A stretch of DNA of 64,000 nucleotides from Octopus sinensis (Eukaryota). The stretch covers positions 150,412,001-150,476,000 of the forward strand of contig NC_042997.1 in the NCBI RefSeq assembly GCF_006345805.1. The letters run 5' to 3'. The notes below the pieces were generated by a model. The model saw only the letters and a program-made list of their open reading frames with translations. It was not told the DNA's origin and searched no databases. The first letter of the stretch is position 1; every line of letters starts with the position of its first letter. Shown piece after piece: positions 1 through 64,000 of the stretch. Position numbers and translations under genes: made by a program.

Positions 1-127
1 GGTCTTTTGCCGAACCGCTAAACACACCAACATCGATTGTCAAGCTATGGTAGGACAAACACAGACACACACTCAGATACATCCACACACAAACACTCAT
101 ACACACGCATACGCGCATATATATATG

Positions 128-161
<34 letters not shown>

Positions 162-346
162 ATATATATTATATATATATATATATATACACGACGGATT
201 CTCTCAGTTTCTGTCTACCACTCACAAGGTTTTGGTCGGTCCGAGGCTATAGTAGAAAACATTTGCTCAAGGTGCCACGCAGTGGAACTGAACGCGGAAC
301 CATGAGGTTGGAAAGAAACCTCTTACCTCACAGCCACGCTGCGCCA
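1..346 (-). mobile_element. tRNA-derived octopus-type SINE with internal (CA)/(TA) tract, cut by the window edge
   Basis: The minus strand begins ggcgcagcgtggctgtgaggtaag...ggttccgcgttcagttcc (Pol III A/B-box-like head). The same body recurs at 12125-12490 and 14480-14760. Confidence 0.8.
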
Positions 347-1402
347 TTGTTTGTTTTCGATTTTGTTGACTGCATAGTATTGTAGGCTCAGTTAGGCACC
401 ATCTGTGAGAGAACTAGCTCCATGACTCAATTCAGTCTGCCAGAAATTTGGAAACGACAGGCTGTATTGCTTGGCATTCGCTGTTTCGCTGTCAATCAGA
501 GGACACTGCAGATGATTCGTAAAACGTTGGATGAGTCTAATGGTGATTACGAAGGTACGGCAGCTCCGAAAACACACTCTGGTCGTTCTGATAAGAAAAG
601 AACTCTTGAATTTGTTTGTGACATGCAGGCCATGAATGATTACGATCCCTCCAAGTCAATCGCGTCCATCTGCCATGGACATGGGAGTGTCTGACTTTAT
701 TGTCAGGCAGCTTATGCATGAAGATATTCAGTATTTCTCATTCAAGATGAGAAAGGGACACTTTTTATTTCAAGCTATCAAGGACAAGAGGAAAGACTGC
801 ACAACGAAGCTTTTGAACAAACTCAAGCATCCAAGCTCCAAAATCCAACCGAACATTCTTTGATTTTACTCACACAAGAAATATTTCGGTCAGGATCAGA
901 TGGTGAACACACAGAACAACCATTGGCGTGTCCTGTCGCCAAAACATGTGCCAAGAATGATAAAAATCAAGCATCCAGTCAATATCATAATGTTGGAGTG
1001 ATCACTAGTGATGGCGACGTTATGTCTCCATTCATCTTCCCACAAGTCGTCAGACTCAACACAGAGGCCTTCCTCAAGTTCCCAGAGGAGGTAGTACTAC
1101 TGGGACAAGTGGGTGGATATTGGACTATGCCACACAAACAGGAGAATACAATCATGGCCATCAGACAATATTTGCGATCACATCCGCCTAACTCCCCAGA
1201 CTGCAACCCTTTTGAATATTATGTGTTGGGTACCGTTGGGGGAGAGACCAACAAAACACCTTGTAACACAAAAGATGAACTGAAGGTAAGGATTATGGCA
1301 GCATTCACCAAATATAAACATGAAAATCGCCCACAAAATTTACAGAAAATTTCGAAGTCGTTTGGAGGCCATAGTTACAGCTAATGGCGATTTTATTGAA
1401 TA
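347..1402 (+). pseudogene. Decayed Tc1/mariner-superfamily (probably DD37D/maT-like) transposase, 5' part
   Basis: Frameshifted ORFs 422-694, 636-863 and 860-1384. Motifs GVITSDGDVMSPFIF and HPPNSPDCNPFEYYVLG...NTKDELK resemble WPPxSPDLNPLDY. Interrupted at 1402. Confidence 0.8.
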
Positions 1403-1956
1403 CTATCAGTATCGCCCGGCGTTGCTCGGGTTTGTAAGGGAAATAATTATATAAGCATTTTTAGAGATGTAAAGTATAATAGCCATCTCAATATGGCTAA
1501 CCACAAAGGGGGAGGGGTGTTACTGTAGCTTTTTACGTTCTGAGATTTAATAATAAATTTTAGAGTGTTACTTCCCTTATATATGTCAAAAATGGATTAA
1601 AAATGGGAAAAATTGATGGTAATTTTTTTTAAAATCATAGACTCATCGTAGACGCGCGCTAATACCCAGACGGTCTCGATATGAATCACGACTAAGATAC
1701 CCGGTTTTGGTTAAACTGCACCGCAAAATGTGGGAGTAGTTAGGAATCTAAATCGTAGGAGACAGACACACAACCTCACTTTTATATATAAAGATTTCCT
1801 CTATTTACATAATTTGAGGTCTCTTTCTTTCTTTTGTTATCTTACTGTTTTTACCAATATACATATATATAATATATATAAATATATATATAGTTACAGA
1901 GATGTACTTGCATAGCAAGTGACTTGATCTGAGATCGTGTGCTGGAACGAAAACAG

Positions 1957-2214
1957 TTGCAGCGTTGAAGGTGTTTATAAGCCATTTAAGAAACACACAA
2001 AAACCGTTAGATTCACTTCAACATTTAAATTTAATTTGTCAAAATATTTTCATCGCTTTGAGACCGCGACCTGTTAGCACGATATTTTTGTCAGTGAACA
2101 GGTCGCGGTCTCAAAGCGACGAAAATTTTTGGCAAATTAAATTTAAATGTTGAAGTGAATGTAACGGTTTTTGTGTGTTTCTTAAATGGCTTACAAACAC
2201 CTTCCACGCTGCAA
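1957..2214. repeat. Fold-back palindrome, ~118-bp arms, 21-nt loop (second copy 4197-4452)
   Basis: ttgcagcgttgaagg...cgacctgtt (to 2075) mirrors aacaggtcg (from 2097)...ccttccacgctgcaa. Confidence 0.9.
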
Positions 2215-3356
2215 TATATATATACACACATATATATATATGTATGTATGTATGTATGTGTGTATATGTGTATGCATGTATGTGTGTGTGTGCGTGTCTG
2301 TGCTTGTGATTGTCCTCCACCACTGCTTGACAACGAATGTTGGTTTGTTTACATCCCTGTCACCTAGTGGTTTGACAAAGGAAACAGATAGAATAAGTAC
2401 AATGCTTACAAAAATAAAACGAGTTGATTCATTAAACTACAATTCTTCAAGGCATTGCCCCAGCATGGCCACAGACCAATGGCTAGAAAAAGCAGAAGAA
2501 TAAAAGAATACATTCTCTGCTTTGGTCTTATGTTCAAGGCATGAGAAAGCTTGAGTTTACATGAGAAGGCCTAACAGACCTGGTAGAAACAGCAGCCAAA
2601 TCTCCCTCAAATCACACCTTACTGTCTTATGTATGTATATATATATGAGCCAATGAGGGGGGGCTCTACATGGTAGCTAGAGCTGGTAGAAATAGCAGCC
2701 AAATTTGCCCCAAATCACACCTTACTGTCTTATCTATGTATATATGTATGTATGAGCCTATGAGGGAGACCCCTACATGGCAGCTAGACCTGGTAGAAAT
2801 AGCAGCCAAATTTCCCCCAAATCACACCTTACTGTCTTATCTCTTATTATAAAAGGCAGATTTTATCTGCCTCCCTTTGGGAGTTATACAAATCTACAAT
2901 ATAGGATTTCTTCAATTACAATTTACCTTGCATTTTTAAGAGTACATTGCATCGCGTCATGCCAGGTCTAGTTTTTAAAATTTAAACTCCAATTAAGCAA
3001 AATTTACAGAAAACTCACATTCTGGTGTGTGTGTCAAATGCTTTTCTTAGTCTGGTTTACAGCACACGCAAACGCACACACACAGTGGGCAACGAATAAA
3101 ATGAAAGTAATTGACTTACTGTAGTGAGTGATTCTTTCACTCTGCCTCCCACTTCCTCTTTCAACAACACAGACACGCAAATATATAAATAAAATTGTAA
3201 GCTAACGTGCGTGTGTGTGAGTGGGTGTGTGGGTGTGCGCGTGTGTGTGTGTGTGAGGGTGCGTGTGTGTGTGTGTGTGTGTGTGGTGCGTGTGCGTGAG
3301 TGTGTGACAGGAAAGTTTTTTACGACGAATATAACACCTATATCCAAGTAGCAGAA

Positions 3357-3840
3357 AGATAAGACAGTAAGGTGTGATTTGAGGGAGATTTGGCTGCTAT
3401 TTCTACCATGTCTAGCTGCCATGTAGGGGTCTCCCTCATAGGCTCATACATACATATATACATAGATAAGACAGTAAGGTGTGATTTGGGGGAAATTTGG
3501 CTGCTATTTCTACCAGGTCTAGCTGCCATGTAGGGGTCTCCCTCATAGGCTCATACATACATATATACATAGATAAGACAGTAAGGTGTGATTTGGGGGA
3601 ATTTGGCTGCTATTTCTACCAGGTCTAGCTGCCATGTAGGGGTCTCCCTCATAGGCTCATACATACATATATACATAGATAAGACAGTAAGGTGTGATTT
3701 GGGGGAAATTTGGCTGCTATTTCTACCAGCTCTAGCTACCATGTAGAGGTCCCCCTCATTGGCTCATATATATATACATACATAAGACAGTAAGGTTGAT
3801 TTGAGGGAGATTTGGCTGCTGTTTCTACCAGGTCTGTTAG
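3357..3840 (-). repeat. ~107-bp minisatellite, about 5 units (mirror: 2576-2839 plus 5009-5225)
   Basis: aagacagtaagg recurs at 3361, 3468, 3575, 3681 and 3784. Confidence 0.92.
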
Positions 3841-4616
3841 GCCTTCTCATGTAAACTCAAGCTTTCTCATGCCTTGAACATAAGACCAAAGCAGAGAATG
3901 TATTCTTTTATTCTTCTGCTTTTTCCAGCCATTGGTCTGTGGCCATGCTGGGGCAATGCCTTGAGGAATTGTAGTTTAATGAATCAACTCGTTTTATTTT
4001 TGTAAGCATTGTACTTATTCTATCTGTTTCCTTTGTCAAACCACTAGGTGACAGGGATGTAAACAAACCAACATTCGTTGTCAAGCAGTGGTGGAGGACA
4101 ATCACAAGCACAGACACGCACACACACACATACATGCATACACATATACACCATACATACATACATACATATATATATATATGGGTGTATATTATATTGC
4201 AGCGTGGAAGGTGTTTGTAAGCCATTTAAGAAACACACAAAAACCGTTACATTCACTTCAACATTTAAATTTAATTTGCCAAAATTTTTCGTCGCTTTGA
4301 GACCGCGACCTGTTCACTGACAAAAATATCGTGCTAACAGGTCGCGGTCTCAAAGCGATGAAAATATTTTGACAAATTAATTTAAATGTTGAAAGAATCT
4401 AACGGTTTTTGTGTGTTTCTTAAATGGCTTATAAACACCTTCAACGCTGCAACTGTTTTCGTTCCAGCACACGATCTCAGATCAAGTCACTTGCTATGCA
4501 AGTACATCTCTGTAACTATATATATATTTATATATATATATATATATATGTATATAGGTAAAAACAGTAAGATAACAAAAGAAAGAAAGAGACCTCAATA
4601 TTATGTAAATAGGAAA

Positions 4617-5008
4617 TCTTTATATATAAAAGTGAGGTTGGTGTCTGTCTCCTACGATTTAGATTCCTAACTACTCCCACATTTTGCGGTGCAGTTTAAC
4701 AAAACCGGGTATCTTATAGTCTGATTCATATCGAGACCGTCTGGGTATTAGCGCGCGTCTACGATGAGTCTACGATTTAAAAAAAAATTTACCATCAATT
4801 TTTCCCATTTTTAATCCATTTTTGACATATATAAGGGAAGTAACTCTCTAAAATGTATTATTAAATCTCAGAACGTAAAAAGCTACAGTAACACCCCTCC
4901 CCCTTTGTGGTTAGCCATATTGAGATGGCTATTATACTTTACATCTCTAAAAATGCTTATATAATTATTTCCCTTACAAACCCGAGCAACGCCGGGCGAT
5001 ACTGCTAG
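4617..5008 (+). mobile_element. Short (~390 bp) non-autonomous Helitron forming the 3' end of the composite; mirror copy at 1403-1794 (-)
   Basis: Has its own 5' terminus A^TCTTTATATATAAAAG at 4617 and a 3' hairpin plus CTAG. Confidence 0.8.
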
Positions 5009-5736
5009 TCTATGTATATATGTATGTATGAGCCTATGAGGGAGACCCCTACATGGGAGCTAAACCTGGTAGAAATAGCAGCCAAATTTCCCCCAAATCA
5101 CACCTTACTGTCTTATCTATGTATATACGTATGTATGAGCCTATGAGGGAGACCCCTACATGGCAGCTAGACATGGTAGAAATAGCAGCCAAATCTCCCT
5201 CAAATCACACCTTACTGTCTTATCTTTCTGCTACATGGATATAGGTGTTATATTCGTCGTAAAAAACTTTCCTGTCACACACTCACGCACACGCACACAC
5301 ACACACACACACACGCACCCTCACACACACACACACACGCACACCCACACACACCCACTCACACACACGCACGCTAGCTTACAATTTTTTTTATATATTT
5401 GCGTGTCTATGTGGAAAGAGGAAGTGGGAGGCAGAGTGAAAGAATCACTCACTACAGTAAGTCAATTACTTTCATTTTATTCGTTGCCCACTGTGTGTGT
5501 GCGTTTGCGTGTGCTGTAAACCAGACTAAGAAAAGCATTTGACACACACACCAGAATGTGAGTTTTCTGTAAATTTTGCTTAACTGGAGTTTACATTTTA
5601 AAAACTGGACCTGGCATGACGCGATGCATTGTACTCTTAAAAATGCAAGGTAAATTGTAATTGAAGAAATCCTATATTGTAGATTTGTATAACTCCCAAA
5701 GGGAGGCAGATAAAATCTGCCTTTTATAATAAGAGA

Positions 5737-5868
5737 TATTTACTCTTTAGTATTTCAAGATACTTTATGTAATTCTGGTAAGTAGCTGTTAAAATAAGAT
5801 GTCAGTATTACTTTAATTTTGTGTTTTTTAGACGACAATTATAGTCGCTCTCTCTTTCCCTCTCTGTA
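5737..5868 (+). mobile_element. Probable 3' end of the Tc1-like element split by the Helitron
   Basis: Rejoining gives ttttattgaata|tatttactctttagtatttcaaga, which reads as continuous sequence after the transposase and ends near ctgta-TA. Confidence 0.6.
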
Positions 5869-5942
5869 TATATACGTATATATATATATATATATATAAT
5901 ATATATATATATATAGATATTATATTAATACACACATACACA

Positions 5943-5990
<48 letters not shown>

Positions 5991-6119
5991 CACACACGCA
6001 TATACTGTATATGCATATATATGTTTATATAAGTATATACATGTGCTGTATTTGTATATGTACATATATATGCTGGATGTATATATATATATATATATAT
6101 TATATGCATACACGTTCGG

Positions 6120-6287
6120 AAATAAATATATACACAGATACCAGCACGTTTGTATTGATATATGAATGTGGGTTTGGGTGTATGTGTGTATGCACACATA
6201 AATATATACACAGAAATAAATATATACACAGATACCAGCACGTTTGTATTGATATATGAATGTGGGTTTGGGTGTATGTGTGTATGC
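6120..6287. repeat. Tandem duplication, ~94-bp period
   Basis: aaataaatatatacacagataccagcacgtttgtattgatatatgaatgtgggtttggg occurs twice. Confidence 0.85.
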
Positions 6288-6310
6288 GAGAGTGATAGAG
6301 ACTGTGTGCG

Positions 6311-6353
<43 letters not shown>

Positions 6354-6899
6354 TAGAGAGATATAGTGAGAGGGAGAGAGAATGAACATTATCACTTAAA
6401 AGGGCATAACACTGATACTAAAATTAAGGTTATTAAACTGTTAAAATACACATCTTGCGCTCTCAACCTAGTAGAAGCGTCAATAATGTTCAGAGCTAAT
6501 GAGGAAGCGATAGCAGCTTTTGAAATGTTGATCGTTCTAGAAAGTCAAGGTATCAGATACAAGACAAAGTGAAAGTCTAAAGGCACTTATTGACAGGTGT
6601 CAAATCAACAAATCTGTCATGTTTTGCACGGACATTGATTCACTACGAGTCACTGCCCAAGTCTCTTCTGGAGCACTAGATGTCGTGGGAAAGAGTGGAT
6701 AAACATTCAAAGAAGTATGTTAACTGATGACATTAAAGAATGAACTAGATACAACATCTTGGTTGATTGTATGCATCAGGAAACTGTGGGATAATGGTCA
6801 GCCGATGCCTTGGCAAAGGGAGGACACCTGGTTGTTCTGATGCATAAAAACACATAGTACAAACATACATGTTATTATATAAATGTATATATATATATA

Positions 6900-7125
6900 T
6901 AGTTAATCCAAACAAGAAAACACAGAAAAAAAGAGAAAAAAACACAGCAACGCGGGGACGTGGAACAATTAATGTATTATTGACGCTCAGGAAAGAAGGG
7001 AAGGAGGGTTTAACGTTTCGAGCGGAGCTCTTCGTCGGAAACACGGAGAAGGAAAGATCCCAAGAAGGGAAGACAGAGGAAAAAATATTTTAGCTGGTGG
7101 TGCTCAAGAGATCACATGTTGAAAG
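6900..7125 (-). mobile_element. Penelope-like pLTR/3' remnant with a mutated hammerhead motif
   Basis: Close paralog of 17055-17265. The minus strand of 7008-7042 reads gttt-CCGACGA-agagctccgctc-GAAAC-gtt-aaac. Flanked by (TA)n. Confidence 0.65.
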
Positions 7126-10100
7126 AACAGATATATATATATAGGTGTGTATATGTGTGTGCATAGATGCGGTGTGAATGTTTGTTTGTTTCTCCGTATC
7201 ATTGTCTACAAGTTGAAATAATTTCTTGTCCCCTTGTGATTATCCTACGTGTGACTTGTTCCCTTGACAGGAAAAAGAAGCCCAAATATATGATAGACAA
7301 AAATTACAGTAGAAAACATTTAAAACAATATGACGGCAGACAAAACAAAACCATAAAGATTAGCAATTGATTGCATGAACATTTTAACGCTAAGTAACAA
7401 ATCGCCTATCTTAAATACATGAAAATATTCCCACACACATTGAAGGGTTGTGTATTTTAGCAATGATTCATTTGAAAAGGACATTGGTACATGAAGTGTT
7501 GCGAAGCAGTAATGATATTATTTTAAAAGATTGAAATGACGGCCAGCTGTTGAAAAAGATGCAGCGTACTGTGACAGTCTACTATGACTGCTGATTGGCA
7601 GTCGGAAACGGCGTGCCAGGTGAATAAGCCAGAGGCGATAAATGGGAACACTGCGATGCCAAAATAAAAATATCAGAAAAGGAATCGAATTGAAAGAATC
7701 AAAGAGATAGAAACGCATCATTTGAAATCAACTGTTCAGATTTAATTCACAGTTTCTTTACATATATACGCTGAGCGAAAAGCGCATGCCTGTTTTGGCA
7801 TCGGCTGACCATTTACTAAGAACCATTGTGTCATCATGAATTCTATAGCACGTCGCTGGTGCCAAATTTAACGAATATGAAATAAAATATATTTCAAAAG
7901 CATAAGATAATAATACCGTGTATCAGATATGGAGACTGTGCTGCATAAGCCCAATTGCGAGTAGAATTCACTATTTAGTTGTTTTTACAAAGCATTGTGA
8001 TTTTTGCAATTTTTCGAGAGAACATATCGGAATGTTGACACAACAAGATCTAGGTTCCTACTTTATAGACACATTAATTATAGTATTCACATTATTAATA
8101 GACGCAACAATTAAAATTATTCAAGCAACTGTTTTACATTGGTGTAGTTTTCTATTTATATAATTTGCTTTACGTAGAGATTGTTCTATGTGAGACAAGT
8201 ATTGTGAGCTGTTGATAGGAGACTATAATTACGTCAGTATTTTCGACTGTGTTCGTCTTCGAGAGCATCATTTAAGCTACTAGGGAAAATTTGAATAGTT
8301 TTTACTTATATTCTAGCAAATACCTATTCCTTATTAACTATGCTGTCTTCATACTATGATTTTAATTCTAATTCAGTTCTGCCTTGACTCCAAACAATAT
8401 ACGGCTATCAACACTTCAACCACGTACAAAATACGTTGTTTTGATACCTAATCTCGATATAATATTTCTTCCACATGCCTCTGCTGTATTTATGATGAAT
8501 AATTTTCTACCGTTAACTCCAGTTCACCAATAATCACTCTTTTAATATTCTGAAGTACTTGCGAAAGAGGGAATGACGTTTTGCAACTTGTCACAAATTC
8601 ACATCAATGGCCCAGTACTGGTAATACCGAAGAAACTCATGTTGTGCCTCACACATTTGCAGAATTACTCTTATTTACGCCCTTTGTTGTATGTCCCTTC
8701 TCCATATGAACTTCCTAAGGCATCATTGATTCAACAAAGAAGCAGTTTTATCAACTCAGATAATACTATAAATTAGTTATCGTGCGATGGATGACAAGCA
8801 CTGGTATGTTTTCTTCAGATCTTGGATAAAAACTGAGTAATTGCCGAGCCAAATTAAGTCCTCTTGCTATCCATATTTCATTGATCTCCATTTCTTATTT
8901 CTACTAACAAGGGACCGTTAAGATATGCGTGCTTACTTCAATGCTTACGATCACGCATGAAAGAGATGTTCTAATCTTATACTCATAGAGTATAATCTAA
9001 CTCCTGACATAAAAACGACCTTTTTGCTTAGAGTATTAGTATTAAATTGGTAGATATCCCTGTCAGCAGAGTATTATTTCTGTAAATCACATTTTTCAAT
9101 TTAAACAAGGTGTTCACGTAGTAACAATATTTAATATGTATCTAGTACGCAACTTGTTCAGACAAATATTACGTTGTGTGAGATTTCATATGTAAGCGAC
9201 GGCAAATTTATTGATTATACTCTATTATACATACAGGCACATATCCATACATAGGTATTCAGGCATACACGTGTGCATGTGTGTGTGTACATGGATCAAC
9301 ACAGTTTGATTCAAATTCGTTGGAACTCTTGAGTTTCAAGCGTGATGCTAGTCATCAGCCATTTTGAATTTGAATGACAGAAGTTGATTGTTATTACTGT
9401 AACGTGGGCTGTGATTAGTCGAGGAGGGTCATGCGGTATCGTGGTTTGATTTTGGCATATGGGTAATGGTTAGTTGGAAAATACCGCATGGTGAAAAGGC
9501 AATTGACCACGTGGAGGACAGGAAATAGACCACGTAGCGACTAGGAAATCGATCAGGTTGTTGGGGATATAGGAAGGAGCGGCATGTGCAAATATAGAGT
9601 TCTGTATGTGGGTGCGTAGAGGTGCTCATATAGTTTGGCGTGCATGTGGATATTGATGCACATATATAAATAAACAAATAAATATAAATACATGTATATG
9701 TATGTGTATGTGTATGCATGTATGTATGTATATATGTATGTATGTATGTATGTATATATTTATGTATGTATGCATGTTTGCATGTATGTATGTATGTATG
9801 TATGTATGTATGTATGTATGTATGTATGTATGTATGTAGCAATTATTTTACCGGAATGTGTTTTCATAACAAAGTTACAGTTTTGTAGTGATTTGCATAG
9901 TCGAAAGAATGATTTCTCTTTATATGATAATATGGAACCACAAAAAAAAAAACAACATAAACAAATAAATAAATACTAACAAAAATAGCGTTGCTAGCGA
10001 GCAGTAGTAAATACATACTCACAAAGAAACAACCATAAACACAACAATAAACACAAATAAATATGAACAAGCATAGAAAATACAGACTCAAATGAGTAAA

Positions 10101-10283
10101 CTCATTTTAATAAATCCTTCGCATCGATTTCAAATCTATAGATAAATACCATTTAGGATGATTGATGACTGTGCGTTAACAAACAAAAGCACCCTAAAAA
10201 CGAGAACAAACAGGGAGAGAGAAGGATTCACAGAAGAACTTCAGACAAATAAATATACATATATGTTTGCATATATGTACGCG

Positions 10284-10329
<46 letters not shown>

Positions 10330-10393
10330 ATATTATATATATATAATATATATATATATATTATATATATATATATATATGTATAATATATAC

Positions 10394-10441
<48 letters not shown>

Positions 10442-11110
10442 TACATACAAATACACATTATAAATTATAACTATTTGTATATATATGCAATAAGTATATA
10501 TATATACACATTATATATATTACACACATATTATATATATATATATCTATATATTATATATATGCTACAGATGTACAAACACATGTACAAACGTGAAAAC
10601 AAACATACGCACAGTCACGCATATATATACATACATAGGTGGAAGGATGGATAGATAGATATACATATAGATAGATATGTGCAGATACATACATATATGC
10701 TTATATATGTGTGTATGTGTGAGCGATTGTGTGCGTGCATATGTTTCTTCGTTTGTGTAGTGTTTGTATGAGTGCAAGTGTGTAATTTTATGTGTATGAG
10801 TATATGAATGCGTGCTTTTGTATGTACGTAAGAGTGGGCGAGGAATGCAAGAGAGAGTTTAATATTTAAACAGAAAAGCGTGTGCAAATATTTGAATAAT
10901 TAAAACATACACTCCTGTAAAGATATAGATATAAATATAATATATATATATATATGTGTATGTGTGTAAGTATGTATGTATGAAAGTATGTTTTATGTAT
11001 GTATAGAGTGATAGCTTAATAGAGAAAGAGGTGGCTTATACATACGCATATTTGCGCGTCTGTGTATCTATCTATATATCTGTCTATCTTCTGTCTCTTA
11101 TCTATCTATT

Positions 11111-11147
<37 letters not shown>

Positions 11148-11244
11148 ATATCTATCTATCTCTCTTCCACTATCTATCTATTTATCTATCTATATATCTA
11201 TCTATCTATATATATAAATATATCTATATATATTATATATAATA

Positions 11245-11289
<45 letters not shown>

Positions 11290-11486
11290 TCTATATCTGT
11301 CTATCAATCTATCTATCAATCTATATATTACATACGTATATTTATGTACGTACATACATTGCACATTTATATATAGCAAAATATATACATGGTGAAACGT
11401 ATATACTTCCATACACACAAGCACATATATAACTCAAGAAACAAACAATAAGCTGCATATATAAATTAAGAACAACGCCATCAAGA

Positions 11487-11586
11487 NNNNNNNNNNNNNN
11501 NNNNNNNNNNNNNNNNNNNNNNNNNNNNNNNNNNNNNNNNNNNNNNNNNNNNNNNNNNNNNNNNNNNNNNNNNNNNNNNNNNNNNN
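11487..11586. other. Assembly gap (100 N)
   Basis: Run of exactly 100 N. Confidence 1.
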
Positions 11587-12124
11587 ATTTTGCAGGTTGA
11601 ACAACTTCACACAGCGTTTTTCCGAAATAGTCCATATATCTTGGTTTTTGCATGAAAGGTATAAATTTAAGAGGGAGTTTGTAACTCCATTTGCCTCGAT
11701 TCTAAATATATCTTGTGATAAGTAAGACGGCAGAAAGGTTGTGACAACAGAGTTTGCGATTGCAGAAACAGAAAAAGGATTTAATCTCCGAAAGCAAGTA
11801 AGTCAAACAATGCACAAATATTTAAACAGCATAAGAAGCCCTGTCGCCACTCACTCGGTGCTTTTTCGCAAATTTTTTGGCAACTCAACTTACATGAATA
11901 TTGTATTAACTTCGATCAGATCTCAGTAAAACACGAATTCAGGAATTTACCATTAAAAAGAAAATCTGTTCAAGAGAGAATAATGTTCTGATAAATAACT
12001 TGGACTCTCTACAGTGGCCTCACCTGCTATGAAAAGACTGAAAAACCATATGGAAAATCAGTTCAGTCAATTGCTTCACGAAACTGAATGTGTTCGAGTC
12101 GTTGGTGAATTCAGTGTCTATATA

Positions 12125-12490
12125 TCTTTTACTCTTTTACTTGTTTCAGTCATTTCACTGCGACCATGCTGGAGCAACGCCTTTAGTCGAGCAAATTTTC
12201 TATCGGTCTCTTTTGCCGAACCGCTGTGTTACGGGAACGTAAACAAACCAGCATCGGTCATCAAACGAGGTTTGGGGAACAAACGCAGACATACAATCAT
12301 ACACATATATACATATACATATATACGACTGGCTTCTTTCAGTTTCCGTCTACCAAATCCACTCAGAAGGATTTGGTCAGCCCAAGGCCATAGTAGAAGA
12401 CACTTGCCCAAGGTGCCATGCAGTGGGACTGAACCCGGAACCATGTGGTTGCTAAGCAAGCTACTTACCACACGGCCACTCCTACGCCTA
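12125..12490 (-). mobile_element. tRNA-derived SINE, same family as 1-346
   Basis: Minus-strand head ggcgtaggagtggccgtgtggtaagtagcttg...ggttccgggttcagtccc; body shared with 1-346. Confidence 0.85.
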
Positions 12491-14334
12491 TATGGGTGCA
12501 AAGCCTAGGCGCTTGCGACCGGAAGCGAACGAAATATCTAGGCGTTCGTACACGATTATTTCAGAGAGTTGCAAATCATCATTTACATGGAGCTCTAAAC
12601 AGTATAGCAATTCAAAAATTTATTAAAGATACTACTTGCTACATGCTGAAAGCTAACCTGGCACGCCAGAAAATGCAGGTAAAGTAAACCTTCATCAGAC
12701 ATCATCAAAACATTTACTTGTTTCAAGACTGTGGCCTGTTTTCATGTGAAAGGCTGGAATGAAGAGTGACTGCTGACTGCCGAACTGTTTGGAGTGGAAG
12801 TTTGGTGTGGTGATGGTGATGTGATCTTACTAGAATAAATAAGTTATCAGAACTGGAATATGGTTGCATACCTCTTCGTGAAACCGTCTTAAATCACACC
12901 AAACAAGACATCCCAGAGACAGGTTAAAGGATACAGGGAATTTTAAGGGATAACAGGATGAAAGACTCTTGTACATGATTGATTTATTGATTAAATGTAA
13001 ATTTCCCTGCGAATGAACAAATTAAATATAACATTATGTACTAATGAGTATCAGGTTAAATATAGAATTCCCTAATCTATAGCCGGTTGAAGATTTAATC
13101 AATATATCATTTAGGCAATCAATTATATTCAAAATTTTCCTAACATTATCTCCCGAAATTTTTACTATTTATATAGTAATGTAGTTTGTCCCTCGAATTA
13201 AGCAATTTATTTGATATTAGCGTTTATAATACGATGATAACAATAAAGGTGAAATTACACAAAGGGAAATGAAAGAAATTGATTGGAACAGAATGATAGA
13301 TTAAAAAAGGGCTGTGGTTGTGCCTCGAAATATCAATGCCCATTAGTGAAGGTGTATCCATCATCATCAAAGAAAATGATAGAAAATTATCTGGATTTAT
13401 ACTCGTTGTGGTATATAAACAAGTACTAAATTATTTTGGAGATATATATAAATTCTACTGGCAATTGACTAGCCTTCTTGCCTTCTACATAATTATTGCT
13501 AATCAAATTTCAAATGGCCCACTTAGTAAATATGTTAGCAATAATTCCACAGTAGATTTCATTATTCTAATGAAATGGGTTACAATTAGACTTAACGTCG
13601 AGGCAACAATTTTCGTGGAAAAACAAGAATTCGCAGAATGAATGTAAATGTAAATGTAAATACGATCTTTTAAAATTACTAGGAAGTCAAATTGTCTACA
13701 TATGTTCTACAGTTTCAAGAAACGCCTTGATTCGTGGAAAAAACGTGAAATATCAAAACACATAAACACAATGAGAGAGACACACATACAAACACTCATA
13801 CACGCACGCACACATACATACACGCACACATACAAACGCAACGCACACATATACACATATAGGTAAATCTAATGTATTTGCAGTAAACGCCGTTGAAAGA
13901 AACAAATGTAAATATGTCTTGTCATTCTCTTCGCAAACTGAAAAATAAGAAGATTATCTAGACATGATTTATACCTGGTTATCCCTTTAGCAAAGAATAC
14001 GTATTCTTCAACGTACTAATAACGAAACGAACTTCATAGCAACCGCTATTCCAAATGCAAACAAGAGTTTAGCTGAAATGTGGGGTAACTGCAGGCAACA
14101 CATCTGATATGGCTTGATTACAATGTTTTTAAAGCTGGTAAAGTTTGAACATTCCCAGTGGTTTTAATGACCACTTCGATTAACATGTAAAAATAAATTT
14201 ACGCTGCAAAATCATTATATATTCTTTCATAAAAATGAGAATTATATTTGCCACAAAATTTTTACTGGTGCGTATGCAAAAGCTTCCAGAAACTATGTGT
14301 ATGTATATGTGTGTATGCGTGTATATATATATCA

Positions 14335-14760
14335 CGTGATCACGTGACTGACCAGACCATCAGATGATGTTCGCATTGTTTTAGCCTTCGAATGACGCCA
14401 CCCCGCTGGCTAAGCGAGCAGGCCAACAGAAGAAAGAGTGGGAGAAAGAGTGGTGAAAGACTAGAGCAAGGAGCACCATCGGTCCGTTTGCAAAACTGCC
14501 ATGTTACGGGGATATGAACACACCAGCATAGGTTTTCAAGTGATGGTAGGCAGATAAACACACACACAAACATATCCAAACACAGAATCACACATACGAA
14601 CACACACACATATACGACGGGCTTCTTTCATTTTCCGTCTACCAAATTCACTCTCAAAGCTTTCGTCGTCCCGATCCTATAGTAGAAGACACTTGGCCAA
14701 GGTGCTACGCAGTAGGACTGAATCCAGAACCATGTGTTTGATAAGCAAGCTACTTATTAA
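14335..14760 (-). mobile_element. SINE (14480-14760) with an adjacent different repeat fragment (14335-14470)
   Basis: Shares acgacgggcttctttca...gtagaagacacttg..caaggtg...gactgaa with the other copies. Confidence 0.7.
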
Positions 14761-14762
14761 CA

Positions 14763-14828
<66 letters not shown>

Positions 14829-14830
14829 TG

Positions 14831-14863
<33 letters not shown>

Positions 14864-15307
14864 TTATGTATGTATATACATACATAGGTTTAAACTTCGG
14901 CAGAAGGCCAGCAATTTTGTGATCGATTTACATGAGTCTTCAACCATACTTATTTTATCGACCCTGAAGTATCCACCTCGAAGGAATTTGAAATATGAAC
15001 GTAATGTATGTGTGTGTGTATTAATATGAATTTAGCCCAGCGCCATATGATCAAAATTTCGTAGGCGCGCAGGAAGTGTCCCTCTTCTGGTATCTAATGT
15101 GAAGGACGCGTCCTACGCACTGAAGAAGGTCATATGGAGTAGAGACAAGCCTATATATTAAAAAAAAACATTAACTCCTACCAGATGTGTTGATGGCGAC
15201 TTCCTTCCGTTTGTATATTCATTCGTTTGTGTGCGTGGTGTATATGTATGTATATACTATATTATGTATATGTATGTATAATGTAATGTATATATATATA
15301 TATAATA

Positions 15308-15355
<48 letters not shown>

Positions 15356-15378
15356 TGTGTGTGTGTGTGTGTGTGTGC

Positions 15379-15415
<37 letters not shown>

Positions 15416-16203
15416 CATGTATACATACATGTGAGAATGGGTGTGTATGTGGTGTATGTCTGTGTTTGTATGTTTGTATTAGTAACTTTGCTATTTCAAA
15501 TTACACGTCATTGAGTGAGCTACTTCTAGCTTGCCAGTTCTCTCTCTCTCTCTCTCTTCTTTCTTTCTTTCTTTCTTATTTTGTTTTTGTTTTTGACATG
15601 TGCTGAGTGGAGTAGCGTGATTCAAATGTATGGGCATTAGAGCTTTGTAGTCTCATTAAAAGAAATATATTTACGAGTAGTTTAATTACGTTAGCAAACT
15701 ATCACTAAATTCTGGGAAGACGAGATTCTTGACCGAAGTGTGGAGGAGGCGTACAACGCACAGATGTAAATAAAGAAGAAACTGAAAGGAACGTCAAAAT
15801 TTAAGAGTATTCTTGGAAAAGTAAAACAAATTAACATACTTACATGCAAAAACAGATGACATTTTCTTTTTGTTTACTTCATTCAGTCGGTCTTAATTAT
15901 TGTAAGAAAAGTAACGTTGTTTTTTTATGTTTGGAATGGCCTGGATTTAAGTGTACGCCGGTCAAATACAGATTAGATAATGTTGGTGCTAAGCGTATCT
16001 TTAACTGAATAAGAAACTTATATTTTTAGTACTACTGCGGTAGATTTGGAATAGTAAAGTGTTATCTACGTGCATACGCTTTTCATGAGTCGTGGTTATA
16101 TAGATTTATATACTTACATATAGATATTTAAAATTTAAAAACAGAAATCCAAACGAAGCCCAGTGCGTTTTCAAATCCTTTCTCTCTCTCTCTGTATATG
16201 TGT

Positions 16204-16268
<65 letters not shown>

Positions 16269-16278
16269 TAAATATATA

Positions 16279-16329
<51 letters not shown>

Positions 16330-16981
16330 AATTAATAATTTAAAATTTGAATTTAAATAATTTAATTTTTATATTTTATATTTTATATATTTTGTATATT
16401 ATATTAATTATTTTTCTTTTTATGTTTTGGTTTATGTTTTTCACTGTTTGATTTGCCTAATACTGGTTTTATCTCTAATTTAATTTATATATATATACAC
16501 ACAAACAAATTAGTAACACCTACGTATATGTGTATATATATATACATATAATACATAAAGTACAGGACATCACCAACGAATGAAAAATACGTAACCACAT
16601 ATTGAGAGACAAAGATGGGAGAAAATAGCAAAAGAAGTCTTACCCCCTCCTCGGTTGTCGACTGTTAGTTACTCCCTATTTCAAGCTTTCAACGACAACG
16701 TAAGAAAACTTCATAAAACACCTGCATCCAGAAATCTTAAAAGTTTAAAATTTGTATAGATTTAGAGCTTCGAAGGAACAAACAAAGACCGTGTGGACAT
16801 TCAGAGTGAACAATCGACGAAGACAAACATTGAGGGCCGTTAGTCCAATGCGCATTGTAATGGGTAAGGCCTGGGAGAAAAGAATACTCACACACACACA
16901 AATATATATATATATGTATACACACATACAAATATGTGTGAATGGGTGTGTATCTATGTGTTTGTATGCATACATATATAC

Positions 16982-17053
<72 letters not shown>

Positions 17054-17054
17054 A

Positions 17055-17265
17055 AAGTTAAATCCAAACATGAAAACACAAAGTGAAAACGCAACAACGC
17101 GAGGACGTGGAACAAATATAGTATTATTGGGCGCCCAGGAAGAAAGGGAAGTTGAATGGTTTAACGTTTCGAGCGGAGCTCTTCGTCAGAAACATAGGAA
17201 AAGGAAAGATCCAGAGAATGGAAGACGGAGGGAAAAAAATCGCCAACGGTACACACGCGGTCTCA
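17055..17265 (-). mobile_element. Penelope-like pLTR/3' remnant between (TA)n tracts
   Basis: Paralog of 6900-7125; carries an intact hammerhead core. Confidence 0.7.
17159..17193 (-). ncRNA. Minimal type-I hammerhead ribozyme motif (PLE type)
   Basis: GUUU-CUGACGA-A-GAGC(UCC)GCUC-GAAAC-GUU/AAAC: core, 4-bp stem II, 4-bp stem I and a palindromic loopless stem III. Confidence 0.65.
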
Positions 17266-17266
17266 T

Positions 17267-17363
<97 letters not shown>

Positions 17364-17380
17364 AGATAGATAGATAGATT

Positions 17381-17418
<38 letters not shown>

Positions 17419-18293
17419 CAGATAGATAGATGGATAGGTGGATAGATAGATGATAGCTGGATGGATGCAATCTATATACATACATATGTAGGTGTTACTA
17501 CTTTTTACGCATTCTCGCTTGTTAGTACTCAAATATATTTCTGCATACATATACAAATGCGCATAGACATAAAACTAACTGAAAGAAAGAGACAATTACG
17601 TATATAGGTATATATAAATATACGTAAACAGAAATATATGCGGGTATATTGGCCATTATGCGTATGCGTGTGTGTATAAATATATATAAAAACAAGATTT
17701 TAAGAATATATATATATATATGTAAATGGATGAATGAACTATCCTTTGTTTACCGTTAACATGGAAAATTCAATAAACAGTTACCAGTTTACTTATATAT
17801 ATATATATACAGGTGTATATATATATATTATACCAGCAAACAAACATGTTTACTTACAAACATTCATACATAAATACATATATACATAGAGAATACAAGG
17901 AAACGACGATGTGATGGAGAAACGTTACAAAGAAACAATCCAAAGTCCTATTAGTGGAGTTGTAGGAATCTGCAAAGTAATAAAGGATGTAATATTGCCC
18001 TTTGCCAGGGGTTACGTGAGAAACATTTCCCAAATGAGGAACTGCGCTAAAAGATTTTAGTATTTCTCTGAAAAGAATGCAGATAGTATTTCGTTACATA
18101 AGCGCTTCCACCAGAATTCGTTTGAATGTGTGAGCGTGTGTACATACACACACACACACATGTATATACACACATGCATATACACACACACCACACAAAC
18201 ATAAGCATTTCTGTACACACGTACATACAGCTATATTACGTATTCTTAAAGAAATATGCCCATACATGCATGTATACATACATATATACATAC

Positions 18294-18387
<94 letters not shown>

Positions 18388-19627
18388 ATATATATATAAT
18401 ATATATGTATATGTATGTATATATATATATATATATATACATACTTAATTTATACGTACGTATATAAATACTTCTCTCTATATACCAGTCGATAAATTGT
18501 GTGTATCTGAATCTTTGTTGAAATGTAAACTTTTCACCCTTAGATATACAGAAACGTTAGTTCATAAACATCTATGAATAAATCTTTATAAATTTAGGTT
18601 TCTCTCAAACACGTATAGGCTTTCTCACAAGTATTTATGTGAAAGTTTACGTACTGAATCGAAATAAGATATAAAATTATAAAAGAAAAATAATATAAGC
18701 ACACAAGTGAAAAATTTGATGATTTAGCAGGTTTAAATGCTGTGTACAGGGTATACCTGAATATTTGCGTATTTTGCTTAGTTATGATGATTTTATTGGA
18801 CAGAGCCCAGAACGTAGAATCTTAATCAAGAGACTTTTACAATAGCTGCTGGTTGTCTGAGGCTTTAAGAATAAATTACAATAGAAGGAAGCTGCTTAGA
18901 GACCTGTCGAATGGATCGTCACTGGATTCTCGAACGGATTGTTATCAGCTGCATCACCCTGCAGTGATGAACCTTAGGAATAATGATAATTATATTAGTA
19001 TACATGTATTACTGAAATACTCAGATATTTCGCATATAAACACACAATGTATCTCAGTCAGTTCTGACAGATCACGTAGCAGTCCCAGCTTTGATTTCTG
19101 AGCACTGATTTCAAAATCTGCAGAAAGCTCTTTATATTTTCACACAGTTACGTTGGTGATGAATAATATACAGAGAAGATTCCTTCCTCAGCTTTACCTC
19201 ACACTTTTCTCGCTTCATTCTGGACGTAATTTGGAAAGGGAATGATTTCGTTTGCTTTAACATTTACAAGACACGCCAAATATGAAACATTTTGCGCATT
19301 AACATGTTTTAGATATAAGGTAGTGACCACAAACACCATATCGAATAAAATATGCATCAAAATAACGGCTGACTGGTGAAGAAAATGAATTTTAGCAATT
19401 TAAACAGAATATATATGTTAAGATAGTTATTTTCTACGTAATACTTTCTACACGAAGCACTCAAACATATATGCCTGTGAATGTGTTCCTGTGTACTTGT
19501 GTGTAAATTATACAGACTAATTCAGAGGATCTAAAACATTAGACGCATTAGTTGAGGTTGAGATGATCAGAAACTATAGACAACTGCTCTCAACACTTAT
19601 AACATATATGGCGTATATAACTATTAC

Positions 19628-19855
<228 letters not shown>

Positions 19856-21169
19856 TCCTTACGTATGCATGTATATATCTGTTTGGTTTTAAGCCTGTCT
19901 GTGCGTATATATGTATATTCTTAAAGCTATCTCTATCATTGTACTTTTTCAGGATATCAAGTAGTTTTTGTTTGACACAAGTGTTAATCATGGACCTTTC
20001 ACTTACTTTTCGTCTTAATTTGTTTTAGGCCTTATTTTCATGTTGTTTCTATTATATATCTTTCAAATTTAGTGGCATTTAGTTCCATACAAGAAATGAA
20101 ACACCACAGTTCCCTCTGTATTTCCCATTTGTTTTATCAATTATAAGGGTGACAAAAATCTGAAACATAAACAAAAAGTAAAACTGAGTTAGGAAGGAAA
20201 TTAAGTTATCACACAATTGCCATAACAAGAGGAAATCCTAGGAGAATAGATAGAAATATTGATAACAAAATGACACGCATTTTATTACCCCCAAAATTTT
20301 TTTAACAATTATAAAATTGCTTGAATCGTAGATGCATTTAAAATTTGAATTTGATTTTGAAAATACTTCTGAAGGAAGAAAGAGTAAGGGTAAATGTTAA
20401 CATTTGCTAACCTGACGGACATTTCACATGCAAACATAATAAAAACGCTTGAGGGCCTAATCTATTACTTATTTATGAAAGCCAACAAACATATAGGAAT
20501 GAAAACAGAAGATTTGTAATACGTGAAAGAAAGTGGGGTGTGTTTTCATGTGAATAAGCAATGACATTCTCTGAGAAAACATATTACAAGTTGCTACGCT
20601 ATATGTTTTTTTTTTTATTTTTCATATGTTATACAAGTTTAGTTCGTCGCCATTATAATCTATTGTTATTCCAAGTCCACATATTGTTTTAAATTTAGCC
20701 TCACCAGCTTTCACACAAATCAGTGAATGTCGGCATTTTTATCCGAACGAGGATTTGGATTTTGCTCATAATCTTTTGGTGTATTTGTCACTGAGGAGAC
20801 GAAATCAAGTGTAAACCAATTTCTGATAATCTGTGGACGACATTCTGAACAAAATCTGTGTTTCTTCTAAAATATAACCTCTTTACAAATATTTCTATAA
20901 GACAAACTATCATAGTTATTACCGTTTGAAGATTTTATACAAATTATAAATATTTTACACATTGTTGTTTTCAGAAATTGTTGTTTCAAATACATATTGA
21001 TTTATCCATACTTGCATGTATACATACTTACATAAATAAATACATACATACATACATACATACATACATACATACATACATACATACATACATACATACA
21101 TACATACATACATACATACACATCCTGCAATATTGTGCCGTAGTAACTGTGCACCAACAGATGGGAGTA

Positions 21170-22700
21170 GGAAAGACCCAGCAAAAGCTAATATGTATTG
21201 TCTCCCTTCATGATAACATCAAGAAACTTGGGAAAACGATATGACAACTGGTTCCTATCACCAAATGCAAGGCTAAAAATGAATTTACAAATCGCCAGCT
21301 ACAACGTCATAATATGCTCTCCAAATTGGTTGGATATTACCACTAAGGAACACACAGGAAAACATATCACCCTCAAGCATGACCTACAAGCGGTAAATGA
21401 AAAACCTCGTTGTTGTAAAAAATTAGATGAATGAAGAATGATTAACCTAAAGTTCACAAGTTATATATTGCAGTATGAAAGGCAATAACATCTGCCCGGA
21501 AAGATTTAAACTCCTTTTGGCAGGGAATTTGGAATGTAAGCAAAGAACACAACCGCGATGCAGCATGGTTGAATGACCTACAAGAAGAGTATAGAATAAA
21601 CGCCTCTCTCAAAACTTATAACATCACGAGTGAAACACTCCTAACGGTTATTATGACACTGTCTCACTCACGGGTCATAGAATCACTATACATTTCCCGA
21701 ATAGTAGATGCTATGATGAATGTCATTGAGAGACTGACTGCAACATAGTGTATATAATTATCACTGAGGACTACTAAAGCAAAATCTATTGATACAAAGA
21801 GTATTAAGATATCAATAGGCATATTCCAGAGTAACAGTTTATCTGTAATGTTGTTTGTGTGAGGGCGCGTGGCTTAGTGGTTAGGGCATTCGGCTCATGA
21901 TCTTAAGGTTGTGAGTTCGATTCCCGGCGACGCGTTGTGTCCTTGAGCAAGACACTTTATTTCACGTTGCTCCAGTCCACTCAGCTGGCAAAAATGAGTT
22001 GTACTTGTATTTCAAAGGGTCAGCCTTGTCACTCTCTGTGTCACGCTGATTATCCCCGAGAACTACGTTAAGGGTACACGTGTCTGTGGAATGCTCAGCC
22101 ATTTGCACGTTAATTTCACGAGCAAGCTGTTCCGTTGATCGTATCAGCTGGGACCCTCGTCGTCGTAACCGGCGGAGTCAAAAGAAAGAAAGAAAGAAAG
22201 AGAATGTTGTTTGTACTAGAAGTGAATCCGTTGTTAGCCCCGTTAAATTCCAAGGCTACATACAGGCATATGCAGAAAATAATAAACTTAATGTCACCCA
22301 TGTCATTAATGTTCATATATCTATGGAAGACATCACAGGTGTTTAGCCACTGCCCAAAACACTCATCATCAAAGTACTATCCGCTTATACAAAACGACGT
22401 CGCAAAAACAGTATATAATGCCACCTGGGAAAATGACTGACCAAGAATAATTGAATTATTGAATGCATATGCAACCTTCAACACACGGTATAATAGGGGA
22501 ACATTCCCATCAAAACATCTGCCGACTGTAAGCATAAGAGACTAGGATTTGCTTTTCCTATAATTCCAAAGAGAACAAATTTTCCTCTGTGCAACAAGTA
22601 GCTAATTATACTATTCTGCAATGCGTTTTACAAGGCAGACTTGATCCATCAAGAAGGACCTGGTATAAATTGCCACATGAAAATATATTAGAATATTTCA
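21170..22700 (+). pseudogene. Decayed R4/Dong-type LINE fragments, interrupted by a SINE
   Basis: FWQGIWNVSKEHNRDAAWL (~21516-21575) and ISIGIFQSNSLSVMLFV (like RGIFQGDSLSPLLFV, ~21810-21858); many stops. Confidence 0.65.
21859..22202 (+). mobile_element. Full-length tRNA-derived SINE with a 12-bp TSD
   Basis: A box TGGCTTAGTGG, B box GAGTTCGATTCC, central tgtgtccttgagcaagacactt core, (AAAG)n tail. TSD aatgttgtttgt at 21847-21858 and 22203-22214. Confidence 0.92.
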
Positions 22701-22899
22701 TATTGAAGCTCCTGAATCGTGTAATCACTCCAACTAGTTTGAGTACTTATTCCAAGTGAAATAATATAAAACAATTCCAGATACGAAAATACCAATACAA
22801 ACCATTCTAAGACTAATAGCATTTAAAATATCTGTGAATAATGTTTCTTTTTGTTCATTTCCAAATAAAGTCCTTTTGTAATGTAATCATCAATCATCT

Positions 22900-24500
22900 T
22901 TCATTCAAACCTCTAATAGATTTGCATTGTTTGCTGGTGGGATTATTTATAAAGCACATTTAGAAAAACAAATATTTGATATTTCGATGATCTTGAGGCG
23001 TAGACAACTTTGAATTGTTCGTAAACATAGAGGGCTCGTTGCACTTTCGAAGATAAAATTCGGATAGAAAAGCATTCATATTTTTCAATACTAACAATAC
23101 ATAATCGTGAATAAGTTTTAAAGAAATCGCAAATGATTAGGATAAGTTTTTTTAAAATAAAGCACAGGGTAATGGAGAATACCTCACAAAGGCATGTCTT
23201 CTTGACTGAAGGGAAACTGCAAAATGACATGTTTATATTTTCCAACGAGTAGATTTATATGCTTTCTTCAAAATGATTTCAGTAAAAATATGATCTCTTT
23301 TTCCCCCAGATGATGACGCACCACCCCAAAAATCGTGGGGTTTTAACGTGAAGGTTGCATTTTTCTGTGATTTGACATATTCCATCAGCAGCACAAATGT
23401 TTCTGGCATTTAGGTATTGTGATATTTCGTTGTCAGCAATTCTTGGTTCATATGTCATGTCGTCGTTTTAAACATTCATTAAATTGTAGCACCTACGCAT
23501 ATGTTAGAAGACGTATTCGAATGATTTCACTGAAGATCACGTTAACAGCACAGTTAAACTTGAAGATGAGATATCTCTTATTAGGCACAATGCACCTGCT
23601 GTCAACAGTATGGTTGCCAATTTGCAGAATGGTATTTCAATGTCGTCTTTACATTGGCTAACAGTCAACATTTGCATCTCTATGCTGTTGGAATTCCTTA
23701 GGTAAGCCTTCACTACATTTATTATTCTCCATGCATTGTGCATTAAGATGCAGATTGACACAAGAACCGTGAATAATGCATTTCCTAATGGTTTCAAGTG
23801 TTGGCTCATGTGTATAGATTAGATATTTCTATGTACACTACTTCATCTATATTACCTGGGTCATTAAATTTAGCTTCTTCGTCGAAGATGATCAATATAC
23901 CAGCATGTGGTAATCCTCCTTTCTAGAGTTAGATGAATCAGCAATATAATTCATTATCTCAAAAAGTATATTCCAACAAGTTTGAACATTTCTTGCTACG
24001 ATATTTGATTTGTTTCGAAACAGTTCTCTCCGAAAGACTACCTCAATTTTCATCCCGGTAATGAATGCATATCATAGGTTAAATAAATTTAAGTTTCGAA
24101 ATTTTCACACCATAGCACGTACAGTATAATTGTCATTCCATTCACATTTGTAAAGCTTTAAAAACCTAGTTTAATGTCCCGATGGTTTTGAATGAAATAT
24201 CGACAATTGTTATTATTTACTCCTTCCGGCTGCTTCTTGAAATCCTTCATTTTCAGATTCTAATTCTCTATATGTGTAAAGAATTCATAAAAGATTTATT
24301 TCATTTATTGCTTGAATGCAAAACAATCATAATTTGAGAGTCGCATCTATCACTCTGATTCTGTATACTAGTCACAGTTTCAAGCCTACTACATAAAATA
24401 CTGCAGTGTAGAGATTCCCTCCAACAAATGCATAGTACTGGTACTACAATACATTTGGATATAAACGCAAAAAGAATGTGAGCCATGAATAAAATATTCT
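22900..24500 (-). pseudogene. Highly decayed Helitron Rep (HUH endonuclease) coding region
   Basis: Manual translation gives KGGLPHAGILIIFD (like QKRGLPHxHIL), VDSRCIVPNKRYLIFKFNCAVNV (like VDNRWVVPYNxxLLxKxNCHINV) and NEISQYLNARNICAA (like DEIxxYxxxRYIS), in canonical order. Boundaries are approximate. Confidence 0.8.
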
Positions 24501-25577
24501 TTATAAGAATAATTTAAACTGCTCATGAAATATCGTAGTTATGGTGGTATTTCTTTAAGATAGATTTATATATTGCAAGCGATAATTACTGGTTACACGA
24601 TTGAAAGTGTTTTTTGATAAAATATACTGCAGAAGATAGGCGTGTACTATGAGTAAACCTCAAATGTCATACAATAAATATTTTTGCTGGAGTAATATTG
24701 TTGATCATTATAATTTGAAACATTTGATTTTTTCGGTTTTGAATATATTTGATGTTTTCCCTTGCGTTGATGCAAGTTTTTTCACTGTATACAGGGGGGC
24801 TAGAAAGAAATTGGACACCATTATACGTAATGATATCAATGGTACCTGCCCTAGATATAGAAAGAAAGAATGGTATAGGATACAAAGAACTTGAGTCAAA
24901 GCAAACAGGGCGAACACGTGATATAAAACCGACAAATATCAAGGTGTGATGTTTGTAGAGGCCACAGCCCATGGAGACCTAGCCCGTTCAACACACACAC
25001 ATACACATATATATATAAGTTTGAGTGTGTGTGTGAGTGTTAGTGTATATACCTGAGCCGACTCCAAGTCATCAGCAACAATGGTGCTCATCAAAACAAA
25101 CATCGGCGATCTAACTGTCGTCTGTACACTTGACAAGAGATGCCAGTTAGTCTTTTACGCTTACCAGGTTCGTTCGTATTAGCCCGAGCTGCTGGATAAG
25201 TTTACATTCCTTTAAGAATATTGCAAAACGGAAAATTTTCATAGATTGAAATTTAAATCCTAATCGCTATAGAAATTTATTGTTTCAAGAAAACACTCAG
25301 TTTGAATTACTTTTATTAATATTTACGATTATAGATAACACCACGGACTGTAACTTCTGAGCCCGAGTCAAGCGTATGTGAACTATGTCGGGAAAACATC
25401 TGCTACGAATGATATTTTTTGACAAAGGGTAACCCTAAGACGGCCGCCAGATGCTGAACGAAAATAACTGACCTGCGACAAGGCTCAATATAAAGGGCCC
25501 GAGTTATTGGCTGAAATTACATACTTAAAGTCAGTGATATATATATATATATATTTATATATATACGTGTGTTTGTC

Positions 25578-25613
<36 letters not shown>

Positions 25614-25618
25614 ATATA

Positions 25619-25656
<38 letters not shown>

Positions 25657-25682
25657 AGGGTAGATTGATAGATAGATAGATT

Positions 25683-25759
<77 letters not shown>

Positions 25760-26221
25760 GTGATAATATTAATGATGATTTTATCTATGTACGTCCAGCT
25801 GTTTTATTATGTATGTGTGTAAATATTATGTTTTTTCCAGTTATACTCATTAACTTCTTGTTTCGAAATGTATTTGTTCACCATTAGGTATTATTTATTT
25901 TAGGTCAAATATGACACGATACGATGGACGCCAGACAGGCTTAAACAAGTCACATGTGCAAGAATTTTAAAGAGAATTTGATTTACTTCTCAGCTACATA
26001 AATCTCCAGCAATTATCTTGAGTTCATTCAATAATCAACAACGAACACTCACGTATTTAACAGTAAAGTTCATTTTGCAACCGACCCGAATAAAGATTGA
26101 ATACGTATTATGAAAACATACACATAGATACATAAACATTTATACATATGCACAAATATATACATATATACATATATACACACATACATAACATACATAC
26201 ATATAAATATGTATATATGTA

Positions 26222-26299
<78 letters not shown>

Positions 26300-27034
26300 C
26301 ATATATATATACATATATATATATATTACACATAAATATATATATTTGTATGTATATATATATCTATATATTTATGAATGTATATATATGTACGTGTATA
26401 TATATATGAGGGAGAGAGCAAGAGAGATATGTGTAAATAGATATACACATACTTACGCAGTCAGTCAAGCCCTCACACGCACTTGCACACATACGAATGA
26501 ATGTAAACCCATTAACGTGTCACAATCATCTTGATTTTGTTGTTGTTCGGGGAAAGGCGTTATGTTTTACAATCATACATACATACATACATACATACAT
26601 ACATACATACATACATACATACATACATACATACATACATAAATACATACGCTTACACAGAGAAATTGCCAGACAATTTTCGTTCAATTCTCTCAATAGT
26701 TTTAATACGATATTAATTTACACTGAATATTTCTTTTCAATTCCATTAGTGCACGGATACAGCGCTGGGTCGTTTAGTGTTATATGTTTTAGGAATTGAT
26801 TAAAAAAGAAAAAGAAATTTGATACTACATTTTAATGATAGATTTTTGTCCTCTAAAAACGAAAGCGAAAATAACAATTCGTCTATGTGTTTCATAAATT
26901 GTCTCTATATATCATTTTCGCATTTTTTGATGCGAGCAAAGTATGCCAACAGATATATGTAAGCAAGTGTGTGGTCGGAGGGCTGTATATATATATATAT
27001 ATATAATATATAAATACATTTATATATGTATGTG

Positions 27035-27085
<51 letters not shown>

Positions 27086-27178
27086 GTACATATATACATG
27101 TATCTCTCCTTGTATATATATTTATATATATATATATATAGATATATTATATATATATTATATATATATTGTAATACT

Positions 27179-27574
27179 AAGTAATTAAGGTTTAGCAACG
27201 ATTTGCCTCACCGCATCCCGAATTTAGAAATAGCAGCCAAAGAGTTATGGCTATTCTTTTACTTAAAAGGGAGATCCCAGTAAAACCACAGCACTTAAAA
27301 GGCAAACAACGCAGGCAAAAGAGAAAGAAATGGCGACAATAATTCTATATTAAGTCACCTACGGACGTAATTTTCGAAACGTACGTCTGTAGGTGACTTA
27401 AGATAGAATGATTGTCGTCATTTCTTTCTCTTTTGCCTGCGTTGTTTGCCTTTTAAGTGCTGTGGTTTTACTGGGATCTCCCTTTTAAGTAGAAAGAATA
27501 GCCATAACTCTTTGACTGCTATTTCTAAATTCGGGATATGGTGAGGCAAATCGTTGCTAAACCCTTAATTACTT
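27179..27574. repeat. Near-perfect fold-back palindrome, ~190-bp arms, 12-nt loop
   Basis: aagtaattaaggtttagcaacg...cctacggacgta | attttcgaaacg | tacgtctgtagg...cgttgctaaacccttaattactt. Confidence 0.95.
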
Positions 27575-27649
27575 TTACATGACGAAATCTACTTGGTGAA
27601 ATTAATGATTATTCCAAAATTAATTAATTTCACCCTATATTATTATTGA

Positions 27650-27724
<75 letters not shown>

Positions 27725-28190
27725 TACATATATACATACATATGTATATATTATATATTATATGTGTGTGTGTGTGTGTACATATGTATGCTTGTATGTA
27801 TTTACCTGAATTTACGTTACTTCGCATGAATGGAGAATAGATGAACAAAGACAAACTCCTGCAAAAATCATAGATTTTCTTGCATATGAACACATGTAGG
27901 CATCTTATATATACATACATACATTATGTGTGTGTATATATATTAGTCGTATATAGACACACACACATATATATATATATATATTTATATACATATGTAT
28001 ATATATATAATGCAATATGCAAACATATCCGGTTAAGTAAGTGAAAGTAAAAAGGAATGATAAAAATTTTGTTTTGATGATACACATTTATCGATCATTT
28101 AATGTCTGACATCGAATGATAATATATAATATATCTGTACACCCTACCATCAACAAACTTACCGTTATTGTCACCGGTATATGCATACTC

Positions 28191-28257
<67 letters not shown>

Positions 28258-28466
28258 ATGTATGTATGTATGTATGTATGTATATATATATATATATATA
28301 AGTGCTGGTACGTGTGTGCGTATGCAATGTTTATGTATCACTAATATTCTGACGATACTCTTGTTTTGACCTCTATCATTCTAGTTTGCTTCACCAAACT
28401 GATAATATATAAATGTATATATCTATGTATCTACGTGACTATCTATCTACGTATCTATAAATATAC

Positions 28467-28508
<42 letters not shown>

Positions 28509-28538
28509 CATATATAATATATATATATATATATAGAT

Positions 28539-28577
<39 letters not shown>

Positions 28578-28698
28578 TATAGATATATATAGATATAATA
28601 TAGACACACATAAAACACCACACACACACATAATATATATATAAATAATTAACGAAACCTTAAGGAAGTAATTTCCTTATGTTTATATATATGAATAT

Positions 28699-28808
<110 letters not shown>

Positions 28809-29994
28809 AGGAAATTAGTTCTGTTAAGGTTTTCAGTTTAAAGATTTACTCTAAATAAATCTTAACATTCTATACTGAATTTTGAACTATTTTCACTTTT
28901 TATTCATTTTACTTACGTCGTTGATAATTATCCAATTTATTTCTTTTCAATTTTAATTTTTTCTGTTGCTGAATTGAAAACCGTTTTATCTCAGCATTGC
29001 AAAACTATTAATATATCTGCTTTATACCAATACGAGAAATTGTATGTACTTTTTCAACAACAATTTTCGTGTGCAACAGCCAGCTGAGAATCACATTGAA
29101 GTTTGTTTTCTGTATGTTAACATATTTCCCATTGATAAGGAAATTGAAAAGAATTATGATATGGATATGAAGCGTTAGGGAAGAAAATTGTGAATAGATG
29201 TAACGTTCTGGGCTCAGGTGTCGTTATTTCATCTGTAGAAAATGCAGTGTGTGGCGATAGCACACCTTTGTATGAGAGTATTTAACATGTGTTAATGATC
29301 TTATAAGAATCTTGTCTGTGGTCTTCCTTTGACATTTTAGTGTGCAGTCGCATCATCTTTCTAGATCTGAGACGAAATTTCCATTGTAAATCATACTTGC
29401 TCTCTTCAGTGTGTCGATAACTGTTTAAGACAAAATTGTTTTCTGGTTCTAATGAGAGAGTCTATTATTTGAGATGCGATTGTAGCTTGTTAAGGAATTG
29501 CTTTCATCAACAGTTGAGGTATCTCTGTTGCCAAGATGGATTTTCAATATATTGAAGATTTCCTATTCTTGCAATCGCTGACGGCATAGACAAGCTTGTT
29601 ATATCTCTTTTGAGCGATGCCACCATTGCTTCTGTTCTTGTAATCGATACGCTTTTGTCATGTGTTGTCTTGGGAGTAGATTGTAGGAGAATGCAATGCA
29701 AGGAGTCTGCTAGAGTAGATATAGACTCCTATGTAGGTAATGGGGAATAAAGTTTATTAAAAGCTGCTAGAATCACAGCAGGACATAAAGAAATGAAAAC
29801 ACCAAACGATCTATGTGAGAGATCGTTAAACGTTGCGATGTTAAGTAATCATTGATGAGTGTCATAGAATGTCGTTTTTAACAGCTGAATCCAGCACCTC
29901 AGGGATACTGGGAGTACGATGGGTCTACAGTTAGCAAGGAGAGAGGGAGGTTGGTATTCTAAGGAATAAACTTCCTAAGATCCAAGGAGATCTA

Positions 29995-30157
29995 AAGAAG
30001 ATGAAGATGATGAAGACGAAGGAGATGAAGACGAAGGAGATGAAGACGAAGGAGATGAAGAAGAAGAAGAAGAAGAAGAAGAAGAAGAAGAAGAAGAAGA
30101 AGAAGAAGAAGAAGAAGAAGAAGAAGAAGAAGAAGAAGAAGAAGAAGAAGAAGAAGA
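29995..30157. repeat. (GAA)n microsatellite with 15-bp variant units
   Basis: Direct read. Confidence 0.95.
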
Positions 30158-30602
30158 CACAGAGATAAAGAGATTGAGTCACAAAATGAAATATTTACTA
30201 AGTAACGGTAGTACACCTGGAGTGCAATGTTGGATGGTAATGGACTGAATATTGTCAAAACTGGTACATTCAAGGTTTGAAAAAGTGGATGAATATTACA
30301 CTGTGTGGGCATGTAATTTTGTAGAGTAAAATGGATTTTACGGAAATTTGCGTCTGCACGGTTTGGAATTAGCCATAAAACAATGTAGAAAGCAACATAT
30401 GTTTTCTCTTCAGAGGTAGCCATCTCTTCTGACGGAGCCATTGTTGGGAAGAGACATGCAGATGATCTTACAACCTTTGTGAATATTCTTGTGATTGGGG
30501 ATCTAATGATCGATTTAATTTCGAATGTGACATAGTTTCAGTACTGCACAATGCATGGTCGTCTTCTGTAGGGAGGATAGTGGTCTACCAAGCGAGTAGA
30601 TT

Positions 30603-31003
<401 letters not shown>

Positions 31004-31004
31004 T

Positions 31005-32456
31005 TAGGGTACTAACTACAGAAATGAAAACTAAAATTTAGAAGCTAATGAAGTCAAAGTTAAGTGGTCCGAATTTAGTGAAGGCTGGTCAATATGTTAG
31101 ATATTCAGCAGCATTTGTAGATTGGATAAAAGTTGAATTAGCAAAGCTAGACAGAAGTACTAGGAAGGAATGCAATATGAATAGAGGACTCACCCAAGGG
31201 CAGGGTTAGCAAGATATACCATCCTAGAAAGGAAGGCGGAAGAGGTTTAATATCAGTAGAAGACTGCGATGAGTTTGCTAGAGTTAGCACGCCGGGCGAA
31301 ATGCTTAGCGGTATTTCGTCTGCATTACGTTGAGTTCAAATTCCGCCGAGGTCGACTTTGCCTTTCATCCTTTCCGGGTCGATAAATTAAGTACCAGTTA
31401 CGAACTGGGGTCGATATAATCGACTTAATATCTATGTCTGTCCTTGTTTGTTTCCTCTGTGTTTGGCCCCTTGTGGGTAGTAAAGAAATAGATATAGAAT
31501 CCTATATAGGTAATAGTGAAGACAATTTATTAAAAACTGCTTGAGTCATAGCAGGACATATGGAAATGGAAACGCCAAACGAACTTAAAACCAGAAAAGA
31601 AAAACAGAAATTATCTGACTGGCAGAAGGTGTTGCATGGTAGATTCCCAAAGATACTTGCAACAAATAGTAGTTGTGAGAAACGGTTATGGCTGCAGAAA
31701 AGGAAGCTGAAGGGGGAGACAGAAAATTCGTTTGTAGCTGAATAAGATCAAGCATTAAGGACTAATTGGATAAAAGCCAAGATCGACAAAAACCAAGTAG
31801 GTACTCTATGTAGATTATGCAAATCAAGATGAAAGCGTAACTCATATAGTAAGTGACTGTAGTATGCTGGTACAATAATAATATAAGAAAATATATGACA
31901 ATCTAGGGAGATTAATCCACTGGGAGTTATATAGAAAGCAACGATTTGAACATACTGATAAATGGTATGAACATAAACCTAGGAAGGTACTAGAAAGTAA
32001 GAAATATAAGATGTTGCGGGACTTCAACATTCAGACTGGTAGAGTATTAGAATCTATTACTCTGATTTAAGGTAGTAGATAAAGAGAATAGAAAGTGCCA
32101 GTTAATTGACTTTACAATCCCGAATGATGAAAACATGAATATGAGAAGTATAGAAAAAATAGCAAAGTATATTCATCTAGTTACTGATTTAAATAGATAA
32201 TGGAAAGTACAGGTAGAATGTACTAGAGTAATTATAGGTGCATTGGCAACTATCCCTAAAAATCACAACAGATGGATGGGGGAAAAAAGCATAAAAAACA
32301 GTTTAGTACAGCTGCAAAAAACAGTGTTATCAAGGACAGCTAGGATACTTAGGAGGGTTCTTGGTATCTAAGGTCACTTATTGTAATCCGATGTTAGGAT
32401 CTTTTTTCTTTTCCAACAGTCTAATCTCATGAGTGTATATGAAAATAATAATAATA
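31005..32456 (+). mobile_element. 5'-truncated R4/Dong-type LINE (zinc knuckle plus restriction-like endonuclease), with a SINE inserted at ~31284-31490
   Basis: RKEGGRGLISVED, LCRLCK...VTHIVSDC, LIDFTIPNDENMNMRSIEKIAKY, ...LRRVLGI*, then a 3' UTR and (AAT)n tail. Confidence 0.85.
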
Positions 32457-32868
32457 CTTTCTACTAAAAGCACAGGCCTGAAATTTTGGGGGACAGAAGT
32501 TCGATTACATCGAAGCCAGTGCGTAACTGGTACTTATTTCATCAACCTCGAAAGTATGAAAGGCAAAGTCAACCTCGGTAGAATTTGAACTCAGAAGGTG
32601 CAGACGCACGAAATACTGCCAGGTATTTTGCCCGGCGTACTAACGATTCTGTCAGCTTGTTAGCTGGCAGAAACGTTAGCACACCGGGTGAAATGCTTAG
32701 CCGTATTTCGTCTGTCTTTACGTTCTCAGTTCAAATTCCTCAGAGTTCGACTTTGCCTTTCATAATTTCGGGGTCGATAAATTATATATTAGTTGCATAC
32801 TGGGTCGATTGAATCGACTGGTCACCTTCCCCTAAATTTCAGGCCTTGTGTCTATAATAGAGTCTATT
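32457..32868. mobile_element. Two SINEs of a second family, head-to-head (32457-32658 minus, 32660-32868 plus)
   Basis: Both have the agct..cagaa.cgttag..c.ccggg...aaat head and the gttcaaattc...gactttgcctttcat body. Confidence 0.8.
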
Positions 32869-33409
32869 ATTTACTTTTAATCTTCATGTCTGTTACAATC
32901 ACGTGCAATACTCATCAAGCGTCCTAGGACGACTGAATGATAAGAGATATTATAGCATGACTGAAAGTTTGGACAGAAGATGTGGCAGGGGCAGTAGTGA
33001 AATACATTTATGTAATAAAGCACAGACATTTAGATTGATAGAGTTTTTCTAAGCGTGTGGGCAATACTTGTCAGCACTATCTTTTGTATTTCTCTGAGAC
33101 AAGGTTCGCCTGGGATTTTACTCCATCCCTTTTATTATCGTACCTAGAACACCTACAATAACAAGAGCAGCTCTTGCTTAATGATGCCACATTTTTTGTT
33201 AATTTCCAGGTCCTTATATTTACTAACTTGTTCAAATTCCTTTACAGATACATCTAGTGATTGTGTTTTACAATAAAAGCACTAGTAATTGCGCAACCAG
33301 GTAATCGCTACCTCATATGAGTGACAATGAAAAAATAGAATATTGTGAATAACGGAGGTCTGATTTCAGAGATACTGGTCCGATTCCAGCCTGTTGTTAT
33401 CCATCAAGC

Positions 33410-33630
33410 GACCCCAGCTGCATGGGATGGAGTGCAATCAGGTTTTGGTTATATTCTCATCTATTGGTGGTTTTAACCGAAGGATATATTTGTGAAGTGT
33501 TGTAGTACTCTTGAATACTGTCCTGATGTCATATGGGCCTCCTATCTTTTGTATCTTTTCGGAGAGGCCTTTCGTATAGGGTAGACAGACTGTAGACAAT
33601 TTATTGGTTTCATCCTCTCGTTTCAATTAA
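33410..33630 (-). pseudogene. Penelope-like retroelement fragment (linker between RT and GIY-YIG)
   Basis: VCLPYTKGLSEKIQKIGGPYDIRTVFKSTTTL matches the PLE LPYxxGxSExIxR...IxxxFK pattern. Confidence 0.8.
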
Positions 33631-33699
33631 CAACAAACAAGTTGAGGACAAATATCCATCAAATGCAAATAATGTAAATAATGTACATAATTCCTCATC

Positions 33700-35175
33700 T
33701 TTTAAATATAGAACTGAAACAAAAGAATACTGTGGTCATGGAGTGTTACTACGTAAGCAACCACGTAGACGAAAATGGTATTCATCTTCGGGGATACCGA
33801 CAACGTATGCATGATGAATTGAGAGAAAGAGGATTGTTTCAACTCATCGAACAGAGACTATGTGATCAAGCGAGGAGGAATAAGGAAAAATTGTTGGTTC
33901 ACAGAAGTAGTGCTCGAATATATCAAAAGAAGAGTATTAGAAAACAGCAGCAGAGGAATCAACGAAAATACAGTTCATACTGATAAAAGTGAAATCTCCA
34001 ACAAACAAAAGTGAAATCTCTAATAAACGACAGGAAAGGAACAGTGATAGACTGCTCGATGAGAAACATGTACTTGGTTTGAAAGAAGATATTAAACCTA
34101 ATGGTGACATGGATGATGGTCAATATGCAATCTACCACAGAATAAAGGCAATGCTACAGGAGAACGATAGCGACAAAATCTTTGCATCCTTAAATTAGTT
34201 GATCGATGGAAATTGAACCAAGAAACGAAAAATGTGAATGAAATTCTGAAATATATCGCCACAAAATACATCCAGAAACAAATAATTTGATCAAGGTAAC
34301 AAGTATTGTAGTAGCAGAAAATGTAGGCGTTGATGTCAAGAAAACAAAATATTGAGTGACAAGCGATCTATGGTGGAAAAGAAGAATCCAGGCGTGTTTA
34401 GATAAGCTCTCGAAGGACATTTGTGTGTGAGACCGAAAAGAGAAGTGGTGCTTAAAAGCGAACAGAATACAGAGTACTGAACAGGAAACATAATATTGAA
34501 AGAAAAGACCTGAAAGTGGTAATAGAGGAACTGAAACAGAGACTCCTTCCAAAGAAAGCAAAGCTGATAAGATACAACAAAAGAATAATGGGTTACCAGC
34601 AGAAGAGATTATTCAGAGTAGATCAGAAGAGATAGTACATGAAGAGAGGAAATGGAGGAAGGGAACTGGTAAGTGTGGAAGACTGCGTGCCTATCAAACT
34701 CGAAAGCCTCATGAGATACCTAACCCAAAGTGAGGAAACGTTGCTCGTGTCAGTTAGGAAGGGGGGGGTTATTGAAAGCAGAGAAAAAAGGGAAAACAAA
34801 GGAAGAAGTAAAAAAGAACAAGGAGAAGAATTACGCATAAAGGGACTACACAATAAATTCAATGTAGCCCACAACAGAAGTTTCTGGAAAAAAATAGGTG
34901 GGATTGGCTGATGAAAGGAACACAAGCAAAAAGAGACGAAGGGTACTATAATGGCAGCGCAAGACCAATCTTTGTCCATGAACTGGAGGGTGAACCTTAA
35001 GATTGAGCAAGTGTCTCCGCTGTGTCTCATCTGCAAAGGAGTGAATGAAACTGTTGCCCATATCACGAACGAATGCCTTAGACTTGTCGAAAACGATTAC
35101 AAGTTGTAGCGACACGACCAGGTAGCGAAAGTGCTACATTAAAAACTGTGCGAAATATTTGGAATGGAATACGAG
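33700..35175 (+). pseudogene. R4/Dong-type LINE remnant lacking the RT domain
   Basis: N-terminal VMECYY...GYRQRMH...EQRLCDQAR and RLFRVDQKR are joined directly to post-RT YMKRGNGGREL, IMAAQDQSL and CLICKGVNETVAHITNEC. Confidence 0.75.
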
Positions 35176-36206
35176 GATACTCAATGTTTGGTAACTCGAT
35201 TAAAGATCGCTGTATGATTTTAAAGATATCGAAAACACCACCGCCTCAGAAAGCAAAGTATGTCGAGCTAGAGTTTGCAAGACTGTGGCCAACCCAGATA
35301 AGAACGAAGCATCTAGGTGTCAAATAAGAACTGCAAGTTTCAACGGAAACAAAAAATATTCAATAAAATGTAGAACCAGAAAACCATATCCTATATGTTT
35401 TATCGTTCAGTACAGCTACTCACTAGTGTCGAATCAGATTTCAGTCGCAGATGGAAGCTACTCATTGGTGAATGGCTGTACCTAAATCTGTGTGTATGAA
35501 AATATGTGGGCTTCATGTTCAAATATATTTGAAAAGATGTGTATATTGAAACTTGTTAAGTTCTGTAGCTACACACGTCTATGCGTTTATCTATCAGCTA
35601 CCTATGAAAAATAGATATTAACGTCAAATATTAACATCCATATTTATCTCTAAAGCCAGTATATTAAAAAAAAATAGAAATTCTTACCCAGTTGAAGTTA
35701 AACTTAAGCATTTAACATAAACTTAAGCCTTTAACATAAACTATTTTATTACATCTATCTTTATCATGCTCTCTTTTACAAGTCCAACCTGTTGCACCTA
35801 TATCTACATAATGCTTGAAAGAACCTTTACAATAGCGAAGAAGCAACTATTAAGTTCCATTACTTATATATCCATCCTAGCAGAAGTTTCCTTTACAAGA
35901 TTCAACAAAGCTTCTAAAATAAACCACTGAATGTGACTTATCTATGACCTGTATGCCTATAGAAATGTAGCTTTCAGCCCTTGTATTTACTCGCAACATT
36001 GAATATAACTTAAAAGTAGCTTATAAATAAATGATAATTCCTTTAGCTATCCAAATACTTCCAACTCAGATTAAGATGTTGAAACGAAATAAAGGAGACT
36101 TAGTATACTTCCTTACCTTCTCCTACCGTAGAAGTTAGTTTCCATGCTCCCACCCGCCTTTATGTTTTTCTCCACAGTTTCATTCTACTAATATTTCTCT
36201 CACCCG

Positions 36207-36425
36207 AGGCGCAGAGCTGGCACAATCCTTAGCACGCCGGGCAAAAATGTTTCGCGGCATTTCGACCGTCTTTCAGTTTCGAGTTTAAACACCACCGAGG
36301 TTGACTTTCCATTTCATACTTTCTGCGTACTGGGCTCAATTAAATACCAGCTGAGCACTGGGCTCGATGTAATCGACTAACCCTTACGCCTAAATTGCTG
36401 GCCTTGGGCAAAAGTTGAAAACCAA
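36207..36425 (+). mobile_element. SINE, second family
   Basis: aggcgcagagctggcacaatccttagcacgccggg...caccgaggttgactttcc. Confidence 0.75.
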
Positions 36426-36535
36426 CATTTCTTTCATCCTATACATTATTTTTTTCTCTCTAATTCAACAAAACGCGTGCGCAAGCTCGCAAACGCACAT
36501 ACACGTTTACACACACACACACACACACACACACA

Positions 36536-36574
<39 letters not shown>

Positions 36575-36601
36575 CATACACACACGTACACACATATACA
36601 T

Positions 36602-36637
<36 letters not shown>

Positions 36638-37778
36638 TTATATATATATACACACACACACGCGCATATATATATAAATATATATATGGGAAAAAGAGTC
36701 AAGATAGAAAATGCTAAAATTATTTTATATAAAACATTTCAGTACCGACTTCAGCCATTGAGACCTTTTCAACTGTAACAATTAAATAATTAAATTTAGA
36801 AAAATTAAAAGAAAAGTTATTTTAAAAGAATATTTGTATAATGTTCAAATACAAGTGGTATTTTTCTTGTTTCTGCCTGTCTCTCTCTCTCTTGTTTACT
36901 CTTGTGGGTTTGAGGTCCTTGTGAATTCTTATATATTCATATATATATATATATATATACATATATGTGTGCGTGCCTGTGTGTGTTTGTGTGTGTATAC
37001 ATAAACACAAACACGCACGCGTAGACACGCACACACACATATATATATATATACATAAACATACGAACCTACACACATTTATGTATGTACGTACGTATGT
37101 ATGTATTTACGTATGTATGTATGTACGTAAGTATGTACATGTGTATGTACGTACGTACATATCACAGCGTATTTGGTAGTTTTATTGCATTGGTATATGG
37201 AGAATATTCATTGCCTGATGTAGTCACTTTTTTTTTATCATTTTAAGAAAACTTAGCTTTGTTGATTTGGTTTAAAAGCCTGTATCTTACTCATGGGTTA
37301 GGCAACATGGAGGACGTCTTCTCGAGTGATTTCACAGCTTGATTTCTTGTTAAGACTACTGACTTGACCATTCAGTTGAACAAATTCTTGTGCTTTTCTA
37401 TTTATTCTGTTGTTCGCCACACGCCCGAAACATATCTATAATTACACGGACTACAAATGCTTAATTGAAAATGCAAGAAATATAAGATTACTGTGTTTTC
37501 AAAAGAAAAACAAATTAAAATAAGATATAATAAATTAAATAAATAAATAAATTTGAAGACGAACGTGTTTATCATTCAGATATTCTTGCGAATCGCCTGA
37601 ATCTGTCTGCCGCTTGAGTGATTGAAATGAATAGAAATGTAGGTTTTTCCAAAGAAATTAATGGATAATGACAAATGGATGGCATATGTGTGTGTGTGTG
37701 CGTGCGTGTGTGTTTTTGTGTGTGTATGTTTTTGTGTGTTGTGTGTGTGTGTGTGCGTTCGTGCGAGCGTATATGCAT

Positions 37779-37821
<43 letters not shown>

Positions 37822-37869
37822 CGTATGTATATATATGTACATGCATACATACACACATACACACACAAA

Positions 37870-39080
<1,211 letters not shown>

Positions 39081-41110
39081 TGAGCATAGTGCAGCTGAAA
39101 TGCCGCACACAACTACTCGAGCTCGAGGAACATGCACTTATTTTGGTCCACTAAAACCGAATTGTGGATTTTTTCCATGTTGTGTCTCTGCCAGTCAGGT
39201 CCGTCTAGCGGCTTTCCTTCGCTCGTTTCTAAGAACGTGCATTTTAATTCAGACTATGATTCCTTCGTGCTTAGTGTCGAAGAATTTTTCCAGGGCCAAT
39301 GGCACAGATAACCCGTCGGTGCTGATGCATTTTCTAAACGGGTCTCCTAAGATTCGAAATTTCCTTCCATTCTATTTATATCTATCGCTAATGCCTTACT
39401 AAATGTGATGGTGTATATTATTATGCGTTTTCGTTTGTTGAGATATTTGTAATGTTAGTGGTGTCTGCAATTTTGTTGGTGTACAATGTGTGAGTATGCG
39501 ACTGCCTGTTGGCTTCAGTGTATCCTCTTCTTATCTCTTCATTTTTAGTATTTTATTCCACTTCTTATTTTGTAGTTTTCTTTTCTTTTTCCTTTTACCA
39601 GGATCCATTTTGGTGGTTTCCCAAACTGCCTTCCTCGCTAGACGAGTTTTCGCAGTCGGAGAAATCTGTTACTTGAGAGAGATATGTCTGCACAGTCACT
39701 TATCACTATGTTAGCGGCCTGGTCGACTGATGTCGACTGATGTGTGTGTGTGTGTGTATGGGGTATCTCTCGGTTGAAACGGTGTGGGTGATATTTTTGT
39801 TTCTCTCAGGTATGCCACTAGTGATTGATGTTAGTTTGGTATGAATTTCTCTTGCTGCACCTTCTGTTGATACTTCTGTTCCTTTGGATGTTGCTGCACT
39901 TGGCCTTGGTGTTGTACATCAATGTACAGGACCTTCTCTTATATCTTTAATTCGACATGCGAAGCAGTTAATGCAGACACAGTTTTCTTTTCTTTTTCCG
40001 TTTTCTTCCCTCATTCCTTTCAATCAAAGTGCGTAGATCCGAAACGACAGGCTTTTCGTTTTTCCTGAGCGACAAACTTATACACCTTGTTTATTATTCC
40101 ATCAACCGTCTCTGTCGTCTTTTCATTTTTTGTTATTTGTGCATTTGAAACACACACACACACACACACACACGTATGTACATATTTCTGATTGAGTGAC
40201 AGAAGGAGAGAGAGAGATAAAAAGAGAAAGGAAGAAAGAAAAGAAGGAAGAGTGCAAGAAAGAAACAAGAAGGACGGAAAGAAAGAGACAGACAGACAGA
40301 ATACTATGAGCTCTGGTGATATATTTAAGTGGTGCACGTGTTTAAGTCATTGATGCCTACTTACGTACGTGCCTATTGACCTTAATGTACGTCCATATAC
40401 AATCGTCATCAATAGTTACAATTTTTCAGCTGCTTCTCTTTATTTCCCCAAATCCTTATCATCATCATTATTTAACACCTTTCCTAGATACATTATCTCT
40501 CTGATATTATTTTACTCTAATTCACATTGTAGCCACTATATCCTCTCCAATAGCGACAACTCTGTCAAAGGTAGAAACGTACAATAGCATTCTTACACTA
40601 CAGGTTGTTTTAATAATCTTACGAAAAACATATCTGTCTCCAAATGTCTCCCATGCTGTGATAATAAAATAAGGAATGGATTATGTTACTATGTACAAAA
40701 ATCTGTTACCAAATATTTGTTTGATAATGCAATCTCAAATCTACACGCCCAATATGTGTGTTTATCAATTAAGACGATGTGTACCTGAAATAAACTAATA
40801 TACCTGCATGTCTGTTTACTTTTATATATGTACACTTAAATTCACACTCGCGTGTGCACTCGCATTTGTGCGTATAACAGGCACGCATGCGTACGCAGAG
40901 ATATTAGTGTATGTCTGTATGTATATTTTCGCTTTGGGCTCTCAACTAATAATTAATAAATGTAGAGGTGCTCTCGAGATAAAATCTTCTTAGGCATTTT
41001 AAATCTAGTAGAGTCCATCCCTCTGCAGTTTTAAAATCAGTTGATCTCTTCTAGAATGAGAAAAAGAAAGAGAAAGAATGACAGTGAGGAAATACTATGT
41101 TTGTGTGTGT

Positions 41111-41185
<75 letters not shown>

Positions 41186-41199
41186 TACATATATTATAC

Positions 41200-41259
<60 letters not shown>

Positions 41260-41714
41260 TATATATATGTATGTATATATATATATATATATACATATAT
41301 ATAAATTCCGTCCATGTGTTTGTGTGCATATGTATCTGGGTGTTTCTACCTCCATTTCTATCTATCTCAATGAATATAATGTAACATATATTCATAAACA
41401 GAAACCAAAAAATTCTCGTTCTCACACACACATGCAGAGAAAGAGAGAGAGAAAGAGAGGGAGTAAAACACACATGAATATATGATACATATACATAAGA
41501 TTTATAATGGTATACACAAACAACTTGAGTTTTTATGAAATACATATTGTAGCCTTGCTGTGTTGACTTCAGCACATGTTTAAAACATGTACATATAGAT
41601 TGGGAAGAAACATATAGGAGCTGTTATATTCAGTGTTTATTATCATTATATCAACGCTCTCTATCTCACGTTATGGCAACATATATTACTAAAATTTGCA
41701 TGATATTGCAACAT

Positions 41715-42100
41715 CTCGGCAGAAAAGCTATCATGCCGTGTGAAATACCTAGTGGTATTTCGTCTGCCGTTACGTTCTGAGTTCAAATCCACCGAGGTCG
41801 AATTTGCCTTTCATTCTTTCGGCGTCGATAAATTAAGTACCAGTTACACACTGGGGTTGATATGATCGACTTAATCCGTTTGTCTGTCCTTGTTTGTCCT
41901 CTCTGTATTTAACCCCCTGTGGGTAGTAAAGAAGTAGATAGTTCGTCTGTCTTTACGTTCTGAGTTCAAATCCACCGAGGTCGATTTTGCCTTTCATCAT
42001 TTCGGAGTCAATAAATTGGGTACAATTTGCGTACTTGGGTCGATCTAATCGACTTACCCCTTCCCCCAAAATTTCGGGTCTTGTGCATAGAGTAGAAAAG
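41715..42100 (+). mobile_element. SINE with a tandemly duplicated body
   Basis: ttacgttctgagttcaaatccaccgaggtcga occurs at ~41770 and ~41953. Confidence 0.8.
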
Positions 42101-43849
42101 AACATTGCAACTTCTCTTAACGGGAATAATTGGTTTGTTAAAATTTGCACTATGCATCCTTAGGATATTTAGCTTATGCATAGCATACACAACGATAAGT
42201 TAATTTTCTCTCTGTGGACAGAAAGTGATAATAGTTGCCCTCTCTGACGGATCACTGCTCTTTCTGCATCCTGGGAAAAAATCCTCGATTTTATCGAAGG
42301 CGTCAAATAGGTTCCTGTGATGCGAACATGTGTACTTCCTAAAACACAAGCTGTATGTTTACCTTTCCTTCTTACAAGTGTGTGTATGTGTGTGTCCCCG
42401 CGTGTAGGCATATTTATGCATACATACATGCATGCACATATATAGTTCCGTATATATAAACAGATGAATAAGCGTAAATGGAGTGATGACAATCTTTATT
42501 TCACATCATTACACTTTTTCCACACATCGTCACACACGTAGTACATTTTTGAGATGATATAATTAACATATTATGCAATCACTATCATCTATCAAAGGTG
42601 CAAAATGTGTCTCTCCAGGTGATTTTTTTGAATAAGACCTTCGTTAGATCAGTAATTTAACACTATACTATACATTTATATACATGAATCCAAACGCGCG
42701 CTCTTTTGCGTGTATCATTTTGTATCATTTTTCATCTTTATATAGTAGATTGCAGTTTTCCCTACATTCGCTATATTTCAAGACACTTTAAATATATTTC
42801 AGTGTTTCATGAGAATTTGTAACAACAGCTGCTTCTTTTCCCATTCGCATTGGATCATATTCTAATATTCATTCTCTTTCCTTATTTTTGTATGTTTTAT
42901 CTTTATTCACGTAACCAGTTCTCACCTCTTTATATAGCTCTACGCCAAACTTTGTGATTGATCACTATTTTCTCGCTTTTACTCGCTATCAGTTCACCTG
43001 CATTATTGAGCTGCTGTTTATAACAGATTACCTGAAGCGCTCTGGATAATTTGCACTCTTCAGCTGTCGTTCCTTCTATAGAAATCTTGACCTCATTTCT
43101 AGTGCAGCAGCACTTCTAGCTTAAAAGACTGAACACTTGGAATATTTACGCACTGTAGGTTCGCTTAGTTGGAGACCTGACGTAAATGGCATTTCATCAG
43201 TGTATAGGTTTCAGGATATGACAAAAGACAGGTTACCACTACATATCGTTGGCAGTGTATACTTTGTTTCGCCACTGTGGAAATGCCTAAATATCTAAAA
43301 AAAATATTCTCAACACCCTGTATATTGAGCAGCATCCACATTATCTTTCTTCAGTGTAACGTTTATGTTTCGTTAATGAAAACTATGAAAATGTGACTCG
43401 GGATTCGCTAGCCTTTTTTAATTTGTTTCTATGTTAAGTGAATGTCATTTGTGCTTCTGGACACAAAATCTACATAGTCATTCAGGAACAACATATTCGA
43501 ATCACCAAACGATGAATTTGCAAGAAATTAACTGAAATTATCTTCCAAAATCTCCTTTTTCCTCTGGCTCACGCTTTTGTATGTAAATGTTTATCTCTTC
43601 ATAATTTAATTGTTGTGACAGGCTACCGAATTAACCTTTTAAAAAGAATTCACGTAAGTTTCTTCCAACAATACGAATAGAAAACTATGAGAATACTGTT
43701 ACTGACAAGAAATTGTCCTGCTTTCGTGAAATGGATGGTAGTTTCCAACTCCCTCATATTCAGTGCCCGGTCATGAATTTAAACAGATTTTCTTTCAAAA
43801 CAGTTCTACAACTAGGCTTTTACGAAAAAGTTTTCAACGCTGATTTAGT

Positions 43850-44450
43850 AATTTGCTGAATTTTTTCTACTAGCGCTTCATAATGTCATATTCTTCTTAT
43901 TTTGTGTACCATTACGTTTCTGAAGTCGGTAGACTTCTTTTAGAAGAGCTCAGCAGATCTTGATATTATTATAATGTATCAAGGTCCATCAGTTTTAACA
44001 GTGGTATTTCTTTTTCTAGCATGACATTCGCATCAATAAGTGTGTTGGTAAATACTGTATATTCCACCCACTTTAAACGGATTGTTATTACTTTCAAATA
44101 ATTCTTGAATTTTTATAACATTGTCATGAAATTAGTTGCTGTATTACTGATCGCTGGGGGAAACTAAGGAAGCTGCTACTTTATTTCTCCAAAGCTCATA
44201 TTCATCGCTGATAATGAATACATCTCATCACAGCTTCCTGGGACTGTTTTGGGGGAAGCGTCATGAACCACGACTCCTATTGATCCCTGTCAGAGGAAAC
44301 CGTTCCAAATTGATCCAGCTGGATCCCTAAGCAAAACCTACAAGCTTGAGGGTGTTATCCAACCATCTTTCTTGTGGTTTACCCTAGATCTTCTACTGGT
44401 TAGTTCTGCCCGTAAAACCTGTCTCGTGATTATGGTCACTTAATCGCATT
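43850..44450 (-). pseudogene. Possible RTE-type LINE 3' fragment
   Basis: The minus strand near 44355-44395 reads roughly RGKPQERWLDN (like GRPxxRWxD); otherwise heavily decayed. Confidence 0.4.
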
Positions 44451-46002
44451 TATTTCAGATATTACGGTTAAGGTGTTTTGTGCTTAGTTCTGAACATACT
44501 TAGTTGTGCATTAAAACTCGGAAATGTGTGTGAGAAGAGTGATCATTCACACTCACAACCGGTCTGAAAAGAAGCTGTCAGTGCAGGATTGGACGGGGGT
44601 CACTAATATATATATATATATAAGGATCCAGTGCTATAGGTCGGTTTAATCAGTGGTCCCAGAAGTCAACAGGCCAAATAGGTGAGTATTATCATTTTTG
44701 TCAAGAGTAATCTATAAGTTGTGTTCCTCAGAACTTTCGTGTGGTGCCAAAGTGGTGCTAAATGTGGTCTCAAAGCATCGCTATAGATGATACGCAGAGA
44801 GACACTGAGGATGAAACATTTCGTAATATTTCTTCGCTATGAGGACGATAAACAGTGACGAAGAACTACGATCGTTGTTTGTGCAACACGTTTTGATACA
44901 GCTCATCTCTTTCACTGAAATGCGGTCCTCAGTGAATCGTAGACTGACGCTGGACATTTGACATCTGAATATTGCTAAACGTTAAGAACATTGGACCTGC
45001 TGAATATTATAATCAGCTAAAAGTGAGAAATAGATGTAACTTTGGCATAGATAAATTTAGTATCTTCTAAATGGTAGTTGTGTCTATGGTTATGATCACA
45101 TCTATATTAGACATTGCCTGATCGTGATAACACTTATAGCAATACATAACTTGGCTACAATCGTAAATAATGGTGCCTATCCGGAATACACACAAGGTTA
45201 CGGAACCATTCGTTGGCCTCGTATATACATATAGTGCTATGGAGAAAAAAGAAGTATGTCTGTAGCAAACGAAAAGCATCGAATAGATTGTTGTTATTGG
45301 TAATCCGGCGTTTGCAGCATTTTGCATCATCGGTAGCCTGACTAAAGAGGCGGTTAATAGTGGCGGTAGTAATGGTGATGATGTTAGTGATAGGATTTAT
45401 TGTTTAAACTCCAAAAACAAACAGATGTAAATATATTAGAAAATAGCTGAACATGTGGACAAAGTCGAGCTCAAGTTGCATAGTTCCATCCCTGTAGAGT
45501 AACCTATTTTTCTTTGTTGTGTGATAGCTTGGTATAGAGACAAATTATATCATGCACACACACACACGCAACCAGATACGCACGTATATATATATATATA
45601 TGATTGATTGATTCTAGTTTCAGCTTATGAGCTGTGGCCATGCTGGGGCACCATATACATATTTATATGGTTGTGTGTACGTGTATATATGTATGTGTAA
45701 GTGAGTGAACGAAAACATGTATTTATAAATATGTGTGTATAATTAAATGATTAGTAGTTCTCTACAGAGTAATCAAATCTAATGCTTCTGTTTGAAGGGT
45801 ACTTCAGTAGCTATATGTCCGTTAATTGATCAACGCATAGATCTATCGAACATTGGTTAAATCAGTAACACAATTATCTCGTTTCCCGGTTTCACTGCAA
45901 GAATCTAAAGTCTGATGGACCTAAAGTCCAAAGCTAGATTTAGTATATTAATATCAAAGAAATAATGCGATATATAATTATGCATATATATATATATATA
46001 TA

Positions 46003-46036
<34 letters not shown>

Positions 46037-46105
46037 TATGTGTGTGTGTGTGTGTGTGCGTGTGTTTGTGTGTATAATTATATATATATATGTATATATA
46101 TACAT

Positions 46106-46225
<120 letters not shown>

Positions 46226-46233
46226 CATATAAG

Positions 46234-46277
<44 letters not shown>

Positions 46278-47109
46278 ATGTATATATATACATATATATA
46301 TATATACATATATGTATGTATATATGCATGCATACTATATACGTGGCTACATATTTACGTGCATACATGCATACACACACATGCACACACATACACACAC
46401 ACGTATGTAATCATATGCATATACATATGTTTGCGTGCGTGTGTGCGAATGTATGTGTGTGTGAGTGCGTGCATGTATGTGAGCCCGCGCTTATGCGTGT
46501 GTGTTATCGTATGTAATTTGGCGACGTTTAAGTGTTCATTATCATTACATTTTACAAACGCCGGATGGATGTTACGAAAGAAATTCGATTTCATTGCATG
46601 ACTTCACAGACGAGTAGCCTTCTGAAATGATAATTCATCGAAGTTGCAACAAATCGACGATTGTTCGAATGGAGTCGTCATTAGTTCATTGATCTTTAAG
46701 GCCAAATTGCTCAGATATGAAACGATTCAGTATAACTCTTTGTGGGGAGGGAATGTATTTAACGTTGTTGACTATGATCAGCTTATTCCTCATAGTACGG
46801 CGTTTTGATTATATATAACGTTATTTACTTTCGTTTGGTTATTTTCTATTACTTTACCTAAATAATGATGAAGTCGTTATCGGATATCTCTACAAGGGAT
46901 ACGATAATGAAACTCATTCATATATTAGCAAAAGCTTATCTTCCTAAGCGGGACAACTCGCTTTAGTTCACCGAGAATTTTCGAAGGATTCATCTATAAT
47001 TTAGATTAAAGGTGAATCTAACAAAACAGATTATACTTTAATCAGAAAAATATCGCCCTCCTAACTATTGGATTACTGGAGATACTGTATTTGAATGGTT
47101 TCCATATAG

Positions 47110-48185
<1,076 letters not shown>

Positions 48186-48202
48186 TATATGCATACATAA
48201 TA

Positions 48203-49122
48203 TTGGGTCATCCCATTTATAATGCGGTTTTTCAATGGTATGAATTAAAAGTCGGGGGTGGGGACGAGATAAAGTACCTGCATCGACTTGCTATAAAAGC
48301 AGGTAGTAATTTTACCTTGTGCTTATTCTTAGTGCCAGTTTTGAAGAGAGTCCAGTGTAATTTTAACAGTTATTTTTCAAAGGTATAATGGAAGTCACAA
48401 ACGAACATATTCGGCATGTATTGCTTTATGAGTTCAATGAAAGCAACAACGAAACCGAAAGTGAGAGAAATATTAATGCAGTATATGGACATTGGACAAT
48501 AAGCGTAAGCCATTTTCAACGGTGGTTCCAGAACTTCCGAGCCGAAAACTAGAGCCTAGAAGATGAGCCTCGTCCAGGAAGATATTTAGAACTCAATGAG
48601 GACATCATGCAAACCCTAGCGGAGCAATCTCCCTTTGTAACTGTTGAGAAACTAGCAGAGAAGCTTGGATTTAGCCATTCAATTATTAATCGACACATGC
48701 GTGCTATCGGTAAAGTCAGCAAATTGGGTCAATGGGCTCCTCACAAACATTTGGTGTCTAATCGCGCGCAGAGAGCGAATGTGAGCTCTTCTTTGCTGCC
48801 ACGCCTCATGAGTGAACCTTTATTTGAACCGAATAGTGACAGGTAACGAGAAATGGGTTCTCTATAAAAATGTCAAGCGCCGTAGAGAAAGGAGAAAATA
48901 GGAATTCTGAAGTCAAGATCAGAACAACAGTACTGAAGGAGTACTTTTCGTCACAAACAAGTGAATTTGGAAGAGAGGTCTTGCAATTCTACCAGATAGT
49001 TGGAAGAGCATTTTAGAAAATGAAGGACAATATATTTTAGATTAAAAACGTACATTGTTTATCTTAATTTTGAAAAATATAAGAAATATAAAGAGTCGCT
49101 TTCTTTATGGGATGGCGCAAAA
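48203..49122 (+). mobile_element. Internally deleted mariner with both degenerate TIRs
   Basis: TA-ttgggtcatccca...tgggatggcgcaaaa-TA; ATG at 48388; KLGQWAPH and VTGNEKWVLYKNVKRR, then a jump to the C-terminus. Confidence 0.85.
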
Positions 49123-50165
49123 TATGTATACAGATATAGGTATATTAATGTTTCTTTTTTTATATTCAGTTATAATGAGAACAATTTTGCATTAATCTGA
49201 TAGGTTACTCTATACTTATGTAGAGTCACACACAGTATTCATAGAAACAGAATGTTGTTGATAGTGACTTAGAATTTTTGGCCAGCTAAGCCATTGTCGG
49301 GCAGTCTAATGATGGCTTAACTGGTCGAAACTTAGAAATCACTGTCAGCAACATTATTATTCAAGAACAACACACAAACATACGCATACAATAATTTCGG
49401 GATGAATTTCACCATTGTTATGTTACCATTTTTAAAGAACAGCTTGATATATTGCTGAACAATTAATGATGTTGGGGACCATATACATTAGAGTTGTAGT
49501 CTACAAAACTTTAGCTGACATGGAGGGGAGGAAGCCATGTTGATACTGGAAAAGTCTAACATTAATATACCAACATCTTGACTCCTCTTCAATGCTCTTT
49601 GTATATATGTAATCTGCTAACTGTATAGATATGGATTTAACTGCCACTGTGTTTGAAACAACGTGTTACAAAAACTGAAAATTCAGAGGAATTTTACTGA
49701 GTTTATCAAGTTATTTCTATGAGTCTCTAAAACAGAGGTGAATCTTTGTAGATTTCAGCTATATTCTCTCTGCAATGAGTTGTATTTAATATTAACTAAT
49801 GCAGGTCGTTAGTAGCTTCTGAAAATGTTCAATTTTTTTCTTTTTCTTTTATGAATTTACTAGAACGACATTGAGAAAGGAAATACGTCAGATAAAATAA
49901 ACATGGATAAATATTCTGGGTATTTCTTAAATATCTACATAATATTCGAAAGTGAGACTTATAAATGGGCTATGCCAGCGATACTACCATGTAGGCAACA
50001 GTCTTTCTAATTAAAAATTTGATGTCAAAATAAATTGAATGCATATTTATGTAGTGAAATGAATAAAATAATTTATCTAAAATATTTTAATGAAATTTCT
50101 CCAGCTATACGTACATACGTTCGTGCTAACATATACCGCACTCATAAATCTGACATATTTTGTGC

Positions 50166-50222
<57 letters not shown>

Positions 50223-53200
50223 TAAGTTGAAATGTATCCCTTCTTAAATTGTTGTCTTTGATCCCAACATCCAGTACTTTGTGCTACAGAATTTAAGTCA
50301 TTGCAGAGAGTCCATTAAGAGAGTAATTTATAAGTAGCGAGTGAAATGTATATCTAGGAAATAAACTGGAGATAGTAGATAGTGCACGGCCCAAGATACT
50401 CTAAACGTTAGACTTTGAAATAAATCCAGTCCAATAGCAATTATCATAGACATTCAATATTAAATTCCTCAGGAAAAATGTTTTGCTTGAGTCTTTGACC
50501 AGATGAGAAACGAGATAAATAAAGCGTAATATAATAACGTTTGTATAAAACCAGTCCCGATAAGACAGGTCATGACCTGCTTACGATTAATGTTCCCATA
50601 GTATAGTTGGAATTTAGAACATTTCGAAGAATTTTTTCCACTTAATGTTTCCTTTTAAGAATAAATGAATAATGATTTTCCTGGTTGAATTAGAACAGAT
50701 GTAGCTGATTCTAAGATTGATAAAAATAAAAATGTTTTAGAAAAATTTAAAAGGTCAATGTTGAAAGATTTGAAAGCGGTGACTTGGAATCATTCATCAA
50801 AAGAGAAATGAAAGGATTTATTAGTGGATGGCAGAATACTGTTGACAACTGACTGGAAGAGAGTTTGAATGAGGAGAGAGGTCAGTGAATTTTACTGACA
50901 ACTAAGCATAAGTGAGGGGACACTAAAATGTATGCCGTTAGTTATAACGACAGCAGTAACAGAGTTCATGCGTTTTAGCTGGATTTTCAAAATATTTAAT
51001 TATTCACTTTATTATACAATACAAGTGAAGATCTCAACACATATCCTTCAGGCCACTTGAAAATTAAGAGAAAATCTCACCGGCTCGATTGCTTATATTA
51101 TATTTTTCAGGATTCTCGCAACTGGAATTTTGTCGTGATACGAGAGAGATCCGGATCTCTCAGATTTTAAGTAACCCCCGATGACAACATTCGATATTAA
51201 CACTCATGACACACATACACATGCAGGTTTCTTTCATTGTAGAAAGCATATACATATTTGATAATGTATTTCTCTTCTATTTGCCAAATAGGATTCGAAT
51301 ACATATTCCAAAATATTTTACCAAAAGAGCGAAATCTGTATCAGAATAATATTATTGATCTGTGAAACATTCGTTATCTAATTTTCAATAATCTGCTCTA
51401 AGTTAGAATTATGTGCTGAAATCGATGTTGAGTAACTAGTGATAGTGTTTACTTGAACAATTGGTTGTATTGTGAGAAAGAACAAACAGTCCGGAAGGAT
51501 GACAAAGATACCATCACATAGAAAAGAAAACAATGCTAGAATAAATAGCATTGGTTATCATTAATTTACATCGAAAATCAGAAAGAGTTAGAACAGACTA
51601 TTTCGAATCTCTTCATAAATCAACTGAAGAAATTCTTCCACAAGAGCACTATTGCAACTGTAGAAAGAACCAAAGCAACACTGAAATTTTCCTTTACAGA
51701 ATGACAGACTCAGTAAAAAAAATAGCCAAAATATATGCACACCGTATCTGCATGCATAGGAAGTCACTACAGTTTCGTTCGGCCAGCTAAAAATAGTAGC
51801 CACATTATTTTCAAACTTCTCTTTTACTGAATATTTGGGATGTAGTTGGAGCGATAAAGGGCTTTTTATTTTTATTTTCATGTAGTAGACTGAAAACGTT
51901 TCATGAAAGACGCAACACGCTGCCTAGTTACGAAATCGAACACCCGTCTTTATAACCCAACAACAAGGCTAATTGCCTGGTGATAGCTCTGTTGTTAAGT
52001 TGTTTATATATTAAGGAGTTGTGCTCACGATTATAAAGTCGTTGGTTAGATTCGTGGACAAATTGGCATGTTGTCCTTCAGCAATAATTTGATGTTGTTG
52101 AAGTCTGATCAACTAAAAGTAAAGCTAATTGCTTGCGGAGCAATCTCAGCATTCACTTGCCACAATGCGCTATTCGGTCGGACAAAGCTAGAACATCTGA
52201 AAATCGAAGAAGGTTTTTAGGGTTGCCTGTGAGTAAATCGGAACTTAAAACAGTAAGCAAAAGCATGATACGAGCTACCAGGACATATTCGTTCGTGTTT
52301 TCATCATTTGACACCGCTTAGATATCCGATGATTGTCAGACCAATTATTTACAGTGATCCTCAAAAATATGTTTATTTGAACGTTTGGGCATCTTTAATC
52401 AAATTTGAAGGTATATTAGTTCTTTAGTTAATACATCTGCGTTTACTAAAAGTCACGTTCAAACTGATTTTGAAAAAGCTAAAATCATTGGTTGATGTAT
52501 GAAATCGGTATATCTTGACTGTCTATCTCATATCGTTATTTCTCTTCTTTCCAAATCGACTTAAAGAAAAAAATAAACAATCATTTTGAGAAATCTTTAG
52601 ACAGATAGATAAAAGGTTCTTGAAAGTTATTGTCTGTGATGATAAGCTGAATATTACCATTCATATTACCAACTTAATATTTAAACTAGGTCAGCTTCAG
52701 AGGAATCACTGAAACGGGAGCAGAATTGCCTCAGTAGAATTGCATTTCTTTGTTATTCTGAAGAGGGCTGCTGTTATCAATCAGTAGATTGATGGGTGTA
52801 ACAATAGCTCAATGCAATTTTGGAACAATATGTGGAAAACTTTCATGCTGTGTTTAATTTTCTTAACGATCAAATCTTTTTTCTACAACCTTTTGATATT
52901 TTTCGTACAAATTATCGTGCTACTCTCAAGACGACTTTTCTCTCATCTCCATCGTTCAATTTTGTGTGTTGTTCATGTTTGCATTCGAGTATATTAATTT
53001 TCATATTATATTCTGATTTTTTTTCAAGATGCAAATATTTTCCCATTGGGAACTTCTAGCTTTGAACACGAGTTTTGTTGAGATTTCTTTTGAACATATG
53101 CTGGTGATTAAAACCTGAAACAACTGTTGAGTCCCTTTGAAGCCAAATGATAAGTGTATAAAAGATCAAACACCAAACTATTGATCATATATTAATTACT

Positions 53201-53479
53201 CGTTCACTATTTGCAGGCGCTTATGCTCAAACTGGTGGGCTGTGTTGTATACGATAGGTTAGCTTTTGGAATATTGGACACAAAATTTGCAAAGTACCAT
53301 GTCGCAATTGTAGAGAAGTGTTTATTCAAGTGAGATGGTAGGGACGGCGCAAGCTTCGTAGACTATATTAGGGATATCGTGGGTGCAATTACGAATAAAG
53401 GGAAAATATCATACATAAATTAAACAGCAACTCTACACTCGCTTTTCTTCTAGGGTTTGAATGTAATTATATTGTTTAA

Positions 53480-53990
53480 AAAAATAATGTTCGTTTACAT
53501 TTACGTATGAAGTATTTTCGTAGTCCATCTATTTTCAAAAATTCTATACAAACGCAGGAGGAGGTATGTAGCGAGTAATTATAGTTAAGTCTTTAACTTT
53601 ATTTCATACAGTAACGCTAATCCTAACTCTAAAACTCTAACCCTAACCCTAAAACCCTAACCCTAACCATAAAATCCTAAAGCTAAACCAGTACAAACGC
53701 ACGAACTATCTCATAAGTAACAGTGATAAACGAAATATACACCGCCGGAAGTTGCTATTGACAAACAACAGCAGTAATTTGATTCAGCTGAATACACGTC
53801 ATTGATTGGTTGAAATTACCGAAATACGACAACTTTAACACGAAATAACTTTGAAAGTAGGTTTTCTCAACAACACTAAGAGTAAAAGATGTTTTATATG
53901 ACACATCCTACCAGTGTCTGAAGTTTTAATGTGTTTAGTTACAAAAAAGTATTTCTCGATCTGCCGTTGAAAGGGAAAATATCCAATTCA
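53480..53990. mobile_element. Non-autonomous repeat with a short internal (CCCTAA)n tract
   Basis: ctaaccctaaccctaaaaccctaaccctaacc at ~53635-53668. Boundaries approximate, family not identified. Confidence 0.45.
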
Positions 53991-54777
53991 GGGAGTACAC
54001 AATATGTTTGGTAGAGTATAAATTTCTTAAATAAGAATAGCAATGAGAGATACTTCGAAGTTTCAGTCAGCTAAGCCATCAGTCAGCTAAGCCATCACAA
54101 TTAACGCTATATTTGTTGAAGAATTATATATGGACATACACATAAATATATAAATATATATATATATACATGTACATATGTGTGAGTGTGCAAGTTTGTA
54201 TATATGTATGCGTGTGTGTGAGGGAGAGAGAGAGAGAAGTTGCTTATGTGTACGTGTATTTTACATCAGACCTATTTCACGGATAGATTAATATTTTTCC
54301 TATTTACATAATACATTATTTTCTTCATATAACCATGAGAGTTAAATGTTCAAATTCTTATCATGACTAAATAATTCATATTATGAAAGTTTGAAAATTT
54401 TAATCTTTTGCACATTATCGTTCTCTCTTTTTCTTTTACAACACCCACCCACCCACCCGCACTCTCGCTTTCTGTCTTGGTTGAAATGGAAATTGCAAAC
54501 ATATTTTTTGTTGTTATTGTATTACTGAACATTGAATTCGTAATATCAAAATCAAAACACTCAAGCAGACTTACAAAAAAATGTATGTAAGCACTTCAAT
54601 TTACTTTTCTGATCAATATTAATAAGTTGAGTAAGTTGGTGAAGTAGTAGATACAGTTATCATGAAGTCAAACCGTATTTCATTCACTATACCTGAGAGG
54701 TCGTCTTTGCCATTCATGATAGGTGACTGATTGTTTAAAGTACAAGACACTATTCCTATGCGAAAGTATTACAAATA

Positions 54778-54841
<64 letters not shown>

Positions 54842-55461
54842 GCAGTGTGCTTGCAGAGTCGTTGGAACCCCTCCCCCATTTAGGGCAATATTAATAACGA
54901 TATTTACAATCGCATCTTAAATCCTACCTAGCTTTCTGTCGTTTCGAAAGGTTAAATTTATGTACCAGTAAGGTACTTAGATCAATGGTATAGACGTATT
55001 TCATCCTGTCAAAATTGCTAGTCTTGAGCTTTATCATGAAACATTTATTACTTAAAACGATGGAATGCCAGATTTGTTAAAGCACGGACGAAAAAGCATC
55101 TGATGTTTGATCGTCAAATTTACTCTGCTACTTCGAATCCACTGAAATAGTAGATGACGTATTCATATGGGCTGATACTATCAATCTTATCGTCTCCCTC
55201 AAAGTTATGTATTTGTACTATATAAAAAAAATATTCTTTTATATTAATGTCAGTTTTGCAAATTTATTAGAGAGTTGGACAAAGGGCTTTGGTTAGCTAA
55301 TTGTGGTGTGTCATGCTGTGAGTCCAAATTCCACTACGGGTAACTTTGGCTTCACTCCTTCCTTGATCAATAAAATTAAGACCAAGAGACGGACTGGTGT
55401 CGATTTAATAGACTAGCCCATCCCGTAAATCGATGGCCTTGACCTGAGTAAAAAATTATTA

Positions 55462-55546
55462 CGAGGGATGTATGAAAAGTTTTGAGCCTTGAAGCCTCGT
55501 ACCATGTTTTTTGTTTGAGGCTGAAGTATTTTCATACACCCCCTCG
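55462..55546. mobile_element. 85-bp Tc1/mariner-type MITE
   Basis: TA-cgagggatgtatgaaaagttttgagcct ... aggctgaagtattttcatacaccccctcg-TA: ~28-bp TIRs and a TA target duplication. Confidence 0.85.
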
Positions 55547-57015
55547 TACATTGATTTTGGTTTAGCAGAATTCATATACACGTGACAAAATGTTTTACAA
55601 TATTTACGTTAGACCATTTGAGATTTGAGTTCACAGCCATTTAATTTACTTAATCTTCAGGATTCGATAAAACGTAGTAAATGTGAAGCATTGGATTAGA
55701 TATAATTAAATATATACGTTCTTCAAAAAATATGTCACCTTCTGCCTGTGTTAGAAATCCTAGTTTTTCGAATCATGTGCTAAATATTTCGAGATTTGTC
55801 TCTTCTATTTCTTCCCTGTTTTGGCGACTAGAGCCGTCACAGCTGATCATGGTTGCATACGCAGGTAATGCATGGCTTATGGTGTTGGTTTTTAAAGCGG
55901 CGTGCGTTATATTACTTGCTAATATAAATAAGCATTAACTAGGAGAATTGTGCAGGATAGAAAGTCCGCATGCGATGTGGCCCGTACGTATATATCAACA
56001 GCTTTTGTCAACGAAACAATGATCTTTTTAGAAATCTGTCCTTATGCTTTAATACCAAAATTAGAAGCAGTTTCATGTAGAGAAATCCATTAAGTAGCTA
56101 TGTCTGAAAGAGTGAACACACGGAGCTAAAATCTACTCCACTTCAACAATGATCACGTAATGACGCTATGCAGTACACACATATATCTGGTCAACGATGG
56201 TGTAAATCTGTAGTTGTTTTCTTTAAGACAAATGTATTGGCAGAACTGAAGTTTTTATATATGTTTGAAATCAGACAATTTTGTTATCTGAAATGCGGCA
56301 AGTCAGTCTGTATAGAGGGATAGTGGATGGTAGGTGTGAAACGAATTGGGAACGATTGTGGCTGATGCTTAGTACAATTTCTGTAGTTACTTTTGGGGAA
56401 CTCTAAGACCCAGATTTTTCAATAAATTTCACAAGTCGTTCAACTAATAATGCTAGACGTTTTTAAAACCTTTTTACGTTCTGGTTTCCATTACAACAGA
56501 CTTTGAAACTGCATTTCAACTTTCCCTTCACGGGTCGTCAAAACAGTGTAACAGTCAAGTACTAATGTCGGTTTAAAAAGCAGTATTAACTGGCTGGCCT
56601 AGTGCCAATAGTAATAACCAATATGAAATATCAATGAGTTGGTGGAGCAACAAGAACTCTTACAGTGCTAAACTAAGTACTTGCTAATATTTACTTACTC
56701 TCAGTTTACGATGCGAGTGCACAGATTCAGTGGTTTACTAAATATATACAATTCTCAGGTGCCAGTACATTATGTACTAGTAATAAACTGTCATGTATTC
56801 ATTCGTCTATATACATTACCTGTAGATTTTTTTTCTTTTTTCAGGGTAAGATAATCTTTTATTTTCTTTCTTTCCATTTTTCTTTCTTTATTTATTTGTT
56901 TCTTCTTCTTCTCTTCTTCTTCTTCTTCTTTCTTCTTCTTCTTTTCTTCTTCTTCTCTTCTTCTTCTTCTTCTTCTTCTTCTTCTTCTTCTTCTTCTTCT
57001 TTCTTCTTCTTCTTC

Positions 57016-57112
<97 letters not shown>

Positions 57113-57119
57113 TATTACT

Positions 57120-57338
57120 AAGGCGGTGAGCTGTCAGAATCGTTAGCATGCCGGGCGAAATGCTTAACGGCATTCCGTCTGTCTTTACGTTCTGTGTTCA
57201 AATTCCTCTGCTCGTCGACTTTGTCTTTCATCCTTTCTGGGTCGTTAAAATAAGTACCAGATGTTTACTAAAGTCGATGTAATCGACTAACCCCCTCAAA
57301 ATTTCAGCCCTTGTGCCTTTTAGTAGAAAGGATTACTA
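57120..57338 (+). mobile_element. SINE, second family, next to a compound TTC/ATC/ATT tract (56900-57118)
   Basis: aggcggtgagctgtcagaatcgttagcatgccgggcgaaatgc...gttcaaattc. Confidence 0.85.
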
Positions 57339-57339
57339 T

Positions 57340-57900
57340 TATCATTTCTTTTTCTCACATGTTTTTGAAGTCTTACATGCATAGCGGGCTTGGTACCTGC
57401 AGCCTACGTTATCATGCTATCCGTTCTCTCAGCTATCTACTTCTTTCCTGATTATTCTGGCCGTGCCAAGGAAGTAAACATTTTGTAAACGGTTCTACTG
57501 GACGCTCAATTCCAGTTACCTTTATATTCCTTTTGATGCCTTTTGATACTACTCCCAATGACCCAGCAATAATTGGCCCTCTCTCCACCTTCTTCATCTT
57601 CCATAGCCAGGCTAGTTCGTACTTAAGAGGTTTGTATCTCTCTATTTCCCGCCTTCCTTCTTGACTATACGTTGGTGAAAGAGGCATGCAATATCAATTG
57701 TATAACATATGTGGTGCATCTTGTCGACCACTAGTAGGTCCGGTCTGTTATGCTCTAGCACCTCGTTTGTTTGGATTGGGAAATTCCAGAGGATTTTGCA
57801 TGTCTCCGACTCCAACACCCTGCAATTTTTGCTCAATCTACGACTTGTCTCTCTCTCTAGCCCCCACATTTCGCATAGTTTACAATGTAGCACTTTCCCT
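57340..57900 (-). pseudogene. R4/Dong-type LINE 3' end (restriction-like endonuclease)
   Basis: KILWNFPIQTNEVLEHNRPDLLVVDK...IDIAC and RYKPLKYELAWLWKMKKV...IIAGSLG, frameshifted. Confidence 0.88.
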
Positions 57901-58529
57901 AACTGATTATGGTAGAGGAACTAAGAAGATTCAATGGTGATACTGAAAATGTGAGCCTTGATAGGAAGGTCTCTAGGAGAAAGAACACTCTGATTTAAAG
58001 CTGGGGTACATAGGACTCCTGTCATAATCCAACAGCTCCATGCCTGAGACGAAGATGAATGTACCGGGAATCGGGACTTAACTCCAGAGCTACACTTAGA
58101 CGAAAGTACAGGGCCAACTCACGTTCAACTCTATCTTAGTGAAAGACACTATCATGGTCCTCAACACACAGAAATGCGATGGGAAAAGGTCCTGCTTAGG
58201 GATAGAAAGAGCTCTGCAATCTTGGTTGACAAACTTATTTGAGATGGTATCTCGATAAAAATACCAGTTGGTGACTAACCTGAAAACACACACCTCAATG
58301 ATGTGTGAAAATGTATCAAATAATGTTGTTAATGAGGCTGAACAAAAGATGAAAGCATTTTGCCCGGCAGGTGGCCTGTGGTTGAGCAGCGCAGGGGCGG
58401 CCGACATCCAGAGACTGCATATAAACAGTCATCAAAATTACCGGCCTTGTGCCAAAATTTTAAACCGATATGGATTTCACATTTTCGCGCAAGTCCAGCC
58501 ACTTACCGGCCAATAAGCTGATTACAACT

Positions 58530-58686
58530 ACACCAATGCTCAACTGGTACTTACTTTATCGATCCCGATATGATGGACAGCGCAGTGAACTTCGTCGGAA
58601 TTCGAACTAAGTAAGTAAATATGAACAAATCCCGCTAAGCATTTCTCTGGGCTTGCTAAATAATCTGATAGTTCTCCGCCTAAAGC
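58530..58686 (-). mobile_element. Decayed SINE, second family
   Basis: caactggtacttactttatcgatcccg...gctaagcatt...tctccgcc. Confidence 0.65.
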
Positions 58687-58705
58687 AGTATTATTATTGT
58701 TGTTA

Positions 58706-58740
<35 letters not shown>

Positions 58741-58899
58741 GTTGTTGTTGTTGTTTTTGTTGTTGTTTTTGTTGTTGTTTTTGTTGTTGTTGTTATTACT
58801 ATTATTATTATTATTATTATTATTAACAGAAAACGCCATGATGTTATCTATTCACAACAGCGATTTTATCGAAACAAACTAGGATTAATCGTGGTAGAA

Positions 58900-60780
58900 T
58901 CAGTTCCTCTTCAGGGAGCCTTCATTCCTTAAAAAATTGGAAGAAAATCACTACGTAAAATTGCAAATAGGAAGTAAATATACTTTTTAATTTAGAGAAA
59001 GACAAATAGAGGGTTCTAAATTCAAGAAGAAAAAATAAAACAATAACTAAATTGGAAGCAAAACGTCAGAAGAGAAAATACTCTGGAAGCAGCAGGACTG
59101 CTTAAGTTTATCAGCTCAGCAAATGCATGCAGGCTAAACATCTTCGAAGAATGTGAGCGCTTCTTCTAGAAAAAGGGAAAGGTTGTATATTTGTACAGAA
59201 TATATACTTTGCATTATTAAAAAGAAAACAAATGATAATACCTTACTTAATGTATTAAGGAAGAGAACCAGCATGAAAGGTATAATATTAATAAAAATTT
59301 AAAACCCCTTGAAACAGAAGTAATCTTTAAGCTTATCAGTAAAAGTATGCAAGATAAAATGTTTGAAAAAAAGTAAGCGAGTTTTCCACAAGAAAAAAGG
59401 GTATTTGAATTTTATAAAATAATAGCGTTTCGCAAATACGTAAACAACATAAAAGTAAAATGTAACACGAAATACCTAGAGGCATCAGCAGAAATTCAAA
59501 CATAGTTGGATAGAATATGAACCAATAAGGAAAAAAAATAACATTCACAAGTAAAATACAAACTGGCTCTGAGTGACAAACGAAAGAAGAAATATCGAAA
59601 ATAATACATCCTGCATCCGTTATTGTATATACTTTTGCCTCAAATATAGTTGAACTATAATTTTGCCAGCATCTTAGGATGTACAGCGGAAACACATAAC
59701 GAAGAGGAAACTAAGCACGAATGGGCATCATATTGGTAATTACAGACGAAATTAAGGTTAATTCCTTAGCACGCTCAAAATTGCACGGACATAAACCGCT
59801 TGATAACAGCAGACAAGTATCTAAAGTGTCTAGTGTAAAATGGCCGTAAATATCAGCGAATGGCGAACAAGATTATAGAAGACAGTAAACAGAGGAAAGT
59901 AAATCTTAGCATGGCGCTGGGTTGATTACCAAAACACAGAAGGCACTGGACACTCTTCACATAAAATCTCCTCAAAATACTAACAAAATACATAAATCAT
60001 TCAAATGGAGACAACAGTGATATTAGTGTAATCCAAACAGGTAGCAAAAACTAGTACCCAGCCCATAAAAGGACACTTTCAAGGAGACATATTTTGCACG
60101 CTGCTGTTCTGTATAACGCTCAATGAAATCACTAATTGACAGAGACAATACATAAAATTCATCTCTATATAAATGAGAAAATTTATTTATAGGGACAGTT
60201 TGGAAAACCAACTAAAACTTTTGGCATAAATCAAACCGAAACGTAAATTGAGTGGGCGATTAGACGAAAGTACGAAAGCTACCATAAAATGCAATGAGTT
60301 CATTAAAACTGAATTTCAAATTAGAAAAAAAGACTGAAATAAAAAAAAAATCGTCACAATCGCCATTGCAATTATTTAGCATTAGATGAAGCTAGCACAA
60401 TACAGGACAGAATACTAAAGGAGTAAATTAGAAAATAACTGTTTAGAAAAGAATAGGGTAAATTAGAATAAATTACACAAAAAGAAAATAGTTGGAAAAG
60501 AGCTCTGGGAAGCGTCTGGGAAGTGTTAAAGCGAAACTAAGTGGTAAAATTGCGAAAGTAAAAATTAGTGAATTAAAGGGTTTGAACAAACATAAAAACA
60601 ATAGAAGAAAGGAAAAGAAAAGAAACATCCAACTATAATAATGGCACCTGAAAGATAGTATAATGTCTATGGTACCAGAACAAATATTAATCAACTGCAA
60701 AGGAACAATAGTGTGCCTAAAAACATACATAGAGACGAGAGCCAGAAACATGATGATTTTGAAAACATACAGAAAGTGAT
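58900..60780 (+). pseudogene. Very old R4/Dong-like LINE RT remnant
   Basis: aatcttagcatggc-g-ctgggttgattaccaa gives frameshifted NLSMAWVDYQ near 59902, within an A-rich sense strand. Boundaries uncertain. Confidence 0.45.
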
Positions 60781-60929
60781 ATTCAGAAAAAAAAACACCC
60801 ATAATTCATCTGAAACTATAATTTTTTTTAAAATGCGCTAAATGTAGAAAATTTCCGATTTTTCCAATGCCCAGCCACAAATAACTGCATGGAATCGGCG
60901 GCCATGTTACACTTTGAATATAAATTTTA

Positions 60930-62090
60930 AATATTTGGGGAAAATTTTCAAAATATTTTTCTAAAATTATTAGGGAAAATTTTCCAAAAATTTTTCCAAA
61001 ATTATTAGGGAAAATTTTCATAAAATTTTTGTGGAAAATTTTCATAAAATTTTTCTAAAATTTTAGGGAAAATTCTCAAAAATTTTTGCGGAAAATTTTC
61101 AAAAAATTTTAATGAAATTTTGGGGAAAATTTCAAAAAAATTTTGGTTAAATATATGGGGAAAATTTGCAAAATATTGTTCTGAAATTTTGGGTAACATT
61201 TTCAAAAAATTTTTCTAAAATTTTCGGGAAAATTTTCAAATAATCTTTTTTTAATTTTGAGAGAAAATTGTCATAAATATTTTTCTAAAATTTTTAGGGA
61301 AAATTTTGAGAAAATTTATCAAAAATTTCTGCGGAAAATTTTCTAAAAATTCTTCAAAATGTTTAGGGGGAAATTTTCCAAAAATTTTTTCTAAAATCTA
61401 GGGGAATTTAATAGAAATTTTTCTAAAACTCTGGGAAAAATTTTCAAAAAACTTTTCAAAGCTTTTGAGGAAAATTGTCAAAAAATTTTCAAAAATTTTG
61501 GGTAAAATTTTCAAAAAATTTTTGTAACATTTTGGTGAAAACTTTTCAAAAAATTTTTCAAAAATTATTAGGGTGAATTTTCAAAAAATTTTTGGGGAAA
61601 ATTTTCAAAAAATTTTTTAAAAATTGGGGGGAAAATTTTTAAAAGATTTTTGAAAAATTTTTGGGGAAAATTTTCCGAAAATTTTTCAAGAGTTTTTGGG
61701 AAAAATTTTCCGAAAATTTTTCAAAAGGTTTTGGGGAAAATTTTCCCAAAATTTTTCAAGAACTCTTGCGGAAAATTTTCGAAAAATTTTTCTAAAATAT
61801 TGGGGAAAATTTTCAAAAAATTTTTATGAAATTTTGGGGAAAATTTTCAAAAAATTTTGGTTAAATATATGGGGAAAATTTTCTAAAAATTCTTCTAAAA
61901 TTTTGGGGAAAATTTTCTAAAAATTCTTCCAAAATTTTGGGGAAAATTTCCCAAAAACTTTTCTAAAATTTTGGGGAAAATTTTTAAAAAATTTTTAAAA
62001 AATTATGGGGGAAAATTTTCATAAACATTTTTCTAAAATTGTCATAAGCATTTTTCTAAAATTTTGGGGTTAAATTTTCGAAAGATTTCT
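60930..62090. repeat. Degenerate ~33-35-bp satellite made of ~11-bp AnTn subunits
   Basis: Consensus is roughly GGGGAAAATTTT-CAAAAAATTTTT-CTAAAATTTT, repeated over ~1.15 kb. Confidence 0.9.
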
Positions 62091-62352
62091 ACAAATGTTC
62101 TGGTAACTGATCGTTTTGAGATCTTGTTTGTAATTTTTGGTGATCCATGGTGCAACGAACAACATGGTAAAAATCCCTGCCATAAATTTGGTGTAAATGG
62201 GTAATATCAAATAATTCAATCACAACATATATTTAAATTCAACATGGATAAATTGAAATATTATTTTTCAGTATTTTATAAAGTAAAATCTTAAATTATT
62301 GACACATTATTACTTATCTTATAACAGCAATGTCTGGAAAAATCATGGATTG

Positions 62353-62650
62353 CATGGAAAATTGCAAGCATGAAAAATAAGATTCTTAAGATTATAAACC
62401 TGGAAAAGTACAGAACAAGTTATTACACCTGTAAGAGTATAGGACAAGCTATTACTTCAAATAAAGAATAAGAAACTTTTTACTTAAAATATTGCAGCTA
62501 AAATTAAAATTTGAATATTAAAAATTACTTTTATTATAGTTTTCAAAGTAGTAGTTTGTCCTATACATTTACAGGTTTAATAACTCGTCCCGTACTTTTC
62601 CAGGTTTATAATATTAAGAACATTACTTTTCATTCTTGCATTTTTCCATG
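62353..62650. repeat. Diverged fold-back inverted repeat, ~130-bp arms
   Basis: catggaaaattgcaag...cctggaaaagtac...cctgtaa..gtataggacaa is mirrored by ttgtcctatac..ttacagg...gtacttttccagg...cttgcatttttccatg. Confidence 0.85.
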
Positions 62651-62662
62651 TATATATATATA

Positions 62663-62712
62663 CTAGCAGAGATTCAATTGAATAATTATAATTTTCTGTT
62701 ATATATATATAT

Positions 62713-62760
<48 letters not shown>

Positions 62761-64000
62761 GTATATATATATGTATATTAATATAAATACATGACAGTAC
62801 ATGAAGTTTGTTAAAAAAAGGGGATCATGTATATACCTCCTGGCTGTTGAGATTATAACACCTCGTTGTAAACAATGTTCCTTGTTTTTCCTTGTTGAGC
62901 ATATACAAAAAGTTTTCTTTTGGTTCCTACTCTTGAGCAGCCAACATACAGTTGCCCATGCGAGAAGCAGGGCTCTTCCTAGAGAAGACCAGCTACAGAG
63001 AGGGTTTGACCCTAAGATTTGAGATTTGTTAATGGACATGGCAGAGCTGACACGAAGGAGGAAATGAAGTCTTCTAAATGTAAATTGAATTTCTGCTCCT
63101 GATGGAGTAAGAGGAATTCTTGGAATAAAGACGTCATCACCTTTTCCACATCCAGAAAGAATGATCGCCTCGATAACGTGTGTCATCATTTTCTTTATCA
63201 CCATTCTTGGTGGTACCAGATTGCGGAGTAGCATTAAAGGAGTTCCAATTTTAAGTGCTAATATGTGTGGAGGTAGACCAGGAGGCTCCAGTGAATTGAG
63301 AAATTCAGGAAGATAGTTCACAACTTCATTTCTATCTGGAATTGTATAAACAGACTTGTAAGTGTGTATAGTGCCGGGAAGAGAATGCATTAGCTGTTGA
63401 TTAATTTTGTTAACAGCGACGTTTTTTGGAGCTAATATTGCTCTTTTCCACAGCCAATTGTGATTTTGGTAGTTTTGTGTGAAGTTGGGAAAGACTTCGT
63501 TTTTGAGGTCATCTACAAAATTAACAACAGAGGAAAATGGCCACAATTCCATTTGTCCTGCGGCATCGAGAGGCATCACCTTCACCAAGTGTCAAGATGT
63601 TCTGTGCAAACTTTGTGGACATTTTGTCGCCGTGTAGCTGAGCTCTCATGTTAGTGGTGAGACTGAGGATTGTAACATGATGTCACAGGTGGAGACTTTA
63701 AGCATGCTTGGACTTCATTTGCTCTGGTGCCTTTGGGAATGACAGGATGAGTTTGCCTGAAATCACCTGACAACAGAAGCGTTACACCTCCCATTGGAGC
63801 CTGAGAGTCTCGGATGTCTTTCAGGGCTCTATCTAATGCTTTCAAAGCTCCCTTGTGAGCCATAGTGCACTCATCTCAGAAAATTAGATGACACATTTTA
63901 AGTACTTGTCCCTTATCTGAGCTTTTGTTGATGTTGCATGAAGGAATTTCGGATGCTGCTAAATTGAGAGTAGTTTAAAAGTTGAGTGTGCTGTCCTGCC
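62663..64000 (-). pseudogene. Helitron PIF1-like helicase domain, frameshifted, continuing beyond the window
   Basis: ALDRALKDI...PMGGVTLLLSGDFRQTHPVIP, RAILAPKN, PEFLNSLEPPGLPPHILALKIGTPLMLLRNL, FIPRIPL, AMSINKSQ. Candidate CTAG terminus at 62663-62666. Confidence 0.9.

Follow-up and report, generated by a model that had tools for sequence, protein, structure and literature searches.

The window analysed here, a 64,000-nucleotide stretch of the Octopus sinensis genome, contains a non-autonomous Helitron of 2,169 bp (the guest) that lies inverted within a sister copy (the host, 2,165 bp once the guest is removed) at an A^T dinucleotide without target duplication. With a probability of roughly 0.6, the guest was placed there by a shared RepHel transposase that integrates new copies at, or just next to, residents with which it is engaged. 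A broader claim is put forward more tentatively, at somewhat less than even odds: the Helitron clan as a whole may home to residents opened by its own transposase, leaving a polar footprint, "tandems" that are serial insertions and recurring near-perfect multi-kilobase palindromes. By polar footprint we mean insertions at interior hot sites, at the nick site and, on the opposite strand, immediately before the 5' end, with nothing past the 3' end.

Architecture of the nested pair

The four junctions that an earlier note on this DNA had placed, with TC at 5736 and 2840 and termini at 1403 and 5008, are correct to the base (Table 1). On the plus strand the guest starts as ...CTGTCTTA|TCTCTTATT at 2840 and ends as ...GATACTGCTAG|TCTATG at 5008; on the minus strand the host reads ...GAGTAAATA|TCTCTTATT at 5736 and ...GATACTGATAG|TATTC at 1403. 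The guest is inserted after host position 728, and its removal leaves the reverse-complement twin that the same note had described, each copy having five units of a 107-bp minisatellite; the alignment of the two comprises 2126 matches, 26 mismatches and 30 gap columns. Insertion at A^T without duplication likewise holds for both copies, the host site being uninterrupted in two paralogues of the flanking older repeat (L037, L077), which read across it with neither duplication nor loss. The note had named junctions away from the TC and CTAG ends as one observation that would count against nesting; all junctions were examined, and the inverted arms stop exactly at these ends. All four flanks are distinct, and the geometry is interlocked (A-B-A'-B') rather than that of a simple palindrome. 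A reading of 1403-5736 as a foldback or TIR element was rejected because the repeats are interlocked, the two ends are not complementary and there is no duplication. Taken alone, the locus is an ordinary nested transposon.

One detail needed correction. The host 3' end, described as a hairpin followed by ATAG, has the sequence claimed, but ATAG is a private C>A change from CTAG that is absent from other haplotypes (0/76), and the hairpin is weak (-4.5 kcal/mol, z about -1.0 and -1.4). It spans 16 nt, ends 12 nt short of the element end and is conserved in the autonomous partner.

Table 1. Coordinates of the nested Helitrons, their parts and the flanking repeat (LTS, 5' terminal sequence; RTS, 3' terminus)
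Feature	Position	Strand	Remarks
Guest, composite non-autonomous Helitron, subfamily 7	2840..5008	+	A^T insertion, no target duplication
Host 5' part, 728 bp	5009..5736	-	TC start at 5736
Host 3' part, 1,437 bp	1403..2839	-	hairpin and ATAG end at 1403
Guest LTS	2840..2869	+	exact 30-mer 2,569 times in genome; also starts autonomous RepHel element L255
Host LTS	5707..5736	-	
Guest RTS	4981..5008	+	weak hairpin 4981-4996, then CTAG; last 15-mer 25,494 times in genome
Host RTS	1403..1430	-	hairpin 1430-1415, then ATAG
Guest 107-bp minisatellite array	3357..3835	+	
Host minisatellite left of guest	2576..2839	-	ends at hot-spot A; window plus strand reads CTGTCTTA^TCTATG
Host minisatellite right of guest	5009..5225	-	hot-spot T first
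Guest cargo, MITE-like internal palindrome, 256 bp	4197..4452	.	host twin at 1957-2214
Internal relic 5' end (TCTTTATATATAAAAG...) and 3' module, ~390 bp	4617..5008	+	
Older dispersed repeat, left of host	1251..1402	+	paralogues L037, L077, ~79% identical
Older dispersed repeat, right of host	5737..5850	+	joined to left side in paralogues

The cargo includes, besides the minisatellite, the MITE-like palindrome and, at 4617, a relic internal 5' end. The module from 4617 to 5008 is likely to be an older short Helitron that gave the composite its 3' end; at another locus (L144), a free-standing 394-bp relative follows the element. In the flanking older repeat, which may be Tc1/mariner-like, the ORFs 386-691 and 722-1381 had no Pfam match over the cut-off, and an Rfam search of window positions 1-8000 gave 0 hits.

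Long spacers disfavour cruciform extrusion. The two stems of the locus cross each other and have spacers of 514-1437 bp, including loops of 730 bp and 1,437 bp, so that the cruciform substrate proposed in the earlier note is unlikely here on general grounds. Pairs of copies that stand head-to-head elsewhere in the genome, with spacers of 0-11 bp, are better hairpin substrates than this locus. As the note suggested, the arms may also form long dsRNA, a putative A-to-I editing substrate; none of the sequencing runs listed as containing the locus is recorded as RNA.

The Helitron family and its autonomous partner

Genome-wide, the LTS has ~3,300 occurrences at the 12-mer level, and 3' ends outnumber 5' ends about 8- to 10-fold. 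The 150 elements that we could delimit cluster into 29 groups, or subfamilies, which share their ends and differ in their interiors. Guest and host both belong to subfamily 7, which accounts for 29 of the 150 delimited elements and 6 of 72 unselected copies. Genome searches, which the earlier note had suggested, showed that the 2-kb composite makes up a subfamily of ~560 dispersed copies, most of them 0.3-1% from the column majority, and thereby ruled out a composite private to this locus.

RepHel frames proved to be numerous in a family search of the genome, and the exact LTS starts three of the seven regions fetched. Among these, L255 is an intact element of 6,619 bp with an identical LTS 30-mer and an RTS that differs at 3 of 28 positions; its unbroken frame of 1556 aa matches PF14214 (Helitron_like_N, 1e-55) and PF05970 (PIF1, 1e-64) and contains HAH and YICKY motifs and a Walker A motif. 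L255 is the likely mobiliser of subfamily 7. The assignment of both copies to the Helitrons is borne out by the TC start, the CTAG end, the 3' hairpin, A^T insertion without duplication, dispersed copies with sharp ends and the RepHel partner. Helentrons (DINE-1) are defined by a TT target and subterminal inverted repeats, and were ruled out because this family targets A^T and has TC and CTAG ends.

Insertions at resident 5' ends and at a minisatellite site

To obtain expected numbers of insertions, we fitted a logistic target model to 65 solo A^T sites, drawn from the 100 copies that come first on contig 1, and to 20,000 of 76,203 background AT sites; its cross-validated AUC is 0.91, to be read with a small training set, a few sites from duplicated loci and a rare LTS-like motif that such a set cannot teach. 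In a whole-genome pattern count, head-to-head pairs with spacers of 0-11 bp were found at 22 loci, of which 20 are independent (two are duplicates, and one of the remaining 20 has a tip-only partner). The model expects 0.03-0.05 such pairs, and 0.35-0.9 when calibrated on the rate of spaced head-to-tail pairs. Tail-to-tail pairs over the same spacer range were seen once against 3.6 expected, which shows that under-prediction is no general feature of the model. Head-to-tail pairs number 59, including 46 without any spacer; the 13 spaced ones compare with 1.1-1.5 expected and are thus themselves ~10-fold over the model, which indicates that regional clustering contributes.

Most of the neighbours that were classified belong to different subfamilies. 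In 17 independent head-to-head pairs both elements could be delimited; 13 of these join different subfamilies, which excludes fold-back artefacts for such pairs. In the four same-subfamily pairs the partners rank 1, 1, 2 and 2 in closeness to each other (0.22% divergence in L098, 0.26% in L208), which points to some re-insertions in cis or to later conversion or homogenisation. A sample of 13 of the 46 zero-spacer head-to-tail junctions, taken from the top of the list, contains 10 mixed junctions, one same-subfamily junction and two unclassified ones; heterodimeric circles could be an alternative source of the mixed junctions. Two further impressions were discarded. A head-to-head share of ~10% among BLAST top hits reflects ranking bias, as 100 position-ordered copies contain one such pair within 200 bp, and systematic conversion of the 5' arms in mixed head-to-head pairs is contradicted by mismatches that show no consistent drop.

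The host site itself is used repeatedly. The 32-mer of the inner junction is present at four loci, all of them inverted insertions into the same minisatellite A^T of subfamily 7 hosts, and the three other guests belong to subfamilies 13, 16 and 16. Including one 16-nt LTS tip, this A^T is occupied at five loci, where 0.02 are expected from the target model over 875 intact sites. Insertions on the same strand and no more than 14 bp away were found at 14 loci (11 extended guests and three LTS tips of 12-16 nt), against 0.10-0.14 expected. The search for other nested copies that the earlier note had called for therefore gave a positive answer. Both host ends were found at eight of the 14 loci; the hosts are all of subfamily 7, and the guests are of subfamilies 7, 13, 16, 16, 18, 16, 11 and 1. 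The guest comes from another subfamily in seven of the eight complete cases, so that the family is, as a rule, targeted in trans. These counts cover inverted guests only and say nothing on orientation preference; the 100 position-ordered copies include three clear nests, all in the same orientation. Since guests and host units vary among loci, mobility of the nested unit as a single element was rejected. Of the 12 positions of the hot-site sequence, TCTATGTATATA, 8 match the LTS; by such mimicry the site may be attractive through its sequence alone.

Origin of the nested copies

In the Helraiser system, RepHel is described as nicking the plus strand at the LTS, after which one strand is peeled off and circles form that integrate at A^T (PMC4778049, PMC5876387), and HUH enzymes are reported to cleave single-stranded DNA only (PMC4778049). 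Because HUH nucleases cut only single strands, resident DNA that has been opened would be a ready target. Read from end products only, the proposed course is that RepHel would bind and nick the 5' end of a resident and unwind it toward the 3' end, so that the engaged resident would expose single strands from just upstream of the LTS through the RTS. The opened stretch would comprise the nick site, a few upstream bases on the opposite strand and AT-rich interior sites, and an incoming circle of any subfamily could integrate there. A guest of the same subfamily, expected in about one of 8-12 draws, that arrives in the opposite direction would generate interlocked long inverted repeats such as those at 1403-5736.

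The earlier note had offered two routes, local re-insertion and targeting of the element's own family. Whereas the second is supported genome-wide, the locus itself decides neither for nor against the first, in which the host was peeled, circularised and re-integrated on its own other strand, making the host the mother and the guest the daughter. That both copies come from a subfamily with so small a share of unselected copies and have equal numbers of minisatellite units fits such an origin, as do the minority alleles 223G and 1520T common to both, a joint haplotype found in one of the 20 unselected copies typed at both positions, and the closeness of the same-subfamily head-to-head partners elsewhere. 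However, position 1520 is a CpG site and the allele is present on both 223 backgrounds, and guest and host share no private allele, having ~6 guest-only and ~10 host-only changes. They rank only 6th-10th of 28 for each other, and in a set enriched for guest look-alikes the host is surpassed in closeness to the guest by 20 of 78 copies. The prevalence of other-subfamily guests at the minisatellite region also speaks against re-insertion in cis, as does the report that 701 Helraiser events included no local hopping (PMC4778049). We regard a mother-daughter relation as unlikely.

It is less likely still that sequence preference accounts for the pattern without any bound protein, RepHel simply favouring A^T with an AT-rich, LTS-like run that residents happen to supply. 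Such a preference exists: 70 of 72 unselected copies target A^T, and A or T fills nearly every position from +7 to +12, as in Helraiser. Relic 5' ends of other Helitrons likewise harbour guests (L106, L111, L144, L187, L066), and the GC-rich 3' hairpin could depress tail-to-tail counts. But the downstream flank of a head-to-head newcomer is ordinary flanking DNA and not LTS, and head-to-head pairs exceed the target model 400-700 times and still at least 20 times when the expected rate is calibrated on spaced head-to-tail pairs. Moreover, the model gives the minisatellite hot site a weight of only 4.2, less than that of at least 19 of the element's 407 AT sites.

Regional hot spots or survival bias, by which copies accumulate where insertion is tolerated and neutral and nests arise as a by-product, are already disfavoured and very improbable: copy density is indeed uneven along contig 1 and the spaced head-to-tail excess is of this kind, yet even a 20-fold regional factor leaves P = 7e-19 for the 20 head-to-head pairs and ~1e-4 for the 11 minisatellite nests, and tail-to-tail pairs, which should be lifted too, were seen once.

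An assembly artefact, in which the inverted copy stems from a chimeric or fold-back long read, is the least credible account: several single-base indels between guest and host do resemble consensus errors, but both copies have private substitutions, the arms end at TC and CTAG between differing flanks, the geometry is interlocked and on other chromosomes the same junction occurs with different guests. Suggestive support for the structure comes from short-read contigs of other samples, none of which spans the nest, a 146-nt contig (run X5) being identical to 1282-1427, including the host's private 3' base, and a 50-nt contig (run X2) spanning the guest 5' junction without mismatch; both have a short side of 25 letters, below the tool's bar of 31, and the inner junction, common to four loci, makes a match there not locus-specific. 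A depth of zero at 1324-1377 in two short-read runs was given no evidential weight.

The octopus family resembles HelibatN/Helraiser in its 5'-TC and hairpin-CTRR-3' ends, A^T insertion without duplication, AT-rich 3' flank, RepHel partner and captured cargo, and differs in that resident 5' ends and an internal site are hot, whereas Helraiser assays are reported to have shown no local hopping, and the passages covered do not describe resident termini as targets (PMC4778049, PMC5876387). Maize Helitrons are said to insert into other Helitrons or close to them (Yang and Bennetzen 2009, as cited in PMC12477314 and PMC3288121), so that there, too, family members cluster and nest, and nests can give elements with several termini. 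As cited, this is a statement of proximity, whereas the octopus data resolve where and on which strand guests insert and which end is involved (5' yes, 3' no, one recurrent internal A^T). At maize r1, dissimilar Helitrons adjoin in a zero-spacer CTAG|TC junction, for which insertion at the A^T of the resident's 5' end is one reading (Du et al. 2008, PMC2267711). Whereas that is one case of unresolved order, the octopus offers the 46 such junctions, mostly mixed where sampled, together with the 20 head-to-head pairs. Rolling-circle tandem arrays are on record for bat and plant Helitrons (cited in PMC5876387, PMC2267711) and show perfect RTS-LTS junctions as well; a minority here are indeed same-subfamily tandems (L108, L113, L265), but most sampled junctions join different subfamilies and hence are no simple concatemers.

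In the literature surveyed, which was covered at the level of listings and abstracts, we found neither an LTS-anchored head-to-head excess nor a recurrent internal site, and the passages covered of PMC13286980 and PMC13282606 contain no kin-targeting data. Within that literature, nesting of Helitrons in their kin is already known from maize, and the base-level polarity anchored at the 5' end and the recurrent internal site appear to be new.

How Helitron transposases that act on single-stranded DNA only find targets in a double-stranded genome is an open question. Target finding becomes testable in the octopus, where the family has ~3,300 recent copies, its RepHel is intact and the hot spots at its own 5' end are resolved to the base. 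Perfect head-to-tail junctions alone are no proof of rolling-circle concatemers, and nesting of kin is a route to long inverted repeats. If new copies are indeed integrated at residents opened by RepHel, the polar footprint would read out the target-capture step in vivo, and many "rolling-circle tandems" would be serial insertions.

Head-to-head palindromes and duplicated loci

Among the loci elsewhere in the genome that we compared with the nest in the window, L098 and L208 are near-perfect palindromes (see the table). The 2.17-kb arms of L098, with 11 mismatches in 2,159, are separated by a spacer of 2 bp, and those of L208 (1.17 kb; 0.26%) by one of 11 bp. These two loci are the top candidates for re-insertion in cis or conversion, and likewise for hairpin formation. 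Shared flanks at nearby positions on one contig were seen for L203/L204, L206/L207, L009/L010 and L177-L179, which represent either segmental duplications or assembly duplicates.

Coordinates of the palindromes, the autonomous element, insertion points and other repeats
Feature	Position	Strand	Details
L098 palindrome	2344-6689 (G000:C17:16.72 Mb)		same-subfamily head-to-head pair
L208 palindrome	1826-4174		same-subfamily head-to-head pair
L255 autonomous Helitron	G000:C5:105383300-105393200, 8288-1670	minus	full-length, 6,619 bp; family LTS and RepHel frame
L111 insertion at relic/foreign 5' end	3244
L187 insertion at relic/foreign 5' end	3001
L106 insertion at relic/foreign 5' end	3330
Helitron helicase 3' fragment	window 62664-63600	minus	Pif1 2B domain, 2.7e-10
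Mariner transposase remnant	window 38131-39400		HTH_48 and Transposase_1 matches
A/T-block satellite, degenerate	window 60929-62040		34-35-bp unit, ~32 copies
TAACCC-like repeats	window 53612-53680		short interstitial run

Terminal junctions and insertion points

Lone tips of the 5' terminal sequence (LTS), 12-16 nt long, occupy A^T sites at L284 (3548-3563), L290, L292 and L201 and are likely aborted integrations. At L048, L066, L118, L188 and L292, a full element directly follows an LTS tip of 13-49 nt, and past its 3' end the host sequence, where readable, does not resume; these arrangements possibly reflect restart events or imprecise circles. Six loci (L145, L157, L188, L260, L263 and L269) carry junctions of CTAG with TCTTATT, the LTS minus its first two bases, as if nicking had occurred at its second TC. 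The 5' ends of relic or foreign Helitrons served as exact insertion points, on the same strand, at L111, L187, L106, L144 and L066, with one identical site used by different guests in L111 and L187.

Helitron coding sequences

The helicase fragment in the window is followed by a CTAG end with a different type of 3' terminal sequence (RTS). The LTS of L255 is that of the window family, and its RepHel (transposase) frame extends over 1556 aa without breaks. L255 is a candidate active element.
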